This document shows, piece by piece, positions 1-64,000 of a stretch of 64,000 nt of DNA (its first letter is position 1; every line of letters starts with the position of its first letter). Both the position numbers and the translations under genes were made by a program. Under the pieces are notes generated by a model, which ran no database searches, had not been told where the DNA came from, and was given only the letters and a program-made list of their open reading frames with translations. The DNA is from an uncultured Clostridia bacterium (GTDB lineage Bacteria > Bacillota > Clostridia > Christensenellales > UBA1242): contig CALWTS010000005.1 in the NCBI GenBank assembly GCA_944384535.1, positions 9,870 through 73,869 on the forward strand. Reading direction: 5' to 3'.

Positions 1-768
1 ATTAAGATTAAGATTTAATTTAGAATTAATAAAAGAATTATATTGTTCAAAAGAAATATGATTATCATTTAACATTTCTTTTAAAACCAAATTCCTTCTT
101 TTTAAACAATTTTCTTGGTTTTTAATAGGGGAATATTTTGCAGGAGATTTTATAATACCAGCTAAAACTGCAGATTCATCAATAGTAAGTTCACTAGCAG
201 GTTTTGAAAAATAGTATTTAGATGCACTTTCAATACCATAGCAATTGTTTCCAAAATAAATCACATTAAGGTACATTTCAAGTATTTCATCTTTTGTATA
301 CATTTTTTCTATTTTTTGAGCCAGTGCGATTTCTTTAATTTTTCTTTCGAAAGTTTTTTCACTAGTAAGTTGCGTGTTTTTGATTAATTGTTGTGTAATT
401 GTAGAAGCTCCTTCTTTAAGTTTTCCGCTTTTAATATTATTAATCATAGCCTTTAAAATTCTTTTATAATTTACTCCGTGGTGATTGTAAAAATTTTTAT
501 CCTCAATTGATATAAAAGCATTTTTTGTGTTTTCTTGTAAAGATGTAATTTTAGCATATTCCCTGTTTATTTCATTACTATCTTTTATTGGTTGATTTTC
601 AATATTAAAAATTTTTACTGAAAGAGAAGGTGATGTTAAAATATCTTGATCTATTTGTAAAGATTTTGCTTTTAAATATGTAGATGAAATATAAAAGCCA
701 AGTCCTATAAGAATAGCTAAGACAAAAATTGTTATAATTATCAAAAACCATTTAATAAACTTTTTCAT
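1..768 (-). CDS. Class A penicillin-binding protein, N-terminal membrane anchor plus GT51 transglycosylase region (gene continues beyond window start)
   Basis: Absent from the ORF track because it is open at the window edge. A reverse-strand ATG at 766-768 gives MKKFIKWFLIIITIFVLAILIGLGFY (TM anchor). GT51 motifs follow: EDKNFYNHHGV, GASTITQQLIKN, RKIKEIALAQKIEK. The frame stays open to base 1. Confidence 0.8.
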   Translation of the reverse strand, partial: MKKFIKWFLIIITIFVLAILIGLGFYISSTYLKAKSLQIDQDILTSPSLSVKIFNIENQPIKDSNEINREYAKITSLQENTKNAFISIEDKNFYNHHGVNYKRILKAMINNIKSGKLKEGASTITQQLIKNTQLTSEKTFERKIKEIALAQKIEKMYTKDEILEMYLNVIYFGNNCYGIESASKYYFSKPASELTIDESAVLAGIIKSPAKYSPIKNQENCLKRRNLVLKEMLNDNHISFEQYNSFINSKLNLNLN

Positions 769-897
769 TATTTGTTATTATGTTTAAAGTTTAATAAAAT
801 ATTTGTAGCTTTAGTAAAATATTTGAAAAATTAAAGTAATTATAGTATAATTAATGTGGTTATATTTAATTCAAGAAGAAATTAATTGGAGTTAAAG

Positions 898-2022
898 ATG
901 AAATATTTTATAGTAACTTATGGCTGTCAAATGAATGTACATGAATCAGAAAAAATAGCAGCTATTTTAGAAGATTTAGGTTATATAGAGGGAAAAACAA
1001 GAGAAGAAGCAGATATAATAGTGTTTAACACCTGTGCAATAAGAGAAGGGGCAGAAGATAGATTGCTTGGAAATGTTGGAAATTTAAAAAAGTTAAAAAA
1101 AAGAAATAAGAATTTGATTATAGCTGTTTGCGGATGTATGACACAAAAAGCACAGACAGCAAAAAAATTGATGGATACGTTTCCCTTTATTGACATTGTA
1201 TTAGGAACATTTAATTTACCTCAATTGGGTGAGTTTATTAAAAAAGTAAGAAATGGCAGGCAATTAGAAATATTACAAGAAGGTGACATTGATGAGTTTT
1301 TACCTTATAAAAGAACAAGCGGGGACAATGCTTGGGTAAATATTATGCAAGGATGTAACAATTTTTGTACATATTGTATTGTTCCTTATGTAAAAGGTAG
1401 AGAGAAATCTAGAAAAGAAGAGAATATTTTAAATGAAATAAAATCTATTATTGCAGAAAAAAAATATAAAAAAATAACATTGTTGGGGCAGAATGTAAAT
1501 TCGTATGGAAAAGATTTAGAACCTCCAGTTACTTTTTCAAAATTATTAAAAGATATTTGTGAATTAGATGGAGATTTCGTTTTATCGTTTATGACTTCAC
1601 ATCCAAAAGATTTGACAGACGATGTGATAGATATTATTGCTCAAGAAGATAAGATAGAAAAATATATTCATTTACCTGCTCAAAGCGGAAATGATAGAAT
1701 TTTACAATTAATGAATAGAAAATATACAAGGGAAAAATATTTATCCATTATAGAGAAAATCAGAGAAAAAATACCTAATTGTCGTATTACATCAGACTTT
1801 ATAGTTGGTTTTCCTTCAGAGACAGAGAATGAATTTCAAGATACGTATTCTTTAGTTGAGAAGGTAAGGTTTGACAGTATTTTTGCTTTCATGTATTCGC
1901 CAAGAGAAGGTACTGCAGCTAGTAAGATGGATGGGCAAATAAGTGAAGATGTAAAACATGAAAGAGTTAACAAACTTTTGCTATTAGAAAAAAGAATTCA
2001 AGAGGAGGATAATAAAAGATGA
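898..2022 (+). CDS. miaB: MiaB-type radical-SAM tRNA methylthiotransferase, apparently lacking the C-terminal TRAM domain
   Basis: The track ORF is 886..2022, but ATG 898 is preferred (GGAG at 888-891, 6-nt spacer). It has the UPF0004 cysteines (TYGCQMN, NTCAIRE, VCGCM) and the radical-SAM box CNNFCTYC. It lies upstream of mutS-mutL as in Clostridia and Bacilli. Confidence 0.8.
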   Translation: MKYFIVTYGCQMNVHESEKIAAILEDLGYIEGKTREEADIIVFNTCAIREGAEDRLLGNVGNLKKLKKRNKNLIIAVCGCMTQKAQTAKKLMDTFPFIDIVLGTFNLPQLGEFIKKVRNGRQLEILQEGDIDEFLPYKRTSGDNAWVNIMQGCNNFCTYCIVPYVKGREKSRKEENILNEIKSIIAEKKYKKITLLGQNVNSYGKDLEPPVTFSKLLKDICELDGDFVLSFMTSHPKDLTDDVIDIIAQEDKIEKYIHLPAQSGNDRILQLMNRKYTREKYLSIIEKIREKIPNCRITSDFIVGFPSETENEFQDTYSLVEKVRFDSIFAFMYSPREGTAASKMDGQISEDVKHERVNKLLLLEKRIQEEDNKR

Positions 2023-4619
2023 AAAACGAAATTTCTCCTGCGATGAAACAATATTTACTTATTAAAGAGAAATATAAAGATTGTATTTTAATGTATAGAA
2101 TGGGTGACTTTTATGAGATGTTTTTTGAAGATGCTGTTACTGCTTCGAAAGAATTGGATTTAATTTTAACAGGTAAGTTTTGTGGGTTAGAAGAAAAAGC
2201 TCCAATGTGCGGTGTTCCCCATCATGCTGTTCAAAATTATATTGCTAAGTTGATATCAGCTGGATATAAAGTTGCAATTTGCGAACAATTAAATCAGCCC
2301 GGCAAGGGAATTAAAATGTTAGATAGAGATGTTGTAAGAGTAATTACGCCAGGAACTTTGATTGATGATGAGATGCTTGAAGGACAAAGAAATAATTATC
2401 TACTATGTTTATACAAAGATAATGAAAAAATAGGTATAAGTTATGTAGATATTTCGACTGGAGAACTAGAGGTAATTGAAATCAACGAAAATTACACTCA
2501 GGAGGTTAGTGATATTATTGCAAGAATTATGCCTTCAGAGGTTATAGGAAACGAAGAAGCAGAATTATTTTTTAATAATTTACCAATCATAAAATTAGGT
2601 AATGCAAATAAATTAAAAAGTTATTATGAATGGGCTTTTACCAAAACCAGGGCTATAGATAATTTGCAAAAACAATTTGGCAGTAATTTTGAAACTGTTT
2701 ATGATATAAAAGGTAAACCTTCCATTATTTGTAGTTTAGGTGGGCTTTTAGAATATCTTTTAGAAACTCAAAAAAGATCTTTATCCAATATAAACAAGAT
2801 AAAATTAGTACGTAATAATAATTATATGACAATTGACCTAAATACTAGACGTAATTTAGAAATCGTAGATACAAATAGAGATAGAAAAAAATATGGGTCA
2901 ATATTGTGGGTACTGGATAAAACTAAAACAAGTATGGGTGCTAGATTTTTAAGAAAAATGATAGATGAGCCTTTACAAAATTCTAAAGACATAAATTTAA
3001 GATTAGATGCGGTTGAAGAATTTGTTAAAAAAATCATTTTAAGAGATAGGTTAGGTGAAATCTTAAATAATATTTTTGACATAGAACGTCTTTCTGGAAA
3101 AATTGCTTATGGAAATGTAACACCAAAAGATTTAATATCTTTAAAACTTTCTTTAAATCATATACCTGAAATAAAAAATGAATTAACGAATGTGAATTCA
3201 ATATTATTAAAAGAATGTAATGAAGATTTATTAGATGTTTCAGATATAACTTCTTTAATAGACAATGCAATAGATGAAGATGCACCAACTTTATTAAAAG
3301 ATGGTGGGTTTATTAAACGGGGTTTTAATAATGAATTGGATGAATATAGAGATGCTAGAAGGTTGGGACAAAAATGGATAGATGAATTACAGCAAAAAGA
3401 GATAGAGGAGACAGGAATAAAAAACTTAAAAATTGGATATAACAAAGTTTTTGGGTATTTTATCGAGGTTAATAAAAGTCAAATTGAAAGAGTTCCAATA
3501 AGGTATCAGAGAAAACAAACTGTAGCTAATAATGAAAGGTATATAACAGAGGATTTAAAAGTAATAGAAGATAAAGTATTAGGTGCTGAAGAAAAAGCAT
3601 TACAATTAGAAAATGAAATATTTTCTCAAATTAAAAATGTTTTAGTTAAGTATGTTCAATCTTTTCAAACAATTGCAAACGCTTTGGCAAGAATAGATGC
3701 TTTACTATCTTTGTCAGTGGTTGCGGTAAAAAATAATTATGTAAAACCAGTTATAAATAATAATATCAAACAGTTAAAAATAGTTGATGGTAGACATCCA
3801 GTAGTGGAACAATTTATGTCTAGTGGAGAATTTGTTACAAATGATACATTGTTAGATGAAAAAGATAATAAAATTATGATAATAACTGGTCCTAATATGG
3901 CTGGAAAAAGTACTTACATGAGACAAGTTGCAATTATAACTTTAATGTCTCATATAGGAAGCTTTGTACCAGCGAAAGAAGCATATATTCCAATTACAGA
4001 TAGAATATTTACAAGGGTAGGTGCCAGTGATGATTTAGCTTTTGGACAGAGTACCTTCATGGTTGAGATGAGTGAAGTTGCACAAATTTTAGCAAATGCA
4101 ACAGATAAGAGTTTAATTGTGCTTGATGAGATTGGAAGAGGAACGTCAACTTTTGACGGATTAAGTATTGCATGGGCAGTGGTAGAATATTTAGCCAATA
4201 ATTTTAAAGCTAAAACTTTGTTTGCTACACATTATCACGAATTGACTGAGTTAGAAGGAGTTTTAAATGGTGTTAAGAATTATAAAATTTCTGTAAAAGA
4301 AATAGATGATAATGTTGTGTTTTTAAGAAAAATAGTTAGGGGTGGTGCAAATAAGAGTTTTGGAATTGAAGTTGCAAGATTGGCAGGTGTTCCAAACGAT
4401 GTTTTAAATAGAGCTAAAGAGATTTCAAAAAATTTAGAAAAAGTAAATCAAAAATTGGATTTAGATATTTTTAAAGAAAATAAACCAAGAGCAGAAGAAA
4501 ATACTAAATTAGCTATGTCAATCTTATCTAGTTTAAAAGATATAGATATGAATAGAATTTCACCTATGCATGCTTTTGATTTATTAAATGATTTTGTTAG
4601 TAAAGCAAAGGAGGAATAA
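2019..4619 (+). CDS. mutS: DNA mismatch repair protein MutS
   Basis: 866 aa. N-terminal PAMKQY...GDFYEMFFEDA mismatch-binding domain, Walker A GPNMAGKST, and DEIGRGTST. The start overlaps the miaB stop (ATGA). Confidence 0.95.
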   Translation: MKNEISPAMKQYLLIKEKYKDCILMYRMGDFYEMFFEDAVTASKELDLILTGKFCGLEEKAPMCGVPHHAVQNYIAKLISAGYKVAICEQLNQPGKGIKMLDRDVVRVITPGTLIDDEMLEGQRNNYLLCLYKDNEKIGISYVDISTGELEVIEINENYTQEVSDIIARIMPSEVIGNEEAELFFNNLPIIKLGNANKLKSYYEWAFTKTRAIDNLQKQFGSNFETVYDIKGKPSIICSLGGLLEYLLETQKRSLSNINKIKLVRNNNYMTIDLNTRRNLEIVDTNRDRKKYGSILWVLDKTKTSMGARFLRKMIDEPLQNSKDINLRLDAVEEFVKKIILRDRLGEILNNIFDIERLSGKIAYGNVTPKDLISLKLSLNHIPEIKNELTNVNSILLKECNEDLLDVSDITSLIDNAIDEDAPTLLKDGGFIKRGFNNELDEYRDARRLGQKWIDELQQKEIEETGIKNLKIGYNKVFGYFIEVNKSQIERVPIRYQRKQTVANNERYITEDLKVIEDKVLGAEEKALQLENEIFSQIKNVLVKYVQSFQTIANALARIDALLSLSVVAVKNNYVKPVINNNIKQLKIVDGRHPVVEQFMSSGEFVTNDTLLDEKDNKIMIITGPNMAGKSTYMRQVAIITLMSHIGSFVPAKEAYIPITDRIFTRVGASDDLAFGQSTFMVEMSEVAQILANATDKSLIVLDEIGRGTSTFDGLSIAWAVVEYLANNFKAKTLFATHYHELTELEGVLNGVKNYKISVKEIDDNVVFLRKIVRGGANKSFGIEVARLAGVPNDVLNRAKEISKNLEKVNQKLDLDIFKENKPRAEENTKLAMSILSSLKDIDMNRISPMHAFDLLNDFVSKAKEE

Positions 4620-4620
4620 A

Positions 4621-6555
4621 ATGAAAATTAATGTTCTTGATGCCAAAGTGTTCAATAGAATATCAGCAGGAGAGGTAGTTGAAAGACCAGCATCAATTGT
4701 AAAAGAACTTGTTGAAAACAGTTTAGATGCTGGAGCAAAAAATATTAGAATAGAGATTGAAGAAGGTGGAATTAAGAATATAACTGTTTCAGATGATGGA
4801 TGCGGTATAGAAAAAGATGATTTAACTATCGCATTTTTACCTCACGCTACAAGTAAAATAAAAGATGTTGAAGATTTAGATAATATAAAAAGTTTAGGTT
4901 TTAGGGGAGAAGCTCTTGCAAGTATAGCATCAGTTTGTCAAGTGAAATTATCATCAAAGACAAGTGATTCACAATTAGGGTATTCCATTAAAGTGAATGG
5001 TGGAATTTTTGATCAGGTCGTTGAAGTTGCCAAAAGTAACGGAACAACAATTTCATGTTCAAATATATTTTTTAATACACCTGTTAGGGCAAAATTTTTA
5101 AGAAAACCAAAAACTGAAGAATCGGAAATTACACATTTGGTTGAAAAATTTATGTTGTCAAATGCTAATGTTAGTTTTCAATATTATATTGATGGTAAAC
5201 AAGTATATAATACAACTTCATGTAGTATGCGTGACATAATATATACTATATATGGGAAGGAAGTTTATGATAATTTAATAGAAGTTAATTATGATGAAAA
5301 TGGATTTAATGTTTTTGGTTATATAACGAAACCTTCTATTTCAAAAAGTAATAGGACATATCAAACGCTTTTTGTCAATGGAAGGAATGTTGAAAATTTT
5401 TTAATATCAAATGCTGTGCAAGGTGTTTATGAATCATTTTTAATGAAAGGAAAATTTCCTGTGTATGTTTTATCTATAACACTACCATATGATTGCGTAG
5501 ATGTGAATGTTCATCCTTCAAAGAAAGAAGTAAAGTTTGATAATCCAAACAAAATATTTAGTATTATAAGAAGGTCTATAGAAAAAGCTTTGTTGTCAGT
5601 TGACCAAATTCAAAATTTTAATGTATATGATACTACTAAAGAGATTTTGGAAAATGAGGTAAATAATTCTTTTCAAAGAGATTCAAAAATTGAAACTAAC
5701 AACAATAGAAGTAATAGTCAAAAATTTTTAGGAGGAAAAAGTTTTAATCTAGATTTTTTTGATAAAAATGAACAAATAATTAACCCTAAAGAATTTGAGA
5801 TTGAAATTAATAAAGATTCTCAGAAAGATAAGAATTTTGACAAAGATGTTGATCTTTTAAAAAACATTTCAATAAAAGATAAATATGACTTAAAACAAGA
5901 TGAAACTAAATTTTTTTTCGACCAGTCTAATGAAAAATTTATAAATGAAATTAAAAATTCAAATAAATCTTTTCTAGAAGCATCAATAAAAGATGAAATG
6001 AAAATTTTTGGTACACTCTTCAATACTTATATTATTATTGAATTTTCAGATGCTGTATATTTTATTGACCAGCATGCCGCTCATGAACGATTATTGTATG
6101 ATAAGTTAAGAGGAGTTGTTGATAATAAAAATATTGTTAAACAAGATTTTTTAACTCCATATTCTTTTAAAGTGGGTGCAAAAGAATCTCAAATAATAGA
6201 TGATTTACTTGAAAATCTTAGAGAAATTGGATTCGAAATTGAAAAAGATGGTTATGAATATGTTGTAAAAAGTGTTCCTTACATTTTATCATATATAGAA
6301 CTTGATAAGTTTGTTGATGAGGTTTTAAAAGAGGGAAATAATTGGGATAAGAAAAATAGTGATTTTATTCATGATAAATTGTGTCAAACTGCTTGTAAAC
6401 ATGCCATTAAAGCGGGGGATATTATTTCAAAAGAAGAATGTGCTTTCCTTATAGATAATGTTAGGAAAGGCGTGATGTTATGTCCTCATGGACGTCCAAT
6501 TGTTCTTGTAATCACTAAACATGAATTTGAAAAAATGTTTAAAAGGATTGTATAA
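4621..6555 (+). CDS. mutL: DNA mismatch repair endonuclease MutL
   Basis: ATG 4621 follows GGAGGA (4611-4616); the track start at 4588 overlaps mutS and has no RBS. GHKL motifs ERPASIVKELVENSLDAG and DDGCGI, endonuclease motif DQHAAHERLLYD, C-terminal CPHGRP. Confidence 0.95.
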   Translation: MKINVLDAKVFNRISAGEVVERPASIVKELVENSLDAGAKNIRIEIEEGGIKNITVSDDGCGIEKDDLTIAFLPHATSKIKDVEDLDNIKSLGFRGEALASIASVCQVKLSSKTSDSQLGYSIKVNGGIFDQVVEVAKSNGTTISCSNIFFNTPVRAKFLRKPKTEESEITHLVEKFMLSNANVSFQYYIDGKQVYNTTSCSMRDIIYTIYGKEVYDNLIEVNYDENGFNVFGYITKPSISKSNRTYQTLFVNGRNVENFLISNAVQGVYESFLMKGKFPVYVLSITLPYDCVDVNVHPSKKEVKFDNPNKIFSIIRRSIEKALLSVDQIQNFNVYDTTKEILENEVNNSFQRDSKIETNNNRSNSQKFLGGKSFNLDFFDKNEQIINPKEFEIEINKDSQKDKNFDKDVDLLKNISIKDKYDLKQDETKFFFDQSNEKFINEIKNSNKSFLEASIKDEMKIFGTLFNTYIIIEFSDAVYFIDQHAAHERLLYDKLRGVVDNKNIVKQDFLTPYSFKVGAKESQIIDDLLENLREIGFEIEKDGYEYVVKSVPYILSYIELDKFVDEVLKEGNNWDKKNSDFIHDKLCQTACKHAIKAGDIISKEECAFLIDNVRKGVMLCPHGRPIVLVITKHEFEKMFKRIV

Positions 6556-6557
6556 AA

Positions 6558-7511
6558 ATGGAAATTCAATCTAATAAAACAAATAGTATAGATAAAAATT
6601 TAAATGATAAAAAAACAAAAGTTGTTTTCATTTTAGGACCTACAGGAGTTGGGAAAACTGCTACTTCTATTAAGCTTGCTAAATGTTTTAATGGAGAGAT
6701 AATTTCTGCTGACTCGGTACAAGTTTATAAAGGATTTGATATTGGTTCTGCAAAAATTTCTAAGGAAGAAATGGAAAGTATTACTCATTATGGAATAGAT
6801 ATCATCAATCCACAACAAGAATTTTCGGTTTTTGATTTTATTAAATATACTGAAGAGAAGATTATTGAAATTAGTAAAAAATCTAAATTACCTATTATTG
6901 TTGGTGGAACAGGTTTATATGTTAAAGCTTTAATTGAAAATTACAATTTAGGTGGTGCTGGAAAAGATGTTAATTTGAGAAATAGGTTGGAAAAGGAAAT
7001 TGAAGAAAAAGGTCTTGAATTTGTTTATAAGAATTTACAAAATTTATATCCCGATTTTGCAAACAAAATTGATGGAAGAAATAAAATTAGAGTTATAAGA
7101 GCATTTGAAATTGCAGAACAGGGAAATTTTCAACTGAAAAATAGAGGTAAATATGACTATAAAGTTTTTGCTTTAAATATAGATAGATGTGAGTTGTATA
7201 ATAGAATTAATAAACGTGTCGATTTTATGATTGAAAATGGGCTTGTAAAAGAAGTTGAAACTTTATTTTCAAAATATCAATTTTGTCAACCCATGCGTGC
7301 TATAGGGTATAAGGAAGTTGTTTCTTTTTTAAATAATGAAATTTCTTATAGTCAAATGGTTGATCTTATAAAACAACATTCAAGAAATTATGCGAAGAGG
7401 CAATTGACATTTTTAAAAAGCATGCCTTATGTTAAATTTGTTGATATGGAAGATCCAAATGAAGCTATAAAAAAGATAAAAGAGGAGATAGCAAAATGGT
7501 TGGTAATGTAA
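6558..7511 (+). CDS. miaA: tRNA dimethylallyltransferase MiaA
   Basis: 317 aa. P-loop GPTGVGKT, SADSVQVYKGFDIGSAK, and the conserved position after mutL. Confidence 0.9.
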   Translation: MEIQSNKTNSIDKNLNDKKTKVVFILGPTGVGKTATSIKLAKCFNGEIISADSVQVYKGFDIGSAKISKEEMESITHYGIDIINPQQEFSVFDFIKYTEEKIIEISKKSKLPIIVGGTGLYVKALIENYNLGGAGKDVNLRNRLEKEIEEKGLEFVYKNLQNLYPDFANKIDGRNKIRVIRAFEIAEQGNFQLKNRGKYDYKVFALNIDRCELYNRINKRVDFMIENGLVKEVETLFSKYQFCQPMRAIGYKEVVSFLNNEISYSQMVDLIKQHSRNYAKRQLTFLKSMPYVKFVDMEDPNEAIKKIKEEIAKWLVM

Positions 7512-8719
7512 AAGATATTTTAAAAAAAACTGAAGATGAAATAAAATATAAATTTGATGAAATTGATGAAATAGCTTTTAAAAATCAAAAAAAAGTTTTA
7601 GATGCTTTTATTGAGTTAAAAATATCAGATCAATGCTTTAAAGGAACTACGGGATATGGATATGATGATGTTGGAAGAGATAATTTAGCAAAACTTTATG
7701 CTAAAGTTTTCAATAGTGAAAAAGCAATAGTATCACCATTACTTTTTTGTGGAACACATGCAATTACGACAGTTTTGTACGGTTTGTTAAGAAGAGGAGA
7801 TATTCTTTTATCTGTGACAGGTCTTCCCTATGATACAATACATGAAACTTTATTTGGTAAGAATAATAATTCTCTTGAAGAACTTGGAGTGACATATAAG
7901 CAAATAGATTTAGATGAAAATAGTGATTTTCGGTATAAAGATATCTATGAAGAAGTTGCTAAAAGCAAACCAAAAGTTGTTTATTTGCAGCGTTCTAGGG
8001 GATATAGTACTCGTAAGGCAATTTCACCATATTTAATGAAAGGGTTATTTGAAAAAATTAAAGAAATTTCACCAGATACTTATATAGTTGTAGATAATTG
8101 TTATGGAGAGTTTGTTGATGACATAGAACCTACAGATGTCGGAGCTGATGTTATTATGGGGTCTTTGATTAAAAATCCTGGCGGTGGTTTAGCACCAACA
8201 GGAGGTTATATAGTTGGTAAAGACAAAGCTATAGATTTAATCTCCACGCGATATACCAATCCATCATTAAAGTTAGAACTTGGATCATATGAGTTGGGGT
8301 ACAGGCTTTATTATCAAGGTTTCTTTTTAGCACCTCATGTAGTTGCACAATCACTTAAAGGTTGCTTACTTGTAGGTAAAATTATGGAGAATAAAGGTTA
8401 TAAGGTCATTCCTGCAAATGAAGAAAAGGCACAAGATATTATTAAATCTGTAGTTTTTAATACAGAAGAAGAATTAATCAAGTTTGTACAAACTGTTCAA
8501 ACGATTTCTCCTGTTGATGGATATGTTGTTCCAATGCCATGGGATATGCCGGGGTATAATAATAAGGTTATTATGGCTGCGGGAACATTTGTTGGAGGTG
8601 CATCTATAGAATTATCGTGTGATAGTCCAATTAGACAACCTTATATTGCATATTTTCAAGGTGGGTTAACCTATGAACATATTAAGGCTTTTGCGGAGAA
8701 GTTAATAGAGTTGTATTAA
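7496..8719 (+). CDS. ynbB: YnbB / aluminium-resistance family PLP-dependent (Cys/Met-metabolism fold) protein
   Basis: Long stretches resemble B. subtilis YnbB as I recall it: TGYGYDDVGRD, VDNCYGEFV, GSLIKNPGGGLAPTGGYIVGK, YQGFFLAPHV, IMAAGTFVGGASIELS, YFQGGLTYEH. It overlaps the miaA end by 16 nt. Confidence 0.85.
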   Translation: MVGNVKDILKKTEDEIKYKFDEIDEIAFKNQKKVLDAFIELKISDQCFKGTTGYGYDDVGRDNLAKLYAKVFNSEKAIVSPLLFCGTHAITTVLYGLLRRGDILLSVTGLPYDTIHETLFGKNNNSLEELGVTYKQIDLDENSDFRYKDIYEEVAKSKPKVVYLQRSRGYSTRKAISPYLMKGLFEKIKEISPDTYIVVDNCYGEFVDDIEPTDVGADVIMGSLIKNPGGGLAPTGGYIVGKDKAIDLISTRYTNPSLKLELGSYELGYRLYYQGFFLAPHVVAQSLKGCLLVGKIMENKGYKVIPANEEKAQDIIKSVVFNTEEELIKFVQTVQTISPVDGYVVPMPWDMPGYNNKVIMAAGTFVGGASIELSCDSPIRQPYIAYFQGGLTYEHIKAFAEKLIELY

Positions 8720-8740
8720 ACAGGATTGTATAAAAAATAA

Positions 8741-8777
8741 AAAGAATAAGTTATGTAACAACTAACTTATTTTTTTT
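8741..8777 (+). terminator. Rho-independent terminator after ynbB
   Basis: Stem ATAAGTTA (8746-8753) / TAACTTAT (8763-8770) followed by a T-run at 8771-8777. Confidence 0.6.
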
Positions 8778-8819
8778 ATATAAAGTTCTTTTTTTTATGA
8801 AGATTTCATACAATGAAAT

Positions 8820-9434
8820 ATGACAAATAAAAACAAAAATCGCATCTTTAAAGATGTAAAAAATTTTATTTTTGATACAATTAAAATAAATAAAATTTTG
8901 TTATTAATTATATGTATCTTGTCCTTTATTATTTTTTTGACAGGAATAATTGTTGCAATAAAAACCAATTCGAATGTTATTAATAATGATTCTTGGGGAA
9001 TTGTAGATATTGCGACAGGCAAGTTAACTATATCATTCTTTTCTAGATTGTTATCTATGATTTTTGTAATGATAATTTTATTTTTATGTTCTTTCAATAA
9101 GTACTTGCTTCCGATAGCGGTTTTGTTTATCTTTTATAGAAGTTATTTATTAGGATTAAATATATGTTTAATAATTATTAATTATGGTTTTACTGGTGCA
9201 ATTATTTCTGTTATTATAGCTTTTCCTTGTCAATTATTTATACTTTGTTCTTTAATTTTATTTTACGTAATGATGTTAAAAATTAATAGGGATTTAAAGA
9301 GTTGGGGAGGTTGTTATACAACATATCCAAGATTAAAGGTTTTATTATTTTCTCTTTTATTTCTTTTTATCTTGTGCATAATTGAAACATTATTATTAGT
9401 TTTATTTAGTGCAGATGTCATATTGGTTATTTAA
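8820..9434 (+). CDS. Polytopic membrane protein, possibly SpoIIM-like
   Basis: 204 aa with a short basic N-terminus and about 5 hydrophobic segments. The segment FYRSYLLGLNICLIIINYGFTGAIISVIIAFPCQLFIL resembles the SpoIIM core pattern (RGFxxG...G..G...LLP..L). The call rests on layout and a sporulation-type neighbourhood only. Confidence 0.35.
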   Translation: MTNKNKNRIFKDVKNFIFDTIKINKILLLIICILSFIIFLTGIIVAIKTNSNVINNDSWGIVDIATGKLTISFFSRLLSMIFVMIILFLCSFNKYLLPIAVLFIFYRSYLLGLNICLIIINYGFTGAIISVIIAFPCQLFILCSLILFYVMMLKINRDLKSWGGCYTTYPRLKVLLFSLLFLFILCIIETLLLVLFSADVILVI

Positions 9435-9503
9435 GTTTATGAATATATTTTTTTGTATAAATTTATTTCTTTTGATAAAACTAAAATAAAAAAAGGAGTT
9501 TAT

Positions 9504-10655
9504 ATGAAAAAATTTATTACTATTAGTATTATGTTATGCATACTAGCTACTACATTTTGTTATAATTTATGTTTAACATCTTTTGCGACTAATGAAATTG
9601 AATTAAATAGTAAAAGCGCGATTTTGCTTGATTATTCTTCAGGTGAAGTTCTTTTTGCAAAAGATGAGTTAAAGCATTTACCCATTGCTAGTATGGTTAA
9701 AATGATGACTATTTTATTGACTCTTGAGGAATTTGATAATGGTAATCTTTCAGAAGATACTATGATACAAACTACAGAAAAAGCTTCAGGTATGGGGGGA
9801 AGTCAGGTTTTTATAGATCCTTATGTAGAGTATAGTGCAGGAGATTTGTTAAAAAGCGTTGTAATGGCTTCAGCTAACGATGCTTCTGTTGCTTTAGCAG
9901 AGCATATAAGTGGCAGTGAAGAAACCTTTGTAAAAAAAATGAATGAGAAAGCAAAAACTTTAGGAATGAATAACACTAACTATGTGAATTGTACAGGTTT
10001 ACCTGCTGCTGAACAATACTCTTGTGCTAGAGATTGTGCAATTGTTTTAAAAGAAGTCGCTGAGCACGCGCTTTATCACAAATATAGTCAAATTTGGATG
10101 GATGAATTGGTACATCCTTCTGGTCGAAAAACAGAATTAGTTAATACAAATAGATTGATTAGATATTACGAAGGGTGTGATGGAGGTAAAACAGGGTCCA
10201 CAAATGAAGCAGGTTGTTGTTTAGCCGCTACAGCAAAAAGAAATGACATGAGGTTAATTTCAGTAATTGTAGGAGCGCAAAATAGTCAAACTAGGTTTAA
10301 TGAATGTACTAAACTTTTTAATTATGGTTTTGCAAATTTTGAAAGTAAAAATCTCTTAGACTCATCTATTCCTATCTTTAATGTTTCATTAAACAAAGGA
10401 AAAAAGGATTTTGTAGATGTTTATTGTAAAGAAAGTTTTTCTGTTATTGCAAAAAAGGGAGATGATTTAGGTTATGAGGTTACTTACGAAAAACCTGATA
10501 AAGTCAATGCTCCAACAAGAGCTGGAGACATTGTCGGAAGTGCTATTATTTCAAAAAATGGTAATGTTATAAAACAAATAGAGTTGATAGTGAAAGAAAA
10601 TATTGACAAACTATCATTAAAAGATTGTTTTGATAAAGTAGTTAGTCAATGGTAA
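9504..10655 (+). CDS. D-alanyl-D-alanine carboxypeptidase (S11 family, PBP5/DacB-like)
   Basis: ATG 9504 follows AGGAG (9494-9498); the track start at 9453 is an extension with no RBS. It has a signal/TM segment and the motifs SMVK (SxxK), SAND (SxN) and KTGST (KTG). Confidence 0.9.
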   Translation: MKKFITISIMLCILATTFCYNLCLTSFATNEIELNSKSAILLDYSSGEVLFAKDELKHLPIASMVKMMTILLTLEEFDNGNLSEDTMIQTTEKASGMGGSQVFIDPYVEYSAGDLLKSVVMASANDASVALAEHISGSEETFVKKMNEKAKTLGMNNTNYVNCTGLPAAEQYSCARDCAIVLKEVAEHALYHKYSQIWMDELVHPSGRKTELVNTNRLIRYYEGCDGGKTGSTNEAGCCLAATAKRNDMRLISVIVGAQNSQTRFNECTKLFNYGFANFESKNLLDSSIPIFNVSLNKGKKDFVDVYCKESFSVIAKKGDDLGYEVTYEKPDKVNAPTRAGDIVGSAIISKNGNVIKQIELIVKENIDKLSLKDCFDKVVSQW

Positions 10656-10680
10656 AAGATGTACTTGGTACATCTTTTTT
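10656..10680 (+). terminator. Rho-independent terminator
   Basis: Stem AAGATGTAC (10656-10664) / GTACATCTT (10668-10676) followed by TTTT. Confidence 0.7.
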
Positions 10681-10706
10681 ATTTGTTAATCTATAAGATA
10701 AATTAC

Positions 10707-10735
10707 TTGATTTTTTTATAAATTTCCACTATAAT
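10707..10735 (+). promoter_or_regulatory. Sigma-A-type promoter candidate for scpA-scpB
   Basis: TTGATT (10707-10712), 17-nt spacer, TATAAT (10730-10735). A second extended -10 candidate, TGtTATAAT, lies at 10752-10760. Confidence 0.45.
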
Positions 10736-10792
10736 TAAAAAGGATATTTTTTGTTATAATATTAAAATTATTTACAACTTGGAGGACTTTAA

Positions 10793-11602
10793 ATGTCGGA
10801 TAATAATAAAGAAAGTGATTTAAATTATGATAGTTTAGAAAATTCTAAAGTTGAAACAGAACAACTTTCTTTTGTTGACGAAAAATATCGATTTAAATTG
10901 GATAATTTTGAAGGCCCATTAGATTTGTTGTTGCATTTGGTTAAAGATGCTAAGTTAGATATTATGACGGTAAGATTGAAAGATATTACAGAACAATATT
11001 TAGAATATATGCAAGATTTAGAAAATATTGACATGGAAAAAGCAAGTGAATTTATAATAGTTGCTGCCACATTGCTTGAAATAAAGTCAAGAAATCTTTT
11101 ACCTGTTGAAACCGAAGATGATGAAGAAATTGAAGATAGTGAAGCATTATTGTTACAAAGGTTAAGGGAATATGAATTATTTAAGCAAACAGGAGCTAGG
11201 CTAAGGGAAATTGAAAATATAAATAAATTATATAGAGCTCCTGGGAAAGAAACTGAGAAAGTAAAAATTATTATCAAAGATATGGTTTTGGATAAATTAC
11301 TCGATGCTTTTGCTAATTTACTTGCAAAACAAGAGGCAAGAGGAAAAGATAAGGAAGAACCTAAAAAAATTGCTAAAGATAGATTTACTGTTGCAGAAAA
11401 AATTCTTTCTATTCGTAGTTATGCCAGGGAACATAGGCGTTTTCCTTTCGAAGAGTTATTTGTTCAAGATATGACAAAAAGTGAAATGATAAATGTTTTT
11501 TTAGCTTTACTTGAATTGTTAAAATTACAATCTGTAAGGGTTGAACAAATTGGTATATTTAAGCAAATTATTATAATTTCTAACGAGGTAAATAATGAGT
11601 AG
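10793..11602 (+). CDS. scpA: Segregation and condensation protein A (kleisin)
   Basis: 269 aa. The FEGPLDLLLHLV motif is near the N-terminus. It is followed by overlapping scpB. Confidence 0.9.
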   Translation: MSDNNKESDLNYDSLENSKVETEQLSFVDEKYRFKLDNFEGPLDLLLHLVKDAKLDIMTVRLKDITEQYLEYMQDLENIDMEKASEFIIVAATLLEIKSRNLLPVETEDDEEIEDSEALLLQRLREYELFKQTGARLREIENINKLYRAPGKETEKVKIIIKDMVLDKLLDAFANLLAKQEARGKDKEEPKKIAKDRFTVAEKILSIRSYAREHRRFPFEELFVQDMTKSEMINVFLALLELLKLQSVRVEQIGIFKQIIIISNEVNNE

Positions 11603-12281
11603 TATTGACACAATTTTAAATTTAAAAGAAGTATTACTTTCTATTTTGTTTGTTGCTGGAGATGGAATAGAGAAATCTTTTATTGCAGAAAAACTTGATG
11701 TTGAAGAAAAGGAATTAAATAAAGCTATTTCTCAGCTAAAAGAAGAGTTACAAGGAGTTAGTGGTATACATTTGATTGAGTATAAAAACAAAATCCAATT
11801 GGCTTCTAATCCTGATTATGCATCTTACATATCCGATGTTTTAAATCCTATAAGAGAAAAATCTTTAACAAGAGCGGCATTAGAAACTTTAGCAATTATT
11901 GCATATAAGCAACCAATTACAAAATTAGAAATAGAAGATATAAGAAGGGTGAATTCAGATTATGCTGTTCAAATATTAATAGATCAAAATATGATAGAAG
12001 TTGTTGGTAGGAAGGATGCGGTCGGAAAACCTTTACTTTTTGGTACTACTGAAAACTTTTTAAAAAGATTTGATATTAAAGATTTAAGCGATTTACCTGA
12101 TTATGAAGAATTATTGGAGAGAATAAAAACATTAAGAAGCGAAGAAGAACAAAATAGTGAAGAAACTTTATTTAGAAATGTAGATGATCTTGAATTTGAA
12201 GAAGATTTACCTGATTTTTTAAAAGGAGAAGATTTTGTTAAAGTTGAAGGGGATGATGTTTCTTCAAATACTACAGCATAA
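11595..12281 (+). CDS. scpB: Segregation and condensation protein B
   Basis: 228 aa. Motifs ILFVAGDGI and TRAALETLAIIAYKQPITKLEIEDIRRV, plus an acidic tail. It overlaps scpA by 8 nt. Confidence 0.9.
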   Translation: MSSIDTILNLKEVLLSILFVAGDGIEKSFIAEKLDVEEKELNKAISQLKEELQGVSGIHLIEYKNKIQLASNPDYASYISDVLNPIREKSLTRAALETLAIIAYKQPITKLEIEDIRRVNSDYAVQILIDQNMIEVVGRKDAVGKPLLFGTTENFLKRFDIKDLSDLPDYEELLERIKTLRSEEEQNSEETLFRNVDDLEFEEDLPDFLKGEDFVKVEGDDVSSNTTA

Positions 12282-12307
12282 AAGAAGTCATTAATGACTT
12301 CTTTTTT
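12282..12307 (+). terminator. Rho-independent terminator after scpB
   Basis: Stem AAGAAGTCA (12282-12290) / TGACTTCTT (12295-12303) followed by TTTT. Confidence 0.7.
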
Positions 12308-12342
12308 AGCATGAATTTAAAATATTAATCATAATTTATCTT

Positions 12343-12495
12343 ATGGAAAAGATAAAAATCAAAAGTTATGGAACAAGATATAGATTGGTTGAAAATAAAG
12401 TAAAAATAAACAAGAAAAAATTGTTCTTTTTAATTTTTTTTACATTGATAATATCTGAAATAATTTTGGGTGTTTTATTATGTATAGGTTATTAA
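12343..12495 (+). CDS. Small (50 aa) single-pass membrane protein ORF overlapping the spoIVFB-like start
   Basis: Absent from the ORF track (under 60 aa). It reads MEKIKIKSYGTRYRLVENKVKINKKKLFFLIFFTLIISEIILGVLLCIGY, a basic N-terminus plus one TM segment. It overlaps the next gene by 16 nt. No clear Shine-Dalgarno sequence. Confidence 0.25.
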   Translation: MEKIKIKSYGTRYRLVENKVKINKKKLFFLIFFTLIISEIILGVLLCIGY

Positions 12496-13331
12496 AAAAG
12501 ATTAACAATAAAAATCCTATTCATCCTACTTTTTTTCTTTTCTTTTTATGGTTTATTTTTAACCAACAACTTGTAAATTTTTTATTCTTTATATTAGTTA
12601 TGTTGTCACATGAATTTGGTCACTATTGGGTAGCAAAAAAATGCGGATATAGATTAAATTCTTTTTACATTGCACCTTATGGAGTCAATTTAAATTATAA
12701 GGAAAAATCTTTTGAGAGTAAAGATGAAGTATGTATTGCCGTTGCTGGTCCTTTTGTAAATATTTTTTTAAGTTTAGTAATAATATCTATATGGTGGATT
12801 TTTCCTGCAATATATAATTATACTAATGTTATTGTTGAACAATCTTTAATGTTAGGTTTATTTAATTTATTACCTTGTTACCCATTAGATGGTGGTAGGA
12901 TATTGATTGGAATATTGTCACAAAAAATTGAAAGAAGGAAAGCTGTAAAAATTTCCTATGTTTTTAATTTTTTATTTTCTTTTATATTATTTGTATTGTT
13001 TTTGATTTCTTGCTTTACAAATTTTAATCCAACCCTTTGTTTATGTGCGGTTTTCCTTTTTCTTGGAACAATAGATAGTAAAAAGGAAACAAAATATCAA
13101 TCAATTTTCTTTGTTAATAGAAAAGTTAAAAATTTTTCAAAATCTTGTTTAATATCTGTAAATGATGATGTATCTTTATCACAATTGTTAAATCATATTG
13201 AGATAAACAAATATACTATTTTTACTATTATATCACCTAAATATAAAACTAAATATTTAGATGAAAATACATTGAGATTATTATTAATAAAATATCCACC
13301 AAATACTAAATTAAAAGATCTAATTAAATAA
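12480..13331 (+). CDS. spoIVFB: SpoIVFB-like M50B site-2 metalloprotease (pro-sigma-K processing enzyme family)
   Basis: 283 aa. HEFGH zinc motif in a TM segment and NLLPCYPLDGGRIL (NxxPxxxLDG). The length and the C-terminal region (..YLDENTL..) parallel B. subtilis SpoIVFB. A pro-sigma-K gene is present at 32659. Confidence 0.7.
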   Translation: MYRLLKKINNKNPIHPTFFLFFLWFIFNQQLVNFLFFILVMLSHEFGHYWVAKKCGYRLNSFYIAPYGVNLNYKEKSFESKDEVCIAVAGPFVNIFLSLVIISIWWIFPAIYNYTNVIVEQSLMLGLFNLLPCYPLDGGRILIGILSQKIERRKAVKISYVFNFLFSFILFVLFLISCFTNFNPTLCLCAVFLFLGTIDSKKETKYQSIFFVNRKVKNFSKSCLISVNDDVSLSQLLNHIEINKYTIFTIISPKYKTKYLDENTLRLLLIKYPPNTKLKDLIK

Positions 13332-13776
13332 GATACTTTATAAGTCTGTCTAAATTTGTTCTTTCTAATTCTTTTAAATTATTTAAAATTTCATCAATTT
13401 CACTACAAACATTTTTATGATCGGCTTGATCCTTAATGCACGTTATATATCCCATAAAAGTTCCTAATAGCATTAATTCTGCGATGTGTCTATTTGTTTT
13501 ATCTGATAGTGTGGAAATATTGATAGATGACCATAGTTTAGCTTTTTCAAACCAATTATTATCTTTTATTCCATCTATTTTTTTTGCTTTTGCTAAAAGT
13601 TCGCATTCTTTTTCTAAAGTAAGGTATTTATCTTCTTGTGTTGATAATTCTTTTTTAAAATCATCATCTTTTACTTTTCCAATAATGTCTTCAATAGATT
13701 GAACAGCTGTTTTAATATTTTGATATACTGCATTAATGTATTCAGTAACAAGTTCAATATTTTCGCAATTTTCCAT
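13324..13776 (-). CDS. Hypothetical helical cytoplasmic protein (150 aa)
   Basis: Clean ORF with GGAGG (reverse strand, about 13782-13786) upstream of the ATG. It has a heptad-like charged composition and no motif I recognise. It converges on and overlaps the spoIVFB-like stop by 8 nt. Confidence 0.5.
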   Translation of the reverse strand: MENCENIELVTEYINAVYQNIKTAVQSIEDIIGKVKDDDFKKELSTQEDKYLTLEKECELLAKAKKIDGIKDNNWFEKAKLWSSINISTLSDKTNRHIAELMLLGTFMGYITCIKDQADHKNVCSEIDEILNNLKELERTNLDRLIKYLI

Positions 13777-13880
13777 AGCACCTCCAAATATATTATTATT
13801 TTGTCAAAAATTTTAAAAAAAATACTTTATAAAAACTATAAAATGTGAATAACAGTTGTTAACTTGCAGAAAATATAAAT

Positions 13881-15287
13881 ATGAAAAAATCAACTAGGAT
13901 ATTATTAATTATATATATTTTATTTCTTATTCCATCAATTATTTTGGGTGGATCCATTTTTCAATCAGTAAAAATATTAGAAGGAAAAATATTTTTTGAG
14001 TTTGGAACAAAAAGTATCATAGCTTTAGTTTTAGTTTCGATAAGTGTGGTTATTGGAATTATTTTATATTTTAAATTTTTAAGTTCTTTAACAATTGATA
14101 AAATGCTTTTTTTTCTTATTATGCCATTATTTTCAATTTATGGAATTTTGATATTTTTGTTGGCTCAATTAAATTTCATGGATAATGATTTTGCAAATAC
14201 GATTAAGTCATTTTTAAATATTTCGACAGAAAATTTTTATAATACAGTTTTATGGGCGGTTTTGATATCGATTGTTTTTATTCTTGTTGTGTATTTTACT
14301 TTTATTTTTGCTTGCAAGCCGATTAATAAGGTTGAGAAAGTTATTTCTCGACTTGGTGATGGAAAATTAAAAGAGGAAAAACTTATTATAGGTGGAGGTA
14401 AACAATTTAATAATATTGAACATGGCTTAAATAAAATTAACAACAATTATAAAGAAAAGGATAATTCATTAAAACAATTTAATTTAAAAGAGGAAAAATT
14501 TATATCAAAACAATTTTTTAGATTTTTAGGTAAAAATTTAATTTCAGAATTAGAGATGGGTAGAAATGTAACTAAAAAGGCTTTTTTATTACATATAAAA
14601 CTTGAAGAATATTTAAAGAAAGATATGACTACATTGAATGAAGAATATAAAATATTAAGTTCTTACTTAAAAGTTATTTCTCCATTAATATGTAGATTTA
14701 ATGGTTTTATAGATAAATACTGGAGTAATTGTATTGTAGCTGTTTTTTCCAAAAGTGAAAATGCTTTAAAATGTGCAAACTCTGTAATTAGAGCTTTAGA
14801 GATTCATAATAAACAATGGAAAAAGGATTTTAAAATAAAAGAAAGAATTTCGATTATCTCTGATGATTTGGTTTTTGGAGTTGTTGATGACGGTGATAGA
14901 AAAATTCCCACAATAATTTCTAATACAACGAATAAATTTAATAAATTTGACAAAATATCTCAACTATTTTCGTTAAAATTGTTATTTACTAAAGATATAA
15001 TTGATGATTTACCACTAAACTATAAAATGGATTATAGATATATTGGTTCCTTGAGTATAAATGAAAAAGAAGAAATGTTGTTTGAGTGTATTTCTCTTTA
15101 TTCAAGAAGGTTTGTTTACCTTTTAAGAAAAAATAAAAGATTGTTTGAAAAAGCAGTAATGTTTTATAATGAAGATAAGTTTATAGAAAGTTTTAAAATA
15201 TTTTCATATATTTTAAAGATAGTTCCAGAAGATAAGGTAAGTTATTTATATTTGAATAAAATAAAAGAAAAGATTAATGTCAATTAA
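13881..15287 (+). CDS. Membrane protein with a HAMP-like linker, a degenerate class III nucleotidyl-cyclase homology domain and a TPR-like tail
   Basis: 468 aa with about 5 N-terminal TM segments. The linker is CKPINKVEKVISRLGDGKL. The CHD-like layout is KKAFLLHIKLEEY / NGFIDKYWSNCIVAVFS / RISIISDDLVFGVVDDGDRKIPTIISNTTNKFNKF, with the metal-binding Asp positions substituted. Confidence 0.5.
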   Translation: MKKSTRILLIIYILFLIPSIILGGSIFQSVKILEGKIFFEFGTKSIIALVLVSISVVIGIILYFKFLSSLTIDKMLFFLIMPLFSIYGILIFLLAQLNFMDNDFANTIKSFLNISTENFYNTVLWAVLISIVFILVVYFTFIFACKPINKVEKVISRLGDGKLKEEKLIIGGGKQFNNIEHGLNKINNNYKEKDNSLKQFNLKEEKFISKQFFRFLGKNLISELEMGRNVTKKAFLLHIKLEEYLKKDMTTLNEEYKILSSYLKVISPLICRFNGFIDKYWSNCIVAVFSKSENALKCANSVIRALEIHNKQWKKDFKIKERISIISDDLVFGVVDDGDRKIPTIISNTTNKFNKFDKISQLFSLKLLFTKDIIDDLPLNYKMDYRYIGSLSINEKEEMLFECISLYSRRFVYLLRKNKRLFEKAVMFYNEDKFIESFKIFSYILKIVPEDKVSYLYLNKIKEKINVN

Positions 15288-15335
15288 AATTCTTTTTCCT
15301 TGACAAAAATGACATGATAGTGTTATTCTTTTTTT

Positions 15336-15869
15336 ATGAGACTTGGAAAAGAAAAAGAACATAATAAAACTTGTCCTAGATGTGGATTAAAGATGTTAAA
15401 AGAAATCGAAGTATGCCCAGATTGTGGACTAGTTTTTTCTCGTCTTCAAATTGCTTCTAATAAAGATGCAAAAAGAAAAAAGTTGAGGGGTGACAGAGAT
15501 TTTATTATAAATACACCATCATTACCTAATGATGTAAGTTTTATAAAATTACTTTTTCTATGTATATTTTTAGGTCCAATGGGGGCACATAATTTTTATG
15601 TTGGTAGATACTTAAAAGGTTCAATTTTGTTAGTTGATTTTATATTGTTAGTATTAATGGTAATTTTTAATAATGAGCTTTTGCAATGGGGCGGTGAAGA
15701 ATTGGTAGGAACAGTTTCAACAATTTGTGGTTTAGTGTTGCTTATGTGGTTTTGGGATTTACTTCAAATTATTACTAAAAAATTTAAAGTTCCTGTAGCT
15801 ATAGATATTGATTATGATATAGAAAATTCAAAAAATAATGATTTAACAATCAATAAAGAAAATAACTAA
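15336..15869 (+). CDS. Zinc-ribbon plus TM2-domain membrane protein
   Basis: N-terminal CPRCG...CPDCG zinc ribbon, then the TM2 signature GAHNFYVGRYLKG within two TM helices. Confidence 0.7.
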   Translation: MRLGKEKEHNKTCPRCGLKMLKEIEVCPDCGLVFSRLQIASNKDAKRKKLRGDRDFIINTPSLPNDVSFIKLLFLCIFLGPMGAHNFYVGRYLKGSILLVDFILLVLMVIFNNELLQWGGEELVGTVSTICGLVLLMWFWDLLQIITKKFKVPVAIDIDYDIENSKNNDLTINKENN

Positions 15870-15896
15870 TATAATATCTTTTATTTTGGGGGAAAA

Positions 15897-16973
15897 ATGA
15901 GAATAGTAGTAGGAATTAGTGGTGGTGTAGATTCATCGGTTGCTGCATACTTGCTAAAAAAACAAGGGCATGATGTGATTGGGCTTTTTATGGTTAATTG
16001 GGAAGAGAGAGATGGAACATGTACTGCAGAGGAAGATTTTGAAGATGTTAAAAGAGTTTGCAATAAAATAGGTATTCCTTACTTTTCTGTTAATTATGCA
16101 AAAGAATATTATGATAGAGTTTTTAAGTATTTTTTGGAGGAATATAAAAAGGGTAGAACGCCAAATCCTGATGTATTGTGTAATAGAGAAATTAAATTTG
16201 GTCCTTTTTTAGAACAGGCAAAAAAACTTGGTGCAGACATGATTGCGACAGGTCATTATGCAAAGAAAATTGAGAAGGAAGGGAATTTTTATTTAGCAAA
16301 AGCTAGTGATTTAAATAAGGATCAATCATATTTTTTAAATCAGCTTAATCAACAACAATTATCTAGTGTGATTTTTCCTTTGGAAAATATAGATAAACCA
16401 ACAGTCAGAAAAATAGCTAAAGAATTAGAATTGTCAACAGCAGAAAAAAAAGATAGTACTGGAATTTGTTTTATTGGTGAAAGAAATTTTAAAAAATTTT
16501 TAAAAGAGTTTTTACCTGCACAGCCTGGGAAAATTTTAGATTTAAAAGGGAATATAATAGGACAACATGATGGATTAATGTACTATACTCTAGGTCAAAG
16601 AAGAGGTTTAAATATTGGCGGTAAGAAAGGAGGTACTGGAGAAAGATGGTTTGTCATAAAAAAAGATTTAGAAAAAAACATCCTATATGTATCTCAAGGA
16701 GAAGACTCATTACTTTTTAGTAATGGATTATTTGCCTCTCAAATGAATTGGATTCCTATGATTCCTAAAGAAGAGGAATTTGATTGCTTTGCAAAATTTC
16801 GATATAGACAACAGGATCAAAAGGTTTATGTTAAAATTATAGATAATAAAAACATACAGGTAGATTTTTATGAGGAGCAAAGGGCAATTACTCCGGGACA
16901 GTTTGTTGTTTTATATGATGAAAAAGGTTTTTGTCTAGGTGGAGGAATTATAGATAGAAGTTATAAAAACTAA
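15897..16973 (+). CDS. mnmA: tRNA-specific 2-thiouridylase MnmA
   Basis: 358 aa. PP-loop [26 protein letters not shown], and a C-terminal PGQFVVLYD. Confidence 0.95.
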
Positions 16974-17038
16974 TTTTAAATGCATAAAATTGAATATAAT
17001 TTTTAATTTTTTACAAACTAATAGTAAGGAGGTAAAAA

Positions 17039-17257
17039 ATGATTATTGCAAATTATATTGCATTTATTTTGCTTTTAATTGGAGCATTAAATTGGGGACT
17101 TGTAGGTATATTTAATTTTAACTTAGTTGCTTGGATTAGTATGGGAAGTAGAGTTGTTGAAAGAATAATTTATATACTTGTTTTAATCTCTGCAATTTGG
17201 TTGATAATATCTGCTGCTATTGATGGTGGAATTATTTTAACTAGTGCTTTATATTAA
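17039..17257 (+). CDS. DUF378 family small membrane protein
   Basis: 72 aa with the hallmark IGALNWGLVG and two TM helices. AGGAGG lies upstream. Confidence 0.8.
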   Translation: MIIANYIAFILLLIGALNWGLVGIFNFNLVAWISMGSRVVERIIYILVLISAIWLIISAAIDGGIILTSALY

Positions 17258-17282
17258 AAAAAAGGATCTAATCCTTTTTTTT
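17258..17282. terminator. Bidirectional terminator between convergent genes
   Basis: A-run, stem AAAGGAT (17261-17267) / ATCCTTT (17271-17277), then a T-run. Confidence 0.6.
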
Positions 17283-18087
17283 AAATAAAAAATTTTTTAG
17301 ATTTTACAATTTTTAACCTATATTTTTTTGTATTTATCTTTACAATTATATTTTTTTTGTTTGATTTACAATTTTTTATTTTATTATATAAGATTGTATA
17401 CAATAGTGATATGATATTACAACCAACTAAACCTATAATTATTAGAATAAAGTCATATAAAAACTGACCATTATTAATTCTTATTTTTTCCATAAAAGGA
17501 ATATTGGAACTTAAAATATTACAAAAATTTACATCTAAAATAAAAGCTAAAGGTATCGCTATTATTGCATAACTAATGAGACATATTGTTATTTTTATAG
17601 AATCTGAATATTTTGGTCTATAAGTTTTTAGTCCTATAGATAATAAGAAATACATTATTGCTAAATGGTGATAAATGAATGTATGAAAGGAAAAAAAAGA
17701 TTCAAAAATATTGGAAGTAGAATTTCCTATAATACTGCTAGGGTAAACATAAAAAGCAATAAATAGAAAAAATCCCCAAATGAAAGAAATTCCTTTAAAA
17801 AAGTCTCTATATTTATTTTTTAAAAATTGAGATAGACTGTACCAAACCATAAAAAAAGAGCAAAAATGTAAAGGACCCCCCCATAGAGAATAACCATTTA
17901 TTATTGATAAGATTTGTTTAATAACTTCTAAAACAAGCATGATTATTGTAATTATGAGTAAAGGAATATTTTTTATCTTATCACTTTTATTTTTAAGTAT
18001 AATTGATAAAAATATGGTAATACCCACCATTAATACAAACATAATTGGCAAAATAATAGCTTCATCTTTAGTCCATTCAAAAATCAT
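17281..18087 (-). CDS. Polytopic integral membrane protein (268 aa), function unknown
   Basis: About 7 hydrophobic segments and a basic C-terminal tail. It may belong to the YwaF/TMEM164-like family, but I cannot verify that by eye. Confidence 0.5.
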   Translation of the reverse strand: MIFEWTKDEAIILPIMFVLMVGITIFLSIILKNKSDKIKNIPLLIITIIMLVLEVIKQILSIINGYSLWGGPLHFCSFFMVWYSLSQFLKNKYRDFFKGISFIWGFFLFIAFYVYPSSIIGNSTSNIFESFFSFHTFIYHHLAIMYFLLSIGLKTYRPKYSDSIKITICLISYAIIAIPLAFILDVNFCNILSSNIPFMEKIRINNGQFLYDFILIIIGLVGCNIISLLYTILYNKIKNCKSNKKNIIVKINTKKYRLKIVKSKKFFI

Positions 18088-18135
18088 ATTAACCTTATTA
18101 TAATTTAGTAGTCAATAAAAATCAAGTTAAAAAAT

Positions 18136-18164
18136 TTGACAAAAAAATAAAAATTTTTTATTAT
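18136..18164 (+). promoter_or_regulatory. Promoter candidate for tRNA-Ser
   Basis: TTGACA (18136-18141), 17-nt spacer, TATTAT (18159-18164), 8 nt before the tRNA 5' end. Confidence 0.45.
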
Positions 18165-18172
18165 AAAAACAT

Positions 18173-18262
18173 GCAAAGGTGGTCGAGCGGTTTAAGGCGC
18201 ACGCTTGGAAAGCGTGTGAGGTTTCATAGCCTCCGCAGGTTCAAATCCTGTCCTTTGCGCCA
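18173..18262 (+). tRNA. tRNA-Ser (anticodon GGA), CCA encoded
   Basis: Acceptor stem GCAAAGG/CCTTTGC. Anticodon stem CACGC/GCGTG with loop TTGGAAA. Long variable arm (TGAGGTTTCATAGCCTC), T-arm GCAGG-TTCAAAT-CCTGT, and 3' GCCA. Confidence 0.9.
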
Positions 18263-18298
18263 AAAAAAAACGTTTCTAATGAGTGAAACGTTTTTTTT
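18263..18298. terminator. Bidirectional terminator (tRNA-Ser on +, small CDS on -)
   Basis: A-run, stem AAACGTTTC / GAAACGTTT (about 18268-18293), then a T-run. Confidence 0.65.
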
Positions 18299-18304
18299 GC
18301 CGGA

Positions 18305-18466
18305 TTATTCTTGATCCATTTCGTAATGAGCGCCAGAGTGTTGTGTTGCAGGAAAACGTTGACCTTTTTCAAGGTAACAACTACCACCACATTTACCATG
18401 GCTGTCATAACAAGAATAATTTCCAGATTTTGGTGCTTGCTCACCAGGTTTCCATTGTTTACTCAT
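18305..18466 (-). CDS. YjzC-like small protein (53 aa)
   Basis: Absent from the ORF track. The reverse strand reads MSKQWKPGEQAPKSGNYSCYDSHGKCGGSCYLEKGQRFPATQHSGAHYEMDQE. GGAGG sits about 6 nt upstream (18473-18477) and the bidirectional terminator lies downstream. The KPGExAPxSGxY ... KGxxFP pattern matches the YjzC family. Confidence 0.7.
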   Translation of the reverse strand: MSKQWKPGEQAPKSGNYSCYDSHGKCGGSCYLEKGQRFPATQHSGAHYEMDQE

Positions 18467-18594
18467 GTTTAACCTCCATTGATAGTATGTGTAGCAAAAG
18501 TAAAATTATTCTTCTAATTTATTTATTTAAATGTTATTTTTTTGTTTGTACAAAAGAAAAAGTTTGTTTATAATAGTCTTGTGTAGGAGGATAA

Positions 18595-19446
18595 ATGGTT
18601 AAGATTTGTACAGATAGTTGTGTAGATATTAATAAAAATCAATTAGAAAAGTATAATATCGAAGTTTTACCACTTTGTGTTATTTTAAAAGATAAAGAAT
18701 ATTTAGATGGTGTAGATATACAACCAAAAGATATTTTTGAGTATGTTGAAAAAACGGGTAATCTGCCAAAAACTGCTGCAAGGAGCATAGAAGATTTTAA
18801 GGAATTTTTTTTAAAACTTCTTTCTAATGGTGATGAAGTTATATACACAGGAATTTCAAGCAAGTTATCATCATCTTTTGGTTATGCATGCAAAGCAAAG
18901 GAAGAAATAAATAGTGATAAATTATTTTTGGTAGACAGTAAATCGTTATCAAGCGGTATAGGTTTATTGGTTATTTTTGCCGCAAAACTAGCTCAACAAG
19001 GGTTAGATGCTAAAACGATTTGTGAAAGATTGAAAAAACAGGCAGATTTGAATCAGGCATCTTTTGTTGTAGATAAATTAGATTTTCTTTATAAGGGTGG
19101 CAGATGTTCTGCTATGGCTAAGTTTGGAGCAAATTTGTTAAAAATTAAACCTAGATTAGAATTAAAGGATGGAAGTATTCATAATACAGGTAAGTATGTT
19201 GGTCCATTTAAAATGGTTGTAAAAAAATATATTGATGATATGTTAAAAATTCATAATAAAATTAATAATGAGTTGTGTTTTATCACTCATACTTGCAAAG
19301 ATAAAAAATTTGTTAATGATATGGTTGAACACGTTAAAAGTAAAAATTTATTTAAAGAAGTTGTTGAATCAACAGCAGGTTCTACAATATCATGTCATTG
19401 TGGAGAAAATACACTAGGTATTCTTTATTTATTGGAGGAAAATTAA
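18595..19446 (+). CDS. DegV family fatty-acid-binding protein (FakB-like)
   Basis: 283 aa with a typical DegV layout (CTDSCVDI..., GISSKLSSSF, ...GGRCS..., STAGSTISCHCGENTLGI). GGAGG lies upstream. Confidence 0.85.
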   Translation: MVKICTDSCVDINKNQLEKYNIEVLPLCVILKDKEYLDGVDIQPKDIFEYVEKTGNLPKTAARSIEDFKEFFLKLLSNGDEVIYTGISSKLSSSFGYACKAKEEINSDKLFLVDSKSLSSGIGLLVIFAAKLAQQGLDAKTICERLKKQADLNQASFVVDKLDFLYKGGRCSAMAKFGANLLKIKPRLELKDGSIHNTGKYVGPFKMVVKKYIDDMLKIHNKINNELCFITHTCKDKKFVNDMVEHVKSKNLFKEVVESTAGSTISCHCGENTLGILYLLEEN

Positions 19447-19848
19447 ATGTGTTTATTTTGTGATATTGTTGATGGTAAAATACCATCATATAAAATTTAT
19501 GAAGATGATTATACATATTCATTTTTAGATATTTCAAATGATGCCAATGGACATATATTGGTCATACCTAAAAAGCATTTTCAAAATATACTTGATTGTG
19601 ATTCAATTTATCTTTCGCATATTATGGAAACTATAAAATTAATAGGGAAACATTTAACTGAAAAATGTGGCTTTAGTGGAATTAATGTTTTGAACGCTAG
19701 TGGTAAAGAGGCTGAACAAACGGTTTTTCATCTTCATTTTCATATAATTCCAAGAAAAGCTAATGATAATATGAAGGTGTTTCCTACTTTAAGTAAAAAT
19801 GAAAAAGATATTGAAGAGTATCATAAAATTTTAAGGATTAGTCAATGA
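19447..19848 (+). CDS. HIT family (histidine triad) nucleotide hydrolase
   Basis: CLFCDIVDGKIPS N-terminus and the histidine triad HLHFHIIP. Confidence 0.9.
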   Translation: MCLFCDIVDGKIPSYKIYEDDYTYSFLDISNDANGHILVIPKKHFQNILDCDSIYLSHIMETIKLIGKHLTEKCGFSGINVLNASGKEAEQTVFHLHFHIIPRKANDNMKVFPTLSKNEKDIEEYHKILRISQ

Positions 19849-20279
19849 AAGAAGTTGTATTATACACAGATGGAGCTTGTTCCGGCAATCCCGGAAAAGG
19901 TGGTTGGTGTGCGATTTTGATGTATAATGGTAAAGAAAAAATATTATCAGGTGGAGAAAAAGAAACAACTAATAACAGAATGGAACTTACAGCAGTAATC
20001 AATGGTCTTAGTGCTTTAAAAGAAAGTTGTTTAGTCAATGTTTATAGTGATTCTGCCTATGTAGTAAATGCTTTTATAAATAAGTGGATTGATAAATGGA
20101 AAATAAATGGATGGAAATCTTCCAAGGGGCAAGTCTTAAATATTGATCTTTGGCAAAAACTATTATTTTTAACAGAAAAACATGAAATAAAGTGGTTTAA
20201 GGTTAAAGGGCATGCTGACAATAAATTTAATAATAAGTGTGATCAATATGCTCGTGAAGAGATAAACAATGTAGACTAA
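19845..20279 (+). CDS. rnhA: Ribonuclease HI
   Basis: TDGACSGNPGKGGW, NNRMELTA, SDSAYV, and GHADNKFNNKCDQYA (DEDD catalytic layout). ATGA overlap with the HIT gene. Confidence 0.9.
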   Translation: MKEVVLYTDGACSGNPGKGGWCAILMYNGKEKILSGGEKETTNNRMELTAVINGLSALKESCLVNVYSDSAYVVNAFINKWIDKWKINGWKSSKGQVLNIDLWQKLLFLTEKHEIKWFKVKGHADNKFNNKCDQYAREEINNVD

Positions 20280-20297
20280 CCATATGGGTTAGTCTAC
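20271..20297. repeat. Perfect 11-bp inverted repeat spanning both convergent stop codons
   Basis: GTAGACTAACC (20271-20281), loop ATATG, GGTTAGTCTAC (20287-20297). No flanking U-tracts. Confidence 0.6.
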
Positions 20298-20840
20298 ATT
20301 AATAAGTTTTTCATAAATTAATTCATAAATTGTTGGGGCGTTGGTTTTCCATTTATGGATAGCTTCGTTTGCAGATTGTCTAGAAGGTGCTTTAATATTT
20401 AAAACAAATATAGGAGTAGTTATCAAAGGCTCATAAATTTTTAATTCTACATTATAAGAGCCGTCATCATTTTTAGAGTATGTCGCACTATATTCTTGTG
20501 AAGATTTAACATTAAGACGGTTTGCATTGAGATAACTAGAAATTTCTTCGCGTTTAGTAAAAGGAATTCTTTTATATAGATGAGATAAACACTCTCTACC
20601 TTCGTAAGTAAGAGCAAATAATTCTTTATCATCACTTCCTGTTTTATATAAAAGGTTGCTTTCAACTAAATCGTGAATTATAGCTTTACAGTCCATATAG
20701 TTTTTTATCCATGCGTTTTTAATAGAGCAAATATCCAAAATAGAATCCTCAGTTAAGGGGATTTCCATTGTTTCTATTACAAAAAGCATAGTTAATTTGT
20801 CTAACACGATTTGTTCTTTATCGCTTAAAATTTTTTCCAT
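20289..20840 (-). CDS. Hypothetical protein, possibly a DUF4364-type winged-helix regulator
   Basis: 183 aa. The N-terminal layout (LSDKEQIVLDKLTMLFVIETMEIPLTEDSILD...DLVESNLLY) resembles Clostridial DUF4364 proteins. This is a by-eye judgement only. Confidence 0.4.
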   Translation of the reverse strand: MEKILSDKEQIVLDKLTMLFVIETMEIPLTEDSILDICSIKNAWIKNYMDCKAIIHDLVESNLLYKTGSDDKELFALTYEGRECLSHLYKRIPFTKREEISSYLNANRLNVKSSQEYSATYSKNDDGSYNVELKIYEPLITTPIFVLNIKAPSRQSANEAIHKWKTNAPTIYELIYEKLINVD

Positions 20841-20932
20841 ATTATGTACATTATAACATGTTTTTTATAGAAATCAAATTTTTTGTTTGTTTTTTTTGAT
20901 ATATATGATACAATATAAAGCGAGAGGTTATT

Positions 20933-21658
20933 ATGGATATTAAAGTAGAACAATTTATTGCATCTTGTGATGAATTAATTACTTGTAAGTTTTTAGTGGC
21001 AGAATTCAAAATTCAAAAAATGTTACAGGAATTGGCAGACACAGAAAGGGTATGTTCTCTAGTGGGGGAATGTTTAGAGGAATTTAATAGAGATAGAGAA
21101 TTTTCAAAAGCATTTATTCAAGATGGACATGGTGGTTTTGTTTGTGAGATGCCAGAAGAAGAATATAAAATAATAGCATTGGTATTCTGCACTTTAGTTG
21201 ATATTGATAATAAAAAGATTGATTTTACTGACTTTATAAAGAGATTCTTTGGAAGAAATGATAATTCTTTTGATGATTTTATAAAAACGATGATTATTCC
21301 TTTTAGAAATTTAATTGCGGAAGCTTTTGGTTATCCTAAAATAAAACTTGGAAGTGAAGAAAAATCTGAAATAACAAAAGAAAAAGAAGAGAAAGAAGAA
21401 GAAAATGAAGAACCTTCTGATGATTCAGATGAATTTTTGCTTGCTCAAAAAGTTGCAGTTCAAATATTAAGTGAGTTACAATATTTAAAAAGTGACTATA
21501 ATGCAGAAAAAGCCGCTATGATTTGTAGATCAATTGTTAAAACAGCTAATTTGAAAGATGATGAGGTTACATCTAGTTTAATTCTTGCTTTAAAAGAGTT
21601 TAAGGTAAAGTCTATAAAATTTATGGTTAAGGAATTAACAAATTTATTTAATTTATAA
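20933..21658 (+). CDS. Hypothetical protein with a central acidic linker (241 aa)
   Basis: Clean ORF with GAGAGG upstream. It has a Cys-containing N-domain and a KEKEEKEEENEEPSDDSDE linker. No recognised motif. Confidence 0.5.
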   Translation: MDIKVEQFIASCDELITCKFLVAEFKIQKMLQELADTERVCSLVGECLEEFNRDREFSKAFIQDGHGGFVCEMPEEEYKIIALVFCTLVDIDNKKIDFTDFIKRFFGRNDNSFDDFIKTMIIPFRNLIAEAFGYPKIKLGSEEKSEITKEKEEKEEENEEPSDDSDEFLLAQKVAVQILSELQYLKSDYNAEKAAMICRSIVKTANLKDDEVTSSLILALKEFKVKSIKFMVKELTNLFNL

Positions 21659-21687
21659 AAAACAGTTTTTAAAGCTGTTTTTTTATA
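21659..21687. terminator. Bidirectional terminator
   Basis: AAAAACAG-TTT / AAAGCTGTTTTTTT hairpin with one bulge, flanked by an A-run and a T-run, between convergent genes. Confidence 0.5.
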
Positions 21688-22606
21688 TTATGATAAAAAT
21701 CAAAAAACAAATGATTGTTGAAATAACAGCTTGAGTGAATTTCTGTAAAATAAATAATTTTAGTGGCATTTTTAATTTGTCTAGCATTGTTATTGATTGA
21801 ATTATTGTTGAAAGACCGCCAAAACTTATAATAAAACTTGTTGCAACAATAGAGAATATTGTGTTTGAAAAATTTGATAACTCTATACAACCTTTTGTAA
21901 TTTCAATAAAGCCTGAAAGAATACTTGAAATAAAAGGTGGAAAAAGATTTAAAATAGGATTAAGAGAGGTTATTATAACAAAAAACAGAGTTATTATTAC
22001 ACCAACTGATAAGATACTTAAAGTTGAATCAATAATAATTGTAGAGAAATTATTTTTTATTTTTATAAATTTTTCATCATTTATTTTTAAAGTATCATCT
22101 TTTACTTTTAAGTTACGATATATAATACCATTAAAAAAAGCACCAAGAATATGAGATATTAGTAATATATATCCATAAATTATATTATGAAAAAGACCTA
22201 TTCCTACTGCGCCTAAAATAAACATAGGTCCGGAAGTTGAACAAAAACTAGTCATTCTAAAAGCATCTTGTTTAGTAATTTCTCCATTTAAATATAGATC
22301 TGCAGTCATTTTTGCTCCCACTGGGTATCCAGAAATAATACTTGTAAAAAAAACATAAGATGATATAGCTGGAGTCTTGAATAAGGAATAAAATATTTTT
22401 TTAAAAAATATTGTAAATTTATTTATGCAACCTAAAGAAGAAAGAATTTTTGTTAAAACAATAAATGGCAATATGCTTGGTAGTACGTTTAAAGCCCATG
22501 CTGTTATTCCATTTAGTGTTTGTTCAATATATAATTGGGGATAGATAACCATATTTATTATTATATAAATGATAAAAATGGAAACTAATAAATTGTATTT
22601 TTTCAT
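21683..22606 (-). CDS. Nucleoside-recognition (Gate) domain membrane protein, YlbJ-like
   Basis: 307 aa and polytopic. The N-terminus YPQLYIEQTLNGITAWALNVLPSILPFIVLTKILSSLG resembles the YlbJ/SpmA-type Gate domain. Confidence 0.45.
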   Translation of the reverse strand: MKKYNLLVSIFIIYIIINMVIYPQLYIEQTLNGITAWALNVLPSILPFIVLTKILSSLGCINKFTIFFKKIFYSLFKTPAISSYVFFTSIISGYPVGAKMTADLYLNGEITKQDAFRMTSFCSTSGPMFILGAVGIGLFHNIIYGYILLISHILGAFFNGIIYRNLKVKDDTLKINDEKFIKIKNNFSTIIIDSTLSILSVGVIITLFFVIITSLNPILNLFPPFISSILSGFIEITKGCIELSNFSNTIFSIVATSFIISFGGLSTIIQSITMLDKLKMPLKLFILQKFTQAVISTIICFLIFIII

Positions 22607-22622
22607 TAATTCTCCAAAAGAT

Positions 22623-22651
22623 TTGACAATATTTTAAAGATAAAATATAAT
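22623..22651 (+). promoter_or_regulatory. Sigma-A promoter candidate for pta-ackA
   Basis: TTGACA (22623-22628), 17-nt spacer, TATAAT (22646-22651). Confidence 0.55.
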
Positions 22652-22730
22652 TACCATGTTGTGATAAATAAATTTGCTTAACTATAAACAAATATATTCA
22701 GTCTCATAAATTTTTAGAAGGAGTGTTCTA

Positions 22731-23720
22731 ATGAAGGTTAAAAATCTTTACAAAAAAGCCAAAGAACTTCAAAAAACAATAGTATTTCCAGAGGCGGCTT
22801 TTAGTACAAGAACAATTGATGCTATAAAAATTATTCAGAAAAAGAAAATAGCAAAACCAATATTGATTGGTGATGAAAGTGCATTAGTTTTAAAAGATAA
22901 ATCCCTAATAGATTTTCAAATAATAAATCCAAAAACATTTCAAAATAGGCAAGAGATAATTGATGCGTTATACGAGAAAAGAAAAGACAAAGGTGTTACA
23001 AAAGAAGATGCTGAAAACATTGCGATGGATCCTTACTACTTCTCAACATTACTAGTTGAGCTTGGGTATGCTGATGGTATGGTTGCAGGAGCTGAGGCTT
23101 CGACAGCTAATACAGTTAGACCTGCTTTGCAAATAATAAAATCGAAAAAGAAGGGAGGCGTTGTTTCTTCTTGTTTTATAATGTTTGGTAAAAATAAATT
23201 TTTAAAGGATAAATGGCTTGTTATAGCTGATTGTGGAGTTTTAGTGCATCCAAATGACGAGCAATTATATGAAATAGCTTGTCAAAGTGTAGATACTTAT
23301 AGAAGTTTAGGTTTATCTAATCCTAAAGTCGCATTTTTATCATTTTCAACGAAAGGTTCGGCAAATGATGAAAGTATAGATACTGTTAGGAAAGCTTATG
23401 AAAAATTCAAAAAAACAGGAATTGTTTGTGATGGAGAGTTGCAATTTGATGCTGCTATGGTAGAGAATGTATCAAGACATAAAAGTCCTGACAGTGAAAT
23501 AGCAGGAGATGCAAATATATTGATTTTTCCAGATTTAAACAGTGGAAATATTTGTTATAAAGCGATGCAGTATATTGGAGGATTAAAGGCTATTGGTCCA
23601 GTCTTACAGGGATTAAAAAAACCTGTTAATGATTTATCAAGGGGATGTTCAATAGAGGATATTGTTACGTTAACAGCTGTTACTGTTTTGCAAACAGTAA
23701 AAAAGGAGGAAATAAAATGA
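22731..23720 (+). CDS. pta: Phosphate acetyltransferase
   Basis: 329 aa PTA_PTB fold (IVFPEA.., GMVAGA..STANT.RPALQII, DLSRGCS), translationally coupled to ackA. Confidence 0.9.
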   Translation: MKVKNLYKKAKELQKTIVFPEAAFSTRTIDAIKIIQKKKIAKPILIGDESALVLKDKSLIDFQIINPKTFQNRQEIIDALYEKRKDKGVTKEDAENIAMDPYYFSTLLVELGYADGMVAGAEASTANTVRPALQIIKSKKKGGVVSSCFIMFGKNKFLKDKWLVIADCGVLVHPNDEQLYEIACQSVDTYRSLGLSNPKVAFLSFSTKGSANDESIDTVRKAYEKFKKTGIVCDGELQFDAAMVENVSRHKSPDSEIAGDANILIFPDLNSGNICYKAMQYIGGLKAIGPVLQGLKKPVNDLSRGCSIEDIVTLTAVTVLQTVKKEEIK

Positions 23721-24937
23721 AAATTTTAGTTATAAATGCAGGGAGCTCATCTTTAAAATTCCAGCTATTTGATATGGAAAATGAAAATGTGATAGCGAAA
23801 GGTAATTGTGAAAAGATAGGGTTAGAAGGATCTTTTATAGGTTATAAGACTAAAGGAGATAAAAAAGAAATAAATGTTAAATTAGATAATCATACAACTG
23901 CTATTAAAAAAGTGTTTGAAATTTTAACAAATAGGGAAGATGGTGTAATAACTTCTTTGAATGAAATTTCTGCAGTTGGACATAGGTTTGTACAGGGAGG
24001 TTGGTTATTTGATAAGAGTGTTTTAATTAATGAAAAAGTTTTAAAAGATTTGGAACAATTAGTTGATTTATCCCCATTACATGCGCATGCTAATATGGCT
24101 GGAGTTAAAGGATGTTTAAGTGTAATACCAAATGTTCCTCAGGTTATTGTTTTTGATACATCTTTTCATGCAACAATGCCCCCAAAAGCATATATGTATG
24201 GAATAAAATATGAAGATTATGAAAAATATCATGTAAGAAAATATGGGTTTCACGGAACTAGTCATAGATTTGTAGTAAACGAAGTTGCAAAATTACTAAA
24301 AAAAGATGTGTCTCAAGTTAAAGCAATAACTGTACACGTTGGTAATGGTTCTTCTATAACAGCTATTAAAAATGGGAAGAGTGTTGATACAACTATGGGG
24401 CTTACACCTTTAGAAGGATTGATAATGGGGACTAGATCAGGTGATTTAGATCCTACAGTGGTAAGTTATCTTGCGGATAAAAAGAAATTATCAGCAGGGG
24501 AAGTTGTTAATTATTTAAATAAGCAATGTGGTATGATGGGTATAAGTGGTGTATCCAGTGATATGAGAGAAATTAATTCTGCAATAGAAAATGGAAATGA
24601 GAGAGCAAAATTGGCTTTAGATATGCTTTGTTATAGAGTTAAAAAATATATAGGTGCTTATTTAGCCGTTTTAAATGGGGTAGATGCAATTGTTTTCACA
24701 GGAGGAATAGGAGAAAACCAAGAAAATTTAAGAGAATTAGCTCTAGAAAACATGGATTATTGCGGAATTGAAATTGATAAAGATAAAAACAATAATTTAC
24801 CTAGGGGAACTATAGAAGAGATAAGTACTCCTAATTCTAAAATAAAAGTATATAGAATTCCAACAAATGAGGAATTATTAATAGCTAGAGACACAAAAGA
24901 ATTAATTAGAGAAATCAAAAATAATTTGATACAATAA
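23717..24937 (+). CDS. ackA: Acetate kinase
   Basis: ATG 23717 follows AGGAGG and overlaps the pta stop (ATGA). MKILVINAGSSSLKFQLF, GHRFVQGG, FHGTSH, GGIGEN. The track start at 23645 lies inside pta. Confidence 0.95.
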   Translation: MKILVINAGSSSLKFQLFDMENENVIAKGNCEKIGLEGSFIGYKTKGDKKEINVKLDNHTTAIKKVFEILTNREDGVITSLNEISAVGHRFVQGGWLFDKSVLINEKVLKDLEQLVDLSPLHAHANMAGVKGCLSVIPNVPQVIVFDTSFHATMPPKAYMYGIKYEDYEKYHVRKYGFHGTSHRFVVNEVAKLLKKDVSQVKAITVHVGNGSSITAIKNGKSVDTTMGLTPLEGLIMGTRSGDLDPTVVSYLADKKKLSAGEVVNYLNKQCGMMGISGVSSDMREINSAIENGNERAKLALDMLCYRVKKYIGAYLAVLNGVDAIVFTGGIGENQENLRELALENMDYCGIEIDKDKNNNLPRGTIEEISTPNSKIKVYRIPTNEELLIARDTKELIREIKNNLIQ

Positions 24938-24951
24938 TATTAATAAAATAC

Positions 24952-24980
24952 TTGACAAATTGTTATATTATAAATATAAT
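24952..24980 (+). promoter_or_regulatory. Sigma-A promoter candidate for rpmF
   Basis: TTGACA (24952-24957), 17-nt spacer, TATAAT (24975-24980). Confidence 0.55.
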
Positions 24981-25015
24981 TTATTAGCAAGTGTAAAAGA
25001 TTTAAGGAGGAAAAA

Positions 25016-25207
25016 ATGGCTGTTCCAAAACATAAGGTTTCAAAAGCTAGAAGAAATACTAGACATTCTGCAAATTCTGTAGCTATTGCACCAACTCTTG
25101 TTGAATGTCCACAATGTCATGAAAAGAAAAGACCACACACAGTTTGTAAGAAGTGTGGAACTTATAAAGGTGAAACCATAATAGAGAAAAAAGAAGAAAA
25201 AAAATAA
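25016..25207 (+). CDS. rpmF: 50S ribosomal protein L32
   Basis: MAVPKHKVSKARRNTRHS, a zinc-ribbon CPQC...CKKCG, and AGGAGG upstream. Confidence 0.95.
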   Translation: MAVPKHKVSKARRNTRHSANSVAIAPTLVECPQCHEKKRPHTVCKKCGTYKGETIIEKKEEKK

Positions 25208-25210
25208 TAT

Positions 25211-25241
25211 AAAAACTCTTGTTATTTTACAAGAGTTTTTT
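25211..25241 (+). terminator. Rho-independent terminator after rpmF
   Basis: Stem ACTCTTGT (25215-25222) / ACAAGAGT (25229-25236) followed by TTTTT. Confidence 0.7.
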
Positions 25242-25394
25242 ATTGTATAAGTAAATGTAGTATTTTGTATCGCATACATTATACAGTATATTGATTTAAA
25301 ACACATCTTTATGCATAAATTATTTTTTTTATAAACATTTGCATAAAAAGTTTATTTTTGTTATTATTAATATATCTGATTTAGGAGTAAAATA

Positions 25395-26402
25395 ATGAAA
25401 GTTGTAATTGATGCTTTTGGTGGTGATAATGCACCTTTGGAAATTGTAGAAGGGGCAATTCTCGCTCTAAATAAACACAAAGACTTAAGTGTTATATTGT
25501 GCGGTAAAGAAGATGAAATCCGAAAAATTATTGGAAATAGAACAGATAGGATTGAAATAGTAAATGCACAAGATGTTATTACAAATGATGATCAACCTAC
25601 CTTTGCCATAAGAAACAAAAAAGATTCTTCTTTAGTTAAAGCTTACGATATTCTTAAGGAAAGAGAAGATGTTGTTGGATTGGTGAGTGCTGGAAGTACT
25701 GGTGCTGTGTTGGCTGGTGCTATTATGAAAATTGGCAGAATTAAGGGAATATCTCGTCCTGCTTTAGCACCTATATTACCTACTAAAAAAAATACAGATG
25801 TTATCATAATTGATAGTGGTGCAAATATAGATTGTAAACCAATAAACTTACTTCATTTTGCATTAATGGGCTCTGCCTATTATTCGATAATTTATAAAAA
25901 TCAAAATCCTAGAGTTGCTCTTTTAAATAATGGAACTGAAAGAGAAAAAGGAAATGAATTAGCAAAGGAAACATATCCTTTATTGGAACAAGCTCCTATA
26001 AACTTTATTGGAAATAAAGAAGGTAGGGATTTTATGAGTGGTGATATTGATGTAATGGTGTCTGATGGCTTTGCTGGTAACGCATTATTAAAGGGAACAG
26101 AGGGTGCTGTTTTAGCAGTTTTGTCAATATTGAAACATAGTATTAAAAGGCATTTTTTTAGTAAAATTGGATACCTTTTTATGAAAAAAACATTTAAAGA
26201 AGTAAAAAACAGAATTGATATTTTAGGTAAACATGGAGGATCACCTTTATTGGGTTGTAAAAAATTGATTGTTAAAAATCATGGTTCTTGCAAACGTAAC
26301 AATATTTTATCATCAATTGAGCAAACCATTATTTTATATGAAAACCATTTGAATCAGAAAATTGAGGAAGCTATTGCAAAGCTAACTATTGAGGAAAATT
26401 GA
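25395..26402 (+). CDS. plsX: Phosphate acyltransferase PlsX
   Basis: MKVVIDAFGGDNAP, SAGSTGA, DGFAGNALLK; 335 aa. Confidence 0.95.
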   Translation: MKVVIDAFGGDNAPLEIVEGAILALNKHKDLSVILCGKEDEIRKIIGNRTDRIEIVNAQDVITNDDQPTFAIRNKKDSSLVKAYDILKEREDVVGLVSAGSTGAVLAGAIMKIGRIKGISRPALAPILPTKKNTDVIIIDSGANIDCKPINLLHFALMGSAYYSIIYKNQNPRVALLNNGTEREKGNELAKETYPLLEQAPINFIGNKEGRDFMSGDIDVMVSDGFAGNALLKGTEGAVLAVLSILKHSIKRHFFSKIGYLFMKKTFKEVKNRIDILGKHGGSPLLGCKKLIVKNHGSCKRNNILSSIEQTIILYENHLNQKIEEAIAKLTIEEN

Positions 26403-26410
26403 GGTTAATT

Positions 26411-27028
26411 GTGAAAAACTTAAATTATAAATTTAAAAATCAAAAACTTTTAGAAAGGGCTTTAACCCATTCTTCAAAGTCATCTGAAAATTATGAAAGG
26501 TTGGAATTTTTAGGTGATAGTATTTTAGATTTTTTAGTTGCTGAATATTTTTATTTTAATTGTGATGAAAGTGAAGGTAAATTGACTGTATTAAGGAGTC
26601 ATTATGTTTCTGAAAACTATTTAGTTAAAATTTTTGATAATCTAAACCTTTCAAATGATATTATTTTAGGTAAAAGTTATCAAGGAGAAATATCAAAAGC
26701 TATCAAAGGAGATGTTGTTGAGGCAATTATAGGAGCTATATACATTGATGGTGGGATTAAAAAGGTAAAAGATTTTATTCGTGGTCATTTCGATCTTGAT
26801 AATTATAAAAATTTTGTTGATGATAATTATAAATCAAAATTACAAGAACTTGTACAAGGGAATTTTAAATGTAAAATGAACTATGTGACGTTACCTTATG
26901 AAAATGGTTTTAAATCATCTTTTTATATGGATGAGGATAAAATTTCAGAGGGATTTGGATTGAGCAAATTGGAAGCAGAACAATCTGCGGCTAAAATTGC
27001 TATTGAAAAATTGTTTCTTATAGGGTAA
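26411..27028 (+). CDS. rnc: Ribonuclease III
   Basis: Signature ERLEFLGDSILD plus a C-terminal dsRBD (KSKLQELVQ...). GTG 26411 (GAGG 6 nt upstream) is preferred; TTG 26399 is the alternative. Confidence 0.9.
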   Translation: MKNLNYKFKNQKLLERALTHSSKSSENYERLEFLGDSILDFLVAEYFYFNCDESEGKLTVLRSHYVSENYLVKIFDNLNLSNDIILGKSYQGEISKAIKGDVVEAIIGAIYIDGGIKKVKDFIRGHFDLDNYKNFVDDNYKSKLQELVQGNFKCKMNYVTLPYENGFKSSFYMDEDKISEGFGLSKLEAEQSAAKIAIEKLFLIG

Positions 27029-27080
27029 AATATTGAAGAGATGTTAGGTAAGTCATATTGTAAAAAAGGTAAGAGGTAAA

Positions 27081-30000
27081 ATGATATTTAAAAAAATTGA
27101 AATGGTTGGGTTCAAATCTTTTGCAGATAGAACAGTTATAGAATTTAATGATAATTTTACTGCTATTGTTGGTCCAAATGGTTGCGGTAAAAGTAATGTA
27201 TCTGATGCTATTAGATGGGTTTTAGGTGAACAAAGTGCGAAAACTTTGCGTGGTGATAGCATGCAAGATGTTATATTTAATGGTACAGAAAAAAGAAAAA
27301 GTTTATCATATTGTGAAGTTACATTAACATTTGATAATTCCACAAGATTTTTTAATTTTGATTATGATGAACTTGCTATTACGAGAAAATTATATCGTTC
27401 TGGTGAAAGTGAATATCTCATTAATCGTAATACCTGTCATTTAAAAGATATTACAAATTTACTTTATAACAGTGGTTTAGGGAAAAATGGATATTCTGTA
27501 GTAAGTCAAGGTAAAGTTACAGAACTTGTTGATGCAAAACCTGAAAGTCGAAGAACAATGTTTGAGGATGCCGCTGGAATTTCTAAATATAAAAATGACA
27601 AAAAAGAAGCAGAAAGAAAACTAGAAAGAACAAATGATAATCTTACTCGTGTTAAAGATATTCTATCAGAAATTGAAAGGCAAATGGGACCTTTGAAAAA
27701 GCAAGCTGAAAACGCAAAAAAATATCTTGAATATAAAAGCAAATTAAAAGATTTAGAAGTGAATGCTTATATTTTTCAATTTGAAAATGCAAGTGATGTT
27801 AAGGAAAAAATTAATATTAAATTGGATGCAATTAATAAACAAATTGATTTGAGACAAAGTGATATTGATGAGGCATCTTTGGCATACGATAAAAGCATGT
27901 ATGATCTTGCTAATTTTGATAAAATGTTAGCTTCTTTAAATGATAAAATATTAGAACTTACAATAGGACTTGAAAAACAGGAAAGTGAAACAAAATTAGC
28001 TCGAGAAAGAGTTAATTTTACATTAAAAGAAAATGACAGATTAAACTTAGACAAAACAAATGCAGAAACGGCTCTAGAGTTTGCCGAAGAGGAAAAAGAA
28101 AAGAAATTAAATAATTTGAAAGAGTTTACTTCTGATTTGGAAAGTCTTGAAAAATCTTTCGATGAACTTTCCCAAAGTTACTTAGAAATTGCAAATGAAC
28201 TCACACTTAATGAAGATGAAGCAGGTCAAAATCAACAAAAAATCATAGAAACTCTTGGCTCATTAAGTGATATTAAAAGTTCTGTTTCTAGGTTAAAAGC
28301 TGAAAGAGAAATTTTAACAACTAATTTACAAAACTTAAAAAGTGATAGCAAATCCTTGGGAGATAAAAAAACTGATAATGAGAAACTTTATTTAGAAACA
28401 CAAAAATCTCTAGAAATAAAAGAAGAAAAACTTGTTCAATTAAAAAAAGATATTGAATTAATATCAGGGAAAAGTTACGTTGATGAACAGAATTTAAAAG
28501 CTTTAGAAAATGAAAAAGGAAATATTAACACACAAATTAAAGTATATGAAAATAGGAAAAAGCTTTTAACTGATTTACAGAATGAGTATGAAGGCTACTC
28601 TTTTGCTATTAAAAAGTTATTGAGAGAAAGTGAAAAAAATCCTGTTCTTAAAAAAGATATTATTGGTGTGGTTGCTTCTTTAATTAAAGTTCCTGAAAAG
28701 TTTGAGACAGCAATAGAAGTTTCTTTGGGAGGAGCTGTTCAAAATATTGTAACTTATGATGAAGATGGAGCAAAAAATTTAATTCAATTTTTAAAAGAAA
28801 ATTCGTTTGGTAGGGCAACATTTCTTCCTTTAACTTCAATGAAGCGAAGAGATTTTAACATGAACTTAATTAAAGGTGTAGAAGGTTGCTATGGATTGGC
28901 TTGTACTTTAATAGATTATGATAAAAAAATTGACAATGTTATTAGTAACCTACTAGGTAATACTGTGATTGTAGATAAACTTTTTACTGCAGTTAGTTTA
29001 GCTAAAGCTACTGGCTATGCGTTTAGAATTGTTACTTTAGATGGCGATGTTGTTAATCCGCAAGGCTCTTTGACTGGTGGTAGTAAAAAATCTGAGTCTT
29101 CTAATTTAATTGGTAGAGAAAGAGAAATTGAAACTCTAGGTCAAGAAATTATAAAATTAAACAATAGAAGAATAGAAATTGAAAATGAAGTCAAAGAAAG
29201 TTTAAATAGTTTAGAATCTATAAAAAAACAAATTATTTTTAAAACAGAAGAAAAAACAAATCTTGAGATTATAATTGCATCTGAAAAAGAAAAATTAATT
29301 AAGTATAATTCTATAGTTCTAGAATCTACAGATAATTTAAAAGTTACAAACATGGAAGCAACAACTGTTGAAAATAAATTAAAACTCATAGACGAAGAAT
29401 TGCAAAAATCAGAAAAAATTGAAAGTGCATTATCTGGAAATAAAGTGGATGCTGATGAGTTAATCAAAGAGAAAAAGGAAAAGTTTGAAACATTACGAGT
29501 TAAACGCGATGAACTTAATGAAAACATTTCAACAGTTAAAGTTGAAATAGCTCAAACTAGAACAAAATTATCCTCTTGTGAAGATGATTTACATAGATTA
29601 GAAAATGAAATAGGAAAGCAAAAAAGTCTTATTTTATCACTTAATGAACAAATTACAAAAAATGAAGATTTTATTTCATCTTGTGAGCTTATGATTAAAC
29701 AAAAATTAGCTTCTGCTCCTTCATCTGAAAAGAAAAGTGAATTAGAAAAATATGTTAATCAAAGGCAAAATATAGAGCAAAACAAACTTGAACTTTCGAA
29801 TAAAATAAAAGAAATTGATAATCAAAAATCATCTTTAATGAATGAATTATCAAGTTTAAGAGATAAAAAATTTAGAGAAGAAATGAATTTATCTAAAGTA
29901 GATACTGAATTAGAACAAATGCAAGAAAGAATTTATGAAGAATATTCTCTATCTTATAACACTTGTTTAGAACTTAGACGTCAAGATTTTGATATTAATG

Positions 30001-30665
30001 TTGCTATGCCTGAAATTAGTAAATTAAAAAAAGATATTAATGCTCTTGGTTATGTAAATGTTAATGCTATTGAAGATTGTAAAGCTTTGTTAGATAGATA
30101 TGATGACTTGAATAGTCAGGCACAGGATTTAGAAAAAGCACAAGAAGATTTAGTTAAAATAATAAAAGATTTATCAAACATAATGATTGAAAAGTTTAAG
30201 AACGAATTGTTTAGAATTAATGAAAGTTTTAAAATTACTTTTAAAGAATTGTTTGGTGGCGGAACAGCAAAACTGGCTTTATCAGATGAAAATGATCCTT
30301 TGGAATCTGGAGTTGAAATTTTTGCTCAACCTCCAGGTAAAAAAATTCAAAATATGACACTTCTTTCAGGTGGAGAAAAATCATTAACTGCTATGGCTGT
30401 TATTTTTGCAATTTTAAGAATTAAACCTTTACCTTTCTGTTTATTTGATGAAGTTGAAGCTGCTTTAGATGATACAAATGTAGAAATTGTTGATAAATAT
30501 TTAAAAAAGTTATCTGGGGACACTCAATTTATTTTAATAACTCACAAAAAGCCAACAATGGAGTATGCAAATGCTTTATTTGGTGTTACTATGGAAGAAA
30601 AAGGTGTTTCAAAAATTGTTTCTGTTTTATTATCAGATGCTATAAAACATGCTCAGGAGGCATAA
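27081..30665 (+). CDS. smc: Chromosome partition protein Smc
   Basis: 1194 aa. FKSFADRT..GPNGCGKSNV Walker A, long coiled coils, a hinge (GVVASLIKV...), LSGGEKSLTA and LFDEVEAALD. Confidence 0.95.
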   Translation: MIFKKIEMVGFKSFADRTVIEFNDNFTAIVGPNGCGKSNVSDAIRWVLGEQSAKTLRGDSMQDVIFNGTEKRKSLSYCEVTLTFDNSTRFFNFDYDELAITRKLYRSGESEYLINRNTCHLKDITNLLYNSGLGKNGYSVVSQGKVTELVDAKPESRRTMFEDAAGISKYKNDKKEAERKLERTNDNLTRVKDILSEIERQMGPLKKQAENAKKYLEYKSKLKDLEVNAYIFQFENASDVKEKINIKLDAINKQIDLRQSDIDEASLAYDKSMYDLANFDKMLASLNDKILELTIGLEKQESETKLARERVNFTLKENDRLNLDKTNAETALEFAEEEKEKKLNNLKEFTSDLESLEKSFDELSQSYLEIANELTLNEDEAGQNQQKIIETLGSLSDIKSSVSRLKAEREILTTNLQNLKSDSKSLGDKKTDNEKLYLETQKSLEIKEEKLVQLKKDIELISGKSYVDEQNLKALENEKGNINTQIKVYENRKKLLTDLQNEYEGYSFAIKKLLRESEKNPVLKKDIIGVVASLIKVPEKFETAIEVSLGGAVQNIVTYDEDGAKNLIQFLKENSFGRATFLPLTSMKRRDFNMNLIKGVEGCYGLACTLIDYDKKIDNVISNLLGNTVIVDKLFTAVSLAKATGYAFRIVTLDGDVVNPQGSLTGGSKKSESSNLIGREREIETLGQEIIKLNNRRIEIENEVKESLNSLESIKKQIIFKTEEKTNLEIIIASEKEKLIKYNSIVLESTDNLKVTNMEATTVENKLKLIDEELQKSEKIESALSGNKVDADELIKEKKEKFETLRVKRDELNENISTVKVEIAQTRTKLSSCEDDLHRLENEIGKQKSLILSLNEQITKNEDFISSCELMIKQKLASAPSSEKKSELEKYVNQRQNIEQNKLELSNKIKEIDNQKSSLMNELSSLRDKKFREEMNLSKVDTELEQMQERIYEEYSLSYNTCLELRRQDFDINVAMPEISKLKKDINALGYVNVNAIEDCKALLDRYDDLNSQAQDLEKAQEDLVKIIKDLSNIMIEKFKNELFRINESFKITFKELFGGGTAKLALSDENDPLESGVEIFAQPPGKKIQNMTLLSGGEKSLTAMAVIFAILRIKPLPFCLFDEVEAALDDTNVEIVDKYLKKLSGDTQFILITHKKPTMEYANALFGVTMEEKGVSKIVSVLLSDAIKHAQEA

Positions 30666-30670
30666 ATATT

Positions 30671-31567
30671 ATGGGAATATTTAAAAAAATAGGTAATGCT
30701 TTAAAAAAAACGCGTGAAGCAATTGCAAGAAAGATTGATTCAATGTTGAGTCATGGAGAATTAGATGATGATTTTTATGATGAACTTACAGATGTTTTAA
30801 TTTCTTGCGATATAGGGGTTAGAACGAGTATGGATATAGTCGATAACCTTAGAATTAGAGCAAGAAAAAACAAATTAAGAACTTCTGAAGATGTAAAAGA
30901 ACAATTGAAGGAAATTTTAAAGGAAGATTTTGCACAAGTTCCGCAAATAGAAATTCAATATCCTGCTATTATTACAATAATCGGCGTAAATGGTGTAGGA
31001 AAGACTACTACCTTAGGAAAGTTATCTAAATATTTTAAGTCTTTAAAAAAAGAGGTTACTTTGGTTGCAGGTGATACTTTTAGAGCTGCAGCTTCTAATC
31101 AATTAGCAGAGTGGGCTGATAGAACAAAAACAAGAATTATTAAACATGCTGAAGGTGCAGATGCAGCAGCAGTAGTTTTTGATGGAATTTCAAGTGCAAA
31201 AGCGAGAGGTACTGATGTATTATTAGTTGATACAGCTGGAAGATTACATACTAAAACAAATTTAATGGAAGAATTAAAAAAAATTGATAAAGTAATAAAT
31301 AAAGAATATCCATCTGCACACAAGTATACATTTATTGTTCTTGATGCCACAACAGGTCAAAATGCTTTAAATCAAATAAATGCTTTTAATGAATTTGTTA
31401 AGATTGATGGAATTATTTTAACTAAATTAGATGGTACAGCTAAAGGTGGAGTCATTATAGCTATTGAAAAAGAATATAATTTACCAATTGCGTTTATAGG
31501 CGTAGGAGAAGGCGTAGATGATTTGGAACAATTTAATTACAATGATTTTGTAGATAATTTATTTTAG
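30671..31567 (+). CDS. ftsY: Signal recognition particle receptor FtsY (short form, NG domain only)
   Basis: GVNGVGKTTTLGKL, DTAGRLH, TKLDGTAKGG; 298 aa. Confidence 0.95.
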   Translation: MGIFKKIGNALKKTREAIARKIDSMLSHGELDDDFYDELTDVLISCDIGVRTSMDIVDNLRIRARKNKLRTSEDVKEQLKEILKEDFAQVPQIEIQYPAIITIIGVNGVGKTTTLGKLSKYFKSLKKEVTLVAGDTFRAAASNQLAEWADRTKTRIIKHAEGADAAAVVFDGISSAKARGTDVLLVDTAGRLHTKTNLMEELKKIDKVINKEYPSAHKYTFIVLDATTGQNALNQINAFNEFVKIDGIILTKLDGTAKGGVIIAIEKEYNLPIAFIGVGEGVDDLEQFNYNDFVDNLF

Positions 31568-31576
31568 GAGCAAAAT

Positions 31577-31846
31577 ATGGGTGAATATATTGAAGAAAAT
31601 AATTTTATATTTGATACACAACTTTTAATTGAAGGTCAAAATCTTTCAGAAGATTCTATAATACGCTATATTACTGAAAATATTGAAGGAGACTGTCTTT
31701 TGGTTGTTGGAGATGAGGAACTTATAAAACTACATTTTCATACAAATACACCATGGAAAGTTTTAGAATATTGTGTTTCATTAGGTGAGGTTTATGATGT
31801 TGTTATAGAAAACATGCCAAGACAAGCTAGAGGATTAAAAGGTTAG
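31577..31846 (+). CDS. Stand-alone 89-aa protein resembling the central region of FakA/YloV (DAK2-domain fatty acid kinase); may be a gene remnant
   Basis: GDCLLVVGDEELIKLHFHTNTPWKVLEYCVSLGEVYDVVIENMPRQ parallels the FakA segment GDSLLVVGDEDLVKVHVHTNxPGKVLE...G.L..IKIENMREQ as I recall it. GGAG lies upstream, 9 nt after the ftsY stop. Confidence 0.45.
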   Translation: MGEYIEENNFIFDTQLLIEGQNLSEDSIIRYITENIEGDCLLVVGDEELIKLHFHTNTPWKVLEYCVSLGEVYDVVIENMPRQARGLKG

Positions 31847-31854
31847 TTTTATTA

Positions 31855-31882
31855 TTGACATTTTGATATTTTATTTTATAAT
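31855..31882 (+). promoter_or_regulatory. Sigma-A promoter candidate
   Basis: TTGACA (31855-31860), 16-nt spacer, TATAAT (31877-31882). Confidence 0.5.
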
Positions 31883-31907
31883 TAACTTAACAGGAGGTAG
31901 TAAATAA

Positions 31908-32549
31908 ATGACTGAAGAGGAAATAATGAAAAAAGCTATTGAGAGTGAAAGAACATATTTTTCTTGTTTAGATGAAGTTATATTTTATTTAAAATCGGCA
32001 AAAGAAAATGGATTAAACATTTACGTAGAATGGAATGGAAGAATACTTTATTCATTGCTAGATGATGAAGACTCTTGTTATAAAAAATTCACTGGTTTAA
32101 GTAAAAAAGATTATCAAGAAAGAGTGAAAGAGTGGAAAAAAAAGTATGAAAATGTTAAATATAAGGCTAGATTAAATAAAAAAAATGAATTCATTGAAAG
32201 AGGAAAAAAAGTAATTTATCCTCAACTTCATAAAAGTTGGGAAGATTATATAGAAAAAAATCTTAATGGGGAATTTGATGGAGACGAAATAGAAAGTGCT
32301 TTAGAAACCATGGAATTCCTAGACAATGGCGGTATAGCAGAGCAAGGAATGAAAATGTTAGAAAAATTTTATCAAGCTAATGGCTCATTTGCTAAATCAA
32401 TAAACTTAGTTATATATTATTCTAAAAAAGGTCCAGAGTTTTATGAAAAAACTTTAAAAATGAAAGGATATGATATCCCTCAATACATAAAAGATATTAA
32501 AGAAAGAAATTATTTATATGAAAAAGAAAATGAAGGTGAAAACCAATAA
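31908..32549 (+). CDS. Hypothetical cytoplasmic protein (213 aa)
   Basis: AGGAGG upstream, with its own promoter and terminator. Charged, helical composition and no recognisable motif. Confidence 0.5.
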   Translation: MTEEEIMKKAIESERTYFSCLDEVIFYLKSAKENGLNIYVEWNGRILYSLLDDEDSCYKKFTGLSKKDYQERVKEWKKKYENVKYKARLNKKNEFIERGKKVIYPQLHKSWEDYIEKNLNGEFDGDEIESALETMEFLDNGGIAEQGMKMLEKFYQANGSFAKSINLVIYYSKKGPEFYEKTLKMKGYDIPQYIKDIKERNYLYEKENEGENQ

Positions 32550-32559
32550 TTTTACAAAC

Positions 32560-32590
32560 TGCAACCTAAAAATTTAGGTTGCTTTTATTT
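32560..32590 (+). terminator. Rho-independent terminator
   Basis: Stem GCAACCTAAA (32560-32569) / TTTAGGTTGC (32572-32581) followed by a T-rich tract. Confidence 0.7.
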
Positions 32591-32658
32591 TATAGACAAG
32601 CAAATTTCGACAACTTTCAACATATACAAATAATATTGAGTAAATTTCTCAAAGGGCG

Positions 32659-33390
32659 GTGTATATGATTTATGAAAGTTTTGCAAAATTTATTGGTAGG
32701 ATTTGTTGTTTTACTTCTTTCGTAAGTACTATTCAAGGGTTTCCAAAACCGTTAACCAAGGATGAGGAATTGAAATGGATAGAAAAATTAAATAAAGGAG
32801 ATAAAGAGGCAAGAGATGTGTTAATAAATCATAATTTAAGACTTGTAGCACATATAGTGAAAAAATATAATAATTCTTTAGAAGCAGATGATTTAATTTC
32901 TGTTGGTACAATTGGTTTAATTAAGGCAGTTGATAGTTTTGATGAAAATAAAGGAGTATTATTATCTACTTACGCCTCGCGTTGTATAGAAAATGAAATA
33001 TTAATGCTTATTAGATCAAACAAAAAACATAAAGATACTATCTCATTAAACACTGTTTTGTCACCTAAAGAAGATAGTGATGAAATGGAGCTTGCCAATT
33101 TGATTCCAGCAGAAAGTGAAGATGAGGTTTTTCATCAAGTTGAAGTTGAATGTCTTATGAAAGATGTGATAAAAAACATGGAAAAATCATTAACTACAAT
33201 GGAACAGGAAATTATTAAATATAGATATGGAATTTGTGGTTATGAACTAAAAACGCAAAAAGAGGTTGCTAAATTATTTAATATATCGAGATCTTATATA
33301 TCAAGAATAGAATCAAAGGTTATTAAAATATTACAAAAAAACTTTTCAAAAAAAGAAGGTAATCAAGAAGATAAAATAGATAGTTTTTAA
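32659..33390 (+). CDS. sigK: Sporulation sigma factor sigma-K precursor (uninterrupted gene)
   Basis: Hydrophobic pro-sequence then FVSTIQGFPKPLTKDEE (compare B. subtilis YVKNNAFPQPLSSSEE). HNLRLVAHIVKKY, DLISVGTIGLIKAVDSF, YASRCIENEILM, and region 4 ISRSYISRIE. The start is GTG 32659 or ATG 32665. Confidence 0.8.
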   Translation: MYMIYESFAKFIGRICCFTSFVSTIQGFPKPLTKDEELKWIEKLNKGDKEARDVLINHNLRLVAHIVKKYNNSLEADDLISVGTIGLIKAVDSFDENKGVLLSTYASRCIENEILMLIRSNKKHKDTISLNTVLSPKEDSDEMELANLIPAESEDEVFHQVEVECLMKDVIKNMEKSLTTMEQEIIKYRYGICGYELKTQKEVAKLFNISRSYISRIESKVIKILQKNFSKKEGNQEDKIDSF

Positions 33391-33555
33391 TAGTTTTTTT
33401 ATTTTTTGAAAAATTTAATAAAAATTCTTGTTTATTAAAAAAAATAATTATATACTAATAGAAGTAGTATTAGATTACTACAATTTTTAGTGATTTGATT
33501 GTAATTAATTTTTATTTTTTAATTATAATTTTATATAAAATTTATAGAGGTCAAT

Positions 33556-34923
33556 ATGGAAAAACAAGAGTTTTACAAAGTTGTTGATAAATTGATTTTA
33601 CCTCTTTTTACAGGTTCTTTTATAGATGGAGAAGAAGAGTCTTCATCTCGCGATAATGAAGTTGCTTTTGGAAAAAGAAATACTTTATTAATAAAACCAT
33701 CTAAGGTTGATGAATATAGATTAATCTTAAAAAGAGGGCAACCATTTCAAACTTTTGAAGTGAATTTGCTTAGATCAATTATTTATGAAATTGAAAAAAT
33801 TTCTGCTCTAAAGCTGGAAGATGAAAGTTATATTGCTGTGTTGCAAGAAAATGCAATTGAAAAATCAATTTGTTCTAGTATTTGTGATTCTGAGTCTGCA
33901 AATAGTATGTTTGGTATAATTAATGAACTTGAAAAATGGGGCGCTAGGACTTATGAAGGACACAAAGTTGCAATCGGTATTATTATTAATTTAGGTGCTG
34001 ATATTAGCGAACAAAAAGAAACAATACACTTTACAGATGTAATGAATAAAGATTTTTTTGCATTATTATCTGATGGTATTGATTCGTACGTTGAATTTGA
34101 TAAAAAAGGTTTTTTATTAGGTTATGTTCAAATGAACAAAGTAAAAAAACTTTCAAGTATATCTCCTTATGAATATGAAACTGTAGCAAGATATTGCAAC
34201 GAAAAAAGAATTGGAATAGTTTTAACGCCAAATGGAGATTTTCTTATTTTCAAAAATAGAAATTTACTTTTTGCAAAACGCTCAGGTAATTGGAATATTT
34301 ATTCCCATGAAGAAGTAATACAACTTCTTTCTTATAGAGGTAATTATTCATTAAAGGATATAAGAAGGTCTATTTATTACACAGCTTTAGATGTCTCTTT
34401 TGCTTATTGCGGTGGTTGCATAATATATTTAAATAAAGAAAGTATTGAAAGTGCATTAACGCATATTAACGCACATGACATTGTTGATGAAAAGTACTTT
34501 GAAATAAAAAAAAGACAAGAATTAGAGTATGCTGGTAGGTTGTATAATCTACAAAATTTATCCACGGTCGAAACTATTTTTAATGTTCCTTATATAACTT
34601 TTTTACAAGAGCAAAAATGTATTAAAGCACAATGTTTGAGAAAAATAATTAACAATAGACCATTTCATGAATTAAGTAGAAAATTAAGACAAGAACTTGT
34701 TAGTATGGATGGTGCTACTGTAATAGATAGTGATGGAACAATTGTGGCTGTTGGAGCTATATTAAAGATAGAAGCAGGAAGTGAAGGAGGAGGAAGACTT
34801 GCTGCTGCAACCACTTTATCAAAATATGGTGTCGCTATAAAAGTTTCTCAAGATGGAATAATAAAAGCTTTTTATCCAGATAGAAAGAACGGAAAGGTAA
34901 AAACACTATTTACAGTAGGATGA
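33556..34923 (+). CDS. Uncharacterised 455-aa protein with a divergent DisA_N/diadenylate-cyclase-like C-terminal module
   Basis: The C-terminus MDGATVIDSDGTIVAVGAILKIEAGSEGGGRLAAATTLSKYGVAIKVSQDGIIKAF mirrors the DAC pattern HDGAvII..g.I.AAg..LP....GTRHRAA.GiSE..Da..ivVSEEtG.iS. DGA is kept and RHR is lost. AGAGG lies upstream. Confidence 0.5.
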   Translation: MEKQEFYKVVDKLILPLFTGSFIDGEEESSSRDNEVAFGKRNTLLIKPSKVDEYRLILKRGQPFQTFEVNLLRSIIYEIEKISALKLEDESYIAVLQENAIEKSICSSICDSESANSMFGIINELEKWGARTYEGHKVAIGIIINLGADISEQKETIHFTDVMNKDFFALLSDGIDSYVEFDKKGFLLGYVQMNKVKKLSSISPYEYETVARYCNEKRIGIVLTPNGDFLIFKNRNLLFAKRSGNWNIYSHEEVIQLLSYRGNYSLKDIRRSIYYTALDVSFAYCGGCIIYLNKESIESALTHINAHDIVDEKYFEIKKRQELEYAGRLYNLQNLSTVETIFNVPYITFLQEQKCIKAQCLRKIINNRPFHELSRKLRQELVSMDGATVIDSDGTIVAVGAILKIEAGSEGGGRLAAATTLSKYGVAIKVSQDGIIKAFYPDRKNGKVKTLFTVG

Positions 34924-34930
34924 TTTTATA

Positions 34931-34959
34931 TTGACAAAGAAAAATTTATATTGTAAAAT
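34931..34959 (+). promoter_or_regulatory. Sigma-A promoter candidate for rnpB
   Basis: TTGACA (34931-34936), 17-nt spacer, TAAAAT (34954-34959), 6-7 nt before the P1 5' strand. Confidence 0.55.
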
Positions 34960-34965
34960 AGTAAC

Positions 34966-35291
34966 AGTTATGCAGACAATCGCATTTTTAAAAATGAGGA
35001 AAGTCCGAGCATCAAGAGAACTGGGTGCTGGTTAACGGCCAGCGGAGGTGACTCTAGGGATAGTGCAACAGAAATAAACCGCCTATTACAAATAGGTAAG
35101 GATGGAAAGGTAGTGTAAGAGACTACCGCTTGATTAGAAATAATCAAGGCTCTGTAAACCCCACCTGATGCAAGGTCAAAAGGGCAAAAGTGCTTGTTCT
35201 CTCACGCCCTTTAAGAACCGCTTGAACTTATTGGCAACAATAAGTCTAGATAGATGATTGTTTAATACAGAACTCGGCTTATAGCATAACT
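34966..35291 (+). ncRNA. rnpB: RNase P RNA, Bacillus-type (type B), compact
   Basis: P4 strands GAGGAAAGTCCGAGC (34996-35010) and ACAGAACTCGGCTTA (35267-35281). P1 pairing AGTTATGC / GCATAACT. GTAAACCCC (35154-35162). Type-B-like TCTAGATAGATGATTG (35245-35260). The region is locally G+C-rich. Confidence 0.9.
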
Positions 35292-35316
35292 AACCAGCTT
35301 AATGCTGGTTTTTTTG
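35292..35316 (+). terminator. Rho-independent terminator after rnpB
   Basis: Stem AACCAGC (35292-35298) / GCTGGTT (35304-35310) followed by TTTTT. Confidence 0.75.
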
Positions 35317-35349
35317 TTTAAAATGTAAAATATTGGAAATAAAGATTAC

Positions 35350-36576
35350 ATGACAAAGAAAGAATATATATTACATTTAACAAACTTAATTGTAAATAAA
35401 GTAAAATTTTTATCTCCAAATTTAAATGAAAATAAGATTGATTATGAATTATTAAATGCTGTTGGAGTTGATGTTTCGTATCCAATTTTTATATTTAATA
35501 AACCATTAAATAAATTCTTTTATAGAGCATTTTTGTTAGCAAAAAAACAAGTAGATTTTAATTTAATTTTATTTAAAAATCCTATTGTTTCATTAAAAAA
35601 AATAAAAAGATTAAATAAAACTTTTATTTTTTTAGAAAATGAAATTGGTTCAAATTTATATTATACATTAGATGCTTTAAATATTAATTACATTGTTCAT
35701 TCAAATTATGAAAAAAATTTAAATGGCGAATATATAAAAATAAACAATTCTAAAATTGATTTTGATTATTATCCTTTTTATTATTTCAAGAAAATTATAA
35801 AAGATGGTATTATTATTGATATAAAAAGTTTTATTTTAAATGGTAAAAATTTTATTTTAAATTTAGTAAATACACGACAAAAAGTTAGTAATTTAATACT
35901 GGAAGTTAATATTCCATTACCAAGAGGATATTATTATTTTAAAAGAAATGTTGACAATATTTTTATTCAGAATTTAACAAATAAAGAGATTGCTTATTTT
36001 AATTATTTTTTTAAAAATGCAAAAATAAATTTTTCTTCAATAAGTGGTATAGAAAGTTCTACTTTTGCTTGTATCAATTTAAAAGTAGAAATATCTTTAT
36101 TACCAAAACAAGTAAAACATTATTATTTTAACTTTGGTACTAACAAATATTGTTTATTTAATTATAAAGATATGGAAGATTTTTTTAAAATATCTCAACA
36201 AAAAATGAATGAAATTTTTGATATAAAAATAAATTCTAATGATAAGCAACTAGACTGCTTGTTTAATCTTTCTTTGCCCCGAAAAATATGGGAAAAATGG
36301 CAAAATTTTGATTTTGATGATGAAAGTGAAAATGAATGGTTAAAAATTAAAAATAAGATAATTTTAAAAAGTGATAAAGGGGAACAAATTAATTCCTTGT
36401 TCAAAGGTTTAAAAGAAGTCAGTTTCTACCGAAATTTAGGGTGGAAAAGGGTTTTTATTATTCATAATAATTCTTGTTATTTATATGCGGATAATATAAA
36501 ATATTTTAATTATACTTTGTTAACAAAAGAGATATTTAAACAAAATAATGAAATTTACTTGTCTTTTGCTAATTAG
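35350..36576 (+). CDS. Hypothetical protein (408 aa), extremely N/K/I/F/Y-rich orphan
   Basis: Uninterrupted 1.2-kb ORF in very AT-rich DNA. No motif I recognise and no TM or signal sequence. It ends 15 nt before the rarA ORF. Confidence 0.5.
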   Translation: MTKKEYILHLTNLIVNKVKFLSPNLNENKIDYELLNAVGVDVSYPIFIFNKPLNKFFYRAFLLAKKQVDFNLILFKNPIVSLKKIKRLNKTFIFLENEIGSNLYYTLDALNINYIVHSNYEKNLNGEYIKINNSKIDFDYYPFYYFKKIIKDGIIIDIKSFILNGKNFILNLVNTRQKVSNLILEVNIPLPRGYYYFKRNVDNIFIQNLTNKEIAYFNYFFKNAKINFSSISGIESSTFACINLKVEISLLPKQVKHYYFNFGTNKYCLFNYKDMEDFFKISQQKMNEIFDIKINSNDKQLDCLFNLSLPRKIWEKWQNFDFDDESENEWLKIKNKIILKSDKGEQINSLFKGLKEVSFYRNLGWKRVFIIHNNSCYLYADNIKYFNYTLLTKEIFKQNNEIYLSFAN

Positions 36577-36591
36577 TGTTGTAAAATACCT

Positions 36592-37866
36592 GTGACTATG
36601 GATGAAAAAAGAGTTCCTTTAGCTGAAAAGATGCGACCTACAAAATTTGATGATTTTGTGGGACAAGAACACATTGTGAGCAAAAATTCTTTATTATATA
36701 GAGCTATCAAATTTAATACACTTGGTAGTTGTATTTTTTTTGGACCTCCTGGAACTGGAAAAACAACATTAGCAAATATTATTGCTAATACATTAAAGGC
36801 TAAATATGTTAAATTAAACGCAGTAACAAGTGGTGTTAGTGATGCAAAACAAGTTATCGAGAGAGCTAGAGCAGATAAAGCTTTAATGGGTACCGATACT
36901 TTTCTTATTCTTGATGAATGTCATAGATGGAGTAAAGCACAATCAGATTGTGTACTTGAAGCAATAGAAGATGGTTCAATTTATTTTATTGGAACTACAA
37001 CTGAAAATCCTTATACTTCTATGACAAGGGCAATTGTATCACGTTGTCGAGTTTTTGAATTTAAACCTCTTAGTAGTGGTGATATAAAAAAAGCTTTAAA
37101 AAAGGCTTTGATTGATAAAGAAAAAGGTTTAGGTCTACTTAATGTTCAATGTGATGAAGATGCTTTAGATTATTTTGTATATGCCAGTGGTGGTGATTTG
37201 CGAAATGCTTTAAATTCTTTAGAATTAGCTGTAATGACTACACCAATGAATAGAACTAAAATTATTCATGTCAATATTGAAATAGCAAAACAATCAACAG
37301 ATAAAAAAGCCTTATCCATGGATGAAAATATGTACTATGACTTTCTTTCAGCTTTTTGTAAAAGTATTAGAGGAAGTGATGATGAAGCTGCTTTATACTA
37401 TAGTCAACGTCTTATCAAAGCTGGTTGCGATCCTATGATTATTGCTAGAAGACTTGTTGCTCATTGTTCGGAAGACATAGGAATGGCTGACTCTAATGCA
37501 TTATTATTAGCAGTTAGTGCTATGTATGCTCTTGAAAAAATGGGATTACCAGAGGGATTAATACCTTTAACTCATGCTATAATATACGCGTGCGAAGCTG
37601 AAAAATCAAATTCTGTAATTGTTGCATTACATAAAGCAGAAGATGATGCTTTAAATTTTACAGATAATAAAGTTCCTAATCACTTAAAGAATCATCCTAG
37701 CACTAATAAAGATGGGCATGGTAAATATAAATATCCTCATGATTTTGGAGGATATGTTAAACAGCAATATTTACCAGATTCACTAAAAGATAGAATTTAT
37801 TATCAACCTAGCAAAAATGGAAAAGAAAAAAATTTAATTAGAAAAAAATTTCGGGGAGATTTTTAA
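36592..37866 (+). CDS. rarA: Replication-associated recombination protein A (RarA/MgsA AAA+ ATPase)
   Basis: PLAEKMRPTKFDDFVGQEHI, Walker A GPPGTGKTT, Walker B LDECHRW, sensor TENPY..., and C-terminal YLPD..YY. The start is GTG 36592 or ATG 36598. Confidence 0.9.
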   Translation: MTMDEKRVPLAEKMRPTKFDDFVGQEHIVSKNSLLYRAIKFNTLGSCIFFGPPGTGKTTLANIIANTLKAKYVKLNAVTSGVSDAKQVIERARADKALMGTDTFLILDECHRWSKAQSDCVLEAIEDGSIYFIGTTTENPYTSMTRAIVSRCRVFEFKPLSSGDIKKALKKALIDKEKGLGLLNVQCDEDALDYFVYASGGDLRNALNSLELAVMTTPMNRTKIIHVNIEIAKQSTDKKALSMDENMYYDFLSAFCKSIRGSDDEAALYYSQRLIKAGCDPMIIARRLVAHCSEDIGMADSNALLLAVSAMYALEKMGLPEGLIPLTHAIIYACEAEKSNSVIVALHKAEDDALNFTDNKVPNHLKNHPSTNKDGHGKYKYPHDFGGYVKQQYLPDSLKDRIYYQPSKNGKEKNLIRKKFRGDF

Positions 37867-37867
37867 T

Positions 37868-38932
37868 ATGTTTGGCTTTAGAAATGATGGGAAAAAAGTT
37901 AAAAATATGAATATAATTGACAAAGCAGAGCCTTTTTTTATGCCTCAAAGGATTGATGCTGTAAATTATGTAACAATAAAAATTCCTTGTGATAAAATGG
38001 ATGAATTTATTGTTAGAGAAAGAAGAAGTGGAAATAGTTATAATTACATGCATTTAATAATTGCTACTATTGTTAGAGTTTTATACACAAGGGAAAAATT
38101 AAATCGTTTTATTATGAGAGGATCTATTTATCAAAGAAACACAATAAGTGTTTCTATGGACATTAAAAAGAAACTTGAAGATGATGGTGAACAGGTTACA
38201 CTTAAATTTTATTTTACTGGCAGAGAAAATTTACAACAAATTAAACAAATAGTTGATAATGAAATTGAAAAGAATTTAAAAAATGATGAAGTACATACTA
38301 CAACCAAAGCAGCAGGAAAGTTAGTAAAACTTCCCGACTTTTTATTTAGGTGGGCGATGGCTATTATACGTTGGGCTGATAGACATGGTTTATTAACAAA
38401 ATCTTTAATTAATGCTAGTCCTTTTCATACCAGTTGTTTTCTTACAAATTTGAAATCAATAAAACTTGGTCATATTTATCACCATTTGTATAATTTCGGA
38501 ACTACATCTATGTTTATTTCTATGGGAAAAGAGAAAATCGAACCATTTGTTGAAAATAATAAAGAAATTAAACTTGGAAAATTCTTGAATTTAGGAATTT
38601 CTTTAGATGAAAGAATTGCTGATGGATTATACATGGGAAAAAGTTTGAAATTGTTAAAAGATTTAATAACTAATCCGGATAATTTAAATATTGAAATGCC
38701 AGAAGATGGAACTATTCCTAAAAAATTAATAAAGAAAAAAGCTAAAAAAGAAAAAAAATTAAAAAAGAAAGAAGCTAAAACGATTAAAAAAGAGGAAGAA
38801 AAAAAGAAGAAAAAAATAAAACCAATTAAGAACAAACAAAAATATGAAGAAAAATTAAGAAAGTCAAAAAAGAAAAAAGAAAAATTTATATCTTTTGAAG
38901 ATGGATTAGATTCAAAAAATAATGATTTGTGA
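37868..38932 (+). CDS. 2-oxoacid dehydrogenase E2 / CAT-fold acyltransferase homologue with the catalytic His replaced and a poly-lysine C-terminal tail
   Basis: LGISLDERIADGLYMGKSLKLLKDLITNP parallels the E2 catalytic motif SLSxDHRxxDGaxaaxFLxxLkxxLExP. About 70 C-terminal residues are K/E-rich (KKLIKKKAKKEKKLKKKEAK...). Confidence 0.5.
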   Translation: MFGFRNDGKKVKNMNIIDKAEPFFMPQRIDAVNYVTIKIPCDKMDEFIVRERRSGNSYNYMHLIIATIVRVLYTREKLNRFIMRGSIYQRNTISVSMDIKKKLEDDGEQVTLKFYFTGRENLQQIKQIVDNEIEKNLKNDEVHTTTKAAGKLVKLPDFLFRWAMAIIRWADRHGLLTKSLINASPFHTSCFLTNLKSIKLGHIYHHLYNFGTTSMFISMGKEKIEPFVENNKEIKLGKFLNLGISLDERIADGLYMGKSLKLLKDLITNPDNLNIEMPEDGTIPKKLIKKKAKKEKKLKKKEAKTIKKEEEKKKKKIKPIKNKQKYEEKLRKSKKKKEKFISFEDGLDSKNNDL

Positions 38933-38985
38933 AAATATTGTTTGTATTATTTAAAAAATATAGTACAATAATAATGGAGGGTGGT

Positions 38986-39312
38986 ATGAAATCAGTTTTG
39001 TATTTTATTTTAGCTGTTTTAACGATTATTTATATTGGATTTTTATGTTACGTTAATATAGCCGGTTTAGAAGAAATAAGCCAAGTTTTGAACTACGTCG
39101 CTATTTATGGCGGTTTAGTTATTGCTTTAGCATATGCTGCAATAAACTTCTTTGGTAATCCTTTAAAAACTGTTTTCTTTATTTTATTAATATTATCTGT
39201 CATTATACTAATCTTAACTATTGCAATGCCTGATGTATTTAGAGGTCTCTTTGGTATGGTTAAAGATGAATCTACAGAAACTCAAGCGATATTTAATATG
39301 ATTCGTTTGTAA
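38986..39312 (+). CDS. Small membrane protein (108 aa, 3 TM segments)
   Basis: ATG 38986 follows GGAGGG (38977-38982). The track start at 38929 has no RBS. Confidence 0.5.
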   Translation: MKSVLYFILAVLTIIYIGFLCYVNIAGLEEISQVLNYVAIYGGLVIALAYAAINFFGNPLKTVFFILLILSVIILILTIAMPDVFRGLFGMVKDESTETQAIFNMIRL

Positions 39313-39345
39313 TTTTAATAATATTGACTTAAAAAAGGGTGTTTA

Positions 39346-41844
39346 ATGGATAAATTTTTGATTGTAGATGGAAATAGTATTGCAAATAGAGCATTTTATG
39401 CTCTTCCTTTTTTATCTAACCATGATGGAAAACCATCGGGAGCTGTTTTTGGATTTGCTAACATTTTGTTAAAAATAATTCAACAGGAAAAACCATCACA
39501 TATTCTCATAGCATTCGATCATGCAAGAAAAACTTTTAGAAACAGTTTATATCATGATTATAAAATGCAGAGAAAACCAACACCTCAAGAGTTGATTGTT
39601 CAATTTCCTTATATAAAAAAAATGCTTAAAACAATGAAAATAGAAGTTATGGAATCAGCAGGTATTGAAGCAGATGACATAATTGGGACCGCATCAAAAT
39701 TGTTTTCAGGTGATAAAATTATCCTTTCGGGAGATAGGGATTTATTACAATTAATTGATGATGATACAAGTGTTTGGTTGACAAAAAAGGGTGTTAGTGA
39801 GGTTGAAAAAGTAGATAACAACAATATTATTTCGTTATTTCATTTAAAGCCATCTCAAATTATTGATTTTAAAGCTTTAATGGGGGATCAATCTGACAAT
39901 ATTCCTGGAGTGAAAGGAGTAGGAGAAAAAACAGCTTTATTATTATTGGAAGAGTATAAAACTTTGGAAAATGTTTATTCAAATATTAATAACATAAAAG
40001 GAAAGTTAAAAGAAAAATTATTAGAAGATAAGGAAATGGCTTTTTTATCTAAACAGTTGGCTACTATAAAAAGAGATTGTGATATCGATTTTGATAAAGA
40101 TAAGTGTACTTTAGATTTTCCTTTTGGAAATGAAACATTAGATTTTTTTACGGAATTTGATTTTTCTTCATTAATTAAAAATATTAATATTTTCAAATCT
40201 TCTAGTGGCACAACTTTAGAACGCGAAGCTATAAGAGAAGTCCTAACGATGGATGTGCTAGAAATTATAAATAATTCATCGATTTCATGTTTTTGTTATG
40301 ATTTATTAAATTTGCAATTTTTTTTTAATAATAAAGTTTATTACCTTGAACATAATTATGGGATATTTGAAAATAATTTATCTGTTGAAGATGTTTGTAT
40401 AAAATTGAAAAGAATATTTGAAAATGAAAATATTTTAAAAATAACTTATAATTCTAAAGAAGATATGCATTTATTAAAAAATTTTAACATTTCGCTTAAT
40501 AATTATTTTGATATATCTATTGCCGAATATATTTTATATGCGGGGAATAATCTTCCTAGAGAAAAGGTTTCTTTAGAAAAATATGAAAACGAGATGAAAA
40601 AGTTAGAATCATTAATTAAATTTTCAAACCTGACTTTTATATATTATGAAATTGAAAAGCCGTTAACCCAAATTCTATTTACAATGGAAGAAAATGGTTT
40701 TAAAATAAATGAAAGTAAATTAGATTTACTAATAGATGATTTTAATGAAAAAATAAAAAAACTAACCAAGGAAATTTATTTACAAGCAAATGAAGAATTT
40801 AATATTAACTCTCCAAAACAGGTTGCAAATATACTTTTTGGTAAGTTAGGAATTAAATCATATAATAATAAAAAACAATCAACAAGTGCAGATATTTTAG
40901 ATGATTTAAGATTTATACCTATTGTTAATAATATTTTATTGTATAGAAAATATTCAAAAATAAAAAACACATATCTAGATGTTTATAAAAAAATTTGTAA
41001 ATCTTGTGGTAATATTATTCATACAACATTTAATCAAACTTTAACTAGTACTGGTAGATTGTCTAGTAGTGAACCAAATCTTCAAAATATTCCAACAAGA
41101 GATGATGAAGGAAAAAACTTAAGACGTATATTTGTTTCTAAATTTAATAATGGAATGATTATATCTGCTGACTATAACCAAATTGAACTTAGATTACTTG
41201 CAGATATGTCAGGTGAAGAAAAATTAATAGAAGCTTATAAAAATGGTGAAGATATACACAAAATTACCGCATCGCATATTTTTAATGTAAAATTAGATGA
41301 AGTAACAGAATATCAAAGAAGAGAAGCGAAAGCTGTAAATTTTGGTATTATATATGGTATAAGTGACTATGGGTTATCTCAAAATATAAAAAGTACAAGA
41401 GCACAGGCAAAAGAATATATAAATTCTTATTTTGAGAGATATCCCAAAGTTAAGAATTTTATGGAGAATAACGTATCAGTTGCTAAAAAAAATGGATATG
41501 CCATTACTAAATTTGGTAGAATAAGAAAAATACCTGAATTAAATTCCTCTAAATATCAAACTAAAATGTTTGGAGAGAGAGTGGCAATGAATATGCCTCT
41601 GCAAGGTACTGCTTCTGACATTATTAAACTCGCTATGATTAAAGTTTTTAATTCATTTAAAAAACATAATCTTAAAAGTCAATTAATTTTACAAATTCAT
41701 GACGAACTGATTATAGATGCTTTTCCTGGAGAAGAAGAAAAAGTTGTTAATATTTTAAAAAGAGAAATGGAAAATGTAACATCACTGAAAGTACCCCTAA
41801 TTGTTTCTGTTACATCAGGGAAAAGTTTGTTTGAATGTAAATAA
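39346..41844 (+). CDS. polA: DNA polymerase I
   Basis: 832 aa. 5'-nuclease domain (LIVDGNSIANRAFYA, GDRDLLQL, GDQSDNIPGVKGVGEKTA) and polymerase motifs ADYNQIELRLLA, RREAKAVNFGIIYG, LQIHDELI. Confidence 0.95.
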   Translation: MDKFLIVDGNSIANRAFYALPFLSNHDGKPSGAVFGFANILLKIIQQEKPSHILIAFDHARKTFRNSLYHDYKMQRKPTPQELIVQFPYIKKMLKTMKIEVMESAGIEADDIIGTASKLFSGDKIILSGDRDLLQLIDDDTSVWLTKKGVSEVEKVDNNNIISLFHLKPSQIIDFKALMGDQSDNIPGVKGVGEKTALLLLEEYKTLENVYSNINNIKGKLKEKLLEDKEMAFLSKQLATIKRDCDIDFDKDKCTLDFPFGNETLDFFTEFDFSSLIKNINIFKSSSGTTLEREAIREVLTMDVLEIINNSSISCFCYDLLNLQFFFNNKVYYLEHNYGIFENNLSVEDVCIKLKRIFENENILKITYNSKEDMHLLKNFNISLNNYFDISIAEYILYAGNNLPREKVSLEKYENEMKKLESLIKFSNLTFIYYEIEKPLTQILFTMEENGFKINESKLDLLIDDFNEKIKKLTKEIYLQANEEFNINSPKQVANILFGKLGIKSYNNKKQSTSADILDDLRFIPIVNNILLYRKYSKIKNTYLDVYKKICKSCGNIIHTTFNQTLTSTGRLSSSEPNLQNIPTRDDEGKNLRRIFVSKFNNGMIISADYNQIELRLLADMSGEEKLIEAYKNGEDIHKITASHIFNVKLDEVTEYQRREAKAVNFGIIYGISDYGLSQNIKSTRAQAKEYINSYFERYPKVKNFMENNVSVAKKNGYAITKFGRIRKIPELNSSKYQTKMFGERVAMNMPLQGTASDIIKLAMIKVFNSFKKHNLKSQLILQIHDELIIDAFPGEEEKVVNILKREMENVTSLKVPLIVSVTSGKSLFECK

Positions 41845-41957
41845 ACATATATTAACTGTTTATTTTGATGTTTAAGTATTTATAATTTTATATGGGCAAC
41901 TGTTGTAATTTAATTGACTTAAAAATTTAATTTTAGTATACTCATATCGGAGATGTA

Positions 41958-42374
41958 ATGCAAAAACATAGAAAAATGGGAGTTGATTATGGTGATAAAC
42001 GCATAGGAATAGCATTAACTGATGCTTTGTGTATTATATCTAGTCCTTTTGAAGTCTATAAAAATGTAGGAGAAGAGGATGCTCTTAATCACTTAAATAA
42101 AATCATTAAGGATTATGATGTTGATGAAGTTGCAATTGGTTTACCTATTAATATGGATGGTACTGAAGGAGAAAGGGCTTTGATTCACAGAAGTTTTGGT
42201 GAAAAATTAAAGAAACTCTCAAATGTGAAAGTTGTTTTTATTGATGAGCGCTTAACCTCGGCAGAAGCAGAAGATCTTTTGATTTCGAGTGGTGTTAGAA
42301 GGGAAAAGCGAAAGGAACTCATTGATAAAATTGCTGCACAAATAATTTTGCAGACACACATTAATAATTTATAA
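41958..42374 (+). CDS. ruvX: Putative pre-16S rRNA nuclease / Holliday-junction-resolvase-like YqgF
   Basis: MGVDYGDKRIGIALTD, GLPINMDGTEGE, DERLTSAEAE. Confidence 0.9.
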   Translation: MQKHRKMGVDYGDKRIGIALTDALCIISSPFEVYKNVGEEDALNHLNKIIKDYDVDEVAIGLPINMDGTEGERALIHRSFGEKLKKLSNVKVVFIDERLTSAEAEDLLISSGVRREKRKELIDKIAAQIILQTHINNL

Positions 42375-42387
42375 AAAGGGGAATTTT

Positions 42388-42831
42388 ATGGAAGAAAAGA
42401 TAGTAAATAAAAATGAAAATCAAGCACAACCATTAGACTTGTTAGACGTTTTGTTTGATTCAGAGAATAGAGATCCTATTGTTCTTATGGATGAAAGCGG
42501 AAAGCAAATGACATTTAGACAAGTTGCCGTTATACCTTATGAAGTTAGAAAAGAAAAAAGAGTTTATTGTGTTTTGGCACCTATGGATAAGATTGATGGA
42601 ATTGCTGAAGATGAAGCTATTGTATTTTTAGTTGACACAGATGATAAGGGTAATTCAATTATCAGAATTGAAGAAGATGAAGAAATTGCAATTGCTGTTT
42701 TTGATAAATATTATGATTTATTAGAAAAATCACACGAAGAAGAAAAAGCACAAGCACAAGCTGCTAAAGAAACTACTAAAAAAGCAAAAGTTACTGGTAA
42801 GGTTGCTGGAAATAAGAATAAAAAAGAATAA
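42388..42831 (+). CDS. DUF1292 (UPF0473, YrzB-like) protein
   Basis: DESGKQMTFRQVAVIPY...YCVLAP layout. It lies directly after ruvX, matching the B. subtilis yrrK-yrzB arrangement. Basic C-terminal tail. Confidence 0.75.
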   Translation: MEEKIVNKNENQAQPLDLLDVLFDSENRDPIVLMDESGKQMTFRQVAVIPYEVRKEKRVYCVLAPMDKIDGIAEDEAIVFLVDTDDKGNSIIRIEEDEEIAIAVFDKYYDLLEKSHEEEKAQAQAAKETTKKAKVTGKVAGNKNKKE

Positions 42832-42937
42832 AAGAAGAACAATTATGTTCTTTTTTTATTTAAAATGTATAAAAGTATTAATAAAAAGACATAATCTTAT
42901 TACAAGGATTTAAACCTTGTAATGGGAGGTGAAAACT

Positions 42938-43078
42938 ATGTTTGGAAAAAATTCCAAAATGGGACAAAATGCTAAAAAAGGCAAAATGTCTAAATCTTCA
43001 AAAGCGGTAGAAGCGGCTGAAGAGGCAAGAGGATGCAACTCAAAAAGTAGTTCATCAACAAAAAATTGTGGTAAGTAG
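42938..43078 (+). CDS. Small basic K/S-rich protein (46 aa), unannotated
   Basis: Absent from the ORF track. Strong SD GGGAGGTG (42924-42931) 6 nt before the ATG. It reads MFGKNSKMGQNAKKGKMSKSSKAVEAAEEARGCNSKSSSSTKNCGK, and a strong terminator follows immediately. Confidence 0.4.
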   Translation: MFGKNSKMGQNAKKGKMSKSSKAVEAAEEARGCNSKSSSSTKNCGK

Positions 43079-43083
43079 TTTTC

Positions 43084-43128
43084 AACTAAAAAAAGAAGAA
43101 GTGATATTACTTCTTCTTTTTTTTAGTT
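43084..43128. terminator. Long bidirectional terminator
   Basis: AACTAAAAAAAGAAGAAGT / ACTTCTTCTTTTTTTTAGTT forms a stem of about 19 bp with one bulge and loop GATATT. It lies between the small ORF (+) and the lipoprotein gene (-). Confidence 0.75.
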
Positions 43129-43869
43129 GTTATACATTGTTGAATTCAGTTTTTGAAATGTTATTGTAATTTGTGTTTGTACATCAAAAATATTTAAATT
43201 TTCAGTAAGTAGTGCTGTACCATTAGAATTAAACAAGTCTTTATTTAAAATAGTCGTGAAAGTTACAGAATATTCTGTTTCAGCACCAGAAGATTGTTGC
43301 ATGTTTAAATTTACTTTAATCATATATTCATAATTAGAACCAGCACTTCCAAAATACACTACATTTTTATTAGAGGTAAAATATTCTTCTATATTTGCAT
43401 AACTACCAATTTCTAAAGATGCAAAATTACTGCTTCCACTGTTAATTCTAGCATATTGTATCTCATAATTTATTGTAGTCATATTTTCTAACGAAAAATT
43501 AATTTTATTTATTGAGGCGAACATCATTTTACTTTGGGAAGTTTCGGAAAATACTGCTGTATAATTTCCTGCGTTTTCACTATTGTAAGTTAAACTTAGC
43601 TGATTATTAGTAGATACTACTGTTTTATAATCTTTTATCCAACAAATAAAAGGATTTGTAAAAGCGGTAGATTGTTTTTCTACTGCCAATAAATTTATTT
43701 GAGTTCCTTCTGACAATTTTTCATTATTAAAAGCTCCTTGAATTGTTCCTAAATTAGAGTCACTAGGTAATGCGGTTATTAAATACTGAGCAGGAGAAGT
43801 GCAGGCTGAAAGTATAACCATCGGACAAATTAACAATAAAATTAGTAAAATCTTTATTGATTTTTTCAT
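43123..43869 (-). CDS. Lipoprotein, possibly with an InlB B-repeat-like beta domain
   Basis: Signal peptide with lipobox MVILSAC-TSP. LGTIQGAFNNEKLSEGTQINLLAVEKQ..FICWIKDYKTVVSTNNQLSLTY..NYTAVF fits the G.v.G...y.eGt.v.l.A....F..W......vs pattern. Confidence 0.55.
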   Translation of the reverse strand: MKKSIKILLILLLICPMVILSACTSPAQYLITALPSDSNLGTIQGAFNNEKLSEGTQINLLAVEKQSTAFTNPFICWIKDYKTVVSTNNQLSLTYNSENAGNYTAVFSETSQSKMMFASINKINFSLENMTTINYEIQYARINSGSSNFASLEIGSYANIEEYFTSNKNVVYFGSAGSNYEYMIKVNLNMQQSSGAETEYSVTFTTILNKDLFNSNGTALLTENLNIFDVQTQITITFQKLNSTMYNN

Positions 43870-43996
43870 TTCTAACCTCTTTTATTAATAGTATTATCAA
43901 TATTTTTTTATTATTTGTCAAATTATTTGGTTTAAATTTAAAATAATAAGTGTATTTTTTATAACCTTGCATAGAATATGCTTGTAAGGAGTTTTT

Positions 43997-44764
43997 ATGT
44001 GGGAATTTTCTCTTAACTTAAAGTCTGAAAATTTTAATTTGGCAAAAAAGATTTTTTTATCACTTAATAATTTTATCTCAAAAATAGATGGTGTTGTAAC
44101 TTCACATGAGGAACAAGAATATATAAGTATTTTAATTGCTATTAAAGAAAAAGATATTGTAAAGGTGCAAGCATATATTTCAGATTGTGTTGTAGAAAGT
44201 ATTTGTAGTGATTTTAAAATGAAATATTTAGATAAATATTTGATTCTCCCTGAATATGATAAAATAGGAATGATTGCTTTTAAAAAAGCTTTATTAAATT
44301 TTGATAAAGAAACGGATAAATTTATTGTTCGTAAAAATTTAAATCTTGAAAAGGATGTATTTTTAGAGTCGTTTTATTATTTTAAATTAAAATCTTTACA
44401 AGAAAAATGGGCTGAACTTGTTTCTTTATCCAATGAAAATAGAGATTATTTGTTATCATCAGAAAGTTTTGTTGATTTATTAAAGTTTTTAGTTGATAAT
44501 TTAGATATAGAAGAAGATGAAATTAGTGTTGTAAAAGAAGATGGAGGGTATAGAATTTATATTGAAAACAACAATTTGTTTTCGAACAAACTAATAAGTG
44601 AAGAAAGTATTGTTTCATCGGTTATAGATTTATGTCCTCAGAAAATTAATTTGTATTTTAATGAATCTAGCAAAGCGACGAATTTGCTCGAAAAAATTTT
44701 TAAAGAAAGAATTACAATTAATAATTCTTCTTTAAAAAATATAAAAAATTTTCACATAAATTAA
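43997..44764 (+). CDS. YtxC-like protein (putative sporulation protein)
   Basis: 255 aa, immediately upstream of the thrS T-box leader, matching the B. subtilis ytxC-thrS arrangement. The call rests on size and synteny only. Confidence 0.45.
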   Translation: MWEFSLNLKSENFNLAKKIFLSLNNFISKIDGVVTSHEEQEYISILIAIKEKDIVKVQAYISDCVVESICSDFKMKYLDKYLILPEYDKIGMIAFKKALLNFDKETDKFIVRKNLNLEKDVFLESFYYFKLKSLQEKWAELVSLSNENRDYLLSSESFVDLLKFLVDNLDIEEDEISVVKEDGGYRIYIENNNLFSNKLISEESIVSSVIDLCPQKINLYFNESSKATNLLEKIFKERITINNSSLKNIKNFHIN

Positions 44765-44772
44765 ATTTAAGA

Positions 44773-44801
44773 TTGACAAATAAAAAAAAGATTGCTAAAA
44801 T
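44773..44801 (+). promoter_or_regulatory. Sigma-A promoter candidate for the thrS leader
   Basis: TTGACA (44773-44778), 17-nt spacer, TAAAAT (44796-44801). Confidence 0.55.
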
Positions 44802-44804
44802 TAG

Positions 44805-44994
44805 GTAAACTTGGAGTGATAGACAAGTAAATTCATTTGATGTGTACAGAGAAGGATTGTTTGGTGAAAAATCTAAACTAGAATGAAATTGAAACCACTA
44901 TCATGAAGATAAGTATTTAATAAGTGGCTTTAAGCAATTAAGGTGGAACCGCGGTTTTTTGTTGAATCGTCCTTAAATCAAGGACGATTTTTTT
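44805..44994 (+). promoter_or_regulatory. T-box riboswitch leader, Thr specifier (ACC)
   Basis: AGAGA box (44848-44852) and a GGTGAAA distal motif. Specifier GAA-ACC-A (ACC at 44894-44896). T-box sequence AATTAAGGTGGAACCGCG (44936-44953). Terminator stem AATCGTCCTT / AAGGACGATT (44965-44989) followed by TTTTT. Confidence 0.85.
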
Positions 44995-45028
44995 GTCCTT
45001 AATGTTAAAAATAAAAGGAGATATTGTT

Positions 45029-46768
45029 ATGGAAATTAAAAAAGTAGTCGATCAAGATTTAAAAAAAGCACGTCATTCTTTAGCTCATGTTTTGGCAAAA
45101 GCATTAGTTAAATTGTACCCAAACACTAAATTAACTATTGGACCAGATATTAATGATGGTTTTTATTATGATATTGATTTAGACCACTCAATTACTAATG
45201 ATGAATATTCAAAAATTGAAAAAGAAATGTGGAGTATTATTAATAAGGGTGAAAATTTTGTTAAAAAAATTATTACAAGAGATGAGGCTTTAGAGCTTTT
45301 TAAGGATAATCCTTATAAATTAGAGTTAATTAATGATTTAGCAAGTGATGAAGAAGTTTCAATATATTACACAGGTGATGATTTTTATGATTTATGCAGA
45401 GGTCCTCACGTTGAAAGTTGTAAAAACCTCCAAAATTTTGCTTTTAAAATTCACAGTATTAATGGTGCATATTGGAGAGGAAATGAAAAAAATAAAATGC
45501 TTCAAAGAGTTTATGTATGGGCTTTTAAAACTAAGAAAGAGTTGACTGATTATATAAATATGCTGGAAGAAGCAAAAAAACGAGATAATAGAAAACTTGG
45601 TAAAGAGTTAAAACTCTTCATGATTTCTCCAGAGGGACCTGGTTTTCCTTTCTATTTACCAAACGGTATGATTGTTAGAAATCTTTTAATTGATTTTTGG
45701 AGGGAAATTCATACTAAGGCCGGATACAAAGAAATCATGACACCAATTATGCTTAATAGACATTTATGGGAAACTTCGGGACACTGGGATCATTATAAAG
45801 ATAATATGTATCTTTCTACTATTGATGATGATATATATGCAATAAAACCTATGAATTGTCCTGGGGGCGTTTTAGTTTATAAAAATGAACCACATTCTTA
45901 TAGAGATTTACCATTAAGATTAGGTGAATTAGGGCTTGTTCATAGATATGAAAAATCTGGTGAACTTGGAGGTTTGTTAAGAGTAAGAAGTTTCACTCAA
46001 GATGATGCACATATTTTTATGAATCCTAATCAAATTAAAGATGAAATTAAAAATGTCGTTAAATTGATAGATGAGGTATACAAAATTTTCGGTTTTACTT
46101 ATCATGTTGAACTATCTACTAGACCAGAAAATAGTATGGGAAGTGATGAAGATTGGGAGTTGGCAACAAAAGGGTTAGTTCAGGCACTGGATGAATTACA
46201 GTTGGATTATGTTATTAATGAAGGAGATGGTGCTTTTTATGGTCCTAAAATTGATTTTCACTTAAATGATGCTTTAGGAAGAACTTGGCAATGTGGAACA
46301 ATTCAACTAGATTTTCAATTACCTCAAAGATTTGAACTTGAATACATTGGAGAAGATGGCGAGAAGCATAGACCAATTATGATTCATAGGGTTGTTTATG
46401 GTGCATTAGAAAGATTTATAGGTCTTTTAATTGAAAATTTTGCTGGAGCTTTTCCTTTGTGGTTAGCCCCAGAGCAAGTACGAATTTTATCATTAACTGA
46501 TAGAAACAATAATTATGCTTCTTTAATTAGAGAAAAACTTGTTCAAGAAGGAATAAGAGTTGAATGTGATTTAAGAAATGAAAAAATAGGATATAAAATA
46601 AGAGAGGCTTTAACAATGAAAGTTCCTTATTTAATTATAGTAGGAGATGAGGAAGAAAAATCAAAAACCATTTCTATTCGTGGTAGAGGTTTTGAGAGTA
46701 AGACAGGAATAATTTTGTCGGAATTTATCATTCGTTTACAAAATGAAATAAAATCAAAAAAAATATAG
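45029..46768 (+). CDS. thrS: Threonine--tRNA ligase lacking the N-terminal TGS domain
   Basis: ATG 45029 follows AAGGAG (45015-45020). It starts directly in the editing/SAD region (RHSLAHVLAKAL..GFYYD). Class II motifs HRYEKSGELGGLLRVRSFTQDDAHIF and GAFYGPKIDF are present. Confidence 0.95.
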   Translation: MEIKKVVDQDLKKARHSLAHVLAKALVKLYPNTKLTIGPDINDGFYYDIDLDHSITNDEYSKIEKEMWSIINKGENFVKKIITRDEALELFKDNPYKLELINDLASDEEVSIYYTGDDFYDLCRGPHVESCKNLQNFAFKIHSINGAYWRGNEKNKMLQRVYVWAFKTKKELTDYINMLEEAKKRDNRKLGKELKLFMISPEGPGFPFYLPNGMIVRNLLIDFWREIHTKAGYKEIMTPIMLNRHLWETSGHWDHYKDNMYLSTIDDDIYAIKPMNCPGGVLVYKNEPHSYRDLPLRLGELGLVHRYEKSGELGGLLRVRSFTQDDAHIFMNPNQIKDEIKNVVKLIDEVYKIFGFTYHVELSTRPENSMGSDEDWELATKGLVQALDELQLDYVINEGDGAFYGPKIDFHLNDALGRTWQCGTIQLDFQLPQRFELEYIGEDGEKHRPIMIHRVVYGALERFIGLLIENFAGAFPLWLAPEQVRILSLTDRNNNYASLIREKLVQEGIRVECDLRNEKIGYKIREALTMKVPYLIIVGDEEEKSKTISIRGRGFESKTGIILSEFIIRLQNEIKSKKI

Positions 46769-46861
46769 TCTATTTTATTTTGATTTTTAATACTTTTATG
46801 ATAAAATTTGTTCATAAACTTATGTTATAACATTAGTAAATTTTAGGAGGATATTTTTTAA

Positions 46862-47341
46862 ATGGATGCAACACAAATCATATTAATAGTTTTTATAGTT
46901 CTTCTTATAATCATTTATCCTATTATGATTAGTACTAGAAATAAAAAGGAAAATCAACGTATGCAAGAACAAACTAATTCTTTGAAAAGAGGTGATAAAG
47001 TATTGACTACTAGTGGTGTATATGGAACTATTGTTGACTTGCAATTAGAAGAAGATAAAAAAATTGTTACTATAGAAACAGGAACTGAAAAAAAGAAAGG
47101 TTATATATCTGTTGATGCTTATGCAATTTATACAGTTTTTAAAGATGAAAAAAAATCACAAGAGAATAAAAATGATGCATTAAAAAATGATAAAACAAAA
47201 CAAGAAGTAAATGATGATACAAAAAAAGAAGATAACAAAACTGATACAAATTTAACTAAAGATATAATTAATAAAAATGAAGAAAATAAAGAAAATGTTT
47301 TAAGTGAAGATATTGATAACAAAAAATCAAAGAAAAAATAA
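46862..47341 (+). CDS. yajC: Preprotein translocase subunit YajC with a long K/D/N-rich C-terminal extension
   Basis: TM helix, then SLKRGDKVLTTSGVYGTIVDL (YajC core). About 70 extra low-complexity residues follow. AGGAGG lies upstream. Confidence 0.85.
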   Translation: MDATQIILIVFIVLLIIIYPIMISTRNKKENQRMQEQTNSLKRGDKVLTTSGVYGTIVDLQLEEDKKIVTIETGTEKKKGYISVDAYAIYTVFKDEKKSQENKNDALKNDKTKQEVNDDTKKEDNKTDTNLTKDIINKNEENKENVLSEDIDNKKSKKK

Positions 47342-47367
47342 GAAAGATAATTTTATCTTTCTTTTTT
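47341..47367 (+). terminator. Rho-independent terminator after yajC
   Basis: Stem AGAAAGATA / TATCTTTCT followed by TTTTT. Confidence 0.65.
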
Positions 47368-47447
47368 ATAAAATAGAGTTAATATGGTATTTTTTAAAAG
47401 CTCTTCTCATAATTTATGTTAGTTTTAAATTATAAAAAGGGGTTAAT

Positions 47448-47867
47448 ATGAGGTCGAAAATAAAATCTAAATCGTTAGTTAAAAAAGAAAAAACATCTTT
47501 AATAAGTCATATCATAAAAGGTACTTTGACTTCACTATGCGTTTCTTTAATTTTAGTATTAATTTTTGCATTTTTACTTAAGTTCACAAATATTTCTGAT
47601 TCTATGATAAATCCAATAAATCAAGTTATCAAGGGAGTAAGTATTTTTATTGGTGTTTTTTTAGGTTTAAAACAATCAAAAGAACTTGGTTTAGTAAGTG
47701 GTCTTTTAATTGGATTCATTTACACGTTTCTTGCTTTTGTTATTTTTTCAATTTTAAGTGGAAGTTTTGTTTTTGATGTTACTTTATTGACAGATATTGT
47801 TTTTGGTTCTATCATTGGAGCAATCTGTGGAATAATATGTGTTAATGTAAAAAAAAGTACTAATTAA
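47448..47867 (+). CDS. Small Gly-rich membrane protein (139 aa), TIGR04086-like
   Basis: Basic N-terminus plus 4 TM helices with small-residue motifs. The family assignment is tentative. Confidence 0.4.
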   Translation: MRSKIKSKSLVKKEKTSLISHIIKGTLTSLCVSLILVLIFAFLLKFTNISDSMINPINQVIKGVSIFIGVFLGLKQSKELGLVSGLLIGFIYTFLAFVIFSILSGSFVFDVTLLTDIVFGSIIGAICGIICVNVKKSTN

Positions 47868-47878
47868 ACTTAATTTTA

Positions 47879-47908
47879 TTTGACATCTAAATTTTTATTC
47901 TTTATAAT
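47879..47908 (+). promoter_or_regulatory. Sigma-A promoter candidate for secDF
   Basis: TTGACA (47879-47884), 18-nt spacer, TATAAT (47903-47908). Confidence 0.45.
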
Positions 47909-48013
47909 ATGTGAGTAGTTGTTAAAAGAGTTATAAAATGTTGTTTTTAGGCAATATTTAAATTGACTTCTTTAAAATAGTTTAGTTTTTATTAAAAAGT
48001 TTGAGGATATTAG

Positions 48014-49411
48014 ATGTTAAGAAAAAATTCTATAGTTAAGTTTGTTTTTTTAATTATAATTGCTTTTTTGGGGATTCTTTTATGTGTTTGTCCATTTAAT
48101 GTTCCTGCATCTACTGATAGGTATAATAGTTTGTTAACTTCAATTGAAAAGGGTATTGATTTAAATGGAGGAGTAGTTGCCTTATATGATTGTACTTTAC
48201 CTAATGGTAATCAAATTGGTGTAGATAAAGCAATTGATTCATCGTTAGATAAAATTTATCAACTTTTTGATAAGGAAGGATATAAGGAATTAAGAGTTGT
48301 TAGACAAGGTGATAGTCATGTAAGAATCGAGGCAGCAGGGGCAAAAGAATCGGATTATTCTTTTTCGTATATAGAAAACTATAAAAATTTGTCAATTACA
48401 TTAGAGCAATATTCAGAGACTTTAACAAATCCTAAAGTTTTTGTAACTAGTTCTGATATCGCAACAGCATATTCTAGTTACGATTACGAAAATTCAGCAT
48501 ATATCATTGTTATTGAGTTTAATAATGATGGGTTAAAAAATTTAGAAAAATTAAAAACTTATTCAAATGAGACATCTTTAACAACTGCATATGTTTATTT
48601 AGGAGATATAAACTCTGATAATTTGTTTTCAGAAATAAGTGTTTCTGATCTTAAGGATAAGACATCTTTATCTGTAAGTTCAAATGGTTCATATACGATG
48701 TCTAGTAGTAGTGAAGCCAAAGAGATTGCGTATTCAATAGTCTCTGGTTCTTTAGATGTTAAAATGGCTTTTGAGGAATGTTGTTACATTTCACCTGCGT
48801 TAGGTGAAAATACTCAATTACTAATTCTTATTGCATTTCTTGTAGTTATTGGAATGTCTTTATTGTTTTTAAGCATAAAATATGGTGATTTTGGATTGTT
48901 GGGCACTTTAGCAATGACTTACTTCGTTATATTCTTTGTGTTCTTTTTACAAGCAATTCCTTTAATCATACTTGATTTAGCGGGAGTTTTTGGAATTTTA
49001 TTATCTTATGTTATTGCAATTTTTTCCATTATTGTTATTTTTGAAAAGATAAGAAGTGAGTATGCGGTTGGTAAAAAAATTTATATTTCTTGTAAAAGTG
49101 GTTTAAAAAAATCGCTTTGGTTAATATTAGATAGTCACTTTTTAATAATTTTATCTGCTTTGTTTATTTGGATTTTTGCTCCATTATCTTTAAAGTGTTT
49201 TGCTATTAATTTATTTGTGGGTATGTTGTTGTCTATGTTTACAAGTTTAGTAGTTTTAAGATACTTTATCAAAATATACTTACCAATTAATAGTACAAAT
49301 GCGAAAAGATTAAATTTGTATAGAGATAAAGATGTAAAAGAATTAAAAGAAGATGAAGTTGAAGTTATTGAAACAGCTGACTCTGTAGAAGGAGGTAGCT
49401 ATAATGAATAA
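48014..49411 (+). CDS. secD: Protein translocase subunit SecD (divergent)
   Basis: N-terminal TM, a periplasmic domain beginning GIDLNGGV, and a C-terminal 5-TM bundle. It overlaps the secF start. Confidence 0.75.
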   Translation: MLRKNSIVKFVFLIIIAFLGILLCVCPFNVPASTDRYNSLLTSIEKGIDLNGGVVALYDCTLPNGNQIGVDKAIDSSLDKIYQLFDKEGYKELRVVRQGDSHVRIEAAGAKESDYSFSYIENYKNLSITLEQYSETLTNPKVFVTSSDIATAYSSYDYENSAYIIVIEFNNDGLKNLEKLKTYSNETSLTTAYVYLGDINSDNLFSEISVSDLKDKTSLSVSSNGSYTMSSSSEAKEIAYSIVSGSLDVKMAFEECCYISPALGENTQLLILIAFLVVIGMSLLFLSIKYGDFGLLGTLAMTYFVIFFVFFLQAIPLIILDLAGVFGILLSYVIAIFSIIVIFEKIRSEYAVGKKIYISCKSGLKKSLWLILDSHFLIILSALFIWIFAPLSLKCFAINLFVGMLLSMFTSLVVLRYFIKIYLPINSTNAKRLNLYRDKDVKELKEDEVEVIETADSVEGGSYNE

Positions 49412-50426
49412 AAACAGGATATCCCTTAGCAATATATGTGCAAATAGTAAATTTAGTTATATAAAAAATTTTATTTACTTTTTAATAGCTCCACTTGTTC
49501 TTATTTTGATAGGAATTATCATTTTTTCGATAGTTGGATTTAATTATGGTACTGATTTTGTGGGAGGAAAAACTTTTAAAGTTTATGTTAATAATGATGC
49601 AATTATTCAAACACAAAATGTAGCTAATTATGATATAAGTGATTCTGAAGAGTACAATCAAGTTTGCTTAAAAATTGAGTCCGTGTTAAGCGAATATGAT
49701 GTAAGTGTGCTCACTTATCGTAAAACATCTATTACGATTAATGAGTATAATATTTTTGCAGGACAAGCTGTTGAAGTTGTCGTTAGTAATTTTGATGATG
49801 AATCAGATAATAAAGTACATGAAGCTTTAGTAAACGAATTTAATTATACTGGATTTGAAGATTCAATTACTCAAATTGAAAAAACTCAACCTACATTTTC
49901 ATTTGATTGGTTTATAGCTTTATTATCATCTTTAGTTTTTGCTTTAATAATTGCTATTATTTACCTTTCATTAAGATTTAATATTTCAGCAATTGTAGTG
50001 ACTATATTGCAAGTTTGTTTTGATTTATTTTTAACACTTGCTTTAATTGCAATTTGCAGAGTAACTGTTGATTTAAGTATTGGTGTAGTGATGTTAACAA
50101 CTTTAATTGTAAGTTTACTTAATATCTTCTTCTACTATTATAAAACTAAAGAAAACTTTAAAGTTGGCAAATATGAGAAGTTAAATCATAAGAATATGGC
50201 AGATATAACAATTAATGATTTAACATACAAAAAAGTGTTAATATACCTTATGTTAATACTGATTATTTGTGTATTTATAATTTCTTCTGTAAATTCTGTT
50301 AGAATGCTTTCACTCGGTATTTTAATGGCTTTATTTTCTACTTTTTATAATTCACAATTTATTTTACCTACATTATGGGCAACTTGTTACAAACAAAAAC
50401 ATAACAAAAAATATTATAAAAAATAA
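49404..50426 (+). CDS. secF: Protein translocase subunit SecF (divergent)
   Basis: TM, then GTDFVGG, a periplasmic domain and a C-terminal 5-TM bundle. ATGA-type overlap with secD. Confidence 0.75.
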   Translation: MNKNRISLSNICANSKFSYIKNFIYFLIAPLVLILIGIIIFSIVGFNYGTDFVGGKTFKVYVNNDAIIQTQNVANYDISDSEEYNQVCLKIESVLSEYDVSVLTYRKTSITINEYNIFAGQAVEVVVSNFDDESDNKVHEALVNEFNYTGFEDSITQIEKTQPTFSFDWFIALLSSLVFALIIAIIYLSLRFNISAIVVTILQVCFDLFLTLALIAICRVTVDLSIGVVMLTTLIVSLLNIFFYYYKTKENFKVGKYEKLNHKNMADITINDLTYKKVLIYLMLILIICVFIISSVNSVRMLSLGILMALFSTFYNSQFILPTLWATCYKQKHNKKYYKK

Positions 50427-50451
50427 GAGTATCTTTAGTACTCTTTTTTTT
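50425..50451 (+). terminator. Rho-independent terminator after secF
   Basis: Stem AAGAGTA (50425-50431) / TACTCTT (50439-50445) followed by a T-run. Confidence 0.65.
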
Positions 50452-50470
50452 GTTTTATCATATTAATTAC

Positions 50471-50499
50471 TTGACTTAAGACTAGCTATATGCTATAAT
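50471..50499 (+). promoter_or_regulatory. Sigma-A promoter (extended -10) for the rpsB operon
   Basis: TTGACT (50471-50476), 17-nt spacer ending TGc, TATAAT (50494-50499). It leaves a leader of about 160 nt. Confidence 0.6.
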
Positions 50500-50664
50500 T
50501 CTCTAGTCATTGGACAATTAGCACCTATAATATATTCAATTACTGTTGCCTAAAAGCTAAAATAATAAAAACTATATATGTGTTTTGGTAAAGGGTTACC
50601 TGAGGTGGTATATTGGAGATAGAAAATTATAGGGAAGGACAAAAACAAAAAGGAGGAATTAAAA

Positions 50665-51579
50665 ATGTCAGTTATTTCAATGAAACAACTTCTAGAGGCT
50701 GGAGTTCATTTTGGTCATCAAACTAGAAAATGGAATCCTAAAATGAAAAAATTCATTTTCACTGCAAGAAATGATATTCATATTATTAATCTAGAACAAA
50801 CATCTGAACAGGTAGATAAAGCTTATCAATTTGTTCGCGATACTGTTGCTGCAGGTAAAAAGGTTTTATTTGTTGGAACAAAAAAACAAGCTCAAGATGC
50901 TGTTAAAGAAGAAGCAGAAAGATGCGGTATGTATTTTATTAATACTCGTTGGTTAGGAGGTTGTTTAACTAATTTTAAAACTATTAAGTCTAGAATAGAA
51001 AGACTTAATAAGCTAAACCAGATGGAAAAGGTTGGAGAATTTGATCTTTTACCTAAAAAAGAAGTTACTCTTCTTAAAACTGAAAGAGATAAACTTGAGA
51101 AGAATTTAGGTGGAATAAAGGAGATGAGGGAATTACCTGGTCTTGTAATTGTTGTTGACCCTAACGTTGAACACATTTGTGTTAATGAATGTAAGTTATT
51201 GAATATTCCTATGGTTGGTTTGGTTGATACTAATGGAAATCCTGAAGGAATTGATTATATAATTCCAGGAAATGATGATGCAATTAGATCTGTTAAATTA
51301 ATTATCGCAGCCCTTGCAGATGCTGTTATTGAAGCAAAAGAGGGTGTTTCTATGAAAAAAGAGGATGATACAGCCGATGAGGATATCGATATTGAAAAGG
51401 TTTTAGCTGAAACTAAACCAAATTTAGAAATTGCTGAAGCTGGAGAAGAAAATCATAATAAAAAAGGCAAGAAAAAACCTTCAAAAAAGAAAAATACCGA
51501 AATTAAGAAAGAAGTAGTTGCTGATGTTGAAAAAGTTGATGAAGTAAAAGAAACAAAATCAAATAGTGAAGGAGAATAA
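50665..51579 (+). CDS. rpsB: 30S ribosomal protein S2 with a C-terminal K/E-rich extension
   Basis: [22 protein letters not shown], and AGGAGG upstream. About 70 extra charged residues at the C-terminus. Confidence 0.95.
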
Positions 51580-51581
51580 TT

Positions 51582-52238
51582 ATGAATTTTACAGCTAAAG
51601 ATGTTGCAGAGTTAAGAGCAAAAACAAATGCAGGTATGATGGATTGTAAAAAAGCATTAGTTGAGTGTGATGGAGATTTTGATAAAGCTATCACTTGGCT
51701 TCGTGAAAAAGGTATTGCCGCTGCGGCAAAAAAACAGTCAAGAATTGCATCAGAGGGTATTGTAACTTCGTACATTCATATGGGTGGAAAAATTGGTGTT
51801 CTAGTTGAAATTAATTGTGAAACTGATTTTGTTGCCAAAACAGATGCTTTTCAGGAAATTGGACATGATGTTGCTTTACAAATAGCTGCATCAGCTCCTA
51901 AATATGTAAGAATAGAAGATGTTCCTGTTGAAGAATTGGAAAGAGAAAAAGAAATTTTAAGAAATCAAGCTCTAAACGAGGGAAAACCTGCTCAAATTAT
52001 TGAAAAAATGGTTGAAGGAAGAGTTAAAAAATTTTATCAAGATGTATGTTTGTTAGAACAACCATTTGTTAAAAATCCAGATTTAACTATTCAATCTTAT
52101 ATTAATGAGAAAATTCTCCAAATCGGTGAAAAAATTTCAATTAGAAGATTTGCTAGGTTTGAGATGGGAGAAGGTTTAGAAAAGAGAAATGATAATTTAG
52201 CAGAAGAAGTTGAAAAACAAATGAAAGGAATAAAATAA
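51582..52238 (+). CDS. tsf: Elongation factor Ts (short form)
   Basis: [45 protein letters not shown]; 218 aa. Confidence 0.95.
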
Positions 52239-52263
52239 AAAAAGCACAAATTGTGCTTTTTTT
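52239..52263 (+). terminator. Rho-independent terminator after tsf
   Basis: AAAGCACA-AAT-TGTGCTTT followed by a T-run. Confidence 0.65.
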
Positions 52264-52349
52264 ATTTTATTACATAAGTTAATGAATGTTTTTATTTTAT
52301 GAGGAATATAAATATAATATCTATTTTCTTTTATTTTATTATAAAACAT

Positions 52350-52378
52350 TTGCAAAATAATTTTGTTTATAGTAAAAT
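52350..52378 (+). promoter_or_regulatory. Sigma-A promoter candidate for frr-uppS-cdsA-rseP
   Basis: TTGCAA (52350-52355), 17-nt spacer, TAAAAT (52373-52378). Confidence 0.45.
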
Positions 52379-52396
52379 TACTCATAAGGAGAATGT

Positions 52397-52963
52397 ATGA
52401 GTGAATTATTTGACGAAATTGAATTGTCATTTCAAGAAGAAGTAGAAAAAGCCATTAATCATCAAATTAATGAATATTTAGTTATTAGAGCTGGAAGAGC
52501 TAATCCACATATTCTTGATAAAGTTTTTGTTGATTATTATGGTGTTCCAACACCTATTAAGAACATGGCAAGTATTACCGTACCTGAAGCAAGAATTTTA
52601 GCTATTTCTGTTTGGGATCAATCTCAATTAAAAAATATTGTAAAAGCAATTACTGCCGCTGATTTAGGTGTAACACCTAATGAGGATGGTAAAATCATTA
52701 GATTAATATTTCCAATTCTTACAGAAGAAAGAAGAAAAGATATTGTTAAAAATTTAAAGAAGATTGCTGAAGAAACAAAAATCGCAGTAAGAAATGCTAG
52801 AAGAGATGCTATGGATATGGTAAAGGATTTGGAAAAAGACGGCGAAATCTCCGAAGATGATAGAGAGATATATGAAGAAAAAATCCAAAAGATGGTTGAT
52901 ACAGCTTGTGATAAAATAGAAGAAAATTTTAAAACAAAAGAAAAAGAAATTATGGAGATATAG
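52397..52963 (+). CDS. frr: Ribosome recycling factor
   Basis: 188 aa. IRAGRANPHILD, VWDQS, GVTPNEDGKIIRL, RNARRDA. AAGGAG lies upstream. Confidence 0.95.
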   Translation: MSELFDEIELSFQEEVEKAINHQINEYLVIRAGRANPHILDKVFVDYYGVPTPIKNMASITVPEARILAISVWDQSQLKNIVKAITAADLGVTPNEDGKIIRLIFPILTEERRKDIVKNLKKIAEETKIAVRNARRDAMDMVKDLEKDGEISEDDREIYEEKIQKMVDTACDKIEENFKTKEKEIMEI

Positions 52964-52986
52964 TATTTTGTTTTAAAGGATAATTT

Positions 52987-53682
52987 ATGAAAAGTATTGG
53001 TAAAATTCCTTCTCATATTGGTATTATTATGGATGGTAATGGACGTTGGGCGACAAGGAGAGGACTTCCTAGAAATTTTGGACATAAGGAAGGTGTTAAA
53101 GCGATTGAGCGTACTATTCTAGCTTGCTTAAAATATGGAATAAAATATTGTACCTTTTTTGCTTTTTCTACAGAAAATTGGAGAAGAAGTCAAGAAGAAA
53201 TTTATGGTATTTTCTCTATTTTAAGGGATTATTTATCCGATCCTAATAATATTTTTATGAGAAATAAAATAAAGGTTGACTCTATTGGAATTATGGATCC
53301 ATTTCCAGAAGATTTAATAAATTCAATCAATAATCTTAAAGAAAATACTAAAGATTATGAAAATTTAACTGTTATATTTGCTTTAAATTATGGTGGAAGA
53401 GATGATATAATAAGGGCAGTCAACAACTTACTTTCTTCTAATAAACAAAAAGTAACAGATCAGGAATTTTTAAAATTATTGGATACTAAGGAAATTCCCG
53501 AACCAGAAATTGTAATTAGAACTAGTGGAGAAATGAGAATTTCAAATTTTATGTTGTATCAATTAGCATATAGTGAAATGTTTTTTCCAAAAACATATTG
53601 GCCTGATTTTAATGAAAAACATTTATTAAAAATTATAAAAGAATTTCAAAAAAGAGATAGAAGGTTTGGAGGTGTTCATTGA
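52987..53682 (+). CDS. uppS: Undecaprenyl diphosphate synthase
   Basis: HIGIIMDGNGRWA, FAFSTENWRR, IRTSGEMRISNFMLYQ. Confidence 0.95.
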   Translation: MKSIGKIPSHIGIIMDGNGRWATRRGLPRNFGHKEGVKAIERTILACLKYGIKYCTFFAFSTENWRRSQEEIYGIFSILRDYLSDPNNIFMRNKIKVDSIGIMDPFPEDLINSINNLKENTKDYENLTVIFALNYGGRDDIIRAVNNLLSSNKQKVTDQEFLKLLDTKEIPEPEIVIRTSGEMRISNFMLYQLAYSEMFFPKTYWPDFNEKHLLKIIKEFQKRDRRFGGVH

Positions 53683-54644
53683 AAACAAGATTGTTAACTT
53701 CTTTTGTTTTTTTGTTTATAATCATTATAACTTTTATTTTAAAATTTTATGTAAGTAATTTCTTTTTTGATGCGTTAATTTTACTTATTTTATGTTTTGC
53801 ATCATATGAAACATCAAAAATATTTACTAAAATGGGGAAATTTAACGATAAAATTATTGCTACGATTTTTCCTTGTTTTGCTATGTTAACACTACTTTTA
53901 GGAATTTCTTATATAGAAAGTATAGGCTTATTATTCACTTTAGTTATAGTTGTTGCTTCAATTGTTTTATTTTTTGCCATAGAGTTTTTTATCTCGTTTT
54001 TTTCTCCAAAAACAAAAATAGAAATTAAAGCAAGAAAAATGGACAAGTATATTACCAAATCTAAATATTCTTTTATTAAATCTTTAAATACAGCAGTGAT
54101 ATTTGTATATCCAACTTTTTTATTGTTGTTTTTAACACTTATAAATCATTTCGAAGAATTTTCTTCTTCTTTTGAAATTTTAAATGGTTCTACTGTTACC
54201 GTTTCATTAATAATACTCATGTTCGCATTTCTTATACCTATTTTTACTGATACATTTGCATACGTTACTGGAGGTTTAATTGGAGGTAAAAAATTAGCTC
54301 CTAAAATTAGTCCTAATAAAACAATCTCGGGAGCTGTTGGTGGATTACTTTGGTGTGTTTTATTAAGTGTTGTAGTTTATTTTATTTTAAACTCTATCCA
54401 ATCTACGTCAACAATTTTGAACGATTTAGGTATTAGTTTGTGGAAAATAATTGTAATAGTTGGAATTTCTTCTATAGTTAGTCAAATAGGGGATTTGTTT
54501 GAAAGTTGGTTAAAGCGAAGTGCTGGTGTTAAAGATTCAGGAAATTTACTTCCAGGACATGGGGGAGTTTTAGATAGATTCGATTCTTATATATTCGTAG
54601 CACCAATAATTTTTATATCATTTTCTATACTATTTTTAGTTTAA
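53679..54644 (+). CDS. cdsA: Phosphatidate cytidylyltransferase
   Basis: TTG start after GGAGGTG, overlapping the uppS stop. Signature SWLKRSAGVKDSGNLLPGHGGVLDRFDS. Confidence 0.9.
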   Translation: MKTRLLTSFVFLFIIIITFILKFYVSNFFFDALILLILCFASYETSKIFTKMGKFNDKIIATIFPCFAMLTLLLGISYIESIGLLFTLVIVVASIVLFFAIEFFISFFSPKTKIEIKARKMDKYITKSKYSFIKSLNTAVIFVYPTFLLLFLTLINHFEEFSSSFEILNGSTVTVSLIILMFAFLIPIFTDTFAYVTGGLIGGKKLAPKISPNKTISGAVGGLLWCVLLSVVVYFILNSIQSTSTILNDLGISLWKIIVIVGISSIVSQIGDLFESWLKRSAGVKDSGNLLPGHGGVLDRFDSYIFVAPIIFISFSILFLV

Positions 54645-54679
54645 TAATAATATAATATTGTTAAATTGCGTGAGGTTTA

Positions 54680-55921
54680 ATGTATATTTTATATATTTTT
54701 CTTGCCATAGTTATTCTTTTATTTATGGTTTTAGTTCATGAATTTGGACATTATTGTATTGGCAGGATGTTAAATTTTAAAATAAATGAGTTTTCAGTTG
54801 GTTTTGGAAAAGCTATTTTTTCTCGCAAAAATAAAAGAGGAGAACTAATTTCTTTAAGAATATTTCCTCTTGGTGGTTATTGTGCTTTTGCTGGGGAAGA
54901 GGATTGTGAAAATGATGATAAAAGTTCTTTTGTCAACCAAAAGCCATGGAAAAGAATTCTCGTTTTTTTAGCAGGAGTTACATTTAATTTTGCTACTGCA
55001 GTCTTTTTTTCATTAATTCTTTTATGTACAATTGGTTATGATATACCTCAAATTGTTAACAAATTTTCATTAGAAACTGATAACATTGTTAATGTTTATG
55101 GAGTTTCTATAAATAAAAATAATATTGTAAAAGATAGTTTAGTAACTTATTTAGATGATGATATGAATGTTTTACAACCTAATGATGTAATTATTTCTAT
55201 TAATGGTAATGCGATAGATTTTGCGTATGGATTTAATTATAGTGATTTACGAACAGAAGAATTTAATAATTTAATGAATTATCTTTCTAAAGAGAAAGAA
55301 AAAGCAGAGCAATCGAATATGGTTTTTGATGAAAAGTTAGCATTTCAAAATTACAATACAATTACAACTGCTACCGTTAAAAGAGGTAATGAATATATAG
55401 ATAATGTTTATTTAGGATTTTATCAACTTCAAATAGAACAACCAATGAAAGATGATAATGGTGAGATAATTGATGGTGAAACGGAAATAATATATGAATA
55501 TTTTTTTGATGCGAGTGTAAAAGCATACGTTTACTCATTTTCGGAAGCATTAGAAAGGGCTGTTCCTTTTAGTTTTGGTCTTGCGTGGGTTGTATTAAAA
55601 AGTTTATGGTTGTTAATTACTTTTCAATTACCAATTTCTGCTATAGGAGGACCAATTACAACAATTGCAACTATTGCTACATTTACTCAAGCAAGTGCAG
55701 CAAATCTTTTAATATTAATTCCTTTAATTTCAGCTAATTTAGCGGTATTTAATGCATTGCCAATTCCAGCTCTCGATGGAGCTCATGTTGTTTTTACAAC
55801 AATTGAAGCAATAAGGAAAAAACCTATCAAAAGAGAAATTGAAAACCTTATTCATACAATAGGATTATTAATTTTGTTTGGAGCGGTCATTCTTATTGAC
55901 TTTTTACATTTTATATTATAA
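54680..55921 (+). CDS. rseP: RseP/RasP-type M50 site-2 protease with a PDZ region
   Basis: HEFGHY in TM1, a central PDZ-like insert, and NALPIPALDG near the C-terminus. Conserved position after cdsA. Confidence 0.85.
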   Translation: MYILYIFLAIVILLFMVLVHEFGHYCIGRMLNFKINEFSVGFGKAIFSRKNKRGELISLRIFPLGGYCAFAGEEDCENDDKSSFVNQKPWKRILVFLAGVTFNFATAVFFSLILLCTIGYDIPQIVNKFSLETDNIVNVYGVSINKNNIVKDSLVTYLDDDMNVLQPNDVIISINGNAIDFAYGFNYSDLRTEEFNNLMNYLSKEKEKAEQSNMVFDEKLAFQNYNTITTATVKRGNEYIDNVYLGFYQLQIEQPMKDDNGEIIDGETEIIYEYFFDASVKAYVYSFSEALERAVPFSFGLAWVVLKSLWLLITFQLPISAIGGPITTIATIATFTQASAANLLILIPLISANLAVFNALPIPALDGAHVVFTTIEAIRKKPIKREIENLIHTIGLLILFGAVILIDFLHFIL

Positions 55922-55930
55922 TATTTACTC

Positions 55931-57448
55931 ATGATAAATTTGTTAGAAGAGATTAATTTAAAATTTCAAGGTAAATATAATTTTCTTAAATTATTAAATG
56001 TTGTATATGAAGATGATATATGTATCATAACTTTTTTGTATCCTTATTTTATAAACGATTTTACTGAAATAGAAAAGGAAAGTATAGAAAAATTTGTAAA
56101 AGAATTTTTGTTGTTAAATAAAAATGTTAAGGTTAAGTTTAAAAAAAGTTTTCTGGATGAAAAATTAATAATAAATGATATATTAGATTTTTTTAAAATA
56201 AATAAAAAAGGGCTTTATCCTTATTTATCTTATGATAAAATTAAAATTTCAAAAAATATTCAAGATGTTGAAATAAATATTTATTTTAATAATGACATTC
56301 TTGGATTAATTGATGAATTTGCTATAAGAAATGATATAAAAAATTTTTTAGAAAGAAAATATATTGCAAATTTTTATATAAATATTATTGGTAATAATGA
56401 AGTTTTACCGTCTGAAATCAAAGCCGATGATATAACACCTATTTCAAATAAAGTAAAAAGATATAATGTTATTTTAGAAAAGAAATTAATTGGTGGAGAT
56501 ATTATTCCTAAACCTGAGTTTATTGGGAATATAAAAAAAGCTAAAACATCTGTTATATTGGCAGGATTTATTGACAATATTATAAAAAAAACATTTTTAA
56601 TAAAAAAAGGAAAAAATGTAGGAAAAGAAAAATCCTTATATACTTTTAATTTAAATGATAATTCTGGGAAAATTGAGTGTGTACATTTTTGTGCTAAGTC
56701 TAATGAAAAAATTTTTGAGAACTTGAATAATTTAGATTTTTTACTGTGTGTTGGAAATATTAAGTTAGGACTAAATGGACAGCTGGTATATTACATAAAT
56801 AAAATTTCTAAAGCAAATCCTATTTTAGAGAATGAAAAACAAGAAAACATATGTATACATAAACAAGTCGTGCATCCTGATTTGTTGCCAAGAAATGATC
56901 AATCTAATATGTTTGAGGTAAAACAAGAATATAATGATTTTATAATGAAAAATAATATCGTGGTTTTTGATATTGAAACTACAGGTTTAGATTTTGAAAA
57001 TGATGAGATAACTGAAATAGGTGCAGTAAAAATTGAAAAGGGAGAAATAACTCAAAGATTTTCTAGTTTTGCTAAACCTAAGAATCCTATTCCTTTTGAA
57101 GTTCAAAAATTGACAAATATAACCAATGAAATGGTAGAAAATGCACCAAAAATAGAAGACGTGATTATTGATTTTTTTGAATGGAGTAGGGGTTGTGTTA
57201 TTAGTGGCTACAATGTTATAGGATTTGATATGAAATTTATTAAAAAAATTGCAAATAATTTAAATTTGAAATTTGATAATGAAGTCGTTGATACAATGAT
57301 GCTTGTAAGGCAATCTAGTTTAAAAGTTACGAATTACAAACTTGGTACAGTTGTTAAATTTTTTGGGTTAGTATTAAATGATGCACATAGAGCTTTTAAT
57401 GATGCTTTTGCTACAGCTAAAGTGCTATTAGAACTTAATAAAAAATAA
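55931..57448 (+). CDS. PolC-like N-terminal domains + OB fold + DnaQ-type 3'-5' exonuclease, without PHP or polymerase domains
   Basis: 505 aa in the polC slot (between rseP and rimP). OB-like VILAGFIDNI...FNLNDNSGKIECVHF...CVGNIKL. Exo motifs VVFDIETTGL, SGYNVIGFDMKF, and HRAFNDAFATAKV. Confidence 0.6.
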   Translation: MINLLEEINLKFQGKYNFLKLLNVVYEDDICIITFLYPYFINDFTEIEKESIEKFVKEFLLLNKNVKVKFKKSFLDEKLIINDILDFFKINKKGLYPYLSYDKIKISKNIQDVEINIYFNNDILGLIDEFAIRNDIKNFLERKYIANFYINIIGNNEVLPSEIKADDITPISNKVKRYNVILEKKLIGGDIIPKPEFIGNIKKAKTSVILAGFIDNIIKKTFLIKKGKNVGKEKSLYTFNLNDNSGKIECVHFCAKSNEKIFENLNNLDFLLCVGNIKLGLNGQLVYYINKISKANPILENEKQENICIHKQVVHPDLLPRNDQSNMFEVKQEYNDFIMKNNIVVFDIETTGLDFENDEITEIGAVKIEKGEITQRFSSFAKPKNPIPFEVQKLTNITNEMVENAPKIEDVIIDFFEWSRGCVISGYNVIGFDMKFIKKIANNLNLKFDNEVVDTMMLVRQSSLKVTNYKLGTVVKFFGLVLNDAHRAFNDAFATAKVLLELNKK

Positions 57449-57474
57449 AAAATTTTTCTTTTTTTTAATAATAC

Positions 57475-57503
57475 TTGATTTTATATACTAAGTTTGCTAT
57501 AAT
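57475..57503 (+). promoter_or_regulatory. Sigma-A promoter (extended -10) for the rimP-nusA-infB operon
   Basis: TTGATT (57475-57480), 17-nt spacer ending TGc, TATAAT (57498-57503). Confidence 0.55.
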
Positions 57504-57518
57504 ATTATAGACTTGAGT

Positions 57519-57551
57519 GTAGGGAGCGTGCAATTTTGCAACGCTCCCTAC
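57519..57551 (+). promoter_or_regulatory. G+C-rich leader hairpin upstream of rimP
   Basis: GTAGGGAGCGTGCAA / TTGCAACGCTCCCTAC forms about 15 bp with one bulge. No U-tract follows. Its 3' arm (CTCCCT) is complementary to the rimP SD AGGGAGG (57559-57565). Confidence 0.55.
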
Positions 57552-57571
57552 TTCGTAAAGGGAGGAATAAT

Positions 57572-58033
57572 TTGGCAAAAAAAATAAAAGTGATATGTGA
57601 AGAAAAAATAGTACCGGTTATAAACAATATGGGATATGAAGTTGTTGATATTGAGTATGTTAAAAAATCTGATGGAATGAATTTAACTTTTTATATTGAT
57701 AAAGAAAATGGGGTAAATATTGAAGATTGTGAAATGGTTTCAAAAACAATAGATCCTTTATTAGATGAGCTTGATCCTACAGATGGTTTACCATATATCC
57801 TTAATATTAGTTCCCCAGGAATTGATCGTCCGTTAACTAAGGATAGAGATTTTCAGAGAAATTTGAATAAGGAAATATCTGTTACGTTATTTTCAAAATT
57901 AAATGGTGAAAAAAAATTTAATGGAGAATTAGTTAACTACGATAATAATTCAATATCTATTAAAATTGGACAAAACGTTTTAGTCTTGGACAAAAAATTG
58001 ATTGCACATATCGTGCCAATAATAAAATTTTAA
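57572..58033 (+). CDS. rimP: Ribosome maturation factor RimP
   Basis: TTG 57572 lies 6 nt after AGGGAGG. The track start at 57536 is inside the leader hairpin. GYEVVDIEYVK, SSPGIDRPL. Confidence 0.85.
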   Translation: MAKKIKVICEEKIVPVINNMGYEVVDIEYVKKSDGMNLTFYIDKENGVNIEDCEMVSKTIDPLLDELDPTDGLPYILNISSPGIDRPLTKDRDFQRNLNKEISVTLFSKLNGEKKFNGELVNYDNNSISIKIGQNVLVLDKKLIAHIVPIIKF

Positions 58034-58046
58034 GGAGTAGCATAAA

Positions 58047-59207
58047 ATGATTAATAAAGATTTTTTTCAGGCGTTGGAAGATTTAGAAATTGAAAAGAAA
58101 ATTAATAAAGAAACTTTTATTAGTACTTTAGAAACTGCTTTAACTTCAGCTTATAAAAAAATGTATGGAGAAGCAAAATCTGCGATGGTAAAATTGAATC
58201 CAGACAAAGCAACAATAAAGATTTATTCTTACAAAACTGTAGTTGATGAAGTTCAGGATCCAGATAAGGAAATATCTTTATCAGAAGCAAGATTGTTAAA
58301 AAAATCTTACAAAGTAGGAGATATTGTACAAACAGAAGAATCAACAAAGGATTTTGGAAGAATTGCTGCACAAACAGCTAAACAAGTAGTTATGCAAAAA
58401 ATCAAAGAAATGGAACGTCAAATTGCTGTTTCTGAATTATCAGAAAAAGAAGATGAATTACTTACAACTATTGTAAAAAGAATTGATAATGGCACTGTAT
58501 ATGTTCAAATTTCTAACACACATACAGAAGGAGTTATGTTACCATCTGACCAAATTCCAGGAGAAAAGTTTAATGTAGGAGATAGAGTTAAAGTATATGT
58601 TAAAAAAATTAAAGACTCGTTTAAAGGAACACAAATACAGGTAACTAGAAGTAATATTGGTTTTGTTAGAAAATTGTTTGAGCTAGAAATTCCAGAAGTG
58701 GCTAATGGAGATATAAAAATTAAAAATATCGCTAGAGACCCTGGAAATAGAACAAAAGTAGCAATTTATACAGAAAAAGCAAACATTGATCCAGTTGGAA
58801 CTTGTGTAGGTTTTCATGGACAAAGAATAGATACTATAACTTCAGAAATTAATGGCGAAAAGATTGATTTAATAGAGTTTAGTGATGATCCTTTAGAGTA
58901 TATAGCAAAAGCTTTAAGTCCTGCAAAGGTAATAAGTGTTGAAACAAATGAAAGTTTACATTCTTCAAGAGTGATTGTTCCTGATGATAAACTTTCACTT
59001 GCTATAGGTAAGAATGGTCAAAACGTTCGTTTAGCGGCTAGATTAACAGGTTGGAAAATAGAAGTGAAACCTGAAAGCGCAGTGTCCCATTCTGAGATTA
59101 AAGAACCTGAATACGAACTAACAGAGTTAAATGATGATGAAGCTTTTAAGGGATTAGAAGATTTAGAAGAGTTAGAAGAAATTACTACAGATGATGATAA
59201 CGAATAA
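58047..59207 (+). CDS. nusA: Transcription termination/antitermination factor NusA
   Basis: N-terminal domain, S1 (GTVYVQI..), two KH domains (CVGFHGQRI, AIGKNGQNVRLAARLTGWKIEV) and an acidic tail. Confidence 0.95.
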   Translation: MINKDFFQALEDLEIEKKINKETFISTLETALTSAYKKMYGEAKSAMVKLNPDKATIKIYSYKTVVDEVQDPDKEISLSEARLLKKSYKVGDIVQTEESTKDFGRIAAQTAKQVVMQKIKEMERQIAVSELSEKEDELLTTIVKRIDNGTVYVQISNTHTEGVMLPSDQIPGEKFNVGDRVKVYVKKIKDSFKGTQIQVTRSNIGFVRKLFELEIPEVANGDIKIKNIARDPGNRTKVAIYTEKANIDPVGTCVGFHGQRIDTITSEINGEKIDLIEFSDDPLEYIAKALSPAKVISVETNESLHSSRVIVPDDKLSLAIGKNGQNVRLAARLTGWKIEVKPESAVSHSEIKEPEYELTELNDDEAFKGLEDLEELEEITTDDDNE

Positions 59208-59221
59208 AAAGGAATATTTTT

Positions 59222-59485
59222 ATGGATAAGTTAAGAATGTGTATTGTTTGTAGAGAAATGCAAGATAAGAGGGATTTAATTAGAATAGTTAAAAATAAAG
59301 ATAATGAAATATTTGTTGATTTAACTGGTAAAAAAAATGGAAGAGGTGCTTATGTTTGCAAAAAAAGTGAGTGCTTAAATAAAATTATCAAACAAAAAAC
59401 TTTAAATAAAACTTTTAAAATGAATATTCCTGATGAAATCTATGAAAAGTTAAGGGAGGAGATAGTTGGATATCAACAAAATTAG
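59222..59485 (+). CDS. ylxR: YlxR (RnpM, DUF448) RNA-binding protein
   Basis: RMCIVCREMQDKRDLIRIV, GRGAYVC; 87 aa after nusA. Confidence 0.85.
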   Translation: MDKLRMCIVCREMQDKRDLIRIVKNKDNEIFVDLTGKKNGRGAYVCKKSECLNKIIKQKTLNKTFKMNIPDEIYEKLREEIVGYQQN

Positions 59486-59753
59486 AGGATATCTTAATAT
59501 TTCACAAAAAGCTGGATATATTATCTGGGGAGGAGACAATTTAAAAGATTATACAAAAAAACTTTATTTAGTTTTATATAATCCAAATTGTCAAAAAAGT
59601 ACAATTAAGATAGTTGAAAAAATTAAACAAAAAGATATATTAGTTGTTCCTTTAGAAAATTTAGGAATTTTATTAAAGAGAGAAAATTGTAAAATAATTG
59701 GTATCAAAAATAAAAAAATGAGTGACATAATTTATAGTTTATCACTTGAATAA
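59466..59753 (+). CDS. ylxQ: L7Ae-family RNA-binding protein YlxQ
   Basis: TTG start after GGGAGGAG, overlapping ylxR. The LNISQKAGYIIWGGDNL pattern and the conserved position before infB. Confidence 0.7.
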   Translation: MDINKIRGYLNISQKAGYIIWGGDNLKDYTKKLYLVLYNPNCQKSTIKIVEKIKQKDILVVPLENLGILLKRENCKIIGIKNKKMSDIIYSLSLE

Positions 59754-59765
59754 AAGGAGTAAAAA

Positions 59766-62300
59766 TTGGCTAATCAAGCATTACAAAATTTAAGAAAAAT
59801 TCATGATTTACAAAAAGATGGTGAGATTTCAAAAATATTAAGAGATATAAGGTCATCTAAAAGTAAAGTGGATTTGTTAAGCAATAACCTTATAAAAAGA
59901 AAAAAGGTATTGTTAGACAATGAAATAAAAATGGCTGAAATCAATACAAATGATGAGGTAAAGGAAATAAAACCTGTTAAAGAAGTTGAAAAAGTTGAAG
60001 CGAAAGTTGCGGAAGTTCAAGCAACTGCATTTGTTGATAGAAAAAATAGAGAAACAAACTCCTTTAAAAGTTTTAAAAATACTAATAATACAAGTAATAA
60101 TTTCTCTCAAAACAAAAATACTCAATTTAAAAACAATAGAGATGGTAACTATAACAATAATACTAGGTTTAATAATCAAAAGAATAATAATTTAACTTAT
60201 AATAGAGATAAGAATAAAAATTTTGGCAATAAAAATAATAATCAAAAAAAGTTTGGCAATACCAATTTTGTATCTTCTAAAGGTAATAGTTATAAATCTT
60301 TTGTTAATGAAGATTTACCTGAAATTGATTTAAAAAATGAAAGAAATTATGCCAACAAAACAAAGTTTGCACAAAAACATAATAACAATTATGATGAAAA
60401 GAAAACACAAGGCAAACGAAGAGAAGAAAACAAAAAGAACAATATTTTTATTGAAGATGAAAATGGATTTGAAGAAATAACTTTTGGATCTAGAAAAAGC
60501 ATAAAAAAGAAAAAGGAAAACAACGAAAAAGTTAATATTATAACAATTAAACATGCTGTAATTACATCAAGGGAAATAACTGTTAAAGAATTTAGTGAAA
60601 AAATAGGTAAGCCTGTTGCAGAAATTGTAAAAAAACTAATGTTATTAGGAGTTATGGCAACAATAAATTCAAATATTGATTTTGAAACAGCTGAATTAAT
60701 TGCTAGTGATTTTGGAATAACTTTAGAATTAAAAATTGATAAATCATATGAAGAAAAATTAATAGAAACCGCTCAAAGTCAAGATGATGAGAAAAATTTA
60801 GTAAAAAGGCCTCCTGTTGTAGCTGTTATGGGACATGTTGATCATGGAAAAACATCTTTACTTGATGCTTTTCGTAAAACTAATGTTGTTGCAGGAGAAG
60901 CTGGCGGTATAACTCAAAGTATAGGTGCATATCAAATTTCTTTTAATGGAGAAAAAATAACATTTATTGATACTCCTGGTCATGCTGCTTTCACACAAAT
61001 GAGAGCTAGAGGTGCAAAAGCTACTGACATTGCAATTTTAGTAGTTGCTGCTGATGATGGAGTTATGCCTCAGACTATTGAAGCAATTAATCATATAAAA
61101 GCTGCAAATGTTCCAATAATAGTGGCTATAAACAAAATGGATAAACCTGAAGCAAATCCAGAAAGAATAAAACAACAATTAGCAGAAAACAATGTCTTAC
61201 CTGAAGAATGGGGTGGTGATGCAATTTGTGTTCCTATTTCAGCGAAAACAGGTATGGGACTTGATGATTTAAAACAAACAATTTTATTAGTAAGCGAAAT
61301 ACAAGAGTTAAAAGCGAATCCTCATAAAATGGCTACTGGTGTTGTAATAGAAGCAGAATTAGATAAAAATAGGGGACCTGTTGCATCTATAATAGTGCAA
61401 AATGGAACTTTAAAAGTTGGTGATTCCATTATGTCCGGGTTAACCTATGGAAAAGTAAGAGCAATGTTTAATGATACGGGAAAACCTATAAAATTTGCTG
61501 GTCCATCTACTCCTGTTGCTATATTAGGATTTAACGATGTTCCATCTGCGGGCGATCAAGTATATGCAGTTGAGGAAACTTTGTCTAAACAAGTTATACA
61601 GGAAAGAATTGATAAAATTAAAAAAGAAAGAAGCAGTCAATCTTCTGGTGTAACATTAGATGATTTCATGAACAAGGTTCATGAAGGTGAACTTAAGAAC
61701 TTAAACGTTATTATTAAAGCAGATACGGTTGGTTCAGTTGAAGCTTTAAAAGTTGCTCTACTTGCTATTCGAAACGAGGAAGCTAAAGTTAATATTGTTC
61801 ATTTTGGTGCAGGTTCTGTCACCGAAAGTGATGTTATACTTGCTCAAACAACAGGTGCAGTTATCATTTCATTTAATCAAAAAGTTTCTTCTAAAATTAA
61901 AAATTTGTCTGAATCTTTAAAGGTTCAAATAAAAGAATATAATATTATTTATGAGGTCGTAGATGAAATTACTTCGGCTATTACTGGTATGCTTAGTATT
62001 AAATATGAAGAAGTATATATTGGAAGTGCAGAGATTAGAATGGTATTTAAGTTGTCATCAGCAGGGAAAATTGCAGGAAGTTATATAAAAGATGGAAAAG
62101 CTGTAAGAAATGCTATTGTAGTATTAAAGAGAGGAAATGAAATATTAGGTAAAACCTCTATAGATTCATTAAAAATAGTTAAGGATGAAAAATCTGAAGT
62201 TAGTAAAGGTTATGAATGTGGAATAAAACTTAAAGATGATTTTGATATTAAAGAAGGTGATATTTTAGAATTTTATTCCAAACAAGTTGTAAAAAGATAA
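59766..62300 (+). CDS. infB: Translation initiation factor IF-2 with an Asn/Lys-rich N-terminal region
   Basis: TTG start 6 nt after GGAG. G domain GHVDHGKTSLLD, DTPGHAAF, NKMD. 844 aa. Confidence 0.95.
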   Translation: MANQALQNLRKIHDLQKDGEISKILRDIRSSKSKVDLLSNNLIKRKKVLLDNEIKMAEINTNDEVKEIKPVKEVEKVEAKVAEVQATAFVDRKNRETNSFKSFKNTNNTSNNFSQNKNTQFKNNRDGNYNNNTRFNNQKNNNLTYNRDKNKNFGNKNNNQKKFGNTNFVSSKGNSYKSFVNEDLPEIDLKNERNYANKTKFAQKHNNNYDEKKTQGKRREENKKNNIFIEDENGFEEITFGSRKSIKKKKENNEKVNIITIKHAVITSREITVKEFSEKIGKPVAEIVKKLMLLGVMATINSNIDFETAELIASDFGITLELKIDKSYEEKLIETAQSQDDEKNLVKRPPVVAVMGHVDHGKTSLLDAFRKTNVVAGEAGGITQSIGAYQISFNGEKITFIDTPGHAAFTQMRARGAKATDIAILVVAADDGVMPQTIEAINHIKAANVPIIVAINKMDKPEANPERIKQQLAENNVLPEEWGGDAICVPISAKTGMGLDDLKQTILLVSEIQELKANPHKMATGVVIEAELDKNRGPVASIIVQNGTLKVGDSIMSGLTYGKVRAMFNDTGKPIKFAGPSTPVAILGFNDVPSAGDQVYAVEETLSKQVIQERIDKIKKERSSQSSGVTLDDFMNKVHEGELKNLNVIIKADTVGSVEALKVALLAIRNEEAKVNIVHFGAGSVTESDVILAQTTGAVIISFNQKVSSKIKNLSESLKVQIKEYNIIYEVVDEITSAITGMLSIKYEEVYIGSAEIRMVFKLSSAGKIAGSYIKDGKAVRNAIVVLKRGNEILGKTSIDSLKIVKDEKSEVSKGYECGIKLKDDFDIKEGDILEFYSKQVVKR

Positions 62301-62375
62301 ATGTAGTATAATCATTTTGAAAAAAAAAATTTTTCAAGTATAATTAGTTTATATTAGTAATTAGGAGATGATTAT

Positions 62376-62744
62376 ATGAGTATAAGATTTGAGAGAGCAA
62401 ATAGTGAAATTCAAAGATGTTTGTCTGATATCATACAGAACAAGATGAATGATCCACGTTTAAGCTCTCTTTTATATTTGAGTGAAGTGGATATAACACC
62501 AGATTTTAATTATTGTAAAGTTAAAGTTGCATTAGATGTTAATGATGAAAAGAAATTAAATGATATTGTAGAGATTTTGCAAAAATCTGAAGGATATATT
62601 AAAAAAGAATTAGTTAAAATGGTTAAAATGCCTCATGTACCTAAATTAAATTTTATTGCTGATAAGGGAACGCAAGCAACTATAAGAATAAATGAAATAT
62701 TAAAAAATTTAAGTATACCAAAGGAAGAAGATGATAATGAATAA
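62376..62744 (+). CDS. rbfA: Ribosome-binding factor A
   Basis: RFERANSEIQRCLSDII, VKVALD, MPHVPKLNF; 122 aa. Confidence 0.9.
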   Translation: MSIRFERANSEIQRCLSDIIQNKMNDPRLSSLLYLSEVDITPDFNYCKVKVALDVNDEKKLNDIVEILQKSEGYIKKELVKMVKMPHVPKLNFIADKGTQATIRINEILKNLSIPKEEDDNE

Positions 62745-63693
62745 TAATACTTTTAAAGAAATAAAAAAAGCTATAAAAAAAGCTAAAGCTGTTGCTGTAT
62801 TTACGCATATTAATCCAGATTATGATGCATTGGGCTCGGCTATGTCTATGGTTTTGGCATGTAGGAATATGGGAAAAAAATCATATTTATTTACAAAAGA
62901 TAAATTAACAGATAGGCAAGAATTAATTTTTGATAAATCTTTAGTTTTAAATACAAAATCTGATTTAGAAAGTTTTGATTTGTATATCTCTGTTGATACA
63001 CCAAGCATAGAAAGATTGGGAGAATATGGACAAGATTTTATAAAATATGAAAATACTATCGTTATAGATCATCACAATAACAATGGTTTGGTCGGTAAAT
63101 TGAATTATGTTAATATAAATTATAGTTCTTGTTCGGAAATTGTTTTAAAAATTCTTTGTAAAATAAAAAATACCATTAATTCTAATGTTGCATCATATCT
63201 TTTTTCTGGAATTTCCGGAGATACTGGAACATTTACTAATACAAATGTAAATGAAAATTCATTCTCTTCTGCTTTACAACTACTAAAATTAGGTGCAGAT
63301 ATTACCTCTATTAATGAAAAGCAATATAAAAATAGAACAAAAAAAGATATAGATTTTGAAAGATATTTATTAAATAATTTTACTACCGTAAAAGACTGTG
63401 CTTATTGTTTAATAGATAGTGATACTTTAAAACAAATGAAAGGTAAAAAATCTGATTGCGATAATTTTAGTTCTGAATTAATAAAAATTCAAGGGATAAA
63501 TTATAGTTTTTCTATAATAGAGGATAAAAAGGGAATTTATCACATTTCATTAAGATCTATGAATAGATACGATGTAAGAAAAATTGCTGAAAAGTTAGGT
63601 GGTGGTGGACATGTTTGTGCTGCTGGTGCTACTATTACCGCAGGCGATATTTTAGAAGCAAAAAATAAAGTTCTTAGTCTTATATTAAAGTAG
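62731..63693 (+). CDS. nrnA: DHH/DHHA1 family phosphoesterase (NrnA-like nanoRNase / pAp phosphatase)
   Basis: HINPDYDALGS, IDHHNNN, GDTGTF, GGGGHVCAAGA. Clostridial-type position between rbfA and truB. Confidence 0.8.
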   Translation: MIMNNNTFKEIKKAIKKAKAVAVFTHINPDYDALGSAMSMVLACRNMGKKSYLFTKDKLTDRQELIFDKSLVLNTKSDLESFDLYISVDTPSIERLGEYGQDFIKYENTIVIDHHNNNGLVGKLNYVNINYSSCSEIVLKILCKIKNTINSNVASYLFSGISGDTGTFTNTNVNENSFSSALQLLKLGADITSINEKQYKNRTKKDIDFERYLLNNFTTVKDCAYCLIDSDTLKQMKGKKSDCDNFSSELIKIQGINYSFSIIEDKKGIYHISLRSMNRYDVRKIAEKLGGGGHVCAAGATITAGDILEAKNKVLSLILK

Positions 63694-63709
63694 GAGATAT
63701 TTTTATAAA

Positions 63710-64000
63710 GTGAATGGAATTATATTATTAAACAAAGAGCGTGGTGTTTCATCAAATAAATGTGCAAATAAAGTAAAGTATATAGTTGGTGCTAACAAGG
63801 CGGGGCATTTAGGCACGCTTGATGTCTTAGGAGAAGGTCTTTTACCTATTACTTTAGATAAAGGCACCAAGTTATTTGATTACTTTTTAAAAAAAGATAA
63901 AGTTTATATAGCAACATTTAAATTTGGACAAACTACAGAGACTTTAGATTTAGAGGGAAAAGTAATAAAATCCAATGATGTTATTGTAACTTTGGATATG
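63710..64000 (+). CDS. truB: tRNA pseudouridine-55 synthase TruB (5' part; continues beyond window end)
   Basis: Absent from the ORF track because it is open at the edge. GTG 63710 follows GGAG (63692-63695). It reads NGIILLNKERGVSSNKC...AGHLGTLDVLGEGLLPI (catalytic Asp motif GHxGTLD). Confidence 0.9.
   Translation, partial: MNGIILLNKERGVSSNKCANKVKYIVGANKAGHLGTLDVLGEGLLPITLDKGTKLFDYFLKKDKVYIATFKFGQTTETLDLEGKVIKSNDVIVTLDM

Follow-up and report, generated by a model that had tools for sequence, protein, structure and literature searches.

Osmotic balance and cell-wall homeostasis are under the control of diadenylate cyclases, as is anti-phage signalling, a role shown in 2026. To our knowledge, their catalytic (DAC) domains pair head-to-head in all cases studied. 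DisA begins with its DAC domain, to which a helical spine and then, at the C-terminus, a DNA-binding HhH domain are joined; CdaS carries the canonical RHR motif, is expressed specifically during sporulation and is extended N-terminally by no more than two helices. Two further systems have been described that are relevant here. PanS, the minimal DAC of Panoptoo (PanDA), is a protein of ~150 aa without regulatory domains, operonic with a 2TM-beta effector; this defence cyclase, active in experiments, carries DGF and GGR motifs, and cUA synthesis is lost when they are mutated. CdaG (DS-2C), which is the diadenylate cyclase associated with CBASS in system DS-2 (CBASS-DAC), has the architecture DACNG-DACNH-DAC; its DACNH domain is reported to be only very distantly related to DACs and to be catalytically dead. 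The residues D, G, G and R have been reported to be conserved in all curated DACs.

Based on the homology, conservation and modelling evidence presented here, the 455-aa protein encoded in the window (the whole 64-kb stretch of DNA analysed, from an uncultured Clostridia bacterium) is an unstudied variant of this known enzyme class and no orphan, and it is probably not a dead enzyme but a soluble three-domain signalling enzyme of the DAC superfamily, namely a sensor-regulated cyclic-dinucleotide synthase (Table 1). The open reading frame on the forward strand, the 165-nt AT-rich spacer upstream of it and the absence of cdaR, glmM and disA neighbours had all been pointed out in a sequence-only reading of this DNA, and all are found at the locus; neither a c-di-AMP riboswitch nor a canonical DAC was found in the 64-kb window.

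Table 1. Features of the DAC-family gene, its product and its immediate surroundings (positions in the window)
Feature	Position	Strand	Basis
Putative sigmaA-type promoter: TTGTTT 33428-33433, 17-nt spacer, TATACT 33451-33456	33428..33456	+	sequence
Ribosome-binding site AGAGG, 5 nt 5' of ATG	33546..33550	+	sequence
Divergent DAC-family protein, complete ORF, 455 aa	33556..34923	+	sequence; full-length homologues; AlphaFold2 model
N-terminal domain (residues 1-129) of no recognisable family, built of a helix followed by four strands and three long helices	33556..33942	+	model
Middle domain, residues 130-262, possibly an ancient catalytically dead DAC-like duplicate	33943..34341	+	conservation; model; hhalign
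C-terminal DAC (DisA_N-like) domain, residues 263-455	34342..34920	+	Pfam in homologues; Foldseek; weak NF053872 match
Helical insertion within the DAC domain, about residues 305-372	34468..34671	+	model
DGA motif D385, G386, A387	34708..34716	+	conservation; alignment to L. monocytogenes CdaA DGA
GGR motif G412, G413, R414, counterpart of G-T-R in GTRHR	34789..34797	+	conservation; alignment to CdaA
S431-Q432-D433, counterpart of SEE(T) in VSEETG	34846..34854	+	conservation; alignment
Separate adjacent unit: rnpB, class A RNase P RNA, 34964-35297; promoter TTGACA-17-TAAAAT 34931-34959; terminator 35292-35310	34931..35310	+	

The C-terminal ~190 residues form a DAC (DisA_N) domain that is genuine, though very divergent. 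The Pfam DAC profile (PF02457) has no match in the window protein at E<=10, and single-sequence searches of Pfam, NCBIfam, PADLOC and PDB sequences gave nothing usable except a weak DS2_3 match. However, relatives at 75-88% identity match PF02457 just under its threshold (E 4e-6 to 3e-5; 24.1-26.8 bits for a gathering score of 27 bits), residues ~373-433 of these close homologues corresponding to profile positions 42-107 of 119. The same profile is matched at E<=0.01 by 11 of 45 diverse members (best E 4.8e-7), and also by a Rhizobium member which bears the UniRef name 'DAC domain-containing protein'. By sequence, the family stays consistently below the PF02457 threshold, so that DAC surveys based on domain counts would probably miss it, and a profile of 45 family sequences retrieved no DAC chain from the PDB sequences with HMMER. 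The AlphaFold2 model of the full-length protein has a mean pLDDT of 95.3 and a pTM of 0.92; when it was compared to the PDB with Foldseek, ranks 1-41 were all occupied by diadenylate cyclases (DacA/CdaA/DisA/CdaM/CdaS) with a probability of 1.00, E values of 6e-4 to 1e-2 and target TM-scores of up to 0.61. The C-terminal domain thus has the DAC alpha/beta fold, and the DAC-like C-terminus proposed in the sequence-only reading is upheld both by the Pfam matches of homologues and by this model. The Foldseek alignments extend over ~190-216 columns for targets of ~150 residues because of a helical insertion of ~70 residues (helices 312-328, 332-342, 346-352 and 356-365 in the model), which is longer in the clade of the window protein and lies in a region gapped in most family members.

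Residue conservation was counted over 142 homologues, in an alignment with a mean column identity of 23%. D385 and G386 are present in all 142 sequences, in agreement with the earlier view of an intact DGA motif, and A387 in 132 of them; G412 and R414 are equally invariant (142/142), G413 is found in 122/142, S431 in 142/142 and D433 in 141/142. The sequence-only reading had left room for homologues in which the apparent motifs would not be conserved; the C-terminal ones are invariant or nearly so throughout this set. Their register relative to CdaA was taken from an hhalign comparison with a two-sequence CdaA alignment, which is too thin for significance (P=0.05) and informative as to register. 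S431 aligns with the Ser of VSEETG, a segment whose Ser and acidic residues bind metal and phosphate, and G412-G413-R414 with the G-T-R of GTRHR, so that the loss of RHR noted previously is in part a mis-registration: the canonical motif is indeed absent (the sequence runs G412-G413-R414-L415-A416) and its His and second Arg are replaced, but its first Arg is kept as the invariant R414. The acidic pair SEE of VSEETG is reduced to a single Asp, and the pairing of D433 with the metal-binding Glu of this motif depends on a one-residue gap in the alignment. The window protein keeps all the DAC-universal residues (D385, G386, G412 and R414), and its active site does not look obviously crippled, since these residues, together with S431 and D433, are invariant or nearly so and GGR is required in the active PanS. 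The points counted against a synthase are the lack of a PF02457 match in the window protein, the sub-threshold scores of its relatives, the search of PDB sequences in which the family profile brought up no DAC, the absent His and second Arg, the replacement of SEE by one Asp and the insertion of ~70 residues.

In the synthase scheme that we prefer, two copies of the DAC domain would pair head-to-head and make a cyclic dinucleotide by condensation of two NTPs. The simplest product would be 3'3'-c-di-AMP, although the GGR-type active site, known from PanS, also allows for a mixed one such as cUA. The timing of productive pairing would be set by the alpha/beta domain at the N-terminus and by the conserved middle domain, acting as sensor or regulator, and the middle domain may itself be an ancient, catalytically dead DAC-like duplicate, comparable to the DACNH of CdaG. 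As the gene has no receptor or effector encoded beside it, its product is likely to be read by the general cyclic-dinucleotide receptors of the cell. In the gut Clostridia lineage, the gene is vertically inherited and has its own putative vegetative-type promoter.

The N-terminus is novel and the family is uncharacterised. Over ~130 residues, the N-terminal domain has no match in Pfam, NCBIfam or the PDB sequences and nothing in BFVD, and Foldseek yielded only weak longin/GAF-like matches (E>0.08), as was to be expected from the earlier remark that this part of the protein resembles nothing recognisable. When a profile of the N-terminal and middle module was used to look for other architectures, close relatives filled the best 120 matches listed. 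The middle domain has invariant or nearly invariant residues of its own (Y133, E134, G135, P204, an acidic residue at 228, R242 and W246), and the order of its secondary structures in the model, from helix 112-129 to helix 251-257, mirrors that of the DAC domain. In an hhalign comparison of the middle and C-terminal domains, residues 174-237 aligned with residues 383-444 (score 22.3, P=0.0045, probability 7.7%); the null obtained by block permutation was 12.9 +/- 2.6 (z~3.7), and the score was reached by 2 of 200 permutations. This collinear match pairs S(N/D)G.D(T/S) with IDGAT and P.R(F/Y) with GGGR, exactly in the register in which the sequence-only reading had seen the DAC layout repeated upstream. 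The repeat is less apparent by other means: when the N-terminal and middle regions were taken from 29 members, no Pfam DAC match was found at E<=10 in any of them, and a 262-residue model of these two regions gave a single marginal Foldseek match (MsDisA, E=0.08, probability 0.57) and recovered none of the many CdaA, DacA and CdaM structures. A second, degenerate DAC at residues ~112-262 is weakly supported.

Such a duplicate is the starting point of the proposal, first made from the sequence, that a dead middle DAC packs on the live DAC within one chain, which would leave the enzyme either with one asymmetric site and a different product or in an auto-inhibited state relieved by a signal. This intramolecular pseudo-dimer would be in keeping with the mirrored secondary-structure order, the collinear profile match and the MsDisA match, with the precedent of the non-catalytic DACNH of CdaG, and with the pTM of the full-length model, which implies a fixed inter-domain arrangement. 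We consider it possible but doubtful, given the low hhalign probability, the lack of a Pfam DAC in the 29 members and of any CdaA, DacA or CdaM structure among the Foldseek matches of the 262-residue model, and the fact that the DACNG and DACNH Pfam models (run without a CdaG positive control) match neither the window protein (E<=10), nor 45 members (E<=0.01), nor the N-terminal and middle regions of the 29 members (E<=10). A more elaborate scheme, in which the dead middle DAC pairs in cis with the live GGR-type DAC to form an asymmetric site whose nucleotide product is non-canonical (either linear or a mixed cyclic dinucleotide), and in which the protein is a core, vertically inherited source of second messenger in a large uncultured gut Clostridia clade, derived from or ancestral to the versions in defence islands, seems to us distinctly improbable.

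The survey of homologues and neighbourhoods suggested by the sequence-only reading revealed that the protein, then taken for an orphan, belongs to a large and strongly constrained family: one search returned 701 matches and another, clustered at 50%, returned 935 representatives. These ~935 clusters at 50% identity range from Clostridia to Rhizobium with a patchy distribution across phyla. Most members are labelled 'hypothetical protein', rare ones carry fused nucleic-acid-binding domains (AlbA_2, HU), and no relatives were found in viral contigs or in BFVD. Synteny was examined in the best 80 species-representative loci from a search with a 9-sequence alignment, a set skewed to close relatives. 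The gene is directly 3' of a SigK-like sigma gene in 46/80 of these loci, some of them with replaced upstream genes, and the order sigK-like, gene, orf408, rarA is kept in about 50 gut Clostridia species genomes. The sigK adjacency already seen in the window is thus genuine and conserved; it is also inseparable from the general synteny, and a clade at 40-45% identity has no sigma neighbour.

Upstream of the gene, the TTGnnn-N17-TATACT/TATAAT layout recurs 5' of orthologues at a majority of the 46 syntenic loci listed, and GGAG/GAGG-type sites occur in orthologues at the position equivalent to the ribosome-binding site. The promoter was missed by a consensus scan because its -35 hexamer matches at only 3/6 positions; a sporulation-type promoter was considered and dropped for this conserved sigmaA-type motif. 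Downstream, the gene is bounded by the rnpB unit, which is followed by an unrelated 408-aa ORF, and no terminator is predicted between its stop codon and rnpB. The GC content of the gene is that of its neighbours, and the identity of the protein between species tracks that of smc, ftsY and rarA. Together with the synteny and the conserved promoter, these observations indicate that the gene is chromosomal and vertically inherited in the gut Clostridia lineage.

Outside this lineage the family moves horizontally, and distant members are often located in mobile or defence islands, next to integrases, a resolvase, ImmA, an Mrr-type nuclease, DUF4365, TerB, ParE, RadC or AAA_15/21 with DUF4276. Such neighbours, the patchy distribution, the GGR motif common to PanS and a sole NCBIfam DAC-type match that points to the DAC protein of the anti-phage system DS-2 are what would be expected of a single-gene anti-phage or conflict system, whose N-terminal module senses infection and which stops or kills the cell by a burst of cyclic dinucleotide. 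For the window protein this appears unlikely, since in its lineage the gene is core-syntenic, diverges at a housekeeping rate and has a host-like GC content, whereas defence DACs have been reported to differ by ~10% GC; moreover, there is no PADLOC match at the window locus, no recurrent effector partner in the inspected neighbourhoods and no viral relative. Likewise, no CBASS operon (CD-NTase plus effector) was found among 12 neighbourhoods inspected or 80 genome loci, and no 2TM-beta (S2TMbeta) effector neighbour at the window locus or in the relatives inspected.

It is quite improbable that the protein is a pseudoenzyme or receptor, whose DAC-like domain would bind ATP, c-di-AMP or another nucleotide without synthesis and serve as a nucleotide sensor or regulator. 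The altered RHR and SEETG motifs, the sub-threshold Pfam scores and the absence of a co-encoded effector or partner could be read in this way; however, the residues that have been kept are the catalytic ones, invariant over a very divergent family, a constraint that binding alone does not need, and GGR is catalytically essential in the active PanS. Finally, a sporulation-linked cyclase, functionally analogous to CdaS and tied to the SigK-like gene immediately upstream in 46/80 loci (even where some upstream genes are replaced), is very unlikely, given a conserved upstream motif of the sigmaA type (TTGnnn-17-TATACT) and not of the sigmaK, E, F or G type, the clade without a sigma neighbour, an architecture unlike that of CdaS and the presence of the family in the non-sporulating Rhizobium.

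The preferred reading, a sensor-regulated synthase, makes this family a variant inside an established enzyme class and no new kind of system. Its GGR active site resembles that of PanS and is joined to two putative regulatory domains, both uncharacterised, one of which is maybe a fossil DAC as reported for CdaG. The characterisation of one member would reveal which nucleotide is made by a GGR-type variant, would test whether the pairing of a dead with a live DAC is a general regulatory design, and would show how a cyclase family shifts between housekeeping and defence-island settings.

When compared to the described systems, the window protein may resemble CdaS in being a second, conditional, soluble DAC in Firmicutes, and 2fb5 is among its fold matches, but it shows none of the CdaS extension, the canonical RHR or a sporulation-type promoter. 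It shares the DAC fold with DisA, and the AlbA_2 and HU fusions of rare members are reminiscent of the DNA link of DisA; however, its DAC domain is C-terminal and no HhH match was found. Among solved structures, Foldseek places CdaA and DacA closest, at target TM-scores of up to 0.61, and the window protein aligns with their DGA, with G.R in GTRHR and with the Ser in VSEETG. In contrast to them, it has a soluble alpha/beta N-terminus instead of N-terminal transmembrane helices, a single R for RHR, S.D for SEE and a helical insertion of ~70 residues, and it is not part of a cdaR-glmM operon. With PanS it has in common the DAC fold, GGR in place of RHR and the conserved D, G, G and R, whereas the DGF of PanS is DGA in the window protein, which at 455 aa has two extra domains and no partner.

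Relative to CdaG as it has been described, the window protein is ~120 residues shorter, without the C-terminal helical bundle of CdaG and without a CD-NTase, phospholipase or 2TM-beta neighbour, and in its lineage the gene is core-syntenic instead of belonging to a defence island. The family's sole NCBIfam DAC-type match is to NF053872, the model of the DS-2 protein, and lies within the DAC region: it covers only residues 372-411 of the window protein (16.9 bits, E 0.0015, below the cutoff of 630 bits). Three of the 11 proteins analysed, namely the window protein and two of ten distant ones, match this model, and only at profile positions 399-451. Both proteins are soluble and carry a divergent DAC behind two N-terminal domains that are uncharacterised, and in the window protein, too, the second of these may be a dead DAC relative.

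Based on the sequence, modelling and genomic evidence presented here, we consider it moderately probable that the 455-aa protein is a regulated cyclic-dinucleotide synthase of the diadenylate cyclase (DAC) superfamily, whose additional domains gate the pairing of chains. Two chains would bring their DAC domains together head-to-head to cyclise two NTPs. The other two domains would gate this pairing on some cue, and either c-di-AMP or a mixed dinucleotide would be made, to act on receptors encoded elsewhere. The C-terminal DAC-like module (residues 263-455) noticed in the sequence-only reading is real, as seen from sub-threshold Pfam DAC matches in relatives and from structural searches. Taken alone, the window protein does not match Pfam DAC even at E<=10; relatives sharing 75-88% identity with it reach 24-27 bits against a cutoff of 27 (E 4e-6 to 3e-5), and their match covers profile positions 42-107 of 119 with residues ~373-433. 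The same profile is matched independently by 11 of 45 diverse members (best E 4.8e-7) and also by Rhizobium proteins. An AlphaFold2 model built from 142 homologues (mean pLDDT 95.3, pTM 0.92) was compared in full with the PDB by Foldseek, and ranks 1-41 were all diadenylate cyclases (DacA, CdaA, DisA, CdaM, DacM, CdaS; probability 1.00, target TM-score <=0.61). The alignments span 190-216 columns for targets of ~150 residues because the DAC domain carries a helical insertion (~residues 305-372), which is partly absent from most family members. The formal Pfam DAC threshold is not reached; the DAC fold is recovered and the residues universal among DACs are kept. These profiles and the predicted fold show that the C-terminal domain is a DAC, and the protein probably works like a regulated one.

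The N-terminal domain (residues 1-129) is modelled as a single helix with four strands and three long helices. It has no sequence relative, in line with the sequence-only reading, nor a significant structural one, the weak Foldseek matches being to longin and GAF-type domains (E>0.08). Two distant and unusual family members, P0143 (locus L091, 5198-7021) and P0167 (locus L092, 6001-7569), bear N-terminal Schlafen/AlbA_2 and HU nucleic-acid-binding domains; these apparent fusions, possibly gene-call artefacts, hint at a possible role of the family on or close to DNA or RNA.

The middle domain bears on the earlier suggestion that the DAC module is duplicated and forms a pseudo-dimer in cis. Between helix 112-129 and helix 251-257, the model shows a helix, a strand, a helix, two strands, a helix, three or four strands and a helix, the element order of the C-terminal DAC domain. 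Canonical DACs, such as CdaA, show the same order. Profile-profile comparison of residues 130-262 with 263-455 gave one collinear alignment (174-237 against 383-444), in the register proposed from sequence, pairing S(N/D)G.D(T/S) with IDGAT and P.R(F/Y) with GGGR. It scores 22.3 (P=0.0045) with a probability of only 7.7%, and 2 of 200 block-permuted C-terminal alignments attained that score (null 12.9 +/- 2.6). A precedent is the DACNH domain of CdaG, which is reported to be a remote DAC relative that is catalytically dead. However, Pfam DAC, DACNG and DACNH all gave no match at E<=10 when the N-terminal and middle regions of 29 members were searched. Residues 1-262 modelled on their own (pLDDT 91.3) had no PDB match at E<=1e-3; the one match that contains a DAC was a low-resolution MsDisA structure (E=0.08, probability 0.57), and none of the many CdaA, DacA and CdaM entries was recovered. 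An ancient DAC duplication is plausible though unproven. Either way, the domain is not a decaying relic: Y133, E134, G135, P204, R242 and W246 are invariant or almost so in 142 sequences, as is an acidic residue at position 228. We regard the cis pseudo-dimer as somewhat unlikely; it would be compatible with a regulated synthase as a regulatory detail, and the alternatives weighed here are not all mutually exclusive.

Far from being an orphan, as had been claimed, the protein has 701 homologues in a word-indexed search and 935 when phmmer was run exhaustively against 1.84 billion cluster representatives (E<=1e-3; 323 at E<=1e-30). The latter are mostly 400-470 aa long and align end to end. Source databases label the homologues 'hypothetical protein', except for Rhizobium johnstonii WP_011654016.1, a 'DAC domain-containing protein' in UniRef. 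A profile scan in which each GTDB species was represented by one genome yielded 80 best loci, a set biased to close relatives and coming nearly entirely from uncultured Clostridia of the gut or rumen. In the window's clade (50-88% identity), the sigK-like gene, the DAC-family gene, the 408-aa ORF and rarA are kept together in ~50 genomes, with smc and ftsY also upstream in closer relatives. Identity of the DAC-family protein drops in parallel with that of smc, ftsY and rarA, and its gene has the GC content of its neighbours (28-29%); defence-island DACs are reported to differ by ~10% GC from their hosts. The gene is vertically inherited in this lineage. A second Clostridia clade (40-45% identity) has a different, likewise housekeeping, synteny: dCMP deaminase, a 750-aa membrane protein, a RihC-like nucleoside hydrolase, the DAC-family gene and phosphoglycerate mutase, with a SecA or [FeFe]-hydrogenase-like gene close by in some loci (identities mostly by eye, RihC alone being profile-confirmed). 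In 14 loci (L066-L090; 213-1127 in L071), the RihC-like ribonucleoside hydrolase (E=1.3e-71) directly precedes the DAC-family gene on its strand; this neighbour belongs to nucleotide metabolism, and a functional link may or may not exist.

Elsewhere, the family has spread horizontally and is frequently found in islands. Distant members (27-35% identity) have scattered contexts: integrase, resolvase and an HTH/ImmA-type protein for P0137 (Rhizobium); AAA_15/21 with DUF4276 for P0180; integrase, Mrr-type nuclease, DUF4365, helicase and TerB for P0167; ParE with its antitoxin, three RadC genes and a PHP-SMC/AAA_21 protein for P0192; and ordinary genes for others. The last-named protein (locus L094, 3297-5984; 895 aa, PHP plus SMC_N/AAA_21) ends 16 nt 5' of the DAC-family gene, in an island that also holds HetE-N; the two could form a two-gene system. 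No recurring effector-like partner was seen among the inspected neighbourhoods, and viral contigs held no relatives. A single-gene defence role is unlikely across the family, and more so in the window's lineage.

The regulated-synthase reading draws on the active site. In a 142-sequence alignment with a mean column identity of 23%, D385, G386, G412, R414 and S431 are present in every sequence, D433 in 141, K429 in 140, A387 in 132 and G413 in 122. Of these, D385, G386, G412 and R414 correspond to the four residues that a 2026 preprint reports as conserved throughout the curated DACs. Against L. monocytogenes CdaA (sequence identical to PDB 6hvl), DGA aligns with DGA, G412-G413-R414 lies opposite G-T-R of GTRHR and S431 opposite the Ser of VSEETG. 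The canonical RHR is indeed absent, its His and second Arg being replaced, but the first Arg is kept; the earlier statement that RHR is lost was one residue out of register. A second 2026 preprint gives DGF and GGR as the catalytic motifs of PanS, an active defence cyclase that stops making cUA when they are mutated, and the family carries this GGR variant. Only one DAC-type NCBIfam model, NF053872, is matched, weakly and within the helix and DGA region; it describes protein three, the DAC, of the defence system DS-2 / CBASS-DAC. A nucleotide-binding pseudoenzyme would accommodate the missing RHR and is improbable: the site does not look degenerate, its conservation fits catalysis rather than mere binding, and the family is probably enzymatically active.

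The immediate surroundings (table) agree with the sequence-only reading in the gene's position, its peptide segments, the 165-nt AT-rich spacer 5' of it and the lack of nearby cdaR, glmM or disA-type genes; no canonical DAC is encoded in the whole 64-kb window.

Features around the DAC-family gene (window positions)
Feature	Position	Strand	Remark
89-aa ORF	31577-31846	+	middle of DAK2-fusion protein YloV/FakA
213-aa ORF	31908-32549	+	between ftsY and sigK-like gene; no family match
SigK-like sigma gene	32659-33390	+	best NCBIfam match SigK NF004471
Putative sigmaA-type promoter of DAC-family gene	33428-33456	+	from sequence and recurrence in orthologues
DAC-family gene	33556-34923	+	455 aa
rnpB promoter, near-consensus	34931-34959	+	predicted
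rnpB (RNase P RNA class A)	34964-35297	+	271 bits
rnpB terminator	35292-35310	+	predicted
408-aa ORF	35350-36576	+	directly after rnpB
354-aa ORF	37868-38932	+	homologue has 2-oxoacid dehydrogenase acyltransferase domain PF00198

The adjacent sigma gene scores below cutoff in both SigK models (NF004471: E=7.5e-75, 251.2 bits against 252, with SigE second; the other: 246 against 298.65), and its assignment to SigK rather than SigE is not fully secure. It looks intact, without a skin-type interruption. A sporulation-specific cyclase tied to sigK is very improbable: the adjacency is real and conserved, but no sporulation-type promoter motif is evident upstream of the orthologues, where TTGnnn, 17 nt and TATACT or TATAAT recur. 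Downstream, rnpB starts 40 nt 3' of the DAC-family stop codon and its promoter begins 8 nt past it; no terminator is predicted between the stop codon (34923) and rnpB (34964), and transcriptional read-through is possible. The 408-aa ORF (GC 17-21% vs 27-32% around) has no NCBIfam match, nor its homologue at locus L001 a Pfam domain; it is syntenic yet fast-diverging (43-67% identity where rarA has 74-86%). The 89-aa ORF matches only positions 219-298 of the 530 in the YloV/FakA profile (E=1.4e-15) and looks like a free-standing mini-domain rather than a decaying fragment, because relatives keep 74-81% identity. Found in just 3 of 80 related loci at 36-38% identity, the 213-aa ORF is variably inserted into a block that is conserved in other respects. 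The 354-aa ORF, itself without an NCBIfam match, ends in a long Lys/Glu-rich tail (KKKAKKEKKLKKKEAK...).

The family is large, lies just below the Pfam DAC threshold, is probably active and bears on the discovery, made in 2026, of a part for DACs in defence against phages. By their defining features, CdaA, DisA, CdaS, PanS and CdaG all exclude the 455-aa protein. CdaG/DS-2C is the nearest in design: its divergent DAC comes after two uncharacterised domains, of which the one next to the DAC may be a dead DAC. In active-site chemistry (GGR), PanS is the nearest. The protein belongs to a known enzyme class as an unstudied variant and does not represent a new type of system.
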